DNA of 62,694 bases, the filler included, from a bacterium (GTDB taxonomy: Bacteria > UBP15 > UBA6099 > JAJRTR01): NCBI GenBank assembly GCA_024278215.1. It is 6 parts of 6 records of this genome, joined end to end, with 100 filler letters (N's around TTAATTAATTAA, not from the genome) between each part and the next. Parts side by side here need not be neighbours in the genome. Positions count along the whole stretch, not along the records: positions 45,145 to 52,281 come from JAJRTR010000042.1; 5 more parts are not named here. One strand, 5' to 3'. The stretch's first letter is position 1; the number at the start of each line of letters is the position of its first letter. The notes below the pieces were generated by a model. It searched no databases. It saw nothing but the letters and a program-made list of their open reading frames with translations, and was not told the DNA's origin. The position numbers and the translations under genes are program-made. Positions 1 through 62,694 of this stretch are shown here, one piece after another.

Positions 1-48
1 AACAATTTCGCTCGATCTCGCTGCGAACATAATTTTTCAATCGCTCTC
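1..48. repeat. Repeat family A (palindromic MITE-like element), right arm, truncated by window edge
   Basis: AACAATTTCGCTCGATCTCGCTGCGAACATAATTTTTCAATCGCTC matches the right arm of the copies at 18026-18184 and 35983-36158. It abuts the TAA stop of the M48 gene. Confidence 0.8.
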
Positions 49-1179
49 TTATATATCATCTTCAACAAAATCATTCCACAGAAACTTTTTTAAATTATCT
101 GTCCATTGGTCAAGCAGTTCCTCAGGCGTTTTCCGTTCGCTTGCTTCAATATCGGCGGGAAGCACCTCGACAATTTTAATATTACGAACCCACAGGCTCC
201 ACACGCCGCCTGCCCGTCGTTTCTTAAATTCGTACATTCTTACGCCCTCTTCGAAAAGGCTGTTCAGGACAGAGCTGATGTTTTTTGCGCGGGCGTATTC
301 GCTGCTCTCGGCACCGCTGTCGGCGAGAGTCATAATCGGTTTTTTCCTGCCGGTCAGCTGTGCGGTGCATTTGCCGTCATCGCCGCATGTTTCATGCACG
401 ATCACCCGTTCCGTTATAACATTCTCAGGTATTTCCGGCGGTGTTTCGATGCCGAGTTTTTTGTATTCATTTCTTACAATCTTCTGCCTTTTATCCATCG
501 GTGGATGAAAATCGAAATAGTCGGCGAGCAGATTGGGATAATGAGTGCTCTGTCGTTCGAGCTTTTTGAAGAATTTTAGCATTGCAAGCGGATTGTAACC
601 GGCCTTTTTCATGTACCTGATGCCGTATGTGTCCGCCTCTATCTCGGCGCCGCGTCCGAAAATATCAACCTTGGACTGCTGTACCATCTGGCTTGCCACA
701 ACAACATTAGGGTCTCTCGTCAGAACAAGCAGCAGGAAGTTCAGCATCATATTCTTTAAGCTCTTTTTGTAGAGCGATACGCCGTGCCTGTGGGCGACAT
801 GCACAATTTCATGGGAGACCACAGCGGCGAGTTCATCATCGTCGTCCACGAAGTCCATCAGGCCGCGGGTAACGAAAATATAGCCTCCGGGAAGCGCGAA
901 CGCATTGACGACCTTCGTGTTGACAATGTAAAAATGGTACTCGATATTGGAGCGTTCGCTCACTTCTATTATGTGATCGACGATCCCGTGCAGCCGGGCA
1001 AGCTCAGCCGGGTTGTCTACTACGCCATAAAAATTTATGACCTGCTCGGCGGCTTCCTTTCCCATACGTATCTCTTTGTCTTCGCTGACATCGAGCATAT
1101 TGGCGCTGCTTCTTAACGGTATAACGAGAACAATCATAAGCGCCGTGAAAAACAGAAATATTTTATACTTAGCGATCAT
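49..1179 (-). CDS. M48 family zinc metalloprotease (BepA/YfgC-like) with C-terminal extension
   Basis: N-terminal signal or TM segment, VNAFALPGG, HEIVH zinc motif, EIEAD, HPP near the domain end. Confidence 0.9.
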   Translation of the reverse strand: MIAKYKIFLFFTALMIVLVIPLRSSANMLDVSEDKEIRMGKEAAEQVINFYGVVDNPAELARLHGIVDHIIEVSERSNIEYHFYIVNTKVVNAFALPGGYIFVTRGLMDFVDDDDELAAVVSHEIVHVAHRHGVSLYKKSLKNMMLNFLLLVLTRDPNVVVASQMVQQSKVDIFGRGAEIEADTYGIRYMKKAGYNPLAMLKFFKKLERQSTHYPNLLADYFDFHPPMDKRQKIVRNEYKKLGIETPPEIPENVITERVIVHETCGDDGKCTAQLTGRKKPIMTLADSGAESSEYARAKNISSVLNSLFEEGVRMYEFKKRRAGGVWSLWVRNIKIVEVLPADIEASERKTPEELLDQWTDNLKKFLWNDFVEDDI

Positions 1180-1975
1180 TGGTTCGACCTGTCACCTTCA
1201 CAGAAGCACCGACAGGAAGTTTTATCGTTTCAAGCGCACTGCCCCTCGTGACTCCTATCTCCAGCATTCCCGTACTCCCGAAATATGCAACGAGCTCTCC
1301 GGGTTCCTTATCGGAAAAAGTGCCTGATATTCCCATTATAGAAAAATTGCCGATTTTTACAAAAATTGTTTTTTTGTTAAAGCAAGCAGCCATATCGTAC
1401 GGTATATTGGTAATATAATTTCCGAAGCGGTCGATGTGTAAAACACAGCCTCGTATATTGTTTTCCGCGGCAACGGGCTCGGCAATATCAAGCAGGGCTG
1501 GTGTGCGCAGAGGCGGGCCGACTTCCTCGACGGGAACACCGCCGGCAAGATGCGCGGCAACAGGCGCGAAGATGTCGCGTCCGTGAAATGTCGAGCTGAC
1601 CGGTTTGTTCATCAAGTCTTCATTTTCAATCACAAACGCCCTGTATTTCCGCTTGCTGTCCGAGAGTATCATGCCGGCTATGCCGTTGTCCGGCAACACA
1701 AGAATGTAACCCCCGCATTCGACAGCTATCGCGGCCCTGTCGCCGCCCACACCAGGGTCTATCACGGCGCAATGTATTGTGCCCGCGGGGTATTGCCTGT
1801 AATATGTCCAGAGCATGTATGCGGCGGATTCGATATGAAACTCGGGCAGGTTGTGGCATATATCGATGATTCGCGCTTCAGGCGCAATCGACACGATCAC
1901 ACCTTTCATGATTCCGACATAAGTGTCCTGATCACCGAAATCCGTTAGAAGCGTTATGATGCGCCGATGTGCCAA
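1169..1975 (-). CDS. SAM hydrolase / SAM-dependent halogenase family protein (DUF62)
   Basis: ITLLTDFG, VIDPGVG, PDNG, STFHGRDIFAPVAA, HIDRFGN motifs. The His in TFHGRD favours the hydrolase type. Confidence 0.92.
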   Translation of the reverse strand: MAHRRIITLLTDFGDQDTYVGIMKGVIVSIAPEARIIDICHNLPEFHIESAAYMLWTYYRQYPAGTIHCAVIDPGVGGDRAAIAVECGGYILVLPDNGIAGMILSDSKRKYRAFVIENEDLMNKPVSSTFHGRDIFAPVAAHLAGGVPVEEVGPPLRTPALLDIAEPVAAENNIRGCVLHIDRFGNYITNIPYDMAACFNKKTIFVKIGNFSIMGISGTFSDKEPGELVAYFGSTGMLEIGVTRGSALETIKLPVGASVKVTGRTNDR

Positions 1976-1978
1976 AGT

Positions 1979-2305
1979 TTACTTGCTCCCGGTATTTTCA
2001 TCTATCCAGTCAAGATATGGTTTATTGCCCCCGGCTATGGGTATCGCGATGATCTCGGGCACGTCGTAAGGATGCTTTTCAGTGACGGCGGCCTGAAGCT
2101 TGTCGAAGAGTTCGAGCCTGGTTTTCATCATAATCAAAACTTCCTGATCGTCCTGCACCTTGCCGTCCCACCAGTAGAGAGAGCGGACAGGATTCAACAG
2201 ATTAGCGCAGGCGGCGAGTTTTTCCGAAACACAGTGCCCGGCGATTTCCATGGCTTCCTTTTCACCCGGCGCAGTCACGTATACAACACAGTATCCGTTT
2301 TCCAT
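1979..2305 (-). CDS. cutA: Divalent-cation tolerance protein CutA
   Basis: LAACAN, SLYWWDGKV, HPYDVPEI, YLDWI motifs; 108 aa. Confidence 0.95.
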   Translation of the reverse strand: MENGYCVVYVTAPGEKEAMEIAGHCVSEKLAACANLLNPVRSLYWWDGKVQDDQEVLIMMKTRLELFDKLQAAVTEKHPYDVPEIIAIPIAGGNKPYLDWIDENTGSK

Positions 2306-2375
2306 AATAACACTCCATAAAATATATTCTCTATAGAGCCGATAGATTTTCTTATAAAGTTCTCAAGTTCAGGTT

Positions 2376-3503
2376 TCAGTCGAGGTCCGTCGAATAGGCG
2401 ACGACCCTGTTGCGCCCCGTCTCCTTTGCGGCGTAAAGAGCTTTGTCGGCGCAATCTATGAGGTCTTCCATAGTAGCGGCATCTTCAGGAAACACAGCGA
2501 CACCCGCGCTGATAGTAATAGTTTTAGAAACAGTATCTTCGCCGCACCGCATGATAAACGGCTCGTCGGCTATAACGCTGCGGATGAGTTCGCCTCTTTC
2601 GACGGCTTCTGCTCTATCTGATTCATGGGAACAAACGAGAATTTCTTCGCCGCCGTACCTGTAAATCTGTTCTGATCTGGTATGCACTTTCCTGAGCCTG
2701 TTGGCGATAGAGACAAGGACCTGGTCGCCGCACGGATGTCCGTAAGTGTCATTAACTCTTTTGAAGTGGTCGATATCGAGCATGTAAACAGCAATGCGGG
2801 AACCGTTTCTTGCAGCCCATTCTATTTCTCTCGACAGCCTTTGCTTGAGGAACCTGCGTGTAAAAAGACCTGTGAGTGGGTCGGTTCTTGCGAGTTGGAA
2901 AAGATGCGAATTGTCGATGACCGAGCCGACATAATTTGCAATCGTGCAGAGAAATCGCCATTCGGATTTCCCGTATTCCTCATTGCTGTGTTTGCAGATC
3001 ATCAGAAAACCGAGTTCGTGATCCTGAAAGGAAAGAGGTATAAATGAAGATTGAAGCCCCTTGATGATGCTCATGCTTTCGAAGAAACGGCTCCATTCCT
3101 CGGTGGACACAACTTCGTCCCAGCGCGTGTTTTCGTCTACCTGAAAGGGCATCCTGATCTCGTCGGAAATGGGGCACTCATCGTTGTTTGAGGACTTCAT
3201 TTTTATGTACACGGTATTGTTGTCGCCATAGAGCGCGATGAGGAAAAATCTAACGACCGTGAAGAAATCCATAACGAGTTCGACGACTCGCTCCTGGATA
3301 TCGTCCCAGTTCATCGAGAAGGTGACATTGCGAATAACAGCATAGATAAGATCGAGTTCACGTTCTTTAAGGTCGAGATTGTTTTTTAGTTCGGCGTTCT
3401 CGTTCACCAGTTCGCCCGCGATCTTTTTCAGGAACTCGATCGAGTCGGTCGGATTATCATATATGCTGAGTCTCTTGTCGGCCATTACTGCTATTATTCC
3501 CAT
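2376..3503 (-). CDS. Sensor diguanylate cyclase (GAF-like + GGDEF)
   Basis: TDPLTGL, DIDHFKRVNDTYGH, RYGGEEI, ADKALYAAKETGRN; N-terminal coiled coil and GAF-like segment. Confidence 0.93.
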   Translation of the reverse strand: MGIIAVMADKRLSIYDNPTDSIEFLKKIAGELVNENAELKNNLDLKERELDLIYAVIRNVTFSMNWDDIQERVVELVMDFFTVVRFFLIALYGDNNTVYIKMKSSNNDECPISDEIRMPFQVDENTRWDEVVSTEEWSRFFESMSIIKGLQSSFIPLSFQDHELGFLMICKHSNEEYGKSEWRFLCTIANYVGSVIDNSHLFQLARTDPLTGLFTRRFLKQRLSREIEWAARNGSRIAVYMLDIDHFKRVNDTYGHPCGDQVLVSIANRLRKVHTRSEQIYRYGGEEILVCSHESDRAEAVERGELIRSVIADEPFIMRCGEDTVSKTITISAGVAVFPEDAATMEDLIDCADKALYAAKETGRNRVVAYSTDLD

Positions 3504-3549
3504 AAGTAAAGTTTTTGAATCGTATTTTTGACAAAATCAATCGTCCGTT

Positions 3550-4704
3550 TTACAGCTTAAGCATGATCTTTCCGTCCTGACGTGTGCAGGACTGCTTGAT
3601 GGCTTTCACGCCGCTGCCCAGTTTGTAGCGCGATGTGATGATCTTTCGCATGTCGATAGCGCCGGAAGCCATGAGGCGGATGACATTGGGGAATGTGCCG
3701 TTTCCACTGTGTCCCTGCGCGCCGAAGAACTGCGAGTGATTGACCTGGAAAGTTTCGAGATACACCGGCACGCGCTTCGCCGCGCGTCCGATCTGCACGA
3801 TGCGGCTGTTTATCGCGAGTGTCTGTTCGGCGACAGGTATAGTGAGATGCGGAGCGCCGGCAGACTCGACATGCAGGTCCGCGCCGTCGCCGTCCGTGAT
3901 GTCCATAATCTTTTTTACGCTGTCCACCTTTGCCGGATCGTACACTTCGTCCGCGCCCATCTTTTTAGCGAGTTTCCTGCGGCCCGCGCTCACTTCGAAA
4001 GCGATGATTCTCGCGGCACCGGCAGCTCGGCAAAGCGCTATCGAGGCAAGCCCGATGGGGCCGGTTCCATAGACTACGACATAGGCGCCGGGCCTGAATC
4101 CGCCCGCCCGCTCGAATATCCCGTTGTATGCAACACAAGTCGGTTCGACCAGCGCGCCCGCTTCGTATATTTCGTCCGCATTCGCGCACGCGCCCTTCAG
4201 GGCATTGAGTTTCCAGCAGAATTTCGCACCGATGGCAATATATTCCGCGAAAGCGCCGTTAATTGTGAAGCCGATTTCTTCGAGATTGCGACACTGGTTG
4301 GGATAGCCGTTACGGCATGGCACGCAATGGCCGCACCATATCATTTCCTCCGCCGTCACCATGTCGCCTTTTTTGAAACCCTGGACGTCTTTGCCCACCT
4401 CTTCCACGCGTCCGGCGAACTCGTGTCCGAGTATGCTCGGAAATTTCGTCAGCCCCGGATACATGATATAGCCCTGGTCGTCCGTCTCGTAGAAGTGCAT
4501 GTCCGAACCGCATATGCCGCACGCCCTTATCCTTATGAGCAGTTCATCCGGTTTAGGTTTTGGGACTTTGGTTTCACGCACCTCGAGTTTCGGGTTTTTC
4601 CATACACTGTTGCCTGTTATCGCTTTACCAGTCGCCTTTTCCCAGGCGCTTACCTTATAGTCCTTCTTCGGTTCCCATTTCGCATCAAGAAACAATCCTT
4701 TCAT
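3550..4704 (-). CDS. iolM: Zn-dependent medium-chain dehydrogenase, scyllo-inosose 3-dehydrogenase type
   Basis: CGICGSD, GHE and CxxCxxC...C zinc motifs. Subfamily segments recalled from Thermotoga IolM: GYIMYPGLTKFP, AEEMIWCG, VEPTCVAYN, QGHSGNGTFP. Confidence 0.8.
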   Translation of the reverse strand: MKGLFLDAKWEPKKDYKVSAWEKATGKAITGNSVWKNPKLEVRETKVPKPKPDELLIRIRACGICGSDMHFYETDDQGYIMYPGLTKFPSILGHEFAGRVEEVGKDVQGFKKGDMVTAEEMIWCGHCVPCRNGYPNQCRNLEEIGFTINGAFAEYIAIGAKFCWKLNALKGACANADEIYEAGALVEPTCVAYNGIFERAGGFRPGAYVVVYGTGPIGLASIALCRAAGAARIIAFEVSAGRRKLAKKMGADEVYDPAKVDSVKKIMDITDGDGADLHVESAGAPHLTIPVAEQTLAINSRIVQIGRAAKRVPVYLETFQVNHSQFFGAQGHSGNGTFPNVIRLMASGAIDMRKIITSRYKLGSGVKAIKQSCTRQDGKIMLKL

Positions 4705-4796
4705 TGCAGCCTCCTGTAATTAGAATATTTATCTCCGGATAATTTGGAGAGTATGGACGGTAGAAATATCGTCCGAAAGTCTCGGTATCAATGCGC

Positions 4797-5813
4797 TCAG
4801 CGAGTGATGGCGGCCGGTCTTCTCGGGATGCTTGCTTTCACGTATTTTACTACATTATGATGCACGGGATACTTAACGAGATTGTAGTGGTCGAGTATCA
4901 TGTTGTTAACTTTAGCCGCGTAATCAGCGAACGCCCTGTCCTTGATTTTTGCGATATCCCTGTAGGAAAGCACATCGGAAGTGGTACCGTCCTGAAGCGC
5001 GATGCCCGAGAGTTCCATGTCGTAGAGAGGTTCTTCGACTCCTGCTATTACGATTTTTGTTTCGATGGGCAATTCGCCTTCGACATAAGCCGTTTTCTTC
5101 AGGCCTTTGTACCTCGTGTTGACTTTATCGTGAAGGATGTGCCGCTTGAACATGCCGATGTAGACGATGTCGGCGTCGTATTTATCGATCAATTTCTTTA
5201 TCTCGTCTTCCTTAACTTTGTCGCTGAAACGCATCGACGCATAATCGCCTTCCGGCACAACAACCCTGAAGTAGCCGGTTTCTCGAATCCGGTTGACCAT
5301 CTGTTTAGTCTTCAACTCACTGGGGGTTGGCGACCATCTTTCTGTGCCGCGCGGGTTTTCGTATGGGACTACTACAACGGTTTTTTTGTGGTAGTTGTTG
5401 CGGAAGACTTCGTTGAAATCGAGCGCTTCGACAGGCGTGAGCGACCCGATGGGTGTCTCCTTTTCATATTTCAGAAGTTTGTAGAAAGGATCGAATCTGT
5501 TGTCGAGTGAAATCTTGATCGGTTCGTAGTTGAAACCGGATTTGTCGATGATGTAGCTGAAGTTGCCGAGTATCGTCTCGTTGTTCGGGTCGAGTTTCAG
5601 GCCCCTGTAGCCGAGTTGCTGTGCGTTTTCCATGTCGCCGTCTTCGAAATAGCAAAGCGAGAAATTATTCAGCACTGCCCCTGTGAGGCATTTGTTCTCG
5701 ACAGCCTGCGTGAGGTAGTCCATAGCTGCGTCGCATTTTCCGTTATAAACGAGCATCGTGCCGACATTGGCAGCCGCGCATCCGTTCTTCGGGTCGGCCT
5801 GATATGCTTTGTC
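4797..5813 (-). CDS. TPR-containing hypothetical protein, 5'-truncated at contig end
   Basis: The frame stays open to the gap (DKAYQADPKNGCAAANVG...). TPR-like helices LNNFSLCY...GLKLDPNN. Confidence 0.7.
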   Translation of the reverse strand, partial: DKAYQADPKNGCAAANVGTMLVYNGKCDAAMDYLTQAVENKCLTGAVLNNFSLCYFEDGDMENAQQLGYRGLKLDPNNETILGNFSYIIDKSGFNYEPIKISLDNRFDPFYKLLKYEKETPIGSLTPVEALDFNEVFRNNYHKKTVVVVPYENPRGTERWSPTPSELKTKQMVNRIRETGYFRVVVPEGDYASMRFSDKVKEDEIKKLIDKYDADIVYIGMFKRHILHDKVNTRYKGLKKTAYVEGELPIETKIVIAGVEEPLYDMELSGIALQDGTTSDVLSYRDIAKIKDRAFADYAAKVNNMILDHYNLVKYPVHHNVVKYVKASIPRRPAAITR

Positions 5814-5913
5814 NNNNNNNNNNNNNNNNNNNNNNNNNNNNNNNNNNNNNNNNNNNNTTAATTAATTAANNNNNNNNNNNNNNNNNNNNNNNNNNNNNNN
5901 NNNNNNNNNNNNN
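5814..5913. other. Artificial contig linker (N44-TTAATTAATTAA-N44); also at 16774-16873, 28007-28106, 45045-45144, 52282-52381
   Basis: Identical 100-nt spacer with stops in all six frames, present five times. Confidence 0.99.
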
Positions 5914-6054
5914 GCAATTGTCAACAGCTGCGTTGTCGGCACAAAATCATCCTCGACGTACTCTACAAGTACGCCTGCGGGGATTTTGCACCTCCGCCTT
6001 GCTTCCGACCAATTTCGCTCGACCTCGCTTCGAACATAATTTTGCAACTGGCTC
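5914..6054. repeat. Repeat family A, truncated at contig start
   Basis: Core CCTCGACGTACTCTACAAGTACGCCTGCG and right terminus AATTTTGCAACTGGCTC. Confidence 0.93.
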
Positions 6055-6132
6055 GATTGCTATAATGACGTGTCTACTTTTTCTGTTCCTTCCACTAAAT
6101 TATTCTCTTACGTCTTTTCATCGTTGACACGA

Positions 6133-7500
6133 CTATAACCGTTCAAAAACATTTCTGCCGTCGAGTCTGAGGCCCGCGGTGGGGATTTCGGGGTAAAGGC
6201 TCAGGATCGACGGCATTACATCGGCGATATTCAGGTTCTCGACATCAATGATTTTACAGCCGCGCACGCACAATGCGGCATCCCAGTAGGTGTGCATACC
6301 GATGATGGCGTCTTTCTGCGTGAAGCTCGGATTCAACAGGTTGCCCTTCAGGTCGTAGCCGTCGTGGGGCAGAGCCACAAGGTCCGCCGTAAGGTCGAAA
6401 AGCGGGCCGCTGTATATCTCCTCGCGCTTGAAAACACTTTTTATTATCGGCTCGCCGGTGTCGGGGTCGGTAAGCGTAAGCAGGAAATCTTTAAGCTCGG
6501 CCCTTAGCCTGTCGTACTGTGCGCCGGGTTCGACCGATCCGTTTTTCTCCCGGCCTTTCAGGTTGATGAAAAACCTGCCGGGTATCATGCTGTATGCTTT
6601 TGTGTCGGGGTGAATATCGGCGGGCGATTTTGCTTCTTCGGAGTTCAGCTTCAGGTAGCCTGCCTCGCGCAGCGGCACATTCACATACACTTCCTTTTTC
6701 AAGGTGCAGAACCCGTGGTCCGACATTACGATAATCGTGGTTTCTTCCGGCAGCCTGTCGGAGACAGTGCCTATGAAGTCGTCGACTTTCCTGAAGAATT
6801 TCATAATCAGAGGCGCATATTTTTCGTCATTCTTATCGAGATACTCCCAGAAGAAGTGGCCGATACGGTCTGTTTCCATAATGTGTGAGATCATGAAATC
6901 GGGCTGGTCCGTGTCCAGCAGGTAGAGTGTCGCCTCGAGCCTTTTCTCCAGCGCAGTGAACAAGTCTTCGAGATAGCCGTCGAGGTCCGACCGTGCTTTC
7001 CAGGGGTCGGCGTCGATAATGTAGCCCATTTCTTTGAGTTTGCCGGCAAGTTGCGGCGGATAGGTGGCTTTATCAATGTTTGTCGCCAGGAAGCAGGAGA
7101 CCATTGAGCCGTTGACCTTTTTCGGCGGGTAGGAGATCGGCACATTCATGGCGACAACTTTCCTGCCGTGCTCGCCCAGGATTTCCCACAGTGACTTCTC
7201 TTTTATATCCACAGATGTCGGAATCTTCATCGCCATAGTAGCCGGGTCCCTGTCGATGAAGCCCATAATGCCGTGTTTCGCGGGATTTTTGCCGGTCATG
7301 AATGTAGTCCACGCGACAGAAGATATAGGGGGAATAACAGAATTCATCTGCTTCATGTCGCCGCCGTCACTAATGTTTCCCAGGTTCGGGAATTCGCCTT
7401 TTGCGAGCATCCGCTGGAGGAAGGTAAAGGGAACGCCGTCGATGCCGATGACAAAAACGCGGGGTTTGATCGAACCGCCGCAGCCGTGCTCATTATTCAT
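6133..7500 (-). CDS. Alkaline phosphatase superfamily protein (type I phosphodiesterase / nucleotide pyrophosphatase)
   Basis: VIGIDG, SVIPPISSVAWTTFMTGKNPAKHG, TDRIGHFFW, SDHGF, GMH. Start set at MNNEHG after a GGAGAG RBS. Confidence 0.9.
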   Translation of the reverse strand: MNNEHGCGGSIKPRVFVIGIDGVPFTFLQRMLAKGEFPNLGNISDGGDMKQMNSVIPPISSVAWTTFMTGKNPAKHGIMGFIDRDPATMAMKIPTSVDIKEKSLWEILGEHGRKVVAMNVPISYPPKKVNGSMVSCFLATNIDKATYPPQLAGKLKEMGYIIDADPWKARSDLDGYLEDLFTALEKRLEATLYLLDTDQPDFMISHIMETDRIGHFFWEYLDKNDEKYAPLIMKFFRKVDDFIGTVSDRLPEETTIIVMSDHGFCTLKKEVYVNVPLREAGYLKLNSEEAKSPADIHPDTKAYSMIPGRFFINLKGREKNGSVEPGAQYDRLRAELKDFLLTLTDPDTGEPIIKSVFKREEIYSGPLFDLTADLVALPHDGYDLKGNLLNPSFTQKDAIIGMHTYWDAALCVRGCKIIDVENLNIADVMPSILSLYPEIPTAGLRLDGRNVFERL

Positions 7501-7534
7501 AATTGCTCTCCTGCCGTATTGAAATTGTAACACT

Positions 7535-7563
7535 TATCCCGCGCTGGTGAAATATGCGGGTTA
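7535..7563. repeat. Repeat family C mini-palindrome (consensus TAACCCGCATTGGTGAAATATGCGGGYTA)
   Basis: Further copies at 10705-10730, 17297-17325, 19553-19579, 34355-34386, 35653-35681, 40253-40264 (partial), 45393-45419, and in reverse at 46135-46160 and 51794-51820. Confidence 0.9.
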
Positions 7564-7635
7564 TCGTCGAACTGGATATAAAAAATGAAACAGGGGGGCG
7601 TTGATAGACAGCCGGAGTTCTGCCGACGCTTTCTA

Positions 7636-8022
7636 TCAGCTTTCTTCCTCATCTTCACTGTCGAGAACGGATTTAAGCTTGCTGCGCAGTGTTGCTTCCT
7701 TGAAGGGTTTGAGGACATAGCCTGCCGCGCCGTCTCTGAAAGCGGTTATAACCTTTTCTTTTTTGCCCACAGCGGTAAGCATCACGACAGGAATATCTTT
7801 CGTATGAGGATCATCCTTCAGAAGCATCAGAGTCGAGAAACCGTCAAAACCGGGCATCATGATGTCGAGAAGAATAATGTCTATTTCCTGTTCATTAGCG
7901 AATTCTATCGCCTCGTGTCCGTCCTTGGCAAGCAGGATGTTATATTCGCAACCGAAAACCTCGTTTATCGCCTCGCGTACAACAGGATCATCGTCAACCG
8001 CAAGAAGTGTTTTTCTGGCCAT
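7636..8022 (-). CDS. Single-domain response regulator (receiver only)
   Basis: LAVDDD, LLDIMMPGFDG, MLTA, YVLKPF. GAGGTG RBS before the ATG at 8022. Confidence 0.93.
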   Translation of the reverse strand: MARKTLLAVDDDPVVREAINEVFGCEYNILLAKDGHEAIEFANEQEIDIILLDIMMPGFDGFSTLMLLKDDPHTKDIPVVMLTAVGKKEKVITAFRDGAAGYVLKPFKEATLRSKLKSVLDSEDEEES

Positions 8023-8296
8023 TTGCTTCACCTCTGTATATCCAAGTGGTAATCAACTATATTATAAACCCGTACAAACTACATTGCCAACAGTATTTAA
8101 GACAAATATCAGCGGGATTACTGCGCGCGAGACAAGTCCGGCAACAAAACCCGGCTCAAGCGATGTCTGCGCATTTCTGTGTAATAATAACAAAGCCGCT
8201 GGAAATACGGCGACGGTTTTAAAACGCAAAGGTTCAGAATATAATGTCGGTTGACGTTGCGGTGCGCGACTCACGCGCGGCGACAGGAGGCATGAT

Positions 8297-10654
8297 ATGA
8301 AGACAGGTGGCGATCCGTACAATATCATTGACGCAATGAGAAACAGGCACGGCAGCGAGCCGCCTGTAGTCTACAATGTCGGCATCGTAGGCGGCGGGCC
8401 GGGCTGCATCGCTATTCTCGAGATGGTACACAGCAATGTAATGAAACACTTCAGGATGAACGTCCGGGGCGTGTGCGACATAAACGCCGAAGCACCCGGC
8501 ATGATCGCCGCGAAAAAACTCGGTGTGAAAATTGTCACTACAGCTGTCGGCGACCTCTTCGAGATAGACGATCTCAACATGATTATCGAAGTCACCGGCA
8601 GGAACGATGTCCGTGACGAAGTGTTCAGGAACAAACCTGAAAATGTCGAACTCATAGACCACACAGCCGCCCGCCTGCTCTGGGACCTGTATGAAACTCA
8701 TCTCGAAAAGATCGAAGCGGATATCAAAGCGAAACGTACCATCAGGGAAGAACGCAACAGGGTCAAGCAGATATTCAACAACCTGCCCGACGCCATCCTT
8801 GTGATCGATCTCGACATGCGCATCAGGGACACGAACCAGACTTTCCTCGATATCAATAAACTCAAAGAAGAAGATGTTATCGGCAAGTTCTGCTACGAGG
8901 TCGAGAACCGCCTCCGGGGCGAATGCCAGATAACCGAAGAATACTGTCTTTTCAACGAAGTGGTAAGCATGAAAGCCGCCCGCAAAAGTATACAGCGCCA
9001 TGTGGACAAATCGCGCGGAGAGGAAATCTTCGCATCCACGTCCATGTCTCCCATGCTGGACGAAAAGGGAAACGTCGTGGGCATCATCGAGGCAAGCAGG
9101 GACATTTCATACAGAATAAAACTCGAGGAAGAACTCGTGCAGTCGAAAATACGGCTCGAAAAGTTCATGGAGTCCGCCCCGTTCTTCATCGCGCTCAAAA
9201 ACCTCGCAGGCCAGTACATTCAGATAAATCAGCGCGGCTGCAAAGACCTCGGACTCGACTTCAAAGATATTATCGCGCACACAGACCTCGAGATACTACC
9301 TCGCAACACGGCCGAAATGATCCGCAAAAACGACCACGAAGTCATAAAAAACAAAAAGGAACTCGTCTCACAGGAGATGATCGAACGCGACGGACAGCCC
9401 CGCTATTATCACACTATAAGATTCCCCATCCTCGACCAGAACCACGAACTCAGCGCCATCTGCATGATCGCTCAGGACATCACTGTGCTCAAAGAAACGC
9501 AGTTTAAGCTCAATAAGAAACAGCACGAACTCGAAGACACCAAAGAATATCTCCAGTCCATCCTGGAAAACTCGACAGATATTATCATTACTACCGACCT
9601 CAACGAAAACATCGTTTCCTTCAACAGGGGCGCAGAGAAGATGACCGGCTACAACAGGTACTCCGTCATGGGCAAACCCGCCTCGCTCCTTTATATCGAT
9701 CCCGCAGACCGCAGTAAGTTTATGAGCAAACTCGCGGATAAAAACAGCATAACCGGCCTGGAAGTCATGCTGAAAGACTTCAACGGCAACAAGATTTTTA
9801 CAGACGCTACCATCTCGAAGCTCTACGACAACACCGGCACAATCATCGGAACGGTCGAGATATTCCGCGACGTAACCACAAGAAAACAACTTCAGGAACA
9901 ACTCATAAGAACCGACCGCCTCGCAGCCATAGGCAAACTCGGCGCGGGTGTCGCCCATGAAATAAACAATCCGACCGCTGTCATCGGCGAAGCTGTCGGC
10001 TGGATATCCGAACTTGTCGCAAGCGACAAAATTATGCGGAAATCCGGCAATTACGACGAGTTCATGTCCACCATCGGCATCATCAAGAAACAGGCCGCGC
10101 GCATAACGGATATCACTCACAGGCTACTCGGGTTCGCCTCGCAAACCGAATCCACTCCGGAAAAAGTCGACATAAACCATGTCGTCGACGAAGTCATCAA
10201 GTTCACTTCGCGCATCAAGGGTACTTCCAACGTGAAACTCCACAAGCACTTCGCCGAAGACCTGCCCAGCCTCAATCTCAATGAGATCCAGCTCCAGCAG
10301 GTGTTCGTTAATATCGTTGACAACGCTGTGGATTCAATACGCGGAAATGGTAATATTACGATCACAACATCGCAGGAGGGCGATAATGTTCTGGTGACAA
10401 TCTCCGACGACGGGCCGGGCATAGACCCGCAGGTGCTCGACAGGATTTTCGATCCCTTCGTGTCCACAAAACCTGTCGGCAAAGGCACCGGCCTCGGCCT
10501 CTCTATATGCTACGGAATAATAAAACAGATGGGCGGCTCGATCCAGGGCGAGTCGATGCCGGGCGCAGGCGCAACTTTCACAATATCGCTCCCTGTCATA
10601 GAACACACCGACGACAGCGACGAAGCCGATGCTCCCGGTCTCGCGGATTTATAA
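8297..10654 (+). CDS. Multi-PAS sensor histidine kinase with N-terminal Rossmann-like domain
   Basis: VGIVGGGPG at the N-terminus, three PAS/PAC segments, H-box AHEINNP, N-box NAVD, G-boxes DDGPG and GTGLGL; no TM segment. Confidence 0.93.
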   Translation: MKTGGDPYNIIDAMRNRHGSEPPVVYNVGIVGGGPGCIAILEMVHSNVMKHFRMNVRGVCDINAEAPGMIAAKKLGVKIVTTAVGDLFEIDDLNMIIEVTGRNDVRDEVFRNKPENVELIDHTAARLLWDLYETHLEKIEADIKAKRTIREERNRVKQIFNNLPDAILVIDLDMRIRDTNQTFLDINKLKEEDVIGKFCYEVENRLRGECQITEEYCLFNEVVSMKAARKSIQRHVDKSRGEEIFASTSMSPMLDEKGNVVGIIEASRDISYRIKLEEELVQSKIRLEKFMESAPFFIALKNLAGQYIQINQRGCKDLGLDFKDIIAHTDLEILPRNTAEMIRKNDHEVIKNKKELVSQEMIERDGQPRYYHTIRFPILDQNHELSAICMIAQDITVLKETQFKLNKKQHELEDTKEYLQSILENSTDIIITTDLNENIVSFNRGAEKMTGYNRYSVMGKPASLLYIDPADRSKFMSKLADKNSITGLEVMLKDFNGNKIFTDATISKLYDNTGTIIGTVEIFRDVTTRKQLQEQLIRTDRLAAIGKLGAGVAHEINNPTAVIGEAVGWISELVASDKIMRKSGNYDEFMSTIGIIKKQAARITDITHRLLGFASQTESTPEKVDINHVVDEVIKFTSRIKGTSNVKLHKHFAEDLPSLNLNEIQLQQVFVNIVDNAVDSIRGNGNITITTSQEGDNVLVTISDDGPGIDPQVLDRIFDPFVSTKPVGKGTGLGLSICYGIIKQMGGSIQGESMPGAGATFTISLPVIEHTDDSDEADAPGLADL

Positions 10655-10682
10655 CAAAACAGCACCTTTTCTGTTCCTTCCG

Positions 10683-12083
10683 CTATATCATTTCCCGTTT
10701 TTTGGCACGCATTGGTGAAATATGCGGGCTGGATATTTTTCCGAACAGGTCGTATTCGCCCGCCCCGGTTATCTTGACATGAACGAATGTGCCCGGTTCG
10801 GCGGCACCCTCGATTTCGACACAACCGTCGATATCGGGTGCGTCACGATACGAGCGGCCATAACATATATTTCCTGATTCCTCATCCACTTCGTCCACGA
10901 GCACTTCGAGCGTGCTGCCGATAAGCGACTCATTCTTGCGCAATGAAATCTCCTGCTGGAGTTCCATCAGGCGATTGTAACGCGCGACCTTCACTTCGTC
11001 CGGAACCTGGTCCGGCATCCCGGCGGCGGGTGTTCCATCCTCGGGCGAGTAAGTGAACGCGCCGAGGCGGTCGAAGCGCGCTTCGCGCAGGAACTCGATC
11101 AGTTTTTCGTATTGCTCCTTCGTTTCGCCGGGATAGCCTACCATTACCGTCGTCCTTATACATATATCCGGCACATAAGACCGTAGCGTTTCAATCGCCC
11201 GCCTGACAGCGCTCGACCCGCCGCGCCGTTTCATCGAGTCGAGAATATCATCGTCTATGTGCTGGATCGGCATGTCAATATAATTACATACTTTAGACAG
11301 CTTCGCGACAGCTTCAGCAAGGGCGTCCGTAACAAGTTCCGGATACATATACATCACGCGGAGCCGGCGCAGATTGTCCATTCCATTTAATCGACCAAGC
11401 AGCTCCGGCAGAGAAGTTTTCGGCACGAGGTCGGTCCCGTATCGTGTTGTGTCCTGTGCGATCAGGATCAATTCGCGCGCGCCGATTCCGACAAGCGCGG
11501 CAGCCTCGACTTCGAGCGATTCGGGCGTCCGGCTTCGGTATGGGCCGCGCAGTGAAGGGATGCGGCAGTAGGCGCACTGGTTCGAGCAGCCCTCGGCAAT
11601 CTTGAGATACATGGACCAGGGCAGGGTGGCAGGGAAGCGCGGGTCTTCATGTGTATGTATAAATTTTTGCGGCGCAAAATCTTCCGTCGCACCGGATTCC
11701 AGCAGTTCTATTATTCGCGGATACGAAGATGTGCCGACTAATAAATCTATTTCGTCGAAACCTTCGACATCGTCTCTGAGGTCGGTCCTGAAGCGCTCGG
11801 CAAGGCATCCCATGACAACAAGCTTCGAACACTTTCCTTCTTTCTTTGCTTCTATCATATCGTCGATGACGCCGAGCGATTCTTCGACGGCGCTTTCGAT
11901 GAAACCGCATGTATTGACGATGATAATGTCGGCGTCGCAAGGCTCGGCACCGACGATATAACCGGCAGACGCGAGCGCCCCCAGCGCAACTTCCGTGTCT
12001 ACCAGGTTCTTGTTGCATCCGAGGCTCACCGCCGCTACTGTTTTATCATTCGCCCTTTGCCGTTTATGTTTTTTTGCACTCAT
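10683..12083 (-). CDS. rimO: Ribosomal protein S12 methylthiotransferase RimO
   Basis: SLGCNKNLVDTE, NTCGFI, CSNQCAYC radical SAM motif, DAPDIDG in the TRAM domain. Confidence 0.95.
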   Translation of the reverse strand: MSAKKHKRQRANDKTVAAVSLGCNKNLVDTEVALGALASAGYIVGAEPCDADIIIVNTCGFIESAVEESLGVIDDMIEAKKEGKCSKLVVMGCLAERFRTDLRDDVEGFDEIDLLVGTSSYPRIIELLESGATEDFAPQKFIHTHEDPRFPATLPWSMYLKIAEGCSNQCAYCRIPSLRGPYRSRTPESLEVEAAALVGIGARELILIAQDTTRYGTDLVPKTSLPELLGRLNGMDNLRRLRVMYMYPELVTDALAEAVAKLSKVCNYIDMPIQHIDDDILDSMKRRGGSSAVRRAIETLRSYVPDICIRTTVMVGYPGETKEQYEKLIEFLREARFDRLGAFTYSPEDGTPAAGMPDQVPDEVKVARYNRLMELQQEISLRKNESLIGSTLEVLVDEVDEESGNICYGRSYRDAPDIDGCVEIEGAAEPGTFVHVKITGAGEYDLFGKISSPHISPMRAKKREMI

Positions 12084-12100
12084 TCAAATGATTCCGTTCT

Positions 12101-12979
12101 TCAATGATGTGGTGGTTCGATGTGAATTGTTATGCTGGCGTTTCTGATTTTTTCTTTTATGTCCGACTCGATGTGGTCGCAGAATTTATGCGCCTCGCTG
12201 ACACTTTTTTCAGCCGGCACCACGAGATGCAAGTCGATATATCTATGCGCGCCCGCTTTTCTCGTGCGGAGCCGGTGGTAGCCGACAAACTCTGCGAGGT
12301 GCTCCTGATCTTCTATAATCTCCCTGATGATTCTCTCCTCCTCTTCCGGCAATTTCTGGTCGAGCAGATCGGTGAAGGAACTAATCAGCACTTTTATACC
12401 GACGAAGATAATCAGGCACGCCACACATAGCGCCACAACCGGGTCGAGCCATTGCAGGCCCGTCACCCTGACGACCAGCAGGCCGACAAAAACGCCCACC
12501 GATGTATACACATCTGTCGAAAGGTGATGCGCGTCCGCCTCGAGCGCCGGCGACTCGTGTTCTTTCGCAACAGCGAAAAGGTTTCTCGACACCAGCACAT
12601 TGCAGATAACGGAAACCGCCATTACAGCAAGTCCGAAATCAAGATTGAAAACTTCGCCGCCGTGCCGAAGTTCTTCCACGGATTCGTAGATGATATACAC
12701 TCCGGCCGCAACAATGAGAAATGCTTCGACCGAGCCGCTGACGTTTTCGACTTTGCCGTGGCCGTAAGGATGCGAGCCGTCGGCGGGCTTGCCGGAGATC
12801 GAAACACTTATAAAAGCTATGAGGGCGGCAAGGAGGTCCATGCCGCTGTGTATGCCTTCGGAGATTATCGCCACGCTGCCCGTGAAAATACCCACGCCGA
12901 TTTTCAGCGCCACAAGCACTGTGTTCGATATCACGGAGAGCAGCGCCGCGCCGCGTGTTGTCTTATGCCATCCGGCCAT
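12101..12979 (-). CDS. Cation diffusion facilitator (FieF-like) transporter
   Basis: HSGMD, HPYGHGKVEN, ADAHHLSTD, His-rich C-terminal dimerisation domain. Confidence 0.92.
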   Translation of the reverse strand: MAGWHKTTRGAALLSVISNTVLVALKIGVGIFTGSVAIISEGIHSGMDLLAALIAFISVSISGKPADGSHPYGHGKVENVSGSVEAFLIVAAGVYIIYESVEELRHGGEVFNLDFGLAVMAVSVICNVLVSRNLFAVAKEHESPALEADAHHLSTDVYTSVGVFVGLLVVRVTGLQWLDPVVALCVACLIIFVGIKVLISSFTDLLDQKLPEEEERIIREIIEDQEHLAEFVGYHRLRTRKAGAHRYIDLHLVVPAEKSVSEAHKFCDHIESDIKEKIRNASITIHIEPPHH

Positions 12980-13070
12980 TATTACCTTTTCAGTCCTGAT
13001 TTCGATTGCAGCGCCGCGCTCCACTTCTTACCCGCACCGGTGCGATACGCGGGGCAAGTCTGCAATCGGC

Positions 13071-13955
13071 TCATCTTTTCGGCCTGATTCTTTTTCCGTA
13101 ATATTTCCGGAACATGAGCGCGTTTTTCTCTTTGCTTTCGTCCGGGCTCTCGCATATCAGCAGACCCGCCGCGCCGAAGTCAGCCAGCGCTTTTAATACT
13201 TCCCGATACCTGATTTTCGACTCCGCGGCAGGCAGGTGCCGCCGCTCGCCCGCCGGGCCATACTCGATGCCGGACAGGTGAATGTGCATGTCTTCGAGCG
13301 CATCCTCACCGAGCGTGCCGCCTATCTGCTCGAGTACTCCGGCATAACATTTGTATGTGTTGCATCTGCCCAATGATCGTGTGAACAAATGTGAAAAGTC
13401 AATACACGGCAGCACTCCTTCAATGTCGGCGCTCAGACGTATAATCTCATCCAAACTGCCGAACACACTCGGCTTGCCCGTGACCTCCGGCCTCAATACA
13501 ACATCTTTGATACCATTTTCTCTCAGGCTTTCGAGAACCTTTTCAATATTGCGCCTGATCATCGCGTATACTTCGCCCGGCTCTCTCTTCATATAGAATC
13601 CGGCGTGAAAAACGATGTTTCGCGCCCCGCAGAGCGCCCCTGCGCGCGCGGCGTCAAGCAACCGCTTCATACTGTCTTCGCGCTTCTTCCTGTCTGGCGA
13701 CGCGAGATTTATGTAGTAAGGAGCGTGGCACGAAAGCTCGATCCCGCATTCCTCCGCCGTCTTTCGTACGACACAGGCGGTTTTATCTCCCATCTTCACA
13801 CCTTTCACAAACTCGACTTCCATGCACTCGAGGCCCAGCTCCTTCGCGCGCCGCACGCCCGACTCGGTCGATCGTTTTTGCGAACTCGACGGCGGCCCGG
13901 CTGTCCCGAACAATATTTGCCTGTGATAACTTTTTTTCAGGTTAACCATAAACAC
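13071..13955 (-). CDS. nfo: Endonuclease IV-like (Nfo) TIM-barrel AP endonuclease
   Basis: FGTAG, HAPYYINL, FHAGFY, EVTGK, DFSH, HIHLSGIEY, ICESP: the subgroup common in archaea and Clostridia. Confidence 0.8.
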   Translation of the reverse strand: MFMVNLKKSYHRQILFGTAGPPSSSQKRSTESGVRRAKELGLECMEVEFVKGVKMGDKTACVVRKTAEECGIELSCHAPYYINLASPDRKKREDSMKRLLDAARAGALCGARNIVFHAGFYMKREPGEVYAMIRRNIEKVLESLRENGIKDVVLRPEVTGKPSVFGSLDEIIRLSADIEGVLPCIDFSHLFTRSLGRCNTYKCYAGVLEQIGGTLGEDALEDMHIHLSGIEYGPAGERRHLPAAESKIRYREVLKALADFGAAGLLICESPDESKEKNALMFRKYYGKRIRPKR

Positions 13956-13999
13956 TCCGAATCGATTAACTAACTTGTGCGTTTTTCAATATATTGTGA

Positions 14000-14059
14000 G
14001 AATTCTGGGGACATAACTGAAATTTGACCTTTAGTTACGGATCGTGTCTCCATAAATTC
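14000..14059. repeat. Imperfect inverted repeat GAATTCTGGGGACA...TGTCTCCATAAATTC
   Basis: Complementary arms visible in intergenic DNA; single copy in the window. Confidence 0.55.
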
Positions 14060-14363
14060 GACTACTGTCACGTCAGGCATGTAATGTCGCGGGAAGGACG
14101 GTGACCCCGCCCTTTAATAGTTTTTACGCTACCCCATCTTATATCTTGTCTTTATTGACATGGCACTACCTTTCATAAAAACGCACAAGTACAGAACAAA
14201 TAACAATTCATTATAACCCAAAGTCGCTATTTTTCTTTGTAAATGATCTCAACAAGGTAAGATATTTTTATCAATATTTTTTCGTTGTAGGGTTATCATT
14301 ATATTTTTGTGATATTATTCTATAATTATTATTCAGAATTCAATATGATTTGCGGTGAGGGCA

Positions 14364-16556
14364 ATGAAAAAGATTAAAGTCTCCAGTGGAATATTCTGGG
14401 TTGAAGAACCAGAGACAGACCTGCGCGTCTTATGCGGATGCCCCGCGGACAGTGTCAAACACCTGATGCGTAAAGGGCTGATAATCGAGCAGGAGTTAAA
14501 CGGAATATCGTGCGAAACAGGTCCGAACGCGATACTGCTTTCAGACCTGCCGCTCCAGAAAGAGCACTTTGCAAATCTTGCGGAATTCCCTGTGCTTCAG
14601 ATGCTCTACAGGCAGGGTATGATGATTCCCGGCCATCCCGGCAATACAGGGGATAAGCCGTTGCTGATCGGCATCGAAGACCAGGTGCTCGCACAAGCGG
14701 AGTATATCTACCGGGGTAACTACGGACTGGATTCGAAGGAAAAAATGGTTGCCGCGGGAATAAGCGGCAAGCTCGCTGAAAACCTGATGCGGATGAAGAT
14801 GAAATTTTCTTTTGATGAAATAAAAAAGACCGATGAATTGCTTGATATAAGGGTAGTTGAAGATGAGCGTATCGAGATAAAAAACGGCGTTTTCATAAAA
14901 AGAACCGCTACAAATGTTTATGAATTCAGCTATAACGGCAGCCGGGTCGAGGTGGACCTGAACCTGCAATACAACGAAAGTTATGAAGCGCCTTACAGCC
15001 TGGGCCACCACAAGATAAAAAGACAATACTTCAGCGTGATTCACACAGGAGAAGGCAACGGCTGGGACATCAACAGACCGTGCATGAGCAGCATAATAAC
15101 ATACCAGGGAAAAATATACCTGATAGACGCGGGCCCGAACATCACACACGCTCTCACCTCTCTGGGTATCAGTGCAAACGAAATCGAAGGCATCTTCCAT
15201 ACACATGCCCACGACGATCATTTCAACGGCCTGACAGTGCTCCTGCGCTCGGACCACCGCGTGAAGTACTTCTCGACACCACTCGTGAGGGCTTCAGTGG
15301 AAAGAAAACTGGGCGCGCTGCTGTCTCTCGACCGCGACGATTTCTCGAAAAATTTCGAAGTGCACGACCTCGAACTGGACAAATGGAACAACATCGAGGG
15401 GCTCGAAGTCAGACCGGTGCTGTCGCCCCATCCGGTCGAAACAAATATCTTGTTCTTCCGCGTTTTATGGGAAAACGGATACAAGACCTACGCGCATTTT
15501 GCCGACATCGCCGCGTTCGACGTTCTCAACAGCATGGTAACCGACGACCCCAAAGGCCATGGAATATCGAAAGAATATTGTGAAGAAGTCAAGAAAATGT
15601 ACATGACGCCGGTCAACCTCAAAAAGCTGGACATCGGCGGCGGCATGATTCACGGCAAAGCAAAAGATTTTACAGAAGACCAATCGGATAAAATCCTGCT
15701 GAGCCATACTGAAGAAGCGCTCACGGACAAACAGAAAGAAATAGGCGCAAGCACATCTTTCGGCATGGCGGATGTGCTGATAACGGCGCAGCAGGATTTT
15801 ATAAAAAGCAATGCGTTCAAACACCTCAAAATGTATTTTCCCGAAGCGCCGCAATACGAACTCAGCCTGCTGCTCAACTGCCCGGTCGCTTCATATAATC
15901 CCGGGTCCTTCATCCTGAGAAAAGGCGAAATGCCCGACAAACTTTATTTCCTGCTTTCCGGCATAGTCGAGTACATCGCAACAGACCACGGCTCTCACAA
16001 TTATCTTTCGTCAGGCACGATAATGGGGGAGATCGCCGCACTGTCATATTCCGAAATAAGAGGAACCTACAGGGCCGCAAGCATTGCCTACGCACTCGAG
16101 ATACCATGCAGCCTTTACCTTGAATTCGCAAAACGCAATAATCTCCTCGGTAAAATAAAACAGAATCTCGGATTAAGGCGTTTCATTCAGGGCACATGGC
16201 TGATCGGAGACATGATCTCGTGCCCCGTCAAAAGTCGTCTTGTCCGGAGCGCTACAGAAGTCGAATTCGAAACAAACCAGGAATTGATTCCCGATGAAAA
16301 GGGAGACCTGTTCATTATACACGAAGGAGCAATGGACATTTACTACAAAGATGAGAGAATAGACGTCCAGGGCTCCGGCGGCGTATTCGGCGAGGAAAAG
16401 ATTTTATTCGGCAAACACAGCACAGTGAGAGCAAAAACGATCACAGAATCCAAAATACTTCAAATACCGGCAGAGGCCTTGCAGGGAATACCCATCATAC
16501 AGTGGAAACTGCTCGAACTCTACGAAAAACGCACCAAACGCTGGAAGTATGAATAA
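14364..16556 (+). CDS. Metallo-beta-lactamase-fold hydrolase with two C-terminal cNMP-binding domains (putative cyclic-nucleotide phosphodiesterase)
   Basis: IDAGP, HTHAHDDH, SPHPVET, MIHG and LSH metal motifs. Two cNMP-like repeats: LYFLLSG...MGE and LFIIHEG...FGE. Confidence 0.85.
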   Translation: MKKIKVSSGIFWVEEPETDLRVLCGCPADSVKHLMRKGLIIEQELNGISCETGPNAILLSDLPLQKEHFANLAEFPVLQMLYRQGMMIPGHPGNTGDKPLLIGIEDQVLAQAEYIYRGNYGLDSKEKMVAAGISGKLAENLMRMKMKFSFDEIKKTDELLDIRVVEDERIEIKNGVFIKRTATNVYEFSYNGSRVEVDLNLQYNESYEAPYSLGHHKIKRQYFSVIHTGEGNGWDINRPCMSSIITYQGKIYLIDAGPNITHALTSLGISANEIEGIFHTHAHDDHFNGLTVLLRSDHRVKYFSTPLVRASVERKLGALLSLDRDDFSKNFEVHDLELDKWNNIEGLEVRPVLSPHPVETNILFFRVLWENGYKTYAHFADIAAFDVLNSMVTDDPKGHGISKEYCEEVKKMYMTPVNLKKLDIGGGMIHGKAKDFTEDQSDKILLSHTEEALTDKQKEIGASTSFGMADVLITAQQDFIKSNAFKHLKMYFPEAPQYELSLLLNCPVASYNPGSFILRKGEMPDKLYFLLSGIVEYIATDHGSHNYLSSGTIMGEIAALSYSEIRGTYRAASIAYALEIPCSLYLEFAKRNNLLGKIKQNLGLRRFIQGTWLIGDMISCPVKSRLVRSATEVEFETNQELIPDEKGDLFIIHEGAMDIYYKDERIDVQGSGGVFGEEKILFGKHSTVRAKTITESKILQIPAEALQGIPIIQWKLLELYEKRTKRWKYE

Positions 16557-16873
16557 AAGAAGGTGTAACATTTTGCCATCTGAAGTGAAGTCGCATCCGC
16601 GCTCCCAGGGTCCACCCCGGGAACGCCGAACATTGTTGATTCGTGTATAAAAAGGCACGGATGACATTTGTCAACAGACAATAAGCAACAATAGCGAACT
16701 CGCAAATAGCGTTTTTGTGCATTTTCGCTGACTTTAACAACAACGGCTGTATTGAAAATGGCTAATTACACACNNNNNNNNNNNNNNNNNNNNNNNNNNN
16801 NNNNNNNNNNNNNNNNNTTAATTAATTAANNNNNNNNNNNNNNNNNNNNNNNNNNNNNNNNNNNNNNNNNNNN

Positions 16874-17153
16874 TATCTTCAACAGCATCCAGCGCGCTGT
16901 CCACTCGATTATCGTCTTGCGCCGCTTCCAGCTTGTAGCCGCCCTCCGACGGTTCCGATTCCGTTCTTTGCGCCTCTCCGCCGTCCCAGGGATTCAACTC
17001 GACGAGCGGCAGCACAAGGTCGTTATTCCGGGTGCCGATGCTTTCAGTAGCTTCCGCGTTTATTCCCGAAGCGATTACCAGTAATATACAGAAGATCAAA
17101 ACCGCGATTTGCGGTCTGTGCAGTGTGGTTGTATTTAGAATTCGTCGCATCAT
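16874..17153 (-). CDS. Secreted hypothetical protein, 3'-truncated at contig end
   Basis: Basic-hydrophobic signal peptide ending in INAEA; the frame runs into the gap. Confidence 0.55.
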
Positions 17154-17368
17154 GATGTTAATCTCATAAAGAATAATGAACAACAATTATATATTCAGAC
17201 AGCAAATGCGGTCAAACAGTTCGAAATTAATGCAAAAGGAACTTCCTCTTTTGGTATCTTACGACTGAAATGCTGTGCAGGATGGTAGGAAATACTTAAC
17301 CCGCATTGGTGAAATATGCGAGCTAAGCATTTTTATGATGCGGATTGCAATCAGGCGGAATATACCAG

Positions 17369-17896
17369 TTATTTATCTTTTTCTCTTTCTGCCCTGGCCA
17401 GCGCTTCGAGTTTCTTTATATGGTTCGCATAAAGCTCAGCCTGATTGTTAACTAGTTCCTTGAAGATCGCCTTCTCGATGATGGGGCCGACGATGGGTAC
17501 TTTGAAATTCAACTGGCCTTTCATTTCCAGGACAACCTTATTCCGTTTCTCTGTGTATGTCCATTTGCCTTTGCAGAAAAATAACTTCTTCAGAAAAAAA
17601 GGTATTATTTCAAAGCTGTATACCATTGTGTTCGGGTCCCACTTGCTGACTTCTCGCCACGTGAGCATCTCAGGCTTGAGAACCTTCTGTGCAATCGGCG
17701 GTATCTGGCCGTGTGCGCAGTAGGTGAATTCAATGTCCTGACGACCGTCCGGGTATTCAGTAAAATGTGTCAACTTGACATCGGTGACATTCGGTAATTC
17801 AGTATAATTGCCGGTGTCTTTTATCAGGTCGTAGTGTGTGACTTTCAGAACCCATTCGAGCGGATGTTCGAATTTGTGTTTAATATGTATACGCAA
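17369..17896 (-). CDS. DUF2505 / START-like fold protein
   Basis: GGAGG RBS with TTG start. IPPIAQKVL...WREVSKWD...FKVPIVGPIIEK pattern. Confidence 0.7.
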   Translation of the reverse strand: MRIHIKHKFEHPLEWVLKVTHYDLIKDTGNYTELPNVTDVKLTHFTEYPDGRQDIEFTYCAHGQIPPIAQKVLKPEMLTWREVSKWDPNTMVYSFEIIPFFLKKLFFCKGKWTYTEKRNKVVLEMKGQLNFKVPIVGPIIEKAIFKELVNNQAELYANHIKKLEALARAEREKDK

Positions 17897-18025
17897 GTTG
17901 TACCTCCTGTGTTGCTGATTCGGTTTGTTTCAATATGCACAAAAATCGGAACCGTTTAACTGTATGGGAACACATGTTGTTTTTGATACTATCGCCGGCA
18001 ATGATTCGAAAACCGAAAGTATATT

Positions 18026-18184
18026 GAGCCAATTGCAGAATTCTGCTATTGTCCATAGCGGCGTTGACAGCGCGAAATTGTCCTCGACGTACTCTACAAG
18101 TACGCCTGTGAGGATTTTACACCTCCGCCTTGCTCTGAACATTTTCGCTCGACCTCGCTACGAACATAATTTTGTAATTGGCTC
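18026..18184. repeat. Repeat family A, both termini present, short internal deletion
   Basis: GAGCCAATTGCAGAATT...AATTTTGTAATTGGCTC followed by TA. Confidence 0.95.
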
Positions 18185-18446
18185 TATTAACGAAGCACGT
18201 TGATTATAAATAATGTTAATGTTTATTTCATAAAATTACCTGATTTTGCAAATTGGATTTTATGACATGTTGCCATTATTATCAAGATATTTGGCTCAAA
18301 CGGATTTGCGGCATCGTTTCCGGGGTGCCTGCTGGACACGATGATAAAGAGCCGAAAACAAAAACATTTCCGCTCGACTGGCCGTTGAATCGTAATTTAA
18401 CAATCGGCTCATGAGTGGAAATGTTTGGATGCACCCAGCCGGGCGC

Positions 18447-18480
18447 AAAAAACAATAATCCCCCGCTATTCGACGGGGGA
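18447..18480 (-). terminator. Rho-independent terminator of hsp20
   Basis: Minus strand reads TCCCCCG-8 nt-CGGGGGA then TTATTGTTTTTT, 11 nt after the stop. Confidence 0.75.
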
Positions 18481-18491
18481 GGACGTAATGA

Positions 18492-18932
18492 TTATTCTTC
18501 GGCGATGTCGACCTTCTTGACAGCACTTTCTTCTTTTACTTTCGGGATGCTCAGCTTCAGCACCCCGTTTTTGAATGATGCCTTGACGCTCTCTTCGTCG
18601 ATATTATCCGGCAGATAGAACGAGCGCTCGAAACTGCCGTAGTGGGTTTCCACCCTGTGATACTTGCGGCCTTCCTTCTTCTCTTCGGTTTTCTTCTCAC
18701 CTTTGATCGTGAGGGTCTTCTCCTTGATCTCCACCGTGATGTTGTCCTTGTCCATTCCAGGCACCTCGGCGCTGATCAGGTACTGGTCGTCATCCTCCGA
18801 AATATCGACAGCTGGAAACCACCTTTCGACTGCCGATCCGCGGAAGCCGTCAATATCCTTCACAATCCTTTCGAGAGTCTGATCGAAGAAACCCATATCC
18901 GGCCATCCACCTTTCCATTTTACGATTGCCAT
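18492..18932 (-). CDS. Hsp20 / alpha-crystallin small heat-shock protein
   Basis: PAVDISE, AEVPG, YGSFERSFYLP, ASFKNGVL, C-terminal VDI motif; GGAGGTG RBS. Confidence 0.96.
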   Translation of the reverse strand: MAIVKWKGGWPDMGFFDQTLERIVKDIDGFRGSAVERWFPAVDISEDDDQYLISAEVPGMDKDNITVEIKEKTLTIKGEKKTEEKKEGRKYHRVETHYGSFERSFYLPDNIDEESVKASFKNGVLKLSIPKVKEESAVKKVDIAEE

Positions 18933-18991
18933 AACAATCACCTCCGTAATGTTTGTAGTTTTTCAGGCCTTCGCCTTCCTCTTTCAATTCT

Positions 18992-19020
18992 ATTATAAGC
19001 ACTTAGTGTTATAATGTCAA
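18992..19020 (-). promoter_or_regulatory. Consensus sigma70/sigmaA promoter of hsp20 with a palindromic spacer
   Basis: Minus strand reads TTGACA-N17-TATAAT exactly. Confidence 0.85.
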
Positions 19021-19405
19021 GTATTCTCAGAAAAAAACATAAGAAATATCTATTAACAATATATGTGGCGTAAAATACCTTTATCTATGCGTCTTTTTAA
19101 TTGAAAAGTATTCCTCGGAATTTACTATTTGAAAGCCACCGACAAGGTCGGTGGATGGAACGAGCTGAAGGATCGACTGACTTCGAGGTTAAGATAAACC
19201 ATGTGTGCCGTGCTCAAACCGCTTTTGTTTGGGCACGACCATCAGTACTGATATAACTGTAGATCATGTCAGGATCGTATGAGGTTATTGCAATCGGCTC
19301 GTAGTAGAACAGACTTCTGATAGCGGCTCGTATATGTAAATAATAGATGTCGCACCCTCTTGCTATAATCAGGATTAATCTTGAATTCGATGGAGGTATA
19401 ACAAG

Positions 19406-19687
19406 ATGTTCGGACCGATAGGACCAGCGGAATCATGGACTCTCATTGTTTGTGTATTAATTATGTCTGTTGCAATCACAAAACTGATCTATTGGATAAT
19501 ACTGATATTATCGGAAGTGACGGGGGGAAAGAGGCTGCACAAGGAAATGATATGTCCGACAGGTGAAATATGCGGGATAAAGAAACGGACGCTGCCGCCG
19601 AAGACTGTAAGAAAGAGCTTGTATGTTGAGCGAGGGTGTACCGGTGGTTGCGTTTCGGCGGTGCGGAGTTGCAACGGAAATGACTGA
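19406..19687 (+). CDS. Small single-TM hypothetical protein
   Basis: GGAGG RBS and an N-terminal hydrophobic stretch. The C-terminal half runs through a family C palindrome. Confidence 0.45.
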   Translation: MFGPIGPAESWTLIVCVLIMSVAITKLIYWIILILSEVTGGKRLHKEMICPTGEICGIKKRTLPPKTVRKSLYVERGCTGGCVSAVRSCNGND

Positions 19688-19697
19688 AATGTGCGGT

Positions 19698-19762
19698 TAA
19701 CCGTTTACGGTATATACAAAAAGAGGAGATCGAATTCCATTTCTCAATACCGTAAACGGTTA
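19698..19762. repeat. 16-bp perfect inverted repeat TAACCGTTTACGGTAT...ATACCGTAAACGGTTA
   Basis: Lies between convergent genes. The ACCGTTTAC/GTAAACGGT core recurs at 52001-52089. Confidence 0.75.
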
Positions 19763-19777
19763 CAAATTGGTAATTTA

Positions 19778-21481
19778 TTACAGAAATTTGCGTTCTTCGT
19801 AAGTGCCGAAGATGTCTTTGAGTCCCTGCACGATTTCGCCGAGCGTGGCGTGCGACTCGATGCAGTTGATGAAGTGCGGCACGAGGTTTTCCCTGTCCGA
19901 AGTGGCGGCTTTTTTCATTTCTTCGAGTGCGTTGTTTGCCGCGGCCCTGTTGCGTTTCTGTTTGAATCTCCTCACGCGCTCGACCTGTTCGTCTTCGGTT
20001 TTCTGCTCGATCTTCAGGAGTTCAATATCCGGCTCGATACCCTGGTTGAATACGTTTACTCCGACGAGGTACTTCGTCTTCTCCTCGAGTTCTTTCTGGT
20101 AGCGATATGAAGCCTCGGCTATTTCTTTCTGGAAGAATGCGTTGTCCAGCGCCTTGAGCACGCCGCCCATTTTCTCCACACGAGCCTGGTAGTCGTAGAA
20201 TGCCTGTTCCATATTATTTGTGAGCGCTTCGACATAGTAGGAACCGGCGAGCGGGTCGACAGTGTCAGTGACTTCCGTTTCATAGGCGATTATCTGCTGG
20301 GTGCGGATAGCGATCTGTGCAGCTTTTTCAGAGGGGAGCGCGAGCACTTCGTCCATCGAGTTCGTGTGCAGCGATTGCGTGCCGCCCAGCACGGCGGCCA
20401 TGCCTTCAAAAGCCGTTCGGACAATATTGTTTTCCGGCTCTTCGGCAGTGAGCGAAACGCCTGCGGTCTGCGTGTGGAACCGCAACATCATCGAGCGCGG
20501 ATTCTGCGGATTGTACTGCTTTTTCATCTCGCGGGCCCATATCCGGCGTGCCGCGCGGAACTTCGCTATCTCCTCGAAAAAGTCGATATGCGAATCGAAA
20601 AAGAACGACAACCGCGGCGCGAAATCATCGACATCCAGACCCGCCTCGACTCCGCGCTGGACATAGAACAGCCCGTTCAGAAGTGTGAAGGCCAGTTCCT
20701 GTTGCGCGGTCGAGCCCGCCTCGCGTATGTGGTAGCCGCTGATGCTGATGGTGTTCCATCGCGGCACGTTTTCCGCGCAGAACGCGAATACGTCGGTGAT
20801 GATCCGCAACGAGGGTTCGGGCGCGTAAATCCAGGAATTCTGAGCCTGGTATTCTTTAAGGATGTCGTTTTGTATAGTGCCGCCGATTTTGTCGAGTGAC
20901 ACGCCTTGCTTTTTGGCAACAGCTATATACAGCGAAAGCATGATCGCCGCCGGACCGTTGATCGTCATCGAGGTAGTCACCCTGTCGAGCGGTATCTCAT
21001 CGAACAGATTTTCCATGTCCTCGAGTGTGCAGATCGCCACACCGCAACGCCCCACTTCTCCGATGGACATCTCGTGGTCCGAGTCGTAACCCATGAGCGT
21101 GGGCATATCGAATGCCGTGCTGAGCCCGGTGCCACCCTGCGACAGCAGGAACTTGAATCTTTCGTTCGTCTGTATCGCGGTGCCGAACCCCGAGAACATC
21201 CGCATCGTCCATATCCGGCGGCGGTACATCTGTTCGTGTATCCCGCGCGTGTATGGGTAGCTGCCCGGCGCTCCGAGGTCCGACGCCGGATCAAAACCGG
21301 CTATATCTTCAGGGGCGTAGAGAGGGTTGACCGGTCTGCCCGATAATGAAGTGAACTCTGTGCGTTCAATTATTTCAGGCTTGTTGGAACTGTTGGATTT
21401 ATTGATGTCAGCCGATGCCGTCTCAGGGGACCGATGCGGGACAGCACATCCGGTTGCCTGATTATTGTTTGTCTCTTTCAT
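19778..21481 (-). CDS. Acyl-CoA mutase large (substrate-binding) subunit, isobutyryl-CoA mutase-like
   Basis: PYTRG, WTMRMFSGFG, GLSTAFD, GTIQNDILKEYQAQ, ISGYHIREAG, SLHTNSMDE; no B12 domain. Start moved to MKETNN. Confidence 0.9.
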   Translation of the reverse strand: MKETNNNQATGCAVPHRSPETASADINKSNSSNKPEIIERTEFTSLSGRPVNPLYAPEDIAGFDPASDLGAPGSYPYTRGIHEQMYRRRIWTMRMFSGFGTAIQTNERFKFLLSQGGTGLSTAFDMPTLMGYDSDHEMSIGEVGRCGVAICTLEDMENLFDEIPLDRVTTSMTINGPAAIMLSLYIAVAKKQGVSLDKIGGTIQNDILKEYQAQNSWIYAPEPSLRIITDVFAFCAENVPRWNTISISGYHIREAGSTAQQELAFTLLNGLFYVQRGVEAGLDVDDFAPRLSFFFDSHIDFFEEIAKFRAARRIWAREMKKQYNPQNPRSMMLRFHTQTAGVSLTAEEPENNIVRTAFEGMAAVLGGTQSLHTNSMDEVLALPSEKAAQIAIRTQQIIAYETEVTDTVDPLAGSYYVEALTNNMEQAFYDYQARVEKMGGVLKALDNAFFQKEIAEASYRYQKELEEKTKYLVGVNVFNQGIEPDIELLKIEQKTEDEQVERVRRFKQKRNRAAANNALEEMKKAATSDRENLVPHFINCIESHATLGEIVQGLKDIFGTYEERKFL

Positions 21482-22442
21482 AGGAACTTTCCTTGAAAAG
21501 AATTTTAAATATTTCCGAAGAAGCAGAGTAGGGGTCGGTCTCTCCGCGTTCCACTTTATCGGCCCGTGCTTTTGTACGCGGGATCGTGTCCACGAGCCCG
21601 TCGCGCATAAGCCGCCGGAACTGAAACTGCAATGCCTCGTCGAGGTCCGCGCGCGGATCGTGATAGTTTTCCAGGCGGCCCGTATCATTCAAATAATTGT
21701 AATGTCTCTTAACTTCTTCCCAGATATCATCCGTGCCTTTATTGTCGCGCGCGACACATTTAATCACGGGTATCTGCCATCCGTCGCGTGGATGTCCGAA
21801 AGCGAATAGTAGCGTTTCAGCAATTTCGTCGGCCCCGTCGCGGTCTGCTTTATTCACAATCACTGCGTCGGCAAGCTCGAGTATCCCTGACTTAAGAATT
21901 TGTATCGTGTCGCCCGACTCGGGCACAAGGACCAGGAGCAGCGTTTCGGCGATATTCCTTATGTCGTATCCCACCTGGCCGAGTCCGACGGTCTCGATCA
22001 GAATGACATCCGCGCCGAAGGCCTCAAGAAGCAGCGTATGATATTTTGTCGCTTCGGCCAGTCCGCCGAGGCTCTGCCCGGATGCGACGCTTCGAATGAA
22101 AACGTCCTTCAGGTTATAAGTGCCGCTGAGCCGGATTCTGTCGCCGAGCAGCGCGCCGCCCGTGATGGGTGATGTCGGGTCGATGCACAGGACACCGACG
22201 CGGAGTTCGAGTTCGTGCGCTTTCCTTATGAGGTTGCCCAGCAGCGTACTTTTCCCGGCGCCGGGAGGCCCGGCCAGGCCGATGCGGCGCGCCGGTTTTA
22301 TTCTCGGATAAACGTCCTTCATTATTTCCGCCACAGCATCCGGGTCCCGCTCGACAACAGACATCAGCCTCGAGAGCGCCCTGACATTTCCTTCGAGCAT
22401 TCTCTTTACCAACTCTTTGTTTGCCAATACGTCTGCCGACAT
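21462..22442 (-). CDS. meaB: Mutase-associated GTPase MeaB/ArgK
   Basis: GPPGAGKST, DPTSPITGGALLGDRIR, IETVG, VNKAD. Confidence 0.93.
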   Translation of the reverse strand: MSADVLANKELVKRMLEGNVRALSRLMSVVERDPDAVAEIMKDVYPRIKPARRIGLAGPPGAGKSTLLGNLIRKAHELELRVGVLCIDPTSPITGGALLGDRIRLSGTYNLKDVFIRSVASGQSLGGLAEATKYHTLLLEAFGADVILIETVGLGQVGYDIRNIAETLLLVLVPESGDTIQILKSGILELADAVIVNKADRDGADEIAETLLFAFGHPRDGWQIPVIKCVARDNKGTDDIWEEVKRHYNYLNDTGRLENYHDPRADLDEALQFQFRRLMRDGLVDTIPRTKARADKVERGETDPYSASSEIFKILFKESSYERDKQ

Positions 22443-22907
22443 TTATTGCATTTTCTCGATTCCATATATAAGTCTTAAATTCATTACAAATATCAGGAGA
22501 CTATTATATCTCAATTCAGAAATGATTACAAAAACAGATGATGAAAATACGTGGAATTCGTGGAGTTGCAAAAATGTTAAATCTGAATTTGAAAGATGGA
22601 AAGGCGGCAGATTTAGACAATATAAGACAAAATAATAAGCAGAAAAGTGGAAAAATTATGTAAAAAATGAGAAAAACCATTGATTTCAGTAAAAATATTT
22701 TTAAAAAGGGGTTTTCAAGAAAAGAAATAGAAGTTAAAATAAGTCAGCGTAGTTACATATAGGTAATTTAAATTCTTTAATAAAACAAAGATAAGATGAG
22801 TAAACACAATCGACTATACCTGCGTATATGCAACGCATTGCCACACTAAATAATGCAAAGGTTTTGGGAAACCAAAATCAAAATAAAATATTTACGGAGG
22901 TTGCCAG

Positions 22908-23267
22908 ATGAACAAAGCAGAACTCGTAGAAGCCATCGCGAAAGAAACAGGTGCGAGTAAGGCAAAGGTCGAGGCGGGACTCAAAGCCGCCATAGCAGTT
23001 ATTACTAAACAACTGTCCAAAAGAGACGGTTCGGGAACAGTGCAACTGATCGGTTTCGGCACATTCTCGGTCAAGAAACGTAGTGCACGCAAGGGGATCA
23101 ACCCTGCCACCGGCGAAAAGATCAGGATCAAAGCCAAAAAGGTTCCGGTCTTCAAGGCGGGCGCATCGCTCAAAGATGCTGTAGCGGGCAAAAAGAAAGC
23201 TGCTGCGAAACCGGCTCCGGCCAAGAAAAAAGCCAAGAAAAAAGCCGCAAAAAAGAAAAAGAAATAA
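22908..23267 (+). CDS. hup: HU family DNA-binding protein with Lys/Ala-rich tail
   Basis: MNKAELVEAIA, GFGTF, RKGINPATGE, PVFKAG, tail KKKAAAKPAPAKKK; GGAGG RBS. Confidence 0.95.
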   Translation: MNKAELVEAIAKETGASKAKVEAGLKAAIAVITKQLSKRDGSGTVQLIGFGTFSVKKRSARKGINPATGEKIRIKAKKVPVFKAGASLKDAVAGKKKAAAKPAPAKKKAKKKAAKKKKK

Positions 23268-23519
23268 GTAACCGGCGGTTTAAGCAACTTTTTTCAGCAC
23301 TATATAGTTGAGTAGTTATTTTATCAGATACTGTCCGATGGCGGGTTTGTTGTGCTGTAAACTGCGTGTCCAACGGCAGGTCAGGTGTGTTTTTAGTGAC
23401 TACTGATTCAGTCTATGTTGAGCTGATGTAGATGGTGATCCGATAGTTGATGTACCGGTACTGATGTATACCTTATATGGGTATGTGTTGGTATTGTGGT
23501 ACTTGAAAATATACGAAAC

Positions 23520-23554
23520 AAATGCGCGTCTGGATAGCGGATGCGCATTTTTTT
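23520..23554 (+). terminator. Rho-independent terminator about 250 nt downstream of HU
   Basis: AAATGCGCGTCT...GGATGCGCATTT stem followed by a T run. Confidence 0.75.
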
Positions 23555-23681
23555 ATAACTACATGTGTAGTTCCGGCAGGAGCTGGTTTTCGTTCAGGCG
23601 CTGTTTATTATATAATTTACATGGCGTTATTATCATGTTTATTCGCGACAAGTGCGATCTGATATGAGGGAGCATATATTC

Positions 23682-26600
23682 ATGATCAAATTTGAAAAGA
23701 CAGTCATTATAACATTTATATTTATGGTGGCAGTTTCATGCAGTGCGTGTGCGATGAACACAAAGCTGAATGATGCCGTACTGCAAATGAAAAAACTCGT
23801 CTTTCAGCCGCTTGAAAAATGGCAGATGTCGTCGAAAGTGACAAAAGAGGAAGCCCTGGATGTCAAGACGAGCCGAAAACGATTTCGCAAAGTCGGCATC
23901 GGCTACTTCTGGGCGGACGCGCAAACGATATGGCTGCGCACGCGCTATGTCGTGCCGGAGAAACTGCTCAACATGCCGGTTGCAGGAACAAAAATCGCTA
24001 TGTCGGCCAATATCGAGGACTATGGCGAGATATATGTGAATGGTGAACTCAAGCAGATATTTCGAAGATCGACAGGATATATTGTGCTCACGGAAAACGC
24101 GAAGCCCGGTACGAAATATTACATCGTTATCATGGCGCGCAGAAAGAGCAACGACTCGGGCCTCATTCGCGATATAAGCCTCGAATATGAAATGTTGCAC
24201 GATCTTGAATTACGCACCATCGGCTATACCGAATCTTTCGATGCGCTCGCGACACTTTTTGATCTTACGGGGCAGAACCCCGAAGACTGGCGCGCCACTC
24301 TCGACGAGGCCGGCGGCGCTATAGACATAGACGCTCTGAAAAACGGCGAGATAGATAAGTTCTACACGTCACTTGATGTGTCGGACCGCATACTTGAACC
24401 CCTCTCGAGGATATTTAAGCAATACACCATGCTGCTGATGGCATACTCGCATATCGACGCTGCCTGGATGTGGGATAAGTACGAAGCCGAGAATGTGATT
24501 GTTAAGGGCACGAGCGAGAAAGTGCTGCAACTCGAAAAGGATTTCCCCGGTTTTATCTACGTTATGAACCAGATGCACTGCTACCGATGGATGGAGCGGG
24601 ATTATCCGGAACTGTTCGAGCGGATAAAGGACGCGATCAGGCGTGGCGTGTGGGAGCCGATGGGGGCCGAGTGGGTCGAGCCCGACGGCAACCTGCCAAG
24701 CGGTGAAAGCTATGTGCGGCAGTTCTTTTATGGCCGCAAATATTCACAGGAAAAATTGGGTTATGTCAGTTCGGTCGGCCTTACTCCCGATTCTTTCGGC
24801 TACAACTGGAACCTGCCGCAGATACTCGCGAAAAGTGACATGCGCGGCTTCATCACGCAGAAAATAAGCTGGAACGACACGACGGTTTTTCCGTACAATC
24901 TTTTCTGGTGGGAGGCGCCGGACGGCACGCGCCTGCTGACTGTTTTTCCGCAGGGTACATACTCTGAGACGGTCGACGGCAACACGATGGCCGATCAGTT
25001 GCGCCGGATAAATAAGAAACACGGCGTGAAAAGCAACCTTGTCATCTGGGGTATCGGCGACCACGGCGGCGGCATCCCGCGCAACTATGCCAAACGCGCA
25101 TTCGGACTCAAAGAGTCGCCGATCTATCCGAAAATCGAGTTTGTCAACGGCGAGATGCTCTATGACAGGCTGCTCGAAAAATCAAAGGAACTCGATTTCC
25201 CTGTTGTCGACGATGAACTCTATCTCGAATACCACAGAGGCACATATACAACACAGGCCGAGACGAAAAACAATAACAGGCGTAACGAACACTGCCTGAT
25301 GAACGCCGAACGTTTTTCGTCTATCGTATCTATCGAGAGCGGCGAGGTTTACCCGACTGGAAAAATAGAAGAAGCGTGGAAGATGCTGCTCTTCAATCAA
25401 TTCCATGACATACTGCCCGGCTCGTCGATCCCGAAGGTATATGACGACGCTGATATTGATCATGCGTTTGTCGCCAGAGAATGCGGCGATGCGCGCCGGG
25501 CCGCTATGTCGCGGATCGCAGATTGGGCGCTTACTATCAGCGATGGCGAGCCGCTGGTTCTCTTCAACGGCCTGTCGTGGTCGCGTGCAGGGCTTGTCGA
25601 AGTCGAGGTGGACGAAGGGCTCCCGGAAATCTCGATTTTCAACGAGCTGAGAGAGGAAGTGCCGGTGCAGATAGTGCGGGACGAGGACGGCACGCGCAAA
25701 GTGTTGTTTGTTGCGCGAAGCGTGCCTGCCATGGGCTATGCCGTGTATACGATGAAGCGCGGCAAGCGGCCCGAAGGTTACGCCCGTCCGCTCAGTGTCG
25801 ACGGCACGACGATGGAAAATGAATACTACAAAGTAGTTGTGGACCCTGCGACCGGCTGGGTATCGAGCATATACGACAAAAAGAACAACGTAGAGGTGGT
25901 CGAGCCGGGCGGGGCAGCGTTCGAGTTGCAGGCACGCCATGAAGTGCCGAAGTCGAATGCGTGGGACATGTGGTTCCCCAAAGACGGCGGACATATAGAG
26001 ATGCCGCCGCCGTCGAAAATCGAAATCGTCGAGGAAGGCCCGGTGAGAGTCACTATCAGGGTCACAAGGCCGTTCGGCGAGCAGGACGAATTCCGGCAAT
26101 ATTATTCTCTCGTCGAGGGTGTGCCGATAATATACGGAAAGCTCGATGCGGACTGGCAGGACAGAAACATATTTCTGAAATCCGCCTTCCACCTCAACCT
26201 CGACGCGGACTATGCAACCTATGAAATTCCTTATGCGGCGATTAAGCGAACAACGAAGCCGAAGACGCCCGCCGAGAAAGCGAAGTGGGAAGTCAGCGGC
26301 CATCGCTGGGTCGATTACACAGATAAAGAAAAGAACTACGGTGTCACACTTCTGAGCTACAACAAGTATGGTTACGACACGAAAGGAAACGTGATGAGGA
26401 TGACGATGCTGAGGTCGCCGGGCAACCCCGACCCGGACGCCGACAGGGGCACGCACAGCATACCATACGCGCTCTATCCGCACACCGGCGACTGGCCGGA
26501 TGCCGAAAGTCAACTCAGGGGCCGCGAGTACAACGATCCCATTATGGTCGTCCGGACGGGCACACGCGCGGGCCGGCTCGGCCTGCGCCACAGTTTCTTT

Positions 26601-26852
26601 TCAGTGAATCCTCCCAGCGTAGTCGTGACCACTATTAAAAAAGCCGACTATGGCGAAGGGTTCATCGTAAGGCTTGTCGAGACAGCCGGCAAAGACACAA
26701 CTGCTGTACTGAACCTGCCGGATGAACCGAAGAAGATTGTCGAGACGAATCTCGTCGAACGCGACTTGGGCGAACTGGCCGGGCTCGACGGCGACAGGAT
26801 AAAGATTCCCATAGGGCATTACGAAATCAAATCTTTGCGCGTCATATATTGA
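23682..26852 (+). CDS. Secreted glycoside hydrolase family 38 (alpha-mannosidase)
   Basis: Signal peptide, N-terminal beta-sandwich, SHIDAAWMW, PDSFG nucleophile motif, GDHGGG, ELYLEYHRGTYT, QFHDILPGS. Confidence 0.93.
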   Translation: MIKFEKTVIITFIFMVAVSCSACAMNTKLNDAVLQMKKLVFQPLEKWQMSSKVTKEEALDVKTSRKRFRKVGIGYFWADAQTIWLRTRYVVPEKLLNMPVAGTKIAMSANIEDYGEIYVNGELKQIFRRSTGYIVLTENAKPGTKYYIVIMARRKSNDSGLIRDISLEYEMLHDLELRTIGYTESFDALATLFDLTGQNPEDWRATLDEAGGAIDIDALKNGEIDKFYTSLDVSDRILEPLSRIFKQYTMLLMAYSHIDAAWMWDKYEAENVIVKGTSEKVLQLEKDFPGFIYVMNQMHCYRWMERDYPELFERIKDAIRRGVWEPMGAEWVEPDGNLPSGESYVRQFFYGRKYSQEKLGYVSSVGLTPDSFGYNWNLPQILAKSDMRGFITQKISWNDTTVFPYNLFWWEAPDGTRLLTVFPQGTYSETVDGNTMADQLRRINKKHGVKSNLVIWGIGDHGGGIPRNYAKRAFGLKESPIYPKIEFVNGEMLYDRLLEKSKELDFPVVDDELYLEYHRGTYTTQAETKNNNRRNEHCLMNAERFSSIVSIESGEVYPTGKIEEAWKMLLFNQFHDILPGSSIPKVYDDADIDHAFVARECGDARRAAMSRIADWALTISDGEPLVLFNGLSWSRAGLVEVEVDEGLPEISIFNELREEVPVQIVRDEDGTRKVLFVARSVPAMGYAVYTMKRGKRPEGYARPLSVDGTTMENEYYKVVVDPATGWVSSIYDKKNNVEVVEPGGAAFELQARHEVPKSNAWDMWFPKDGGHIEMPPPSKIEIVEEGPVRVTIRVTRPFGEQDEFRQYYSLVEGVPIIYGKLDADWQDRNIFLKSAFHLNLDADYATYEIPYAAIKRTTKPKTPAEKAKWEVSGHRWVDYTDKEKNYGVTLLSYNKYGYDTKGNVMRMTMLRSPGNPDPDADRGTHSIPYALYPHTGDWPDAESQLRGREYNDPIMVVRTGTRAGRLGLRHSFFSVNPPSVVVTTIKKADYGEGFIVRLVETAGKDTTAVLNLPDEPKKIVETNLVERDLGELAGLDGDRIKIPIGHYEIKSLRVIY

Positions 26853-27305
26853 TTCGTGTATGAAAAGTCGCAATAAATATTTTCACGATGAACTTTCGAG
26901 AACAATAGCACAGGATTCGGGATACGATAACGAACGATAGAATAAGCAATGATAAAGGTGTGCAAAGATACGATTTGACAGGGCGCATAAATCGGTGCAG
27001 ACTGAGATATAGATAAATAGATGATCTTCTGAATCAAAATTATTACGAGGAAAAAATGGACAAGGTAAATGTTCAAAAATACGCTGCCGCCATGGACTGG
27101 GCCGACTGAGAATCCGGGGGCAACCCCGTATAGAACCGGCTATATACCTGAAAACAACAGACTGCAACATAAAGCGCTACCTGACAGTATGCACTGAAAA
27201 AAGCAGGCGACACACCGGAAGCAGCGCCGGCAACCATCTGAGGGCCGAAAACACAACTATTTGGAGAAAAACGAGAAAAATAACAGTTTTGAAAACTATC
27301 AGTCG

Positions 27306-27956
27306 TCAGAGTTCGAGGACTGTGCAGACTTTATTTTTCAGCCATTTAATAAACTGCCCGTCGGCTCTCCTGTTGTCGGCAGGCTGTATCTGTTTCCGGA
27401 ACGGGAAGTCATCAATCAAATCGAAATTGAACATAACTTCATATAAAAGATCTCGCGTTTCATCATCAGTTTTCTTCATGCAGGCGGTCGCGACTCCCGG
27501 CATGAAAGATATCAGCGGATAGTATGAGCTGTACATATTTATCACCAGCCAGCCCATAACGGAATATCGTTTTTCCTCTTTTAATCCGGGACACATTTCT
27601 TTGTCGGGTGTAAGTGCATAAGCAGGGACGCGATCCGAGTTGTAATATTGCATCACGGGGAAGAACCTGCAAGCGGCGGGCCTGAAATGATGTATCGAAC
27701 ACAGGTTGCTTTCCAGAAACACACACCTTTTCCTGTTCAACTTCAACAGGCATATCGGGTATGTGCCGTACTCGAATCTTTTTTCGTAAATAATGTATTT
27801 CCCGTTTATTTCATCGGTTGTAATATTAAGGTTGTTACGCAGGTTCCAGACATCGAGGGGATTGAGAAAAATCTCGAGCCCGCTCTTGCAGCATGTGCCG
27901 CAACATTTGCATGAAAACCGGATTATATCATCTTCGTTAAGTTTGTCGTTGTACAT
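27306..27956 (-). CDS. YkgJ / CxxCxxCC cysteine-cluster protein
   Basis: FSCKCCGTCC, CVFL, CSIHHFRPAACRFFP, CPG. Confidence 0.9.
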   Translation of the reverse strand: MYNDKLNEDDIIRFSCKCCGTCCKSGLEIFLNPLDVWNLRNNLNITTDEINGKYIIYEKRFEYGTYPICLLKLNRKRCVFLESNLCSIHHFRPAACRFFPVMQYYNSDRVPAYALTPDKEMCPGLKEEKRYSVMGWLVINMYSSYYPLISFMPGVATACMKKTDDETRDLLYEVMFNFDLIDDFPFRKQIQPADNRRADGQFIKWLKNKVCTVLEL

Positions 27957-28107
27957 TCAATCCCGCGAAGCAATCTATTTGCGCCAATCAGTTCGATTTA
28001 CAGAAANNNNNNNNNNNNNNNNNNNNNNNNNNNNNNNNNNNNNNNNNNNNTTAATTAATTAANNNNNNNNNNNNNNNNNNNNNNNNNNNNNNNNNNNNNN
28101 NNNNNNA

Positions 28108-28638
28108 CTTGGAGTAACAGGGGCCATCACAGGATCGAGCACAGTACAGGGAACACGGTTAATCTCAACCGTAGCAATCGGCACTGCGCCATTGACCGTC
28201 ACATCCACCACGAAGGTAACCAACCTGAACGCCGACATGACGGACGGCTACCACGTCAGCACGACGGCCAACGCCGCCAACACAATCCCGGTTCGCAATG
28301 CGAGCGGTTATTTGTACCTAGGCTGGATCAACACGATTAGCGGCTCGACCACCTCCGCGATTTCACGTATTTATGCGTCGAATGACGCCTTTATAAGATA
28401 TTACACGCCTGCCAACTTCGTAACGGCGATGGAGCCATACATGGGGTGCAAGAAAGTTTCGTACGGCGCGGCGCTTACCGGAACAGCTTCCGACCTGTCG
28501 TGCGGAGCGGGTTTTTGCATTATGGGCATAGTAAACGACACAAACAACTATGTTATGGCGGGGGCCAGTTACTCGACAGACGGAGTCAGCCAGTTCACTG
28601 ATGCCAGTATTCTTTGTTGTAAATGCAACTATCCATGA
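28108..28638 (+). CDS. C-terminal fragment of a fibre/adhesin-like protein
   Basis: Frame open from the gap. GTAPLTVTSTTKVTNLNADMTDG and GWINTISG...SRIYASNDAFIRYYTPANF resemble phage tail-fibre segments; Cys-rich tip. Confidence 0.65.
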   Translation, partial: LGVTGAITGSSTVQGTRLISTVAIGTAPLTVTSTTKVTNLNADMTDGYHVSTTANAANTIPVRNASGYLYLGWINTISGSTTSAISRIYASNDAFIRYYTPANFVTAMEPYMGCKKVSYGAALTGTASDLSCGAGFCIMGIVNDTNNYVMAGASYSTDGVSQFTDASILCCKCNYP

Positions 28639-28668
28639 TCCGGCCCTGATTTGGCTTCATTGCATCAA

Positions 28669-30936
28669 TCATTCTTTTCGCGCACCTTCACCATAGATGT
28701 AAAACCCGCTGCAGGCTGATGCCGCTTCGCATGTCCGGCATACATCTTTTTTCATGCGCCGCCCGTCGAGATAATGGCCTAGGTTCATGCGCGGACTGTC
28801 CGCGAAGACCATATCCCTTGAGTATTTACCTGTCTCCGGCTCGAACTTACCAGTCACTTTTTTCGTCACACACGGGAGTAGGTTTACAGTTTCCAATTTC
28901 AACCTGTCCCTGTAGCCGGAGAGCACATCCGCAACTTCCGAATAGAGCGCCTCCTGATCGTATGCGCTGTAGTCCGCCGCATTGCCGAACGGGGTCAGAA
29001 ACTGTATGTTGACGCCTGTCACACCGAGCGAGAGAATGAAATCGAAAAACTTCGACAGGAAAGGCGCGTTATATTCAGTGATGGTCGTATTGACGGCAAA
29101 CTCAATTCTGTCTGGTTTGAGTTCCACCACATGGCGTATACCTGCGACCGTTTTCTCGAAGCTTCCTTCCGTGCGTGTGTGGCGGTCATGGATCTCCGCA
29201 TTGTGTCCGTGCAATGAAATAAGAACGCTTGTCAGGCCGCTGAGCAGGAATCGGGACGCGTATGATCTGTCCGCGAGTTTCCCGGCGTTCGTTGTGACAT
29301 TTACAGCTTCGTATCCCAGTTCTTTCGCCATCGCGACCATATTGAAAAAATGAGGAAACAGCGTAGGTTCGCCGCCGTCGAAGTCAATGAGCCGAACACC
29401 GCGCAGCCTGTATTCGCGCAGCAGGCGGGCATATCTCTTCGCGTCGCCATGCTCCCTTGCCCTGTCGCCGACCGCGCAGAATATGCAGTTGTTGCTGCAT
29501 TTATATGTAAGGTTTATTATGACTTTATCTGTGCCCGACGCGGCGATCCTCTGTCTGAAAAAAGAGTTCATCCGGACAAGCTTTTCCAGCGGCAGAGCGG
29601 GATTGTCTATCACCGGAGTTTTCTCGAAGTATGAATATATCTTTTCCGGCACGAATCTTTTCAGCAACCCTTTCTCCGAACATTCGCGATGAATTCTCGA
29701 TCCCGGCAGAGGCGCGCAATACTGGACCAGCGGCTCGGCGCCGTACTTTTCGCGCATCAAAACCGCATGGGTCAGGGTCGCGTTTACATCCTCCGGCCCC
29801 TCATCCGGGAGCCCCGTTATATAATGGATGCTCAGGGGCAGCGCGATGTCGCGGCACCAGCCCGCCACCTGCTCGACCTCGCCGGGCGACAGTCTTTTCC
29901 CGATGGTTTTCAACATTCTTTCGCTTCCGCTCTCCATGCTCACTTTCAGCGATCCGCCGACATCTTTCAGAAGCTTGAGGTGTGCCCTCGTAAGTTTGTC
30001 CGCCCTCAGTCCGTTCGGGAACTCGCACCTGATGCCCATCGAAGCGAGTATTTCGAGAACGGCTGTGAATCGATCCGCGTCGTAATTGGGAATGCTGTCG
30101 AGAAAAGCGAATTTTTCAACACTGTAGTTCCTTGCCGAGAAGGAAAAAAACTTCGCGAGATATTCCGGGGAATGCGCCCTGAAGCCCGATTCGCTTTTTC
30201 CGGGATTGGACGTGCAGAAAGAACAATTATACGGGCAGCCCCTTGATGTCAGAGCCGGAAGTGTGCGCAAACTTTCCAGCGTTGCGCCGCGCCGATTGTA
30301 AAACCGTGCCACACGGCTTCGGAACGCATAATAATGTTCGAGCGAAATGAGGTCCCATGCGGGAAACGGGAGATCGTCCGGGACAACTTCCGAAGCATTG
30401 CATTCGACGACACGGCAGCGGCTTTCCGGCGCCTTCGCGAGAAAGTCCGGCAGCACGCGCTCGCACTCGTACTTCACTACCGAATCCACCTGCGGGTAAT
30501 GGTCGATCATCTCCGTGCCTTCATATTCGATGTAGTGCATACCCGAGAAATTGCAATCAGCCGCAACGATATAACTATTGCAATATTTATCTTTTATTGC
30601 CGTCAGCACTTCGCCGAAATGAGATGTCTTCACATACGGCATAACAAAGGGGGGAAGTCCGACGACGACGGCACCGGGCTCGACGCTTCCGGCGGAATCC
30701 AGCAGTTCGGCGCTTGTACAGCCCATGAACACGCCGCCGTCTCCCTCGGCGGAAACGCCGCTGGACGGCAATGCCTGCGCATCTGCGACTGTGACGGAAA
30801 ACCCGCTGTCCCTCAGCGCTCCCGCATTGGAAACTATTCCGAGGCTCGTGTAATATGGATAGTCGATGCAATACCTGCCGAGCCGCAGGGGTGGATTGAC
30901 CATTAAAATATTCTGTTTGCCGGTTCTGCTTTTCAC
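28669..30936 (-). CDS. B12-binding protein with two radical SAM domains
   Basis: N-terminal B12-like domain, TSRGCPYNCSFC, second motif CSNNCIFC with DGGEPT, terminal CRTC...C cluster. Confidence 0.88.
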   Translation of the reverse strand: MKSRTGKQNILMVNPPLRLGRYCIDYPYYTSLGIVSNAGALRDSGFSVTVADAQALPSSGVSAEGDGGVFMGCTSAELLDSAGSVEPGAVVVGLPPFVMPYVKTSHFGEVLTAIKDKYCNSYIVAADCNFSGMHYIEYEGTEMIDHYPQVDSVVKYECERVLPDFLAKAPESRCRVVECNASEVVPDDLPFPAWDLISLEHYYAFRSRVARFYNRRGATLESLRTLPALTSRGCPYNCSFCTSNPGKSESGFRAHSPEYLAKFFSFSARNYSVEKFAFLDSIPNYDADRFTAVLEILASMGIRCEFPNGLRADKLTRAHLKLLKDVGGSLKVSMESGSERMLKTIGKRLSPGEVEQVAGWCRDIALPLSIHYITGLPDEGPEDVNATLTHAVLMREKYGAEPLVQYCAPLPGSRIHRECSEKGLLKRFVPEKIYSYFEKTPVIDNPALPLEKLVRMNSFFRQRIAASGTDKVIINLTYKCSNNCIFCAVGDRAREHGDAKRYARLLREYRLRGVRLIDFDGGEPTLFPHFFNMVAMAKELGYEAVNVTTNAGKLADRSYASRFLLSGLTSVLISLHGHNAEIHDRHTRTEGSFEKTVAGIRHVVELKPDRIEFAVNTTITEYNAPFLSKFFDFILSLGVTGVNIQFLTPFGNAADYSAYDQEALYSEVADVLSGYRDRLKLETVNLLPCVTKKVTGKFEPETGKYSRDMVFADSPRMNLGHYLDGRRMKKDVCRTCEAASACSGFYIYGEGARKE

Positions 30937-31089
30937 AGGTGTGCGTCAAACCTTTGTTTGTGATGACTTGAGCTTGTTTTTTCCTTATAATTCACCAAAG
31001 GACATGCAAAACTTATATCATTGAACATATTATAACCAACGGTATAGGGGATGCCAGTCTGGGCGCACGGGAATGGTCGATGCGGAAAA

Positions 31090-32574
31090 ATGAGCGATCC
31101 GAACAAACAAACAATATTATTGCTCCAACCGGGCCTCGGCTACATGGATTCGATGCGCACATCGCCATCGCTGCCGCTCGGCCTCCTGCACGCCGCGTCG
31201 CTTACCGTCGGGGAGTTCAATGTTGTTGTCTTCGATCAGCGAATAAGCGCCGACTGGCGGAGAGAGCTTGCGGACACCATCAAAAAGGAGAATCCGTTCC
31301 TGATCGGCGCAACAATGTTCATCGGACCTTCGGTCGGCAACGCGCTCGATATGCTCGAACTGGCCGGAGAGGTCTGCAACGCGCCGCGTGTCGCCGGCGG
31401 TGTGCTTCCCAGCATCATTCCCCGCACCTGTCTGGAAGACCCCCTCGGCAGAATCGACTTTGTGATCGAGGGGGAAGGCGAAAAAACACTGTCGGCGCTG
31501 GCAAGCCGTATAGAAAATGGAGAGACGACAGAAGGCATACCGGGCCTGTGGCAAAAAGCCGGTGGTCGGATCAGTACAGGCGACCACGCCCCCCTGCTCG
31601 ATCTCGAAACGCTGCCCGACATCCCGTACCACCTGTTGCAGGTCGAACGGTATCTTCCCGAATATGGCGGTGACATCACCTTTTATATGGAGACATCGCG
31701 CGGTTGCCCGATGAAATGCCGATATTGCTATAACGCAAACTTCAACCGGGGCATATGGCGGGGACAGTCCGCTGCCAGAGTCAGGGAAAGACTCGAAAAT
31801 ATCAAAGATAAATACGGCGCGAACCATATATATATTGTCGACGATAATTTTTTCATCGACAAGGCGCGCGGAATGCAGATTTCTTCCATATTCAAGGAAC
31901 TCGACATGCAATGGCAAATTCAGGGTGTGGACATTCCCAGCCTGAAAAAGATGTCGGACGACGACCTGGCCCTGCTCAGGAATAACGGGCTTCAGAGAAT
32001 CACGATAGGCATCGAATCGGGCTCCGGCAGGATAAAAAAACTCCTTGGAAAAAGGTATTCGAACGAAGATGTGATCGGGATCATCAGGCGACTTAAGAAG
32101 TTCGATTTTATCGTCTTTTGCAGCTTCATGTGCAACATACCCACGGAAACGATACCGGAAATCCGGCAATCCGTGTCGCTGATGCTCGAACTCATCGACA
32201 CGAATCCGAATTTCCGCACATCGCCTTTCTACAGGTATGTCCCGGCACCCGGAACAGGCTTATTCGATCTCGCACTGGAACAGGGCTTCAGGCCGCCGAC
32301 GGATATGGACGGGTGGAGCGCGGTTTCTTTCGACGATAATAAAACTTCCGGGATCAGCGATGATCGCGACAGGTTTTACAAGTGCCTTTATGTCGCGACT
32401 CTCCTGTGCGATTCCAAAAGCCGGGAGTACTCGAGTTCGCGACTGTTCCGTTTCCTTTCCGCACTCTACAGGCCCGTGGCCAGGTTGCGACTGAAATATA
32501 TGTTTTTCAAACTTATGCCGGAGACGCCACTTTTCTTTTTCCTGCTGAACCGCAACACAGGCAGGTCCGGATAA
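31090..32574 (+). CDS. B12-binding-domain radical SAM protein
   Basis: PLGLL, GEGE, TSRGCPMKCRYC, DDNF, IGIESGS, PAPGT. Confidence 0.92.
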   Translation: MSDPNKQTILLLQPGLGYMDSMRTSPSLPLGLLHAASLTVGEFNVVVFDQRISADWRRELADTIKKENPFLIGATMFIGPSVGNALDMLELAGEVCNAPRVAGGVLPSIIPRTCLEDPLGRIDFVIEGEGEKTLSALASRIENGETTEGIPGLWQKAGGRISTGDHAPLLDLETLPDIPYHLLQVERYLPEYGGDITFYMETSRGCPMKCRYCYNANFNRGIWRGQSAARVRERLENIKDKYGANHIYIVDDNFFIDKARGMQISSIFKELDMQWQIQGVDIPSLKKMSDDDLALLRNNGLQRITIGIESGSGRIKKLLGKRYSNEDVIGIIRRLKKFDFIVFCSFMCNIPTETIPEIRQSVSLMLELIDTNPNFRTSPFYRYVPAPGTGLFDLALEQGFRPPTDMDGWSAVSFDDNKTSGISDDRDRFYKCLYVATLLCDSKSREYSSSRLFRFLSALYRPVARLRLKYMFFKLMPETPLFFFLLNRNTGRSG

Positions 32575-32678
32575 TCAACCGGGCACCCGATCTTACAAGC
32601 AAGACGAATTGTTTTGAACATCCATGATATGGGTTATAATATTTATGGAGTAGCTATGAAATTCAGGATGTGAACAAT

Positions 32679-34337
32679 ATGCTTGGAAAATACTTGCGTG
32701 TGTTTCTTTCTGTGCTGGCCCTCTGTGCGCTGGTCTCGTGTGTCGGCGGCAGTGGCGAAACCGGTGCCACCGAAACCACGGGCGGCAAAGCCCCTCGAAT
32801 GATCGCATCATCATCGACAGACCCACAGGTGCCGCAGGTGCCCGGTAAAGACGTTTTCGTGTGCACGAGCGCCGGACAGTGGTTTCCCGCCGACCCGCAG
32901 CAACTCAGGGCCGCTGTCGGCGGCTTTCTTGCAAAGGCAAAAAACAGGGACATCAAGGGCCGCATCGTCGGCCTCATATCGCCGCACGCCGGCTACCCCT
33001 ACTCAGGCCCCGTTGCCGCCTACTCCTATAAACAGATCGAGGGCAGGCACTACGACACGGTCGTCGTCGTCGGGTTCCTCCACAGGACATACAGCAAGGA
33101 CATAAACATCTTTGCCGGCGACGCATATAAAACACCGCTCGGCGAGATTGAGATCGACAAGGAAATCGCCGACGCACTTATTGCATACAGCGACAGAATA
33201 GTTCACAACCCGGCGGTTTTCGCAGGCGAGCATTCGCTCGATACGCAGCTTCCGTTTCTCCAGTACACGCTCGACAGCTTCAAACTCGTGCCGGTGCTTG
33301 TCGGCATGCAGAACAGGCAGAATCTCGAGACTATCGCGCTCGCACTGGCATCGGTGCTGAAAGGCAAAAACGTGTTGATGGTGGCGAGCACAGACATGTC
33401 GCACTTCTGGCCTTATGATGAGGCCAACAGGCTCGACGCGGAAATGATCGACCGGATCAAAGCCTACGACATCATGGGAATGGAACGGTTGATGGAGGGC
33501 GATGCGACCGGCCGCCGAATGTGCGGACACGGCGTTGTGCGTGCCGTTATGAGCGCGGCGCGCGAACTGGGCGCGGACGAGGCGGTAATATTAAAACACG
33601 CCAATTCACAGGACACATACGGTCCTACAGGCAACGGTGTCGTCGGCTACCTCGCCGCCGCGCTCGTGGATACCGACACGGCGCAAAAGTCCGCCGCCGC
33701 TGCCGTAAAAAAACAAAAGGAGCTACCGATGGAAGAAAATAAAGTCGCCGGAGAGCTTACTAAAGAGGAACAAAAAGAACTGCTCGCTATCGCACGCAAT
33801 TCGCTGGAAACATTCATCAGAACCGGCAAACGGATCGACGTCACAACGAAAACGCCCGCCCTGCAAGAGAAAAAAGGAATGTTCGTGACACTCGAGAAAA
33901 ACAATATTCTGCGCGGTTGCATGGGTCACTTCGAGCCCGACACCCCCATCGGCAAACTCGCCGCAAGCCAGATAATCGTCTCTGCCACACACGACCCGCG
34001 GTTCCCCACCGTCTCCGAGAATGAACTATCGCAGATCGACATCGAGATATCCGTTCTCTCCGTACCGGAATATGTTGATTCTTATGAAGATATCGAGGTA
34101 GGAAAACACGGCGTGATACTCCAGAAAAACGGTCGCGCCGCCACTTTTCTGCCACAGGTGGCACCCGAGCAGGGCTGGGACCGCGACACCATGCTCGATC
34201 ACCTCTCATGGAAAGCCGGACTCAGCACCGGCGCATGGAAACAGGGCGCGCGTTTCCAGGTCTACACCGCTCAGGTTTTTGGCGAAACGGATTTTACCCC
34301 GGATTTCTCACAAAGAAATCCGAAGGAATCGCGATAG
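32679..34337 (+). CDS. AmmeMemoRadiSam protein B (MEMO1) - protein A (AMMECR1) fusion with lipoprotein signal
   Basis: LVSC lipobox. MEMO motifs SPHAGYPYSG, EHSLDTQLPFLQ, STDMSH, MCG, VVGY. AMMECR1 motifs FVTL, LRGCMG, DPRF, ATFLPQV. Confidence 0.9.
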   Translation: MLGKYLRVFLSVLALCALVSCVGGSGETGATETTGGKAPRMIASSSTDPQVPQVPGKDVFVCTSAGQWFPADPQQLRAAVGGFLAKAKNRDIKGRIVGLISPHAGYPYSGPVAAYSYKQIEGRHYDTVVVVGFLHRTYSKDINIFAGDAYKTPLGEIEIDKEIADALIAYSDRIVHNPAVFAGEHSLDTQLPFLQYTLDSFKLVPVLVGMQNRQNLETIALALASVLKGKNVLMVASTDMSHFWPYDEANRLDAEMIDRIKAYDIMGMERLMEGDATGRRMCGHGVVRAVMSAARELGADEAVILKHANSQDTYGPTGNGVVGYLAAALVDTDTAQKSAAAAVKKQKELPMEENKVAGELTKEEQKELLAIARNSLETFIRTGKRIDVTTKTPALQEKKGMFVTLEKNNILRGCMGHFEPDTPIGKLAASQIIVSATHDPRFPTVSENELSQIDIEISVLSVPEYVDSYEDIEVGKHGVILQKNGRAATFLPQVAPEQGWDRDTMLDHLSWKAGLSTGAWKQGARFQVYTAQVFGETDFTPDFSQRNPKESR

Positions 34338-34755
34338 CACCTGTTTCAAGGGAATACCCTCCCTGGTGAAATAAACATGCGGGTTAAATACAATTTCGAT
34401 GATCACGGTCACACACCCGGGTTTTATTATTATTATCTTGACAAAATATAATTAATAACATAAAATGATTAATAACTATTAAAAGTATTTGCGTCCCAGC
34501 CAGACGCGAATCGATACGAAATTTAAAAAACACCCTGAAAATTCTAAAATTTTTGCTGTTTGGTTTTGTTGCGTATTCCTCTCGCAATAACTGTCTATAG
34601 CACTTGTTTTTCAGTACAGTAGAGGGTTTCTTTTTGTATATTATATATAGCACGAGCGGAAACAGAATAAATGTACTTTATGAAGGAGGTGGTTGTATCG
34701 AAGATTATTAACAACTGAATATCGGTCGGCGGCGACGATCATCGACATGCTTAAT

Positions 34756-34793
34756 GCAAGGATGCTTAAGCAAAGAATAGTATTCAGGGAGGA
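34756..34793 (+). promoter_or_regulatory. Putative CsrA/RsmA binding sites in the flagellin leader
   Basis: GCA-AGGA-TGC hairpin plus TATTCAGGGAGGA overlapping the RBS, the same layout as the Bacillus hag leader. Confidence 0.65.
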
Positions 34794-34797
34794 TATC

Positions 34798-35655
34798 ATG
34801 TCAATCGTCAACACTAACTTCAACTCAATTTCAACACTGCTTCAGAGCAAGAATGTCGTAACCGACATCAGTACCACAATCGAGAGACTGTCAAGCGGTC
34901 TCCGAGTCAACAGTGCTTCCGATGATCCGTCAGGCAAGGCCAATTCATTATTCTACGAAGCTCAGATTAAAGGCATCAGGCAGGCGACCATAAACGCCGA
35001 GGAAGGCCGTCTTATGGTGGAAACTGCGTCTTCTGCTGCCGCGCAGACACAGGAGATCCTTATTCGGATGCGCGATCTTGCATTGCGCACCATGAATTCG
35101 GCCACCACTACCGCGGCAGAAATCACTGTATACCAGTCAGAATTCGAGGACCTGCGCGATGCCATTATCGACAAGTATTATAACCTGACCTTCAACGGAA
35201 TGAACTTCTTCAGCCAGAACGGCAAAACCGTCCAGGTCGGACAGAACACCGGTGCCGGAAACCAGATGAGTCTGGGCATAGACAATGCACTGAAGGTACA
35301 GCTTTCGGGTGCGTTGCTCGACCTGTATCTGGTGAAACTGTCCGGCGACGTACTTGACAGTGCCGCTGGACATGCGGCATCGGCTATGGTCGCCGTCAGC
35401 TATGCTTCCTACACGGGGGGCCTTGTGCAGACCACGCTTGGAGCGCAGGAATACAGGCTCGACACAGCTATCGAGGACCTGTCTGCCCAGGAAGTATATA
35501 ATGCTGCCGCCAAGTCTAATATTCTGGATGCCGATCTGGCTTCAGAGATCACGCATTTCGCCAAGTTGCAGATTATTTCGCAGGCCGGCACTGCCGTGCT
35601 CGCACAGACGAACAATATCAACCAGCGTGTCGTGAACATTCTTAATGGTCTTTAA
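34798..35655 (+). CDS. Flagellin-family protein (short, D0/D1 only, divergent)
   Basis: IVNTN, ERLSSGLRVNSASDD, RMRDLA, ILDADLASE, QAGTAVLAQTN; 285 aa from the ATG at 34798. Confidence 0.92.
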   Translation: MSIVNTNFNSISTLLQSKNVVTDISTTIERLSSGLRVNSASDDPSGKANSLFYEAQIKGIRQATINAEEGRLMVETASSAAAQTQEILIRMRDLALRTMNSATTTAAEITVYQSEFEDLRDAIIDKYYNLTFNGMNFFSQNGKTVQVGQNTGAGNQMSLGIDNALKVQLSGALLDLYLVKLSGDVLDSAAGHAASAMVAVSYASYTGGLVQTTLGAQEYRLDTAIEDLSAQEVYNAAAKSNILDADLASEITHFAKLQIISQAGTAVLAQTNNINQRVVNILNGL

Positions 35656-35811
35656 CCCGGATTGGTGAAGTGTGCAGGATAAGTTCGCTGTCGTTTGAAA
35701 GCTGCAAACGTATTAAACGCCGCCGTCGGCAGTAATGTCGCACAGAGTTTATGCAGTGTCTTGTCAACAAAGAAAAGACATAAGATGGGCCAGCGTAAAA
35801 ACGACAAAAGT

Positions 35812-35914
35812 GTAGGGCGCGGGCACCGTACCGCGCCTTAACTTGTGCCTGTAAAAACCGTTTTCGCGAGAAATATGCTCTGGCCGGGTTCGGTGACCCC
35901 GCCCTTGTCTACAC
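35812..35914. repeat. GTAG-type REP inverted pair (REPIN-like)
   Basis: GTAGGGCGCGGGCACCGTACCGCGCC and inverted CGGTGACCCCGCCCTTGTCTAC. The 16-mer CGGTGACCCCGCCCTT is repeated exactly at 14099-14114. Confidence 0.7.
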
Positions 35915-35982
35915 TCAAAACGTCGATACAAAGTTGCCACGATACCATGTTGTTTCACGATTTCACATACGCAATTCCTATT

Positions 35983-36158
35983 GAGCCAATTACAAAATTC
36001 TGATTCTGCTGCGGTCGGCTGCTATTGTCCATAGCTGCGTTGTCGGCGCGAAATCGTCCTCGACGTACTATATAGCACGCCTGCGAGGATTTTACACCTC
36101 CGCCTTGCTCTGAACAATTTCGTCGACCTCGCTACGAACATAATTTTGCAATTGGCTC
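35983..36158. mobile_element. Repeat family A, full-length 176-bp palindromic MITE-like element
   Basis: 17-bp TIRs GAGCCAATTACAAAATT / AATTTTGCAATTGGCTC with 1 mismatch; imperfect palindrome throughout; no coding capacity. Confidence 0.85.
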
Positions 36159-36271
36159 TATGTCAATACAGTTTTGTTTTCAATCGTTGCATCTTTCCTG
36201 TGACAGGCGGATCGTAAGAAAAAGAACCTTTACATTATTCCGCATCAGCGGCACGATACAATCAATGAAAG

Positions 36272-37054
36272 TCAGGGATCATTGTCCTCTTTCGCGCTGT
36301 TGTTTTTTTCTGGGGCCGGCACAAGTTCGATGATGCCGCGCACCTCGACGGTGCCGTCTTTTATGTCGATGTCCTGCAACTTTGTGGCGGGCATGTGGTG
36401 TTCAATTACTTCTATCCGGTTCCGCTGCAACATGTTGTTTATGTCTTCGGACTTGATGATCGGGTTGGCTATGGACATGATTGTCCGTACGACAGTCTGC
36501 GCGGGCGAAAATCCGAAAGCGCTGACGCGAGAGAGTTCGAGCCGCACGTTGTTGCGCGAGCTGACGCACAACTTGCCGCAGAAGGTGAATGTTTCCCTGA
36601 TCGACAGGAGTCTGGCTATACCGGCCGGACGATGGAGAGTGATACCGGTCGGTTCTATTTTCACGACGACGCTTCCGAGGAGCGGACCTCGCGAGGCGAG
36701 AAAATCCTGGAGTCCGGCGTCGGTGATTCCGAGTTTCCAGTTTGTTGTTCCCGCGCTGCGCACACGGGCGACGCCCCTGATAAATGTCATAAAGGGCCGT
36801 ATCCTGATCCTGTTTACATCAAAATAGAAGTAATCCGTTTTCAGGCCGCCGATTGTAAGGCCGCGAAGTTCTATCTCCACGCGGCGGCAGTATCCGAACA
36901 GTAGAAATGCCGGTCTGATTGCATCAATTCTGACCCTGGCGCTCTCGAGTCCGGGGATGCCGTCCATCATCTTTTCCTCGAGATTCTTCTCTATCGGCCT
37001 GAAAGCAGGCAGAAACAGGAAAAAACTGAGTATGACGTAAAGGTAAACTCTCAT
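36272..37054 (-). CDS. Membrane-anchored hypothetical protein, possibly DUF2993/LmeA-like
   Basis: N-terminal hydrophobic anchor and beta-rich body; family call is by pattern only. Confidence 0.55.
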   Translation of the reverse strand: MRVYLYVILSFFLFLPAFRPIEKNLEEKMMDGIPGLESARVRIDAIRPAFLLFGYCRRVEIELRGLTIGGLKTDYFYFDVNRIRIRPFMTFIRGVARVRSAGTTNWKLGITDAGLQDFLASRGPLLGSVVVKIEPTGITLHRPAGIARLLSIRETFTFCGKLCVSSRNNVRLELSRVSAFGFSPAQTVVRTIMSIANPIIKSEDINNMLQRNRIEVIEHHMPATKLQDIDIKDGTVEVRGIIELVPAPEKNNSAKEDNDP

Positions 37055-37256
37055 CTACAATATTTACTCCAGAGCTCCCAGCGCTCTATATGCGGCAAAA
37101 CCGACTCGCTAAAAGTTAACACTCTTGCGATAGGGGGCACACGCCCTATCCCAAAAGACAACACCAACATCCTGTCCCACTTGATTACTGGTCTCAGCAA
37201 AGTGTTTTGTCATGCAAAGAGAAGGTTTCAGTGCATATTGTTCAGCGCATATAAAT

Positions 37257-38159
37257 TCAATCGTTGAATTGTTTCAGATATTCAATGCTGTCTCTCAGGC
37301 TGTCTTCCTCGCGGTCCACCTTCCAGAGAGGAAGATTCACTTCGATGGAATAAAGGCCGTCGTAATTATGATTGCGCAGGATTTCGATTATCGAGGGGAT
37401 ATCAACTTCGCCCTCTCCGAGTGGAACACTCAGCAATAGCGGCCCGGTGTGTGCCATGTCCTTGATGTGCGTGTAGTCCACGAAAAATGCGAGTTTTTCG
37501 GCTGTCTCGACGGGGTCTTCCCTGTGAAAGAGCGCGTTGCCTGTGTCAAGTGTCACTTTCAGCTTGTCGTGGTCTACGCGGTCGAGTATTTCGAGCATCT
37601 CGGAGAGTGTATAATCCGTGTGGTTTTCAAGTGAAACGGTGAAACCTTCCAGGGCGGCGTCTTCGGTGAATATTTTAAGTTTCCGGGCTACATCGTTTAT
37701 TTCTTTTTCCTTATTCAGGACAATATGAAAAGGTTTGTGGAACATATTGGGGAGAACAAAACCACCGCACACTCGCAGTGTTTTGCAGCCGAAATCATGT
37801 GCGAGGTCGAACATCTCTTCCTTGCGGCTTTCCATGATCTGGTGAAATATTTCAGGCAGTGCAAACGGTATACCGAAACCAAGAACTACGTCGAGTTCGT
37901 TCTCCTGAAGTAATTCCTTGAGCGCCGCAGGGTCTTTTCTCGCTTCCCTGGACATCATGAAATAGTCGAACCCGATGCCTTCGACATCCATTCCCCCGAC
38001 TGTCTCTATCACATCTTCCAGCGACATTCTGTTGATCATCATCGAGTTGTGGAAACACCATTCGTCCACGCCGATGCGGATCGGCAAAACCGGTTCCATG
38101 AAATCTTCGCCGCCGGAAGCCTTTTCGGGTGCCTGCTCTTTAATTTTTTCGTCTGCCAT
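37257..38159 (-). CDS. Sugar phosphate isomerase/epimerase TIM-barrel protein
   Basis: LENH, LDTGN, THIKD, LGEGEVD, SIE metal motifs. Confidence 0.88.
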   Translation of the reverse strand: MADEKIKEQAPEKASGGEDFMEPVLPIRIGVDEWCFHNSMMINRMSLEDVIETVGGMDVEGIGFDYFMMSREARKDPAALKELLQENELDVVLGFGIPFALPEIFHQIMESRKEEMFDLAHDFGCKTLRVCGGFVLPNMFHKPFHIVLNKEKEINDVARKLKIFTEDAALEGFTVSLENHTDYTLSEMLEILDRVDHDKLKVTLDTGNALFHREDPVETAEKLAFFVDYTHIKDMAHTGPLLLSVPLGEGEVDIPSIIEILRNHNYDGLYSIEVNLPLWKVDREEDSLRDSIEYLKQFND

Positions 38160-38280
38160 ATTTCCCTCCCGGAGCGGAAGCCTGCCGCCTTCAAGTTATA
38201 AAATCGTACATCAACTACCTTTTTACGTCAAATATACACACCGGGAGGTATAAGCCCACTCGCAACATATCTTACCGGCA

Positions 38281-39885
38281 TCAGGAGAAATAGCCGAGTC
38301 CTTTTAAAGTGTCTGCAATTGCGTCCCTGTCTTCGTCGCGGAGCTGACCGGGCTGCTCCTTCGATTCATCACTTTTCGCACCGGCGCCACTCGAATCATC
38401 ACGTTGACACTCGACGGGATTATTTTCAATATGTTCTTCAGTGAAAATATTCTTCATAACGCGACCGTCCATATTTGCCGGGCCGGCAAGACCGAAAAGA
38501 TGCAGGGCGGTAGGAGCGACATCAATTATTCTCAGGCCTTCGACGCGTCGGCCCCGCCTGATACCGGGTCCGCGGGCCGCGAAGATTACGTATCGTGTAT
38601 GTATGCCCAACTGTCCGTTTGTCGCCAGCCGCCACGGGATAATATCTTCTATCGGACCGGCGCCGGCGGTTTCCGAGAAACAGTTGAACTCATCACATTC
38701 GAGCAACAGGTCCGGAGCGGCGGTCGCCCTCGGGCCGGAAAACATATCAGCGGGTCTATGGGCTTTGGTCACAGGTTTCAGGCCGGTCGCGGGGTCCGTC
38801 CAGGATTCGAATTTTTCAGCAACCTCCGCAATCAGATTTTCGTATTCTTCGCCTGGTACCGTTCCATATTCGGTTCTTCCGATTCTGTTCACGAAAATCT
38901 CGACAAAAGAGTTCGACAGGGCCGGCCCCATGAACACACGTGTTTTCTGAAGACCGAAACGCAGTCTCCTCGGCACGAACATTTTATCCGCATCAGGGGG
39001 TTCAGTCTCTGCACCGTCGTCGCCGGTGACGAGATACCCCCAGTCGCGCAGAAGCCTGTTCGGGAAGAAAGCGTGTTTCGCGGGTCCGAAGCCATGGTCG
39101 GAGACGACAATCACGGTGGTTTCCGGTCCGGCGTAAGCGTCTATAACAACTTTCAGGTTTACATCCGCCATTTTGTATGCCAGATTCACAACCTGCGGCT
39201 CCCACTCTTCATCACAGAGATTGTGTGCGGGATGCGAAGTGTCGTGCGCATACCAGAAGGAATGTTGCAGTTCGTCGGTAATAGTGAAAACCCCCATGAA
39301 GAAATCCGGGGCCGTTTCGGAAAGCTGCGCTGCAAGCTTGATCCGCGCGACCTCTTGGTTCATGCGCTGCTGGAATATTGCCAGCTTGTTCGTAATATAT
39401 TCTCCGTTGTCGGAAGCGCTGATTCCGGCGCAGCGGCGGCAGGTTTCCAGCAGTGGCGCGAGTTTCGGCGGAAAAATCTCGACACAAGAACGGGGCAGTC
39501 CGCTGACCATGAATCCATCCACATGCTCGACCGGAAAAGTCAACGGCACATTGAAAACGCCGGTTTTATAGCCGTTTCGATTCAGGATATGCCATATTTT
39601 GTCGCCGCAGATGTCGCCGGAGGAAACGGGCTTCTCCGTGAAGTCCCCGCCCATAGTAAAGAAATTGAAAACGCCGTGCTTGCCCGGATTGAGACCGGTC
39701 GTGCAGGAGGTCCAGGCAACAGCGCTCTGCCAGGGCGTCGTGGATTCGAGAGGGCCGCTGCAACCGGTGTCGATGATGGCTTTTAACGCCGGCATTTCGC
39801 CGTTTTCCATCAAAGGGCGTGCTACGTCGAATGTCGCGCCGTCCATTCCGAATATAATGACTTTCGCTTTTTTTGTCATGGTCAT
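38281..39885 (-). CDS. Alkaline phosphatase superfamily protein (phosphodiesterase/NPP)
   Basis: FGMDGA, SAVAWTSCTTGLNPGKHG, DELQHSFW, SDHGFG, MDGR, C-terminal LKGLGY. Confidence 0.9.
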   Translation of the reverse strand: MTMTKKAKVIIFGMDGATFDVARPLMENGEMPALKAIIDTGCSGPLESTTPWQSAVAWTSCTTGLNPGKHGVFNFFTMGGDFTEKPVSSGDICGDKIWHILNRNGYKTGVFNVPLTFPVEHVDGFMVSGLPRSCVEIFPPKLAPLLETCRRCAGISASDNGEYITNKLAIFQQRMNQEVARIKLAAQLSETAPDFFMGVFTITDELQHSFWYAHDTSHPAHNLCDEEWEPQVVNLAYKMADVNLKVVIDAYAGPETTVIVVSDHGFGPAKHAFFPNRLLRDWGYLVTGDDGAETEPPDADKMFVPRRLRFGLQKTRVFMGPALSNSFVEIFVNRIGRTEYGTVPGEEYENLIAEVAEKFESWTDPATGLKPVTKAHRPADMFSGPRATAAPDLLLECDEFNCFSETAGAGPIEDIIPWRLATNGQLGIHTRYVIFAARGPGIRRGRRVEGLRIIDVAPTALHLFGLAGPANMDGRVMKNIFTEEHIENNPVECQRDDSSGAGAKSDESKEQPGQLRDEDRDAIADTLKGLGYFS

Positions 39886-39891
39886 TTCGGA

Positions 39892-40224
39892 CTATCTCGG
39901 CAGCACACGGATATATTGCACCTGGCCTGTGTTGATGTAATATGTACCGTCAGGCTGTTCGAGCTTCATGTTGTCACCGAACACGACGTCGCTGTAATCG
40001 CTCTCGGTGGTTGCTATCCTGAATGTTTCGCCGTCCGCCATCTTGATCTCGACTGTATACCGGGCCGCGCCGCCGGTGCCGCCCTGCGCCGTGCCTGCGC
40101 CGGAACCTTCGGTTGTGCCCTTATCGTCGAAAATAAGGTCCCAGATTTTACTTTTCGATGAGGCGACGGACACGCTCCCGGCGACGAACAATACGATAAG
40201 GATAAAGCCGGCTATTCTTTTCAT
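39892..40224 (-). CDS. Small secreted hypothetical protein
   Basis: GGAGG RBS, MKRIAG signal peptide, Gly-rich linker; stop lies 6 nt before the next gene. Confidence 0.75.
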   Translation of the reverse strand: MKRIAGFILIVLFVAGSVSVASSKSKIWDLIFDDKGTTEGSGAGTAQGGTGGAARYTVEIKMADGETFRIATTESDYSDVVFGDNMKLEQPDGTYYINTGQVQYIRVLPR

Positions 40225-40266
40225 GTAAGAACCTCCCGTGCACATTTAAACTATTGGTGAAATACT

Positions 40267-40315
40267 GAGCCGATTGCAGAATTCCGATTCGGCTGTGGCC
40301 GACTGCGATCGGCTC
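40267..40315. repeat. Repeat family A, 49-bp internally deleted derivative
   Basis: Termini GAGCCGAT...ATCGGCTC followed by TA; retains the left-arm sequence AATTCCGATTCGGCTGTGGCCG. Confidence 0.75.
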
Positions 40316-40334
40316 TATTGATATGCGTATATGG

Positions 40335-41459
40335 TCAGGGTTCGGTGGACCTGCGGCCAGCCGGCGGGTCGTGTCCTTCGCCCTCGGCGTCCACATCGAC
40401 TTCGGACCCGCTTTCGACATTTCTGCCCGCCTGCTGAAGAATGTACTCGCCGGTTATCTTCACAGCGGCCACAAGCGGCACAGACAGGACCATTCCACCG
40501 ATTCCCGCAAACTGCCCCCCGGCGAGCAGCGCCATGATGACTATCAGTGGATGAAGCCCCATTTCAGAACCCATGATTTTCGGTATGAACACCAGGTTCT
40601 CAAGCGCCTGCACGATCAGAACCATTACAAGCACCTGTAGAATCTTCCCCGTTATGAGCCCCACGATGCACGCCGGTATCGCCCCGACAACCGGTCCGAT
40701 ATAAGGGACAAACTCGCATATTCCCGCTATCAGCCCGAGTATCACCGGATATGGAACTTTCAGGACGGCAAGCCCGATTGTCATACCGATGCCGACCACG
40801 ATACAGAGCTTCAGCCTGCTGCGAATGAAGTTGCCGAACGACCTGCCTATATCCCCGAGAAGCGCGTCGATGCTTTTCCTCTTATTCTCGGGGAAAAGCG
40901 TAATGAATGTCTGGTGAAAACGATTTACATCTTTCAGCAGATAAAACGTCGCCAGTGGAATGATGAGGAACGCGTAGAGTTGTGAAAATATTCCTATGAT
41001 GCTGTTGATGCCCCTCTGGAGAATACTGATGCTGTATTCCTGCAGGCCGGCCATAAATCGGTCCGGTACGTTTTTCACATTGTCCGGCAACTCCGATGTC
41101 TCCAGCCAGCCGCTTAATTTGTCTATGTGGGTCTGGGCCTGCGTTACATACTCTGGAAATTCATGCGCGAAGCTGTTTATTTTTCCGTTGAGATATGGAA
41201 TTATCAGCACAAGGAACAGGGTCAGCGATCCGATGACAATGATAAAAATAATTGAAACCGATATTGTCCTGCTCAGACCGCGCGACGACAGTGAGTTCAC
41301 CGGGCCGCTGAGCAGATAAGCAATCATAACCGATATGAGGAAATAGCCCCATATCTCTTTTGTGCGATAGAAAAACCAGCCGCTCATCACCACACCCGCC
41401 ACGAGCAACAGTATCGTCACAGGTGACCGGGTTTTAATTACATCCTCTATTATCTTCAT
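40335..41459 (-). CDS. AI-2E family transporter
   Basis: AYLL.P, FYLLKD, FVPYIGP, QALEN...PKIMG...LHP, multiple TM segments. Confidence 0.92.
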   Translation of the reverse strand: MKIIEDVIKTRSPVTILLLVAGVVMSGWFFYRTKEIWGYFLISVMIAYLLSGPVNSLSSRGLSRTISVSIIFIIVIGSLTLFLVLIIPYLNGKINSFAHEFPEYVTQAQTHIDKLSGWLETSELPDNVKNVPDRFMAGLQEYSISILQRGINSIIGIFSQLYAFLIIPLATFYLLKDVNRFHQTFITLFPENKRKSIDALLGDIGRSFGNFIRSRLKLCIVVGIGMTIGLAVLKVPYPVILGLIAGICEFVPYIGPVVGAIPACIVGLITGKILQVLVMVLIVQALENLVFIPKIMGSEMGLHPLIVIMALLAGGQFAGIGGMVLSVPLVAAVKITGEYILQQAGRNVESGSEVDVDAEGEGHDPPAGRRSTEP

Positions 41460-41629
41460 CCTTCACGCGCTTTCATCACTGTCGCTGAACAACACCTATC
41501 TTATATCATATCGCCAATATCCTTTAATGATAATGGGGCCGCCCAGATAAATATTACAACATAATCATTTTTTCATCATCTTTTACCACCGGTTTTTTTC
41601 GAGTATCATAGTAACCGGAGGCGAGCGGG

Positions 41630-42592
41630 ATGAAAAAACTTCACGGCGGTATCAATCCGGTGCTGGTAACTCCGCTGAAAGAAAACGGGGAGCTCGATGT
41701 GGAAGCTCTTCGGCAACTCGCAGGGCGTATGATCGAGAGCGGAGTCCACGGCGTAGTGGTTCTCGGCAGCATGGGCGAACTGCCCTACCTTGCTCAGGCT
41801 GAACGCCGCGCGGCTGTCGAGGCTGTCGCGGAGGAAGCCGGAGGCCGCGTCCAGGTCATCGCCGGTGCGACTGCTTTCGGCGCGATGGAGGCCGCGCGGA
41901 ACGCCGCCGACGCCGTACGCGACGGAGCCGATGCTCTCCTCGTGCCGCTTCCCGTATACTTCGCGCCGAACTTCAGCGAAGTCTGTGAATACTACCGGCG
42001 GGTCTGCGGCGCGGTCGATATACCGGTAATCTACTACCACATTCCGTCTGTCACTCACCTGGACCTCGACGCCGCGGAAATCGCGGAAATCTTCGAGATC
42101 GACGGCGTCAAAGGCATCAAGGACAGCATAATGGACCTTCCCGTGATACTCGAGCATATAGACCTGTTGCCGCGCGACGCCGTCGTGTTCAGCGGATCGA
42201 CCTTTCTACTTAAATCCGTTATCGAACACGGCGGACACGGTGCGATCTGCCCCGTACCGCTTATTATGCCCGGCACGGCTGTGAACCTCTATGACGCCTG
42301 CGTGAACGGCGATGCAGGCGCGGCGCTGAAATACGAAAACGAACTTCTGAAACTCGTTCCTCTCTTTCTCGATATGGAAACCGACCCGGAAACACTCGGC
42401 AGACTCGCTCTGGAATGTGTGAAGAACGGTGTCCGCCTCGACTGGGTTTCGTCACCTCACGCTCGCGTCAAGGAAATGTTGCGCCTGATGGGCGACATGA
42501 TTATACCTCGCGTGAAAGCGCCATTGCCGCCTCTCTGCGAGGCAGACGCGGCCCGCGTCAAAGAAGTCGCCACTGCCGCCGGCCTCATCTGA
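41630..42592 (+). CDS. Dihydrodipicolinate synthase / N-acetylneuraminate lyase family aldolase
   Basis: VTPL, GSMGE, YYHIP, Schiff-base GIKDS. Confidence 0.9.
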   Translation: MKKLHGGINPVLVTPLKENGELDVEALRQLAGRMIESGVHGVVVLGSMGELPYLAQAERRAAVEAVAEEAGGRVQVIAGATAFGAMEAARNAADAVRDGADALLVPLPVYFAPNFSEVCEYYRRVCGAVDIPVIYYHIPSVTHLDLDAAEIAEIFEIDGVKGIKDSIMDLPVILEHIDLLPRDAVVFSGSTFLLKSVIEHGGHGAICPVPLIMPGTAVNLYDACVNGDAGAALKYENELLKLVPLFLDMETDPETLGRLALECVKNGVRLDWVSSPHARVKEMLRLMGDMIIPRVKAPLPPLCEADAARVKEVATAAGLI

Positions 42593-42695
42593 ATCGACTT
42601 GTTTTCTCCGCGAGGAGTTCCGACCCGGAATCAATGGTACAGTATGCCGGGCGGAACTTGTGGGAGCGGATAATACCTTCATAACTGAATTGATG

Positions 42696-43709
42696 CTATG
42701 TGATATTCTCTATATCAACCGGCCTGTTTTTCCTTATTTCCGTTATCGTTCTCCTGCCGACTATTTTTTCTATATCTTCAGGACCGGCACCTTTTTGCGG
42801 CCTGACAAATTTCAACATCCGCATTTCAATCGGTGTGCCAGCCGGGATGTCAACAGCGGCATATACTCCGCGACGCATGAGATGCCGGATCGCCATTTCC
42901 TTTTCAGAGACAACTTTTCGCGCAACGCCCATCGCCGCGGTTACGGCTTTCATTTTTTTTATCAGGTCCGCCAATTCTTCCGGCTGGATGGCGAATGAAT
43001 GGTCCGGCCCCTCGTCGCCGCGATTCAGGGTGAAGTGTCGCTCATAGGCAACCGCGCCGTTGGCCGCGGCAGCCAGGGCGGCGGCTTCGCCCATCGTGTG
43101 GTCCGAGTACCCTGTATGAACACCGAATTCGCCGCATAGCGCCACCATCGCCGCAACGCCCGCGTCCGCTGTTTCAGCCGGATAAAGCGGCACACACTGC
43201 AACAGGATAATCCGCGCATTACCTTTGTCCTTTATTGCAGCGACCGCCCTTTCTATTTCATCCGGCGAACATGCGCCGACGCTCATCAGAATGGGCTTTC
43301 CCGTTTCGGCAACACGTGCGACCAGGGGCAGGTATGTGACATCGCCCGAAGCTATCTTGTATGCCTCGACACCGACACCTTCCAGATCGTCGACAGCAGA
43401 CATCTCGAACGGCGTCGAAATAAAAACAACTCCCCTCCCCTCGCATCGCGCTTTCAGCTCGGGTAGCCACCGGGCGGGCGTCTTTATTCTCTCCAGAAGT
43501 TCGCGGGCTTCGGGAAGTTCCTCAGGGTTTACAAGCCCGTCGCCGGAAAAAGACTGGAATTTCACGGCGTCCGCGCCCGCTTCCGCCGCGGCGTCTATCA
43601 TCGCGAGTGCCTTCCCGAAATCACCGTCGTGATTCGAACCGATCTCGGCGATTACGAACACCTCACAACCGGTGCCCAGTTTCTTCCCGCCTATCTTTAT
43701 GTTTTCCAT
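42696..43709 (-). CDS. NeuB/PseI/SpsE family nonulosonic acid synthase with SAF domain
   Basis: IAEIGSNHDGD, AVKFQ, STPF, KIASGD, GYSDHT, ERHFTL, GPDH. Confidence 0.92.
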   Translation of the reverse strand: MENIKIGGKKLGTGCEVFVIAEIGSNHDGDFGKALAMIDAAAEAGADAVKFQSFSGDGLVNPEELPEARELLERIKTPARWLPELKARCEGRGVVFISTPFEMSAVDDLEGVGVEAYKIASGDVTYLPLVARVAETGKPILMSVGACSPDEIERAVAAIKDKGNARIILLQCVPLYPAETADAGVAAMVALCGEFGVHTGYSDHTMGEAAALAAAANGAVAYERHFTLNRGDEGPDHSFAIQPEELADLIKKMKAVTAAMGVARKVVSEKEMAIRHLMRRGVYAAVDIPAGTPIEMRMLKFVRPQKGAGPEDIEKIVGRRTITEIRKNRPVDIENIT

Positions 43710-43711
43710 CG

Positions 43712-44785
43712 TCAGCCACTCCGTTTTTCAGCAAACTTTTTTATCAGCCGCGCGATTCGTTCCGTGCCGCACCCGTCGAAAAGTTCGAGCGCCGCACGGC
43801 TCCTCTTTTCCCACACTTCCCGCGAAGTCAACAGCTTTTCCGTCGCACCGCACAACCTTGAGGGGTCGAACCTGTCGGCTCTTCCCGCGTGTACCGCGCA
43901 CCCGTATTTGTCGAATCGCGAAGCGAATGTTTCCTGGAGTTCAGCCTGCGACACTATCACACACGGGACGCCGAGCGTAAGAAATTCATACAGCGTGTTG
44001 CCTACACCGCATATTGCGACATCGGCGCCAGCCATGAGCCGGGGCAGATTCGGCGGCTTCAGCAGTATTTCGAGACGCCCACAGAAAGCTTCTTTCAATT
44101 CGCGTGCCTCATCGAAGTCCCTGTTACACGGTCCGAACACGGCTGTAATTTTACTTTCCTTTTTAAGTTCGAGCAGACTGCGCAGCACTATTATCGTCGC
44201 GTGCTGTGGATCGGAACCGCCGAACAGAACAAGAATTTTTCCACCGCCGTACTTCTTTTCAGCCGGTTCCTGTCGCAACGCGAGCACGTCTTCGCGAATG
44301 ATACAGTAGCGCGGCCCGCCGTGAATCGCGGCTTGAAAACTATTTCTTATTTCATCGGGAATCGTATCCGCGCAAACCTCGATATCGATACCCGTCACAA
44401 CGTCCGCCAGCGCACCTCCTGCCCCGAGATCATCAATGCAGACAACACTTCCGCAACATTTCTTCACATCCTTCATGAACCAGGCGGGTGTATCGAGAAT
44501 GTCGGTAAAAAGAACATCGGGTTTTATCTCGTCGCAAACTTCGACAGTCTGCACGAGCATCTGCTCGCGCCTGTCGGGATACCACGGCGGAAGAGTTCGT
44601 ACGCGCGGCGACACCTGTCGCAGACTCTCGACGGAAAAGTGATCCTCGACAGTCAGGAACGACACGCGCAGGCCGGGCATTGCGGCGAGTGTGCGGCCCA
44701 GCGTGGTGCAGCGGTATATGTGGCCCAGTCCACGCTCATAAAAACCGTCCGTTCTTATCAGAATGTCCCGGTGCTTTCCAGTCAT
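43712..44785 (-). CDS. PseG/SpsG-like GT-B fold nucleotide-sugar hydrolase or glycosyltransferase
   Basis: RTDG...GLGHIYRC, IDD, FGGSDP, GNTLYE, DGCGTERIA; directly upstream of the NeuB-family gene. Confidence 0.85.
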   Translation of the reverse strand: MTGKHRDILIRTDGFYERGLGHIYRCTTLGRTLAAMPGLRVSFLTVEDHFSVESLRQVSPRVRTLPPWYPDRREQMLVQTVEVCDEIKPDVLFTDILDTPAWFMKDVKKCCGSVVCIDDLGAGGALADVVTGIDIEVCADTIPDEIRNSFQAAIHGGPRYCIIREDVLALRQEPAEKKYGGGKILVLFGGSDPQHATIIVLRSLLELKKESKITAVFGPCNRDFDEARELKEAFCGRLEILLKPPNLPRLMAGADVAICGVGNTLYEFLTLGVPCVIVSQAELQETFASRFDKYGCAVHAGRADRFDPSRLCGATEKLLTSREVWEKRSRAALELFDGCGTERIARLIKKFAEKRSG

Positions 44786-45044
44786 CTTCGGTCACGTCCT
44801 TCACGTGCGGGAAATCGAGTTGTTTCAACGCTTCGTATACTATTATGCCGGTGGAAGTGGCAAGATTGAGGCTTCGCACGCACGGCCTGATGGGAATACG
44901 CCATGAAGTTTCTTTGTTCGCATCGAGAATTTCCTTCGGCAGGCCTGTGGTCTCCGCGCCGAAAACAAGGTAGTCGCCGTACTCGAACCGCGCCTCGTAA
45001 TATGGTCTGTCGGCAGTCTTTGAAAAGTAGTGGAAGCGCGCGCC
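44736..45044 (-). CDS. trmL: tRNA (cytidine/uridine-34 2'-O)-methyltransferase TrmL, 5'-truncated; absent from the ORF track
   Basis: Manual translation gives ...GDYLVFGAETTGLP...RIPIRPCVRSLNLATSTGIIVYEALKQ (SPOUT motifs). Confidence 0.88.
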   Translation of the reverse strand, partial: GARFHYFSKTADRPYYEARFEYGDYLVFGAETTGLPKEILDANKETSWRIPIRPCVRSLNLATSTGIIVYEALKQLDFPHVKDVTEDDWKAPGHSDKNGRFL

Positions 45045-45144
45045 NNNNNNNNNNNNNNNNNNNNNNNNNNNNNNNNNNNNNNNNNNNNTTAATTAATTAA
45101 NNNNNNNNNNNNNNNNNNNNNNNNNNNNNNNNNNNNNNNNNNNN

Positions 45145-45265
45145 CGGAGGTGTAAAATCCTCGCAGGCGTACTTGTAGAGTACGTCGAGGACGATTTTGT
45201 GCCGACAACGCAGCTATGGACAATAGCAGCCGACCGCAGCCGAATCAGAATTTTGCAATTGGCTC
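45145..45265. repeat. Repeat family A, reverse orientation, truncated at contig start
   Basis: GCAGGCGTACTTGTAGAGTACGTCGAGG core and terminus AATTTTGCAATTGGCTC followed by TA. Confidence 0.93.
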
Positions 45266-45419
45266 TACTGCGTTGCGGTGGCGATTCGGGATCGGTTACA
45301 TACCTGTATTTTGCGCAAGAGGCCGGCTGGCCGGCTGCTTCCTCACCACTCACTTTCCGCGCCTTGTATTACAGGCATTCTCCCGAATTTTGGCCCGCAT
45401 TTGTGAAATATGCGGGCTA
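45266..45419. repeat. Repeat family B with its C cap, interrupted by an A copy
   Basis: Reverse complement of 51794-51944 at high similarity. Confidence 0.9.
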
Positions 45420-45433
45420 TCTTCTGCTGACGG

Positions 45434-45901
45434 TCAGCATGAGAAATGGTTGTCCTGCAGATGTTCGGGCGGCTGCTGTGCCTTGTAATATGACAGCGTT
45501 TCCTTCAGCTTGCGCCTCACTTTTATCGAACTGTTTTCCTCAGCCGCCATCGCCAGGCCGCGCAGAATCTCTTTAAGGGCTTTTTTCCGCCTGTCGGATA
45601 GTACTCGAAACTCTTCTATCAATGCCTGCTCTTCTTCGTTTGTATCGAATGGAACCCTCTCCGGCGTTATTTTCTTTTCGATCGCATATTCGGTCAGTTC
45701 CATGATATCTATGTTATATGTTTTTGAAAAAGCATAGGCTGCCTTGAGAGACAGCCCCCGCTCATTTCTTTCTATTCTTGATATTGTCGTTTTGTCCAGT
45801 ATCCCCTCAGACATATTCACTATTTGCTTTATTGTAAGTCCGGACTGTTTTCTCATTTCTTTTAAATATTTTCCCAGAGACAAATCGTGTTCCTCCTCCA
45901 T
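45434..45901 (-). CDS. XRE-family helix-turn-helix transcriptional regulator
   Basis: LGKYLKEMRKQSGLT...TTISRIERNER. Confidence 0.88.
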   Translation of the reverse strand: MEEEHDLSLGKYLKEMRKQSGLTIKQIVNMSEGILDKTTISRIERNERGLSLKAAYAFSKTYNIDIMELTEYAIEKKITPERVPFDTNEEEQALIEEFRVLSDRRKKALKEILRGLAMAAEENSSIKVRRKLKETLSYYKAQQPPEHLQDNHFSC

Positions 45902-46134
45902 TTTTCTTCCTTCTGCAATTTCGATTTACTCTGATTCTACATGTCGTCACTTAACAATGCTGTTAAGTACTCTGAGAAATATATAAAACAACATGAAGTC
46001 TGCCTATTCACCTGTTCTGTTTCAGCATTATGCGTATAATGGATTAATGATCGTTTTTAATAAATTACAATAATAGAACAAATGCGGAAACTTGCAAGCA
46101 ACCTGCAAATCAATTATTTGCGGGCAAGCAATTG

Positions 46135-46192
46135 TCCCGCATATTTCACAGATGCGGGTTCAAAAACGGAAGAACGCCTGTAATACAAGGCG
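46135..46192. repeat. Repeat C plus truncated left arm of repeat B
   Basis: CCCGCATATTTCACAGATGCGGG...AGAACGCCTGTAATACAAGGCG; inverted relative to 45360-45419. Confidence 0.8.
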
Positions 46193-46233
46193 TTGCTTGC
46201 GATAATCCCGCAAAAAAGATTAGAATTGACCCT

Positions 46234-46800
46234 ATGACAGACGTGGACAACGGATCAAGCGTATTCAAAGTCAGCTTGTGGAGGCGGCTCGCCTATCCGG
46301 GCGTGGCGATAGCCTGCGCGGGGTTTGCCGTGTATCAGCACGGAATGGAAGCAAGCGGTGAGTTCCCCGATCTCTTTTATGTTGTCGCTGCCGGCGCAGT
46401 GTTGCTGTTCCTATATATCAACAGCATCCACCTTGTAATCACGCCGACGGAACTTGCTTTACGCTGGCCGCTTGTCGAGGCGAAGGTCATCAAGTGGGAC
46501 GACATCGCGCAGATACGTCGTTCGTCAGCGTCGCCCGGACGCAGTTTCTATATCGATCTTATCGCGACTCCCGATCATTCAGTGCAGTTCAATCCTTTCA
46601 TGTTCGACCGCCCGTGGGAGATAATCGAAAAGCTCAACAAGCACCTGGATTCCGACCTGTTCAAGGAAGACCGGTTGCCGGAAATGCATGGTGAAGTTAT
46701 TGCCGCCGAGGAGAACGACGCTGTCCTGAGTCCCAACTGGGTCCTCTGGGCTATGGGCCTCATTGTAGCACTTCTCTTTGTGATGCTGCTGCTTCGTTAG
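46234..46800 (+). CDS. Membrane protein with bacterial PH-like domain
   Basis: Two N-terminal TM segments, IKWDDIAQI motif, C-terminal TM segment. Confidence 0.65.
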   Translation: MTDVDNGSSVFKVSLWRRLAYPGVAIACAGFAVYQHGMEASGEFPDLFYVVAAGAVLLFLYINSIHLVITPTELALRWPLVEAKVIKWDDIAQIRRSSASPGRSFYIDLIATPDHSVQFNPFMFDRPWEIIEKLNKHLDSDLFKEDRLPEMHGEVIAAEENDAVLSPNWVLWAMGLIVALLFVMLLLR

Positions 46801-47906
46801 TCCGCTGTGAAGCCGACTTCGTCGATGATCTTGCCGTTCTCGTCGAAGGCTCTGGCGTTCATGTGCTTGCCGTCGACATCGAAGATCAGGAAGTTGTAGG
46901 ATTTCTTCTTGACGACGGATTCGGGCAGGGTGCGCACCTGGTCGTAGAGGCCCGCGCCGCCGCCGCCTGTGACGATGTATTGTATCCCGTTTTCATCCAC
47001 GCTTCTTTCATAGAAATGGTCGTGGCCGTTGATGACGGCGTCGACGCCGTATTTCTTGAAGATCGGCACGTATATTTGACGGTAATGCAGGTTGGGGGCG
47101 CGTTTGCTCGAGCTGTAGAGCGGGTGGTGGAAAAAAACGATGTGGAAGTCGTAATTCTGTGTTTTTTTCAGGACGTTCTTTACCCACTGTTTCTGTTTGG
47201 TAAGCGTCATATAGGGTGCGTTGGAGTCGAGCGCGATAAACATTACATTGCTGTATGCGAAGGCGTAGTATCTCTCTCCGGCCGGGCCGTGCGGGAGCGA
47301 GAAGTATTTAAAGTACAGCGGCGAGTCCTGTTCGTGGTTGCCGAGCGTGGGGTAGTAGGGGATTCGCCTGACGAGTTGTTTCACAACCGGCCAGAATACA
47401 TCCCAGTCACTCTGTTTCGTTCCCTTGGCGACCAGGTCGCCTGTATTGAGTACGAGTTTCGGGTCGTATTTCAACATTTGTTTGATGATTTTTTTGTGCA
47501 TTATGTGGTTCGAGCGGCAGTCGCCGTAGGCGGCGAACCTGAAGGGGACAAACTTTCCGGGCGCTGTCTCGAAAGAGCCGCGTTCCATGCTGCCGGTGTT
47601 GTCTTCCACCTTGTACCTGTACGTTGTGCCGGGGCTGAGTATCGTTAGCCGGACTTCTTTGAACTTGCCGGGCGTGTCGACCGCGACGACGCGTTTGTCT
47701 GCTGCCGAGCCGTCTTCACGCACTTCCGCGAAGGTGACACTGCCTGTTGTTGGGCTGTCGGACTCCCAGCAGATAGTGATCTCGTCTTTGCGCACGTTCT
47801 GTATATACGGCCCTTTGACGATTTTCGCCCGGGCTGTTGCGGCACCGGCGAAAACAATGATCATCACTGCGACTGCGAGTTGGATAAATATTCTGTTGTT
47901 CTTCAT
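46797..47906 (-). CDS. Secreted purple acid phosphatase-like metallophosphoesterase (FN3 + calcineurin-like)
   Basis: Signal peptide, GPYIQ, YGD, TGDLV, GNHE, FHHP, GHDHFYER. True start at MKNNRI. Confidence 0.92.
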   Translation of the reverse strand: MKNNRIFIQLAVAVMIIVFAGAATARAKIVKGPYIQNVRKDEITICWESDSPTTGSVTFAEVREDGSAADKRVVAVDTPGKFKEVRLTILSPGTTYRYKVEDNTGSMERGSFETAPGKFVPFRFAAYGDCRSNHIMHKKIIKQMLKYDPKLVLNTGDLVAKGTKQSDWDVFWPVVKQLVRRIPYYPTLGNHEQDSPLYFKYFSLPHGPAGERYYAFAYSNVMFIALDSNAPYMTLTKQKQWVKNVLKKTQNYDFHIVFFHHPLYSSSKRAPNLHYRQIYVPIFKKYGVDAVINGHDHFYERSVDENGIQYIVTGGGGAGLYDQVRTLPESVVKKKSYNFLIFDVDGKHMNARAFDENGKIIDEVGFTAD

Positions 47907-48148
47907 TTTGACCTTCCATTTATAAAATATACTTGTGTATTTTAAGATTTCTAACCATTCGTGTCCAAAATAAAAACATAAAATGTCAAGCCGGTTTCTG
48001 AAATAGATTGTATATGTAATATGGAAGAATTGCAGCAATGAAGAGAAATGCACACGCTTCAGATGCTGCGAACGGAAAGGAGCGGAGACCCCGGCGTTCG
48101 TGCTTGACGGGCCATGAGGTAGTTCGCGGGTTACGGGATACAACAAAT

Positions 48149-49396
48149 TCAATGTACTTTGTCGAGGTCGATGCCTTTTGTTTCCGGAAGGAATTTCAGG
48201 ACGATAAAAGCGGCGATAAAAGGCCCGATTGCAAGAACACAGACAGCGTTGCCGAGGCTGCCTGTAATGCCGACGATGGAGCCTACTATCGCGGGCGCGA
48301 TGGCCTGCGCGGGCCGTCCCATGAGGTAGTTGCACCATGCCGAAGCGTCCGAACGCATCTCGGTGGGAAACAGTTCAGCGTTGTATGTGCTGTTGATGGG
48401 AAGTATCGCGAAAAGAAAAAACATGACGGCGACAAGAGACGGGATCATGTATGGCGGATGCGCCGTGTATGCCCACAGAAGCGTTATCGCGCTGCCGAGA
48501 AAGAATACAAAACCTGTCACGCGGCGTCCGAGTCTGTCCATCATGATGCCGCTGACAAGATAGCCCATCATGCCCAGCAGCAGCGCGGGTGCCATTTTCG
48601 GACCGATCGCCTGCGTGCTGAACCCGCGTTCCTGTGCCGCGAAATATGGCCATTCGTAGACGACGCCCGCATACGCGAGATAACCCAGAAACCAGAGCGA
48701 ACCGACGAGGACGACGTTTTTCCAGTAGGGTGTAGTCCATATATGAAACAGTGATTTCCTGACTTTCAGCACCGAGCCGCGGATGTTCTCGAAGTGCCTT
48801 GTTTCCTTTATAAAAAAGTACATCACCGGCACGAGCAGGAGGGGCGCACCGCCAAGCCAGTACATGCCGCGCCAGCCCAGAGAGGAGTCAAGGACAAACC
48901 TGCTCGCCACGGCCGCGCCCACGCCGCCCAGCGCGCCGGTCACCTCGAGTATCGCCACACATGTGCCGCGTATATGCGATGGAAACTCTTCTGTCACCAT
49001 TACTATAGCGATCCCGAATTCAGTCGCGAGGAATATCTTCGCGATAAACTGGAAAAAAACATAATAGTAGATTCCCGGCGCTATTGCGGTCGCTATGGCA
49101 AGCGCCGAATAGCCAGCGACACCTATCAGCAGTATGGGTTTGCGCCCGATTCTGTCGCCGAAACGCACCACGAAAAAACCTAGTATCGCGCCGATGTTTA
49201 TCAGGGCCACGGTGAATTGCACAGCCTGCTCGCCCACATTAAATGTTTCTTTCAGGTCGCTCAGGATGAGGCTGACGACAAAGAAGTCGTAACCTTCGCA
49301 GAATGTCGCAATGCAGAAAAGTATCATGACGCCGTATAGATATGGCGTCATTCTTTCCTTCTCTAATGAACCTGAAGATGTGTTCGAATTGTGCAT
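48149..49396 (-). CDS. MFS transporter
   Basis: EGYD, GDRIGRK, EEFP..IRG, DRLGRR, AELFPTEMR, LPETKG. Confidence 0.93.
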   Translation of the reverse strand: MHNSNTSSGSLEKERMTPYLYGVMILFCIATFCEGYDFFVVSLILSDLKETFNVGEQAVQFTVALINIGAILGFFVVRFGDRIGRKPILLIGVAGYSALAIATAIAPGIYYYVFFQFIAKIFLATEFGIAIVMVTEEFPSHIRGTCVAILEVTGALGGVGAAVASRFVLDSSLGWRGMYWLGGAPLLLVPVMYFFIKETRHFENIRGSVLKVRKSLFHIWTTPYWKNVVLVGSLWFLGYLAYAGVVYEWPYFAAQERGFSTQAIGPKMAPALLLGMMGYLVSGIMMDRLGRRVTGFVFFLGSAITLLWAYTAHPPYMIPSLVAVMFFLFAILPINSTYNAELFPTEMRSDASAWCNYLMGRPAQAIAPAIVGSIVGITGSLGNAVCVLAIGPFIAAFIVLKFLPETKGIDLDKVH

Positions 49397-49529
49397 CGTT
49401 GTTTTGTTGTTAAAATTCTCTTTTTGATTTCAGATGTTGGATTGTAACACAAATCCGCAGATTGTATCCAGTGATAGCGGTTCAGATGTTCTATCGTTGC
49501 GGGCCGGAGTCCGGTAAGGACAATAAATA

Positions 49530-51725
49530 TCAGAATGCGCCGGCCATGAAGACGGAAAGAAGCAGTCCGGCGGCGATCATAACAAACGCGAGTATCTTTT
49601 TCAGCGTATAAACATAACAATTATGCGTTTGACCGCCTGTTTGAATGTTCAGGACCTCGATGTAGGGTACGGGCGCGCGGCGGTACCAGCCGGTGATTGT
49701 CGCTTTCCGGCCTATAAAACGGTCGGTGCGGAACAGCCCGTAGAACAACTCGATTACTCTGAGCGGCTGTCGGTAATCCACAAACATATAACCGGTGTTG
49801 TCGCGCAGAACGACATCTTCGGAATAGATCAGGCCCGGAATGCCGCGCCCTATGATTTCGCCTGTCAGCGTCACGGGTACAGGCCGGTAATTGCTGACTT
49901 TTATCTTTCGCAGGAGCGCCCCGACCGTCACCGGCAGGAATTCCTGCGCCCGGTACGCGATCATAACATTTATGAGGTAGCCCGCCCCGAGGCCGAGCAG
50001 AGCCGGGCCGGGGATTGCGGACGGCCCTGCTGCATAACCGAATAAGGCACCGGCAACCGCACCGAGCAGCGGCGCAAACATCACAAGCAGATCGACAAAA
50101 AACTCGTCCCAGTAGCTTTCCGGTCTCTCGAGATTTAACTTCAGCACAGGTTCCTGTCGATAGGCCTCCGCCTGTCTGCCCAGCGCCTGTATGCGTTTGG
50201 CGGGCAGCGGATGGGTCGAGTTCAGTTCGTAGTAGAGCGCCCAGGGGTTCCACAGGTCCCACTGCATCGCGTCCACGGCATTGTCCAGGTCCAGAGTGCT
50301 GCCCCGCAGGCTGGATGTCATAAGTCCCTGTGCCGCTGTCGGGTCGAAAACGCCGAAAGCACGCATCGAGTTTATCGCCGGGTTGCGTTCGCCGGGCTTC
50401 CCGCCTTTGTTGCCGGTTCTGTCGGGTTCCCTGCCCGCTAGGCCATAAGCGACTTTCACCAGCGCGGTGGCCAGTGTATTGGGGGAGCCGGTGGCTTCGC
50501 CCCCGAAGCGGTCTGCGTAATATTCACGCACCCTCGACAGGTACAGCACGACATACTGGCTGACGACGTAAAGCACGTACGAGGCAATCCCCACCAGCAT
50601 TATCTGGCCCTTGCCTTTGCCGCCGCCGCCGCGCCCGCGTGTGCCTGTCATGATAACGCGGTATATGTAATAAAAAATCACAGGTACCATACCGGCGAGT
50701 GTCATAAAGAGAATGTCCCAGTGTTTCGCGTGTCCGAGTTCATGCGCGACGACTGCCTCGACCTCGTCCTCGTTCAGGATATCGAGCAGTCCCTGTGTGA
50801 TAACGACGCGGGCGTTGCCGGGAGTGTGGCCATAAGTGAACGCGTTCGGTGTGCCGTCACGGATGATGCCCATGCGGGGGAACGGCATGTCGTTGCCGTT
50901 GCATGTGATCTCGATGAAACGCCGCAGGTGCGCGGGCAGCCGGTCCGGTGTGACCCAGGTCAGCGACTGAAGCAGGCGCAGCGTCAGGTCCATAATAAAA
51001 GGCGACAGCAGGTATTGCAGTAAGATCACGGCGATAGCGAGCACAAAGGCGAGATGGATGTTTGCGCCGAGAAGTGTGGTCGCTATCACGAAAATGGCGA
51101 ACACCATTGCATACAGCAGCGCGAGTACAGTCATCGAACTCATGGTGAGATTGGGCAGCGCGGAGAGCGAGCCGCGCGCGGCTATTGCCGTCGCCGCGGC
51201 AACCGGCGTCGAGGACGGCATCATTTCGTGCAATTGTGCACCTATTGGTTTCCGACCCGATTTCCGACCGCCGGGAGTTTTCTGCTGCGATTGTTGCGGC
51301 ACCGTCGCCGCCGGCTGCCTCTGCCGCACAGCCTGCCTCATCCGGCTGCCCGCCCGCGCCTGATCTTCGAGTATGTCGCGGTATGGGTCGAGGTTGGAGC
51401 CCAGAGCCCTGTTAAGCCGGTCGAGTTCGTCGCGGTCGAACCATATTCCGCCGCATTCCGGGCACATGTCGAGTATCGGACCATTGTCTACAAGCCGCCC
51501 GTTGTCCATTTCCGCCTGTCCGCATCTCGGGCAGGGCGGGCTCGTCGCCACTTTGCCCGTAAGTCCCTTCTTCAACATCTCGCTTATCCGCCTGGTGCCA
51601 TCCACGAAAAAGAATATCTCGCCTCCGTCCAGCCACACACCATGGCCGTTCGGGCAAATATCCACGACAACACCCTTGCGGGTCAACACTTCTGCCAGTT
51701 CGGCACTGCATCTCGGACAATTCAT
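49530..51725 (-). CDS. HtpX/M48 membrane metalloprotease with two N-terminal zf-TFIIB-like zinc ribbons
   Basis: CPRC...GVWLDGGE and CPRC...CPECGGIWFD; PNAFTYG, HELGH, SRVREYYAD, STHP. Confidence 0.9.
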   Translation of the reverse strand: MNCPRCSAELAEVLTRKGVVVDICPNGHGVWLDGGEIFFFVDGTRRISEMLKKGLTGKVATSPPCPRCGQAEMDNGRLVDNGPILDMCPECGGIWFDRDELDRLNRALGSNLDPYRDILEDQARAGSRMRQAVRQRQPAATVPQQSQQKTPGGRKSGRKPIGAQLHEMMPSSTPVAAATAIAARGSLSALPNLTMSSMTVLALLYAMVFAIFVIATTLLGANIHLAFVLAIAVILLQYLLSPFIMDLTLRLLQSLTWVTPDRLPAHLRRFIEITCNGNDMPFPRMGIIRDGTPNAFTYGHTPGNARVVITQGLLDILNEDEVEAVVAHELGHAKHWDILFMTLAGMVPVIFYYIYRVIMTGTRGRGGGGKGKGQIMLVGIASYVLYVVSQYVVLYLSRVREYYADRFGGEATGSPNTLATALVKVAYGLAGREPDRTGNKGGKPGERNPAINSMRAFGVFDPTAAQGLMTSSLRGSTLDLDNAVDAMQWDLWNPWALYYELNSTHPLPAKRIQALGRQAEAYRQEPVLKLNLERPESYWDEFFVDLLVMFAPLLGAVAGALFGYAAGPSAIPGPALLGLGAGYLINVMIAYRAQEFLPVTVGALLRKIKVSNYRPVPVTLTGEIIGRGIPGLIYSEDVVLRDNTGYMFVDYRQPLRVIELFYGLFRTDRFIGRKATITGWYRRAPVPYIEVLNIQTGGQTHNCYVYTLKKILAFVMIAAGLLLSVFMAGAF

Positions 51726-51823
51726 GGTTCACTCCAGTCGTAAATAGATCACACACTATAGTAGCGGATTTCGATTGTTACGAAAATTGTCTTTAACCCA
51801 TATTTCACCAATGCGGGCTAATA

Positions 51824-51963
51824 ATCGGGAGAATACCGTAATACAAGGCGCGGCAAGTGAGTGGTGAGGGAATAGCCGGCCAGCCGGCCTCTTGCGCAAC
51901 ATGCAGGTATGTGACCGATCCCGAATCGCCGCCGCAACGCAGTAGAATAGGCGTTCTCCCGAT
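51824..51963. repeat. Repeat family B, full 140-bp imperfect hairpin
   Basis: Arms ATCGGGAGAA / TTCTCCCGAT; preceded by a C copy and followed by further palindromes. Confidence 0.88.
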
Positions 51964-52140
51964 ACTCCGGATTTCTTTTTGAGAAATTCGGGCTAAAGGC
52001 AATACCGTTTACTTTAGCAACAATGATGCGCAAAAAAGCCTGTGTTTTCGCGAATATTGATACCCATACCCTTTTAAGTAAACGGTATTCGGGCTAAAAG
52101 TCAAATTTCAGGCATGTTCCCAAAAGGCTCACAATATGTA

Positions 52141-52281
52141 GAGCCAGTTGCAAAATTATGTTCGAAGCGAGGTCGAGCGAAATTGGACTAAAGCAAAGCG
52201 GATGTGCAAAATCCCCGCAGGCGTACTTGTAGAGTACGTCGAGGAAGATTTTGTGCCGACAATGCAGCTGTTGACAATTGC
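52141..52281. repeat. Repeat family A, reverse orientation, truncated at contig end
   Basis: TA-GAGCCAGTTGCAAAATT terminus; near reverse complement of 5914-6054. Confidence 0.93.
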
Positions 52282-52381
52282 NNNNNNNNNNNNNNNNNNN
52301 NNNNNNNNNNNNNNNNNNNNNNNNNTTAATTAATTAANNNNNNNNNNNNNNNNNNNNNNNNNNNNNNNNNNNNNNNNNNNN

Positions 52382-52960
52382 AAAAGCGTCGCCGCCACAC
52401 TGGCCGCAAGAAAAGCAGAATTCGGACAAACCATATTAACAATCATGGAAACAGAAAAAACAGGAGACAAAAAAATGGCCCGATACATTCAGAAAAAAAT
52501 CGACCTGCTCGACACCATACAAACCCTGCAAGCCGACCTGCAAACACTCAACGAAAAACGCCAGTCAACACCCAGACACATCACCTACGCGCAACTGCCC
52601 GAACAATTCCAATTCCAGCAATTCGCCTCAAAAAGAAAACAACTCATCGACACCGTCAAAATGATCGCATACCGCGCCGAAGTCGCCATGGCCTCCGTTC
52701 TGAAACAAGCCATGTCCCGTCCCCACGACGCCCATTCCCTGACACGCGAAATCCTCACCACAGACGCGGACCTGATGCCCGACCACACAAACAACACCCT
52801 CACCGTTCGCCTCCATCATCTCACAAATCACTCCACAGACAACGTATTGCTCACCCTGATCGAAACTCTCAACGAATCACAGACCCGTTATCCCAACGCA
52901 AACCTTCACCTCGTCTGCGAACTGGTGTCAAGCTCTTTTCCTCCAGGTCAGGAGTCCTGA
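52382..52960 (+). mobile_element. 3' fragment of a putative transposase
   Basis: Frame open from the gap. DTVKMIAYRAE, LTVRLH, LNESQTRYP and terminal GQES resemble a family of large putative transposases as I recall it. Strong C/A skew; lies at a contig end. Confidence 0.75.
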
Positions 52961-53038
52961 ATTTTAGTATTTTGGTAAATTCTCCCAATGAACGTCCAAA
53001 ACGAATAAAATAGAAACGTATTCTCAACTACTGTATAG

Positions 53039-53905
53039 ATGACAAATGGTGAACAAATGGATAAGGGAAATTATACACCTGCGGAGAGCAGGTTCAGGAT
53101 ATGGATGTATATCAGCGCATGGATGTTTGCCGGCGCGGGTCTGTTTTTTCTTTTCGGCGGCGACCTTATTGTCAACTTTTTAAACGTTGTCACCGAAAAA
53201 TACCTGACATGGTTCGCGCCGTACCCGCTTCCCGCGGACGGAAACGAGGGCGCGTTCTGGCTTGTGCTGTCCCTTTCAATGATGGCGATGATCACATGGA
53301 TATGCAGAGCCGCCTACCTGGACATCAGGCGTAACGGCCGCCTAGTGCATGTTCTGCTGCTTTCGAAATTCTGCTCATCTCTTTTTTACCTGATATTCTT
53401 TATCAAGACTCATCAACTCGCGTATCTTATAGGCATCTCGACAGACTTTCCTATTTTTCTCGTTACATTTGCTTTGTGGATACCGGCTTCTGTGGGAAGC
53501 GGCCCTATAGATGAAACAGAAGAGGACATTCTAGCCGCTTTCGGAGAAGCTATGCTGCCGGCCGATGTAGGTTTTGAAATTGGATACGCGGATTGCAGCA
53601 AAGAATGTATAGAAGATGCTCGCAGATTATTTTCCGAACAGGACCCAATGGCCCGCTTTGCCTCAAGGTTGATGATCCGTACCGTGGACCTGTTTCCATT
53701 CCTTGTTTCATTTCGTTTCACGACGCTTAGGCGGCTCCCGCTCGTGGAAAGAACCGCAATAATCGAGAGAGCCGCACATCACCGCAGGTCCAACATCAGG
53801 CTGGTGCAGGAGGCTGTGAAACTATTTGTCCTGTTCCCGTTCTTTAATCAGTCTCAAGTACGTAAGCAGATGGGGCAGGCGCCGGAAGCCGGGGAGGAAG
53901 CATGA
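53039..53905 (+). CDS. Membrane protein with C-terminal domain resembling GMC-partner (gluconate 2-dehydrogenase subunit 3-like) proteins
   Basis: About four TM segments followed by a helical domain; ATGA overlap with the GMC gene. Confidence 0.65.
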   Translation: MTNGEQMDKGNYTPAESRFRIWMYISAWMFAGAGLFFLFGGDLIVNFLNVVTEKYLTWFAPYPLPADGNEGAFWLVLSLSMMAMITWICRAAYLDIRRNGRLVHVLLLSKFCSSLFYLIFFIKTHQLAYLIGISTDFPIFLVTFALWIPASVGSGPIDETEEDILAAFGEAMLPADVGFEIGYADCSKECIEDARRLFSEQDPMARFASRLMIRTVDLFPFLVSFRFTTLRRLPLVERTAIIERAAHHRRSNIRLVQEAVKLFVLFPFFNQSQVRKQMGQAPEAGEEA

Positions 53906-55356
53906 GTGCGACGAAATATGATTGCGAAGTTGTTGTAGTCGGTACAGGAGCCGGGGGCGCTGTCGCAGGCGCGATACTCGCGGAATCGGGCAGAGACACG
54001 ATCATTGTCGAAGAAGGAAAATTCTACAAATCGGAAGACCACGGTCGCACTGATGTTTTCACATCGTTTTCGCGAATGTACGTCAGCGGTGGTTCGACAA
54101 TAGTGATAGGCTTACCGCCCATATCGATAACACTTGGAACAGCGGTAGGCGGCACGACAGCGATCAACTCATCCACATGTTTCAGGCCGCCACGCGAAAA
54201 AGTTGAAGCATGGGGCGGCCCCGCCTGGAAAGAACTCGAACCATATTTCGAGCGTGTCGAAAAACGAATAAACGCGCATTACGTGGATATTGACTTGCTC
54301 GGCGGCAACTGGAGAGTACTCAAGCGTGGCTGCGACTCGCTCGGCATCGAGATAAAACCGCTGATGCACAATGTTAAAGACTGCAAAGCTCGCGGGCGAT
54401 GCCAGTTCGGATGTCCCGAGGGCGCGAAGCAGAGCACCGACATAAGTTTCATACCCGGCGCACTGGATGCCGGCGCCCGGCTCCTGACTGAACATCATGT
54501 AAAGAAGCTTATAGTGAACAAAGGCCGTGTCGCCGGTGTGTCCGGTGTATCGGCGGATGGTCCGTTCGAGATCAGGGCGAAAAAAACGATCATTTCGATG
54601 GGTGCGCTTCGCACGCCGGTTTTTTTGATCGAAAACAAAATCGCAAACTCGTCGCGACGTGCTGGAAAAGGCCTGCAAATTCATCCCGCAACAAGGGTTA
54701 TCGCCGAATTCGACGAGATTGTTGACGGGCACATCGGATTGCCCCAGGGTGCTTTCATCGACAAATGGACGGACAGGGGAGTGATGCTCGAGGGTATATT
54801 TCTGCCACCCGGCATACTCTTCACGTCAGTCTCGCATGTCGGAGCTGCGCTTAAAAAGCTTGCCGCGAATTACAGGCATCTGTCCGCATTCGGCGTTATG
54901 GTCAACGACACTGCGACCGGCACAGTTCGTCCCGGTCATTTCGGTTCGCCTTTCCTTGCACAATACCAGTTGAACAAAGCCGATGCGGAGAATCTGCGTT
55001 TCGGTATTGCTCGTATAGTTGAAATCTATCTTGCCGCGGGCGCGAAACGTATTTTCACCGGATACCACCCGGGTGCCGTCATTGAGAACGAAGCCGACCT
55101 TAGAAAAATGGAAAACGCTAAATTGAAAGTCACCGATCTTGAAGTGGCGGCGTTCCACCCGCTGGGCACATGCGCAATGGGCGGCTACAAAAAGAATTCC
55201 GTTGTCGATTATTCGTTAAAAACACACGATATTGACGACCTCTATATAATGGACGGCTCCGTCGTGCCGGGTTCGCTTGGCGTGAATCCACAGGTTACGA
55301 TAATGGGGCTCGCGATGCGCGCGGCGGAAAAACTTGTGGATGATATGGGGAAATGA
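53902..55356 (+). CDS. GMC family FAD oxidoreductase
   Basis: GTGAGG, VGGTTAINS, C...CQFGCP, HPLGT, DGS, GVNPQVTI. Confidence 0.93.
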   Translation: MSATKYDCEVVVVGTGAGGAVAGAILAESGRDTIIVEEGKFYKSEDHGRTDVFTSFSRMYVSGGSTIVIGLPPISITLGTAVGGTTAINSSTCFRPPREKVEAWGGPAWKELEPYFERVEKRINAHYVDIDLLGGNWRVLKRGCDSLGIEIKPLMHNVKDCKARGRCQFGCPEGAKQSTDISFIPGALDAGARLLTEHHVKKLIVNKGRVAGVSGVSADGPFEIRAKKTIISMGALRTPVFLIENKIANSSRRAGKGLQIHPATRVIAEFDEIVDGHIGLPQGAFIDKWTDRGVMLEGIFLPPGILFTSVSHVGAALKKLAANYRHLSAFGVMVNDTATGTVRPGHFGSPFLAQYQLNKADAENLRFGIARIVEIYLAAGAKRIFTGYHPGAVIENEADLRKMENAKLKVTDLEVAAFHPLGTCAMGGYKKNSVVDYSLKTHDIDDLYIMDGSVVPGSLGVNPQVTIMGLAMRAAEKLVDDMGK

Positions 55357-55404
55357 AAATATATTGTAGACATTACGTGAATGGTTTCATTTCATGTTGT
55401 GTTG

Positions 55405-56637
55405 CTATCCCTGCTGATCCTTTCTCTTCGACAGTTCCAGCGCGGTCTTGAGTCCCTTTTCAAATATAATTTTTATTACGAGGCCGAGCTTGTTCATTTT
55501 AAAGAAACGCTCACCGTAGCGGCGTAGTTTGCGAGTGCTGATCTCGATGCCGAGTCCGGGCGTTGTGGGTGGCTGCAACTGTCCGTCACTGTCGGGAATA
55601 ATAGGTTGTTTGAGGATTCCGTCACGGTATTTTGGTATCCACGACGGTTCTTCCAGCGGGTACTCGAGGGGAAGCGTGTTCAGCGGCGAAGCGAGATGCA
55701 ACTGCATGTTAATAAGAAGACCGATGCCGTTTGTCCAGGTGTGGGGTGAGTACTCGAGCCCCTTTTCGTGAGCCGCGTTCATAGTTCTGAGAGCATCCGA
55801 AACACCGCAGAAAGTCGCATCCGGCTGGTAGACATCGAAACTGCCCTTTTCCATCATCACCTTTATTTCGTGCCATCCGTAGTTGAGCTCGGCGCCGGCG
55901 ATTTTCAGTTTTGCTTTTTCGCGAAGTGACGCGAGTCCGTCGTAGTCGTGCCAGTCGAGAGGCTCCTCGAGCCACACAAAACCGCTGTCTGCCGCCGCGG
56001 CTGCGAATTCCGTCGCGCGTTCCAAATCCCACGCGGGTATTTTATCTATTATGTTCACAAGCCAGCCCTGGTTGGCGTCGACACCCATAGCAAGCTTCCC
56101 TTTCACACCCTCACCAACAACCTGTACATGTCTTATGTCGTCTTCAAGCGCAATATTTTTTACACGCAGTTTGGCGGTTTTATATCCGCGCTCGGCGATG
56201 GCCAGCAGTTCGTCCACACGTTGCACGGGGTCGTGCATCTCGCCTGTCGAGCAATAGACTTCGATTGGTCGCGCCGTGCCTCCCAGCAATTCGTAAACAG
56301 GCTTTCCCTTGCTCTTTCCGACGATGTCCCATATAGCTGCTTCGATCCAGTAATTGCGCCAGCCGAGAAAACTCGCGGCCTTGAGCCGTTGCCGGACAGT
56401 GTCGATATCCTCCGGGTCGAGTCCCATGAGATAGCCGCCTATCAAGTCGCCAAGCCCCTCGCGTTCTCTGCCCATCGCCGCGCCGGCGGACCATCCTGAG
56501 ATGCCGCATTTCGTTGTAAGTTTTATAAGTGTGAATGAGTTGTGCGTCTGCGGATAGCCGGGGATCCATGTGGGCCGGAATATTTCCTTTAGTGGTATAT
56601 GTACATGAAAGAGTTCGATTTTCGCTATTTCCATCAT
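55405..56637 (-). CDS. Mandelate racemase / muconate lactonising enzyme family protein
   Basis: WDIVGK..GKPVYELLGG, KLR, VDANQG, WLEEP, GAE, QPD, PHTW. Confidence 0.92.
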   Translation of the reverse strand: MMEIAKIELFHVHIPLKEIFRPTWIPGYPQTHNSFTLIKLTTKCGISGWSAGAAMGREREGLGDLIGGYLMGLDPEDIDTVRQRLKAASFLGWRNYWIEAAIWDIVGKSKGKPVYELLGGTARPIEVYCSTGEMHDPVQRVDELLAIAERGYKTAKLRVKNIALEDDIRHVQVVGEGVKGKLAMGVDANQGWLVNIIDKIPAWDLERATEFAAAAADSGFVWLEEPLDWHDYDGLASLREKAKLKIAGAELNYGWHEIKVMMEKGSFDVYQPDATFCGVSDALRTMNAAHEKGLEYSPHTWTNGIGLLINMQLHLASPLNTLPLEYPLEEPSWIPKYRDGILKQPIIPDSDGQLQPPTTPGLGIEISTRKLRRYGERFFKMNKLGLVIKIIFEKGLKTALELSKRKDQQG

Positions 56638-56683
56638 GAACCTCCGTTCGATTGAACTTCCATATAATATGCTGTACAGCAAC

Positions 56684-59023
56684 TCATTTGACGCCCGCCT
56701 CATTTTTCTCCACTGAAGGAATAAACTCGATCCTGTCATCTTCTGTTGTGAGTATGAGCGTTTTGCGCTCGAACGGCTTCAGTGAAATCGCGAACCTTCT
56801 ATCTCCGTTCTTTTCGCTTACCGGTTCTTTACCGATTGTCGCCTCGTCGACACCGGCAATATTCCTGAGTGGAATAAAGAATTCCAAATCGGCAGTCGCC
56901 GTCATGTCCGAGTAATTGAAAATCTTCACGGCGATCCTTCCTTCCGGTTCAGTCATTTTACCATATTCTTTACCATTAGATCCGAGGGGTTTCAATCCAT
57001 ACATTATTGTACTTCGACCGTCGATGCTGATAAAAGACACAGAGCCCGGCAGACTTCCGCTATGAAGCCCCTCCGAAACTGCAATAAGCGGAAAGTTGTA
57101 TTCGTAGCCTTCACGGATCAGTCCCGCATCCCGCCAGTCTCCGGCGTGTGGAACAACGGCATACCTGTATTTGTCGCCGCGGCTGTCGTCCTCAGTTTCT
57201 TCAGACAACTCATCCGAAGCGTGCAGGAAAGGAATCTTCATTCTATCGTCGGCATCGACACTTACATACGTGCCTCCAGCGCCCAGCAGTGCGAACCCGT
57301 ATTCCGGTGCGGTTGCGATGAAACCGGATGCGTTGACTCTGATCGGCAACACGATGTTCCCGGACTTTTTCAATTGTTCCACGACGACGTCAATCTTTTT
57401 TCGCAATGAGGCGCTGTCTGCCGCTTCGAGCACGAGTACATGTGGCGACTTGTTGCCTGATGCGGCGATGATCGAACCCGCGGACTTCGCGAACATCGTT
57501 CCAACACCGTTAGCAGCGATTCCCGACTTGATGATATTCCTTTCAGCATAAGTGAAATATTCTTCGATATTATTAGTGAATTCGTTGTTGCCGCCAACAC
57601 CGAGCGAAATACTGAAACCATCGTATTCGCCGCCTGCGGCATTATCTGCCCGGACTTTCGTCGTCTCGACTCCACGCACGGAAAGCGCCGCCGCAAGTTC
57701 GTCCGCCATTCTTTCGACGTCTTTGTCCGCTGGAACAATGATCTCGCAAATATTCATCGGATAGCTACCGACAACATTTCCGCGGTCGTCAATAAAGTCG
57801 ACGGACTGCCCCGGCCCGTAATCGACCCAGTTATTTGTCAGCGCGGTTAAGCGTTTTTCGGACAAAAGCACACCATTTGTGATCGTCAGGGGGAACATCG
57901 CCATTAAACGGATATCCGCCCCATCGAACGCATTGATATATGTTGTAAAATCTATGCGCCGTATTTCCGGACTCCTGTAGATAGTCGTTTCCCTGACAAT
58001 TTCAGGAAATATTTTTTTCTTCAGCTTTTTTTCGACATTTCTCCCGCTGCCGTTTCGGCCTGTTGTTTCATAGACAGGATTCGACACGACAACAATACGG
58101 TCAAACACCGCGCCATGTATCAGAGAAATGTTTTTCGGCACCGAATCATTCAAGTACCATATAGTTCTTTCTTCTTTCTTCTTTTCATTATTGTCACTTC
58201 GGGTTTCATGTGCGGCTGCTTTATTGACTATCGCCACGACGTCGTTTCCGACCCCGATGTCGTCGCGCATAAATTCTTTATTCAGCTTTTTTCCGTAAAT
58301 GCTTCCCAGTCCGCCGCACTCGCCCGGCTCGGACTCTATCCTGTACAGATCGTTTTCGATCCATGTACCCTTCAGCCGGGCAGGTCGGTAATCCACTGGG
58401 AATTTCTGCGACGGCACCGGGTAGAAGACGCTGTAGCCTGTCGCAGGCACATCACCGGCAATCATATACACTCGCGCTGATGTGAAGGGGATGTCGACGT
58501 TGTTAGTCGTAAGCTGAAAAGCGACTCGGGCACCGGTGCGGTCGACAATATAAAACGCATCGACCGGCACATCGAACTCAACATCCGCTTCCACGACATC
58601 CGTTCGTTTCCAGCTTAAGGAATTAAAAATGATAATCGGTCTCCCGGATTCGCCCGGCGCGTATTTCGACGTGTCGATCACAGATGAAATGTCGCGCAGC
58701 GCTTCATCCCTCACGGTAGTTGCGGATTTCAACGCCGCTCGTCGGTTCGCTATGTTATCCGGTTTTGCTTTCCCGGATTTCCCTGCGGCTGTCGTAATAT
58801 GCTCTGATTCCTCATTTATAAAAGCGCTTATGCGGTCGAGTTCATCCCATGGATAAGTCGCGCCCGTTATACTATTTACAGTCGAAAATAGCTCCGCCTC
58901 GGCGAGCCGGTTCGCGGCAAACCGCGTCACGCTATCCATAGACACTGCAACCCGGGCACACAAGCAGGCGTAAAGTATAAAGAATATGCAATATGGGAAT
59001 AAGACTTTTCTCATGATATTCAT
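56684..59023 (-). CDS. Secreted GH38 C-terminal-domain protein lacking the catalytic domain
   Basis: IFNSLSWKRTD, DVPATGY, IEND.YR, RRIDF, PHAGDWR...YEYNFPL, LKPFE. No HxD, PDxFG or HD motif. Confidence 0.75.
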   Translation of the reverse strand: MNIMRKVLFPYCIFFILYACLCARVAVSMDSVTRFAANRLAEAELFSTVNSITGATYPWDELDRISAFINEESEHITTAAGKSGKAKPDNIANRRAALKSATTVRDEALRDISSVIDTSKYAPGESGRPIIIFNSLSWKRTDVVEADVEFDVPVDAFYIVDRTGARVAFQLTTNNVDIPFTSARVYMIAGDVPATGYSVFYPVPSQKFPVDYRPARLKGTWIENDLYRIESEPGECGGLGSIYGKKLNKEFMRDDIGVGNDVVAIVNKAAAHETRSDNNEKKKEERTIWYLNDSVPKNISLIHGAVFDRIVVVSNPVYETTGRNGSGRNVEKKLKKKIFPEIVRETTIYRSPEIRRIDFTTYINAFDGADIRLMAMFPLTITNGVLLSEKRLTALTNNWVDYGPGQSVDFIDDRGNVVGSYPMNICEIIVPADKDVERMADELAAALSVRGVETTKVRADNAAGGEYDGFSISLGVGGNNEFTNNIEEYFTYAERNIIKSGIAANGVGTMFAKSAGSIIAASGNKSPHVLVLEAADSASLRKKIDVVVEQLKKSGNIVLPIRVNASGFIATAPEYGFALLGAGGTYVSVDADDRMKIPFLHASDELSEETEDDSRGDKYRYAVVPHAGDWRDAGLIREGYEYNFPLIAVSEGLHSGSLPGSVSFISIDGRSTIMYGLKPLGSNGKEYGKMTEPEGRIAVKIFNYSDMTATADLEFFIPLRNIAGVDEATIGKEPVSEKNGDRRFAISLKPFERKTLILTTEDDRIEFIPSVEKNEAGVK

Positions 59024-59091
59024 AAGCCTGTTAATTGTAACTTAAAACCGCCTTGAAACTAAGATGAAGCTAAAGATATGGAAAGCCCCGG

Positions 59092-59691
59092 TTACTCTAT
59101 TAAAAGTCCGGTCGATGAATTGAATCGGCCCATTGCAACATCGAAACCGTCAGCCACGACAGCTTCCAGGGCGTCGGCGGCACTGTCCATAAATTCCGGC
59201 AGCAGTTTTTTTTCGTCGGGCATAAAAGAACGAAGCACGAAATCCTCGAGCGGCATGCCCTGCGGCTGCGGCCCGATGCCGAGGCGGATACGTGGAATGT
59301 CCTTTGTCTGGAGCACATCAATAATATTCTTCATGCCCTTGTGTCCTCCGGCGCTGCCTGTTTTGCGGATGCGGATGCGTCCGAAGTCGATTGCAGCGTC
59401 ATCATACAGCACAATCATCCGGTGTGGCATAGCGCCTATATTCAGACCCGTTTTCACGAGCGCCTGCCCGCTTAGATTCATGTACATCAACGGTTTTATT
59501 ATTGTGATGCCGCCGGCACCGCACCGGTAGTCTTCGCGAATAAATGAAGTTGTCTTTTTCCTGAGATGAGGTCGGCCGAGCCGCTTTGCAAACGAGTCGA
59601 CCGCCATAAATCCGATATTGTGTCGGGTGCGCGAATACTTCAGGCCCGGATTCCCCAGCCCCACAATAACTTCTATTCCGCTTTCTTCCAT
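59092..59691 (-). CDS. pth: Peptidyl-tRNA hydrolase
   Basis: VGLGNPG, TRHNIGF, YMNLSG, YDD, GSAGGH, RIRLGIG. Confidence 0.95.
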   Translation of the reverse strand: MEESGIEVIVGLGNPGLKYSRTRHNIGFMAVDSFAKRLGRPHLRKKTTSFIREDYRCGAGGITIIKPLMYMNLSGQALVKTGLNIGAMPHRMIVLYDDAAIDFGRIRIRKTGSAGGHKGMKNIIDVLQTKDIPRIRLGIGPQPQGMPLEDFVLRSFMPDEKKLLPEFMDSAADALEAVVADGFDVAMGRFNSSTGLLIE

Positions 59692-59854
59692 ATATATTGC
59701 TCCAGCATGATCTCGTATGTGCTTTGATCTAGAAACCTGTGTGAATTTCATAAACACATAAGTCCAGAATATTATACGAAATTTTCCGGGCCATTGCCGG
59801 AATTCCTGTAATATATCCGAATTTGCACAAGTTCAGTTATAATTGTGACAATAG

Positions 59855-60799
59855 ATGATGAAAGAAGCGAGAGAGATGAATAGATATATTTCTGAAGATA
59901 CACAGTCGGGTTTGCATATTGCGGCGCGAAGCACAATGTATGTTATCGTGATGTTTTCGCTTATCGTGTGCGCGAACGTCGCGATTGCGGATACGCAACT
60001 GCCGAGGCATCCGAACCGGGCGGAAGTGTCGAAGCTGGACGAGTCGGGCTGCGACGCCGGTTTTTCTTTCGCGGTGGTAGGCGACATCCACCAGAATAAT
60101 GAAACGTTCGAGGAAATGATACGGCTGTCGCGCGCGTCGGGTGTGGACTTTGCCGTTGCCGTCGGCGACTTCACGAATGACGGCAAACCCGAAGAATATG
60201 AAAACTATGTCGAGCATATCAACGCTTCGGAATTACCGTGGTTTACTGTGCCCGGCAACCACGAATACCGCAGCCCGGACGGACATACCTCACTGGCCGG
60301 TAAAAAAAGATACAAGCGAATATTCGGTAAGGCCGACTTTGTTTTTACACATTGCGGATGGGCATTTGCAGGGCTGGACACACCGGCGTTCGACGCGCTC
60401 CTGCCGACACAACTGAACAAACTCGAGAAGGTGCTGAAAAGATACAAGGGAAGATCGGTCGTGTTTTCTCACTACCCGCCCGCGATAATTCCAAACTGGG
60501 AAGACGGGATTTGGGTGTCGAACGCGGCTAGTTTTATGAACCTGCTGGATAGGTACGAAACACCGTTTTCCTTTTCCGGCCACATCCATGTTTACGACGA
60601 ATATAAAAAAGGGCCTGTAACGTATGTTATAACCGGCGGTGGCGGCGGCACCCTTGATTCAGACCGTGGACCCGCCAATCTCAACTCGCCGGACTCCGGC
60701 GCATTCTATCACTTTATAATCGCTACCGTCAGGCAAGGCCGCCTCGATTTTAGAATTGTGAAATTAGCACAGGAAACGCATGAGCCGGTCGAGCACTGA
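59855..60799 (+). CDS. Secreted calcineurin-like metallophosphoesterase (start uncertain)
   Basis: GDIH, GDFT, GNHE, SHYP, GHIH, TGGGG. Confidence 0.9.
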   Translation: MMKEAREMNRYISEDTQSGLHIAARSTMYVIVMFSLIVCANVAIADTQLPRHPNRAEVSKLDESGCDAGFSFAVVGDIHQNNETFEEMIRLSRASGVDFAVAVGDFTNDGKPEEYENYVEHINASELPWFTVPGNHEYRSPDGHTSLAGKKRYKRIFGKADFVFTHCGWAFAGLDTPAFDALLPTQLNKLEKVLKRYKGRSVVFSHYPPAIIPNWEDGIWVSNAASFMNLLDRYETPFSFSGHIHVYDEYKKGPVTYVITGGGGGTLDSDRGPANLNSPDSGAFYHFIIATVRQGRLDFRIVKLAQETHEPVEH

Positions 60800-60809
60800 A
60801 ATATCACAC

Positions 60810-61470
60810 ACTAATTGTTCTTTGATATTTCCGCTTTCGTCGAGTAGCCGGTGTTCAAGTCTAACCCAGCCTGCATCGGAAATATATTTTGCGATCAAAC
60901 CCGCCGTGAGCCTGTTGCCCTCAACCTTCAGGTGTCCCACCACTCCGTTTTTGCGATGTATATAGTAATTACTGAAAACCTTTTCTCTTTACCCGGCTTC
61001 CGCCATGAATTCTTCAGAAAGGTCTAAGTAATTAAGTTGAAGTTGATCGTAGATATCCCGCTGCCGAAATCATCGCCGGGCGGAATATGGACGATGAGCA
61101 GTTTTTTACCCTTAGCTTCGATTTCGGTTTTCAAGGCGTTCAGCAATGATTTTACGACTACGGCCATTTCAAAATAGTACTTTCTCACGGCTTTTTCGCG
61201 GACGGAGGGAATAAGTTGGTACTGGTTTCGCAGAAGAATCCCAAGGCGGAATTCGTGTGAGGCCTGCCTGCGAATTCGCTTGAGCGTGGTATTGGGGGGC
61301 GAAACGGGGATATTCTCAACAACAAGCCTGCCTTTGTGCTCATCGAAACGGAATACGGGTTTGGCGTGTGAGAAAAAAAGTCAGCCCGGTTCGATCCAGA
61401 TCATTTGAAAGAATTCCGAAAATCACGATATCGGGGTCGTATTGCCTTCCTTTAATAGATCTCGTTATGT
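60810..61470 (-). pseudogene. SGNH/GDSL-hydrolase-like pseudogene
   Basis: Manual translation: YDPDIVIFGILSND, frameshift in an A7 run, AKPVF...ENIPV...LLIVHIP, second frameshift, NYLDL...AG*REK...GHLKVEGNRLTA. Confidence 0.7.
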
Positions 61471-61493
61471 GAAGCTTCACATAAAATCTTATA

Positions 61494-61532
61494 CAGCCGA
61501 CCGCAGCAGAATCATAATTTCGCAATTGGCTC
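61494..61532. repeat. Repeat family A, terminal fragment
   Basis: CAGCCGACCGCAGCAGAATCATAATTTCGCAATTGGCTC; its end overlaps the TAG stop of the pilin-like gene. Confidence 0.8.
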
Positions 61533-62029
61533 TATCGCTGTTCAGGATATTCATCGCCATCGGTCTCAATCTCGTAACCGATAGGATTCCTGATGTCGCC
61601 GTGGTCGTGGCCCATCACCCTGTGTGTGATGGGATCAAGATGATATGGCGCTCCTGTTATGGGACATCTGGGTATCCCTTTGGGAAAATAGTCTTTGTCT
61701 CTTCCTATGTCGCTAAGGTCGTCTCTCGGCCACTGGGCATTGTTCTGGATGTACCAGAGTTCGACTAATGTGTTTATAACCTGTTGATTGTGGCGGCAGG
61801 CAGTTTTTTTCGTGAAGTCGATTATTTTATCAACATCGAAATTATCAGGTTCCTGACGTTGGTCCTTTTCGTTGTAATCCACTTCCTGCGGGACGGCAGT
61901 CATTGCCTGGGTGGCTGTTCCCCCGTCCAGAGATATGTAAGGCAGGAATGCCACATTGAACAGCATAAGACCGAGCACGGTGAACAGTATGCTCCACAAC
62001 ATCCAGTATCGGTTAGGTTTTAAAGGCAT
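61532..62029 (-). CDS. Pilin-like (ComGC-like) protein without a canonical prepilin motif
   Basis: N-terminal TM segment. ACRHN..VINTLVELWY...WP..DLSDI...YFP...CPIT...HRVMGH is paralogous to the neighbouring gene. Confidence 0.7.
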   Translation of the reverse strand: MPLKPNRYWMLWSILFTVLGLMLFNVAFLPYISLDGGTATQAMTAVPQEVDYNEKDQRQEPDNFDVDKIIDFTKKTACRHNQQVINTLVELWYIQNNAQWPRDDLSDIGRDKDYFPKGIPRCPITGAPYHLDPITHRVMGHDHGDIRNPIGYEIETDGDEYPEQR

Positions 62030-62051
62030 AAGCTTCGCCGCATAAAATTCT

Positions 62052-62477
62052 TTACGGATGCGGTGTCACACCTCTCTTGTGTCCCGAAACCCTGTGTCCG
62101 GTGGGATATATAAAATATGTCGCAGCAGGAGTCACCGGACAGTCGGGCAGTTTCTGTTCAACAAAATAGTTGACATTCGCCGCTATATCCGACAGGTCAA
62201 CCATGGGCCATGTGCCTTCTTTTATGTAGTAGAGCTGGACAAGGGCGTTTATATTCGCAACATTCGCCAGGCATGCTTCCCATTTGGCGTCTTCCGACAC
62301 ATCAAAAAATCGCGGCACCATAATTATCGACAGGATTGATATCAGCAATGCGATAAGGATTATCTCCCCCAGCGCTATCCCTTTTTCGTTTTTATTTAAA
62401 CCTATCTTCACAATTTGCCCTGTGTACAAAGATATAATGTTGTTATCTATTATAGCAATTTCTTTATCTGATAGCAA
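62052..62477 (-). CDS. Type IV pilin / pseudopilin-like protein (likely start GTG 62411)
   Basis: KG|IALGE class III signal followed by a hydrophobic helix and PRF; two Cys (AC...CP). Confidence 0.8.
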   Translation of the reverse strand: MLSDKEIAIIDNNIISLYTGQIVKIGLNKNEKGIALGEIILIALLISILSIIMVPRFFDVSEDAKWEACLANVANINALVQLYYIKEGTWPMVDLSDIAANVNYFVEQKLPDCPVTPAATYFIYPTGHRVSGHKRGVTPHP

Positions 62478-62694
62478 AATCTACCGTATTACACTGGATA
62501 TTCGTAACCGGTCACAAGGTTCGGTAAAATGTGATGCGGTAGAAACTATATTCGTAACCGTTCACACCCCTGTTGCAGCACAATGACATACAATAGCGCA
62601 CTATTGCATACACTAGACGTTTTTGCAAGTATGTGCTATGGTATGTTTAATGGACAGCGAAACGGCATCAAAACCAACGTATGAAGAATTGGTA

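What the first reader, a model, noticed from the sequence alone, without database searches (positions are those of the whole stretch)
51824..51963. Two otherwise dissimilar hairpin families share one strand-specific internal-loop signature (CAAGGCG...CAACGCAG)
Seen: family B has CAAGGCG (51844-51850) opposite CAACGCAG (51935-51942). Family A has the same pair on its reverse strand (CTGCGTTG 36035-36042 with CGCCTTG 36101-36107; 5928-5935 with 5995-6001). The termini and apices of the two families differ. In both folds the motif gives a C-G pair, an AAG/A asymmetric loop, a GCG/CGC stem and an AA bulge at a similar position. Inference: conserved unpaired bases point to recognition of a folded single strand by a common protein, as with attC extrahelical bases or HUH-transposase hairpins. 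This is my best candidate for an undescribed system. I recall similar palindromes in other anaerobe genomes but cannot verify this.
Basis: partly seen in the sequence, partly recalled or inferred. Interest (0 to 1): 0.75.

Follow-up and report, generated by a model that had tools for sequence, protein, structure and literature searches.

The report
Jumping repeats sharing ERIC's folded core
Two small jumping-DNA repeats in this bacterium have ends from different transposon families but carry the same folded centre as E. coli's ERIC repeats, a centre kept across many bacterial phyla for a reason nobody has shown.

Summary
The shared motif is real. Families A (178 bp, 251 near-full copies) and B (175/199 bp, 75 copies) are MITEs with 4-bp target duplications. 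B's ends match IS1380 elements (15/16 nt); A's resemble IS1182 ends (8-10/16). Stems covary across a dozen phyla. A model built without this genome finds A, B, 11 E. coli loci (10 ERIC-like) and 16 of 145 distant genomes. None of the transposase elements examined carries the core. Within the genome the motif decays like other bases, so selection probably acts on spread, not on each copy. attC and HUH models fail. Best guess (0.4): a host factor binds the folded strand and helps any DDE transposase copy the element; an RNA-level role is the main rival. The scan reported this core before on other DNA (e1-6589724); the IS-end assignments, neutral decay and an insertion hotspot beside the motif were not in the notes I saw.

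The parts
51797..51992 (+). Family B MITE, long variant (the flagged copy); IS1380-type CCCG...CGGG ends
51793..51796 (.). Left target duplication TTAA (right copy CTAA at 51993-51996, 3 of 4 match; NTAN target)
51797..51817 (+). Left terminal mini-hairpin of B (2 nt shorter than consensus here); also occurs alone 133 times in the genome
51844..51850 (+). Basal motif, 5' half CAAGGCG
51874..51901 (+). 28-nt insert of the long B variant, replacing the left arm of the conserved apical helix
51907..51915 (+). Right arm of the conserved apical helix and adjoining GA loop strand (GTATGTGAC)
51935..51942 (+). Basal motif, 3' half CAACGCAG
51967..51992 (+). Right terminal hairpin of B, ending in the inverted repeat
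35983..36158 (-). Family A MITE, complete; GAGCC inverted repeats, flanks TATT/TATG; core 36035-36107
5914..6054 (-). Family A copy cut by a contig start; core 5928-6001
18026..18184 (-). Family A copy with an internal deletion in one arm
45145..45265 (+). Family A copy (cut by contig start) inserted into a B copy at the 3' edge of B's motif
45266..45416 (-). Family B long copy interrupted by the A insertion; core 45268-45366
52141..52281 (+). Family A copy cut by a contig end

Best explanation
Shown: A and B are non-coding MITEs, copied in trans by DDE transposases that leave 4-bp target duplications. B has IS1380 ends; A has ends of IS1182 pattern (weaker match). Both carry, centred between the ends, a member of one old structured core that also forms the middle of ERIC and of MITEs with other IS ends in about a dozen phyla. 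Inferred: the core is not a remnant of the parent IS but a passenger module that has taken on new IS ends several times and is kept by selection on the element's own spread, not by benefit to the host at each copy. Mechanism I commit to (inferred, not shown): one strand folds back into a rod, a widely conserved host nucleic-acid-binding protein recognises the basal loop, and this raises the rate at which whichever DDE transposase matches the ends engages the element, both as donor and as target. After insertion copies decay neutrally by point change and deletion.
For: MITE anatomy: flanks match 4 of 4 in 123 of 206 A copies and 25 of 64 B copies, with NTAN targets for B. Partner ends: IS1380 loci L223 (15/16 to B's left end, same TTAA flank) and L206 (13/16 to B's right end) (L206 over the NCBIfam IS1380 cut-off; L223 PF13701 E 1e-147); five IS4-like or unclassified transposase ends score 3-8/16. 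An IS1182-like element with 21 copies in G043 shares ends and 6-7-bp duplications with 12 of 129 core-bearing matches, 9 of those 12 with a 6-7-bp duplication. An IS1182 with CAGGCTG ends and a 4-bp duplication (L213) matches another core-bearing class. Core absent from the transposase elements: no model hit in 25 of 25 loci or in two copies of the G043 element. Fold conserved outside the search pattern: first outer pair Watson-Crick in 67 of 71 (29 if shuffled), apical pair 2 in 69 of 71 (39 shuffled), G-T far above A-C; 88.8% of cells paired vs 21-39% for slid registers. Non-circular test: selecting on the apex alone, 50 of 100 de-duplicated metagenome matches have both basal halves at the right distance vs 2 of 100 control windows. 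No copy-level protection. No orientation bias in A copies within 30 nt of an upstream stop (18:19, counted). Core is centred (52+74+52 and 50+75+50 nt). 14 of 19 B-into-A junctions fall at the CTAT directly 3' of the motif, and 1 of 2 A-into-B insertions is at the same edge.
Against: No binding protein was identified and nothing here measures transposition. The long B variant lacks the apical helix yet has 43 copies of similar age to the 32 short ones, so the apex is not needed for spread in this genome. No leading/lagging-strand bias (A 54:62, B 14:21, on a weak skew-based assignment), which an ssDNA step at the fork might give. Wobble and purine-mismatch patterns fit RNA at least as well, and there is a weak overall sense bias (113:74 pooled, p 0.005). 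That subfamily-diagnostic changes avoid the motif in A (0 of 15 columns vs 18 of 163) is not significant (p 0.37). The motif is not invariant: one genome has variants with a T-A closing pair or a changed 3' half (G065). A's partner is not pinned down (best 10/16) and no intact IS1182 or IS1380 was found in this assembly. The 14 hotspot junctions may not be independent events. Empty target sites were not available.
Confidence: 0.4

Rival explanations
1. The core works as RNA after insertion: when co-transcribed it folds and is bound or cut by a conserved RNA-binding protein or RNase, which makes insertions tolerable or tunes mRNA stability, as proposed for ERIC. Ends and transposases as in the best explanation.
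For: ERIC is co-transcribed and alters upstream mRNA stability in an orientation-dependent way (PMC2229807, passages read). Strand asymmetry of the fold is larger with RNA energies (A -80.8 vs -65.0; B short -79.7 vs -58.3) than DNA. G-U type pairs and tandem G-A are typical RNA features (own knowledge). Sense bias 72:45 in A (p 0.016), 9:2 in G010, pooled 113:74. Two copies lie sense in rRNA operons (L103, L125). Rfam V_AS5, an antisense RNA family, gives sub-threshold hits on 4 ERIC-like copies.
Against: A host-level RNA role should protect the motif in individual copies; it does not. Copies closest to stop codons show no bias (18:19); B 23:17 and G065 6:8 show none. A is enriched between divergent genes (65 of 205 vs 21.5% by length, p 0.0006), where transcription is least likely. 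Many copies have lost the core by deletion.
Confidence: 0.3
2. The core acts as RNA during spread itself (for example an RNA that recruits the transposase or primes a copying step), so it is selected in donors but not in landed copies.
For: Reconciles an RNA-like fold with neutral decay of copies and weak orientation bias.
Against: No precedent known to me for DDE MITEs; no reverse transcriptase or other partner gene was listed beside 140 neighbouring ORFs; classical TIR and target duplications need no RNA step.
Confidence: 0.1
3. No function: the core is shared by descent and horizontal transfer, and hairpin arms co-evolve by template switching.
For: Neutral decay within the genome; the long B variant spread without the apex; palindromes can homogenise their arms (own knowledge).
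Against: Between A and B the stems are unalignable (p 0.33; each ranks 111th and 119th of 123 for the other) while non-complementary loop bases and the 70-78-nt spacing persist; motif positions 0.73-0.98 conserved (one A/C position aside) vs 0.29-0.53 in most adjoining stem positions in apex-selected matches.
Confidence: 0.1
4. One reading: the hairpin is a single-strand substrate of an integron-type tyrosine recombinase or an HUH (Y1) transposase.
For: Strand-specific fold with conserved unpaired bases; six Y1 transposase genes in the genome; 3 of 17 Y1 loci from five genomes have a core within 1.5 kb.
Against: TIRs plus 4-bp duplications and ends matching DDE elements. Only 1 of 6 own Y1 genes has a near-full copy within 1.5 kb, against 25% of all genes. 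No integron integrase over cut-off in three element-rich genomes. Copies are dispersed (4 of 326 within 100 bp of another), not in cassette arrays. No precise core excision among 24 short A derivatives.
Confidence: 0.07

Closest known systems
ERIC / IRU / RU-1 (listed as MITEEc1, IS630 family, in bioRxiv 10.1101/2024.01.18.576219; Rfam V_AS5 RF02818)
   Same: Same central core on one strand: basal motif, apical CNTAC/GTANG helix, same spacing. Model R1 finds 11 E. coli K-12 loci; by eye 10 are ERIC-like, and L153 closely matches the reverse complement of the RU-1 sequence printed in PMC2759123. Non-coding, intergenic, long hairpin.
   Different: ERIC is about 127 bp with TA termini and is described for enterobacteria (PMC2229807); A and B are 175-199 bp with 4-bp duplications and IS1182-like or IS1380 ends. 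[quoted passage not shown]
Bacterial MITEs derived from an IS family (RUP/IS630-Spn1, Nezha/ISNpu3, Correia)
   Same: TIRs shared with an autonomous IS, target duplication, no coding capacity, many dispersed copies (PMC3184786, PMC2229807 passages).
   Different: The interior is not a piece of the partner IS in the loci examined and is shared between MITEs with ends of unrelated IS families. A survey reported 97.4% of MITE clusters confined to a genus (abstract of bioRxiv 2024.01.18.576219); this core crosses phyla.
IS1380 family
   Same: B ends match IS1380 ends 13-15 of 16 nt, with an NTAN flank.
   Different: B encodes nothing, each end is doubled into a local hairpin, and the core is foreign to the IS.
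IS1182 family
   Same: A has the GA(G/T)/CAG + 8 nt + AAAA end pattern seen in four IS1182(-like) elements (8-10 of 16 nt) and a 4-bp duplication like L213.
   Different: No IS1182 with A's exact ends was found; the assignment is by pattern only.
attC sites and REP/TnpA(REP) hairpins
   Same: Imperfect hairpin, one strand with conserved unpaired bases (own knowledge of these systems).
   Different: No integrase, arrays or adjacent Y1 gene; TIR plus target duplication point to DDE chemistry.

Membership tests
Bacterial MITE | Terminal inverted repeats | tested here: met
   A: perfect 16-nt consensus TIR; B: CCCG...CGGG imperfect TIR
Bacterial MITE | Target site duplication | tested here: met
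   4/4 match in 123 of 206 A, 14 of 29 short B and 11 of 35 long B copies
Bacterial MITE | Short, non-coding, multicopy, intergenic | tested here: met
   175-199 bp; 251 A and 75 B near-full copies; 8 A and 2 B copies fall inside called ORFs
Bacterial MITE | Autonomous IS with the same ends | tested here: inconclusive
   Met for B in genomes of the same order (15/16); pattern only for A (8-10/16); none intact found in this assembly
Bacterial MITE | Empty versus filled orthologous sites | not testable with these tools
   No close relative holds family A (1 weak match in 40 relatives; 0 in the metagenome scan)
ERIC/IRU | Conserved central inverted-repeat core | tested here: met
   One model scores A, B and E. 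coli ERIC-like loci
ERIC/IRU | About 127 bp with TA termini and TA duplication | tested here: not met
   175-199 bp, 4-bp duplications, other ends; blastn of the flagged copy finds nothing in E. coli genomes
IS1380-family MITE (family B) | Ends matching IS1380 TIRs, short A+T-rich duplication | tested here: met
   L223 15/16, L206 13/16; five other-family ends 3-8/16; NTAN target
IS1182-family MITE (family A) | Ends matching an IS1182 TIR | tested here: inconclusive
   8-10/16 to four IS1182(-like) ends vs 3-5/16 to others
attC / integron cassette | Integron integrase and cassette arrays | tested here: not met
   TIGR02249 over cut-off in 0 of 3 genomes; copies dispersed
attC / integron cassette | R''/R' core-site consensus at the ends | not tested
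   Not searched for; ends are explained by IS TIRs
REP / HUH (Y1) hairpin element | Y1 transposase flanked by the hairpins; no target duplication | tested here: not met
   1 of 6 own Y1 genes near a copy vs 25% of all genes; duplications present
Rfam RNA family | Score above a family's gathering threshold | tested here: not met
   0 hits in the window; V_AS5 at 23-45 bits vs cut-off 96 on 4 of 11 relatives tested

The most novel reading that the evidence does not exclude
A large class of bacterial MITEs, ERIC included, does not arise by internal deletion of an IS but by a free-standing structured module that repeatedly captures the ends of unrelated DDE transposons (IS1380, several IS1182 groups, TA-duplicating elements). 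The module is read by one conserved host factor that draws transposases to it, which also explains why other elements insert beside its motif. It would be a transposase-independent 'MITE engine' present in about one in nine bacterial families sampled.
Probability: 0.33. Interest if true: 0.85.

Novelty: new variant of a known kind. Interest (0 to 1): 0.62.

Why it matters
ERIC has been known since 1990 and is used daily for strain typing, yet its origin, its transposition and the reason for its conserved centre are open; a review states that no DNA motif other than its inverted ends was found (PMC2229807). If its centre is one member of a cross-phylum module that rides on the ends of unrelated insertion sequences, the usual picture of MITEs as shrunken copies of one IS is incomplete, and an unknown conserved host interaction shapes intergenic DNA in many bacteria. 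The pairing of core-bearing MITEs with named transposases (IS1380 for B, IS1182 for two other classes) makes this directly testable with one plasmid assay and a pull-down.

Tried and rejected
Rfam at gathering threshold: no hit in the window. blastn of the flagged copy against E. coli genomes: no match, because the likeness is structural. First E. coli region fetched held no ERIC. Own-genome transposases (IS4, two IS1634, an IS1380 fragment) do not share A or B ends. Exact A-end scan of metagenomes: 0. Apex-only scan of viral contigs: 1 of 88 de-duplicated matches has the basal motif, the rest look like chance. An impression that the folded strand lies antisense to the upstream gene in the cross-phylum loci was dropped: by my hand count, 24 of 27 co-directional flanks were on + whatever the core strand, so the sample is skewed; the own genome and three others show no antisense bias. 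Replication-strand bias: none. Precise excision of the core or a core-less 104-nt ancestor: not seen among 24 short A derivatives. Kink-turn: the tandem G-A in A lies on the wrong side of the bulge (by inspection; own knowledge). Sequencing runs: none was listed, no RNA holder listed. Geobacter and Pelobacter repeat catalogues: motif not found in the supplements searched or read (three alignments); spaced-letter PDF text can hide matches and files 13, 14 and 16 of PMC2700814 were not seen. Rows dropped: L029, L074, L101, L133 (look like coding chance matches), L072 (duplicate), 6 of 85 cores with poor flank pairing, redundant cores above 85% likeness, and three gut-labelled metagenome loci.

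Full report
Observation. The window is six contigs joined by N spacers, all from one 4.55-Mb assembly of an unnamed bacterium. In that genome CAAGGCG is followed within 40-120 nt by CAACGC(A/C)G 221 times, with 172 pairs spanning 74 nt, 17 spanning 75 nt and a small peak near 99 nt. The single window copies fold no better than shuffled DNA, but the three consensus sequences fold far better than shuffles, and always better on the strand that reads CAAGGCG.

What A and B are. A is 178 bp (251 near-full copies) with a perfect 16-nt inverted repeat starting GAGCC; the 4 bases on either side are identical in 123 of 206 measurable copies. B is 175 bp (32 copies) or 199 bp (43 copies) with CCCG...CGGG ends and an NTAN target duplicated exactly in 25 of 64 copies and at 3 of 4 positions in 27 more. 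Only 10 of 326 copies fall inside called genes. These are MITEs. A and B do not align outside the core (p 0.30 and 0.88), nor inside it once the motif is removed (p 0.33).

The core is widespread and structured. The 80 record titles shown name organisms of about twelve phylum-level groups (grouping from my own knowledge): Desulfobacterota, Pseudomonadota, Bacteroidota, Bacillota, Acidobacteriota, Planctomycetota, Nitrospirota, Campylobacterota, Myxococcota, NC10, Saccharibacteria and Balneolaceae. From 124 matches I kept 85 non-redundant cores of 70-78 nt, dropped 6 with poor flank pairing, and left out 8 (one from this order, seven enterobacterial or ERIC-looking) to align 71. Positions outside the pattern covary: the first pair outside the closing C-G is Watson-Crick in 67 of 71 (29 if shuffled), the first inner pair in 58 of 71 (24), apical pair 2 in 69 of 71 (39). 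Departures are mostly G-T or purine-purine, rarely A-C, so the fold belongs to one strand. 88.8% of cells pair, against 21-39% in slid registers (related sequences inflate such counts). To avoid circularity I selected on the apex alone in metagenomes: 50 of 100 de-duplicated matches have both basal halves at the right distance with at most 3 mismatches, against 2 of 100 control windows. In viral contigs the same kind of test gave 1 of 88. The covariance model R1 hits 12 of 13 genomes of this order and 16 of 145 genomes from other families.

Link to ERIC. R1, built without this genome, scores A at up to 62 bits, short B up to 69 and long B 32-36 and finds 11 loci in E. coli K-12. By eye 10 are ERIC-like; L153 closely matches the reverse complement of the RU-1/ERIC sequence printed in PMC2759123 (passages), and a 20-mer from L152 occurs in 200 papers that also hold 'ERIC', '127' and 'consensus', the 8 listed being ERIC-PCR typing studies (search listing). 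The hold-out is imperfect: 23 of the 71 seeds came from loci whose organism was not shown. Rfam has no family for the core; V_AS5 gives sub-threshold hits on 4 ERIC-like copies.

Who moves them. No transposase, HUH or recombinase family was listed for 140 ORFs next to cores in 77 loci (best 5 families per protein shown). I therefore looked for IS elements with the same ends. An IS1380 in a genome of this order begins TTAA then a 16-mer matching B's left end at 15 positions; another matches B's right end at 13; five ends of other families score 3-8. A's end scores 8-10 of 16 against four IS1182(-like) ends and 3-5 against the rest, sharing their run of A at positions 12-15: suggestive only. Two other core-bearing classes pair with IS1182 groups: one with an element present in 21 copies in G043, sharing ends and 6-7-bp duplications (12 of 129 matches have these ends, 9 of the 12 such a duplication; about 16 of the 21 IS copies do, by eye), and one with L213 (CAGGCTG ends, 4-bp duplication). 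Further classes have TA duplications, and ERIC is listed under IS630 in a survey (passage). None of 25 transposase loci, nor two copies of the G043 element, gives an R1 hit; the hits are separate MITE copies lying near other genes. So one core rides on ends of at least two, probably three or more, unrelated DDE families and is not part of the parents examined. A relative of A in a planctomycete keeps A's arms with different ends (L082).

What selects it. Among 217 A copies the loop bases have 57 substitutions against 69 expected from base-matched columns and the motif stem 94 against 97; B gives ratios of 0.6-1.5 on small counts. One finer test counting only rare changes gave 139 against 197 for all conserved positions together, but its cut-off mixes private and common changes, so I give it little weight. 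Copies decay by varied deletions, and B leaves 133 solo 23-bp end hairpins, 32 with a perfect duplication. The simplest reconciliation is selection on donors, that is on spread. Orientation gives little: sense over antisense 72:45 in A (p 0.016), 23:17 in B, 18:12 in 30 classifiable of 60 copies from three other genomes, pooled p 0.005, but 18:19 for A copies within 30 nt of a stop; leading versus lagging 54:62. Against a strict requirement, long B spread without the apex, and G065 carries motif variants, some with a compensated T-A closing pair.

A hotspot. Of 19 junctions where a B end abuts A sequence, 14 are at the CTAT directly 3' of CAACGCAG, 2 at a GTAG in the apex and none at A's TTAT, although TTAT/ATAA is the commoner B target genome-wide (52 against 30 of 191). 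Both B orientations and several A variants occur, but the events may not all be independent; taking only 4 of 7 as independent gives p 0.009. One of two A-into-B insertions, at window 45265, is at the same edge of B's motif. This hints that the motif draws transposases, and offers a route by which a core could gain new ends. It is a lead, not a result.

Mechanism. Shown: MITE anatomy, partner ends for B, a conserved strand-specific core shared with ERIC, neutral decay. Inferred: repeated end capture and selection on spread. Guessed: a host protein binds the folded strand and raises transposase engagement (0.4). Rivals: an RNA role after insertion (0.3; ERIC affects mRNA stability by orientation, PMC2229807 passages), an RNA role in spread (0.1), no function (0.1), attC/HUH chemistry (0.07).

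Literature. Eight full-text searches listed no paper describing a core shared by ERIC and MITEs of other IS families; the library lacks most subscription papers, and I did not see the primary ERIC papers (Hulton 1991, De Gregorio 2005, Wilson and Sharp 2006) except as cited. Seen: passages of PMC3184786, PMC2229807, PMC2759123, bioRxiv 2024.01.18.576219 (its supplements are closed and could list such MITEs), PMC3543383 and PMC2700814, with some supplements of the last two.

Verdict. A real feature, a new variant of a known kind: MITEs with an ERIC-type core on foreign IS ends. Not an attC- or HUH-type system. Interest 0.62; 0.85 if the end-capture engine is confirmed.

Noticed in passing
window 52000-52090: A third MITE with CAAT-type ends like the genome's IS4 element (L002), directly right of the flagged B copy; 20 near-full copies in the genome.
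   Followed up: partly
window 7547, 10715, 17309, 19563 (minus strand) and 133 sites genome-wide: Solo 23-bp left-end hairpins of B, 32 of 133 with a perfect 4-bp duplication; hybrids of left and right ends suggest deletion between the two CGGG-ending repeats, but direct hopping of a 23-bp unit is not excluded.
   Followed up: partly
L125:301-373 and L103:301-373: Cores sit in rRNA operons, one just before a 16S gene and one between 23S and 5S, both in the sense direction.
   Followed up: no
L127: At least four ERIC-like units in tandem at 128-bp spacing.
   Followed up: no
PMC2759123 Table 1b (RU-2/YPAL): The printed Yersinia RU-2 repeat has ends of the IS1182-like pattern but a different centre by eye, so there may be a second shared core.
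   Followed up: no
G000:C121 and C150: B-left/A-right chimeras joined at a shared 8-nt word inside the core: a natural example of end exchange between families.
   Followed up: no
G000:C112:1-474 and C76:47446-49097: A CRISPR-like array of about 36-nt repeats at two contig ends.
   Followed up: no
G000:C130, C90, C123, C194 and many others: Several further multicopy intergenic repeat families (658 linked regions), some with REP-like palindromes; not characterised.
   Followed up: no
L156-L176 (G043): An IS1182-like transposase below the NCBIfam cut-off (197 vs 270 bits) in 21 near-identical copies with mostly 6-7-bp A...T duplications; close relatives by length and ends in G002 and G003.
   Followed up: partly
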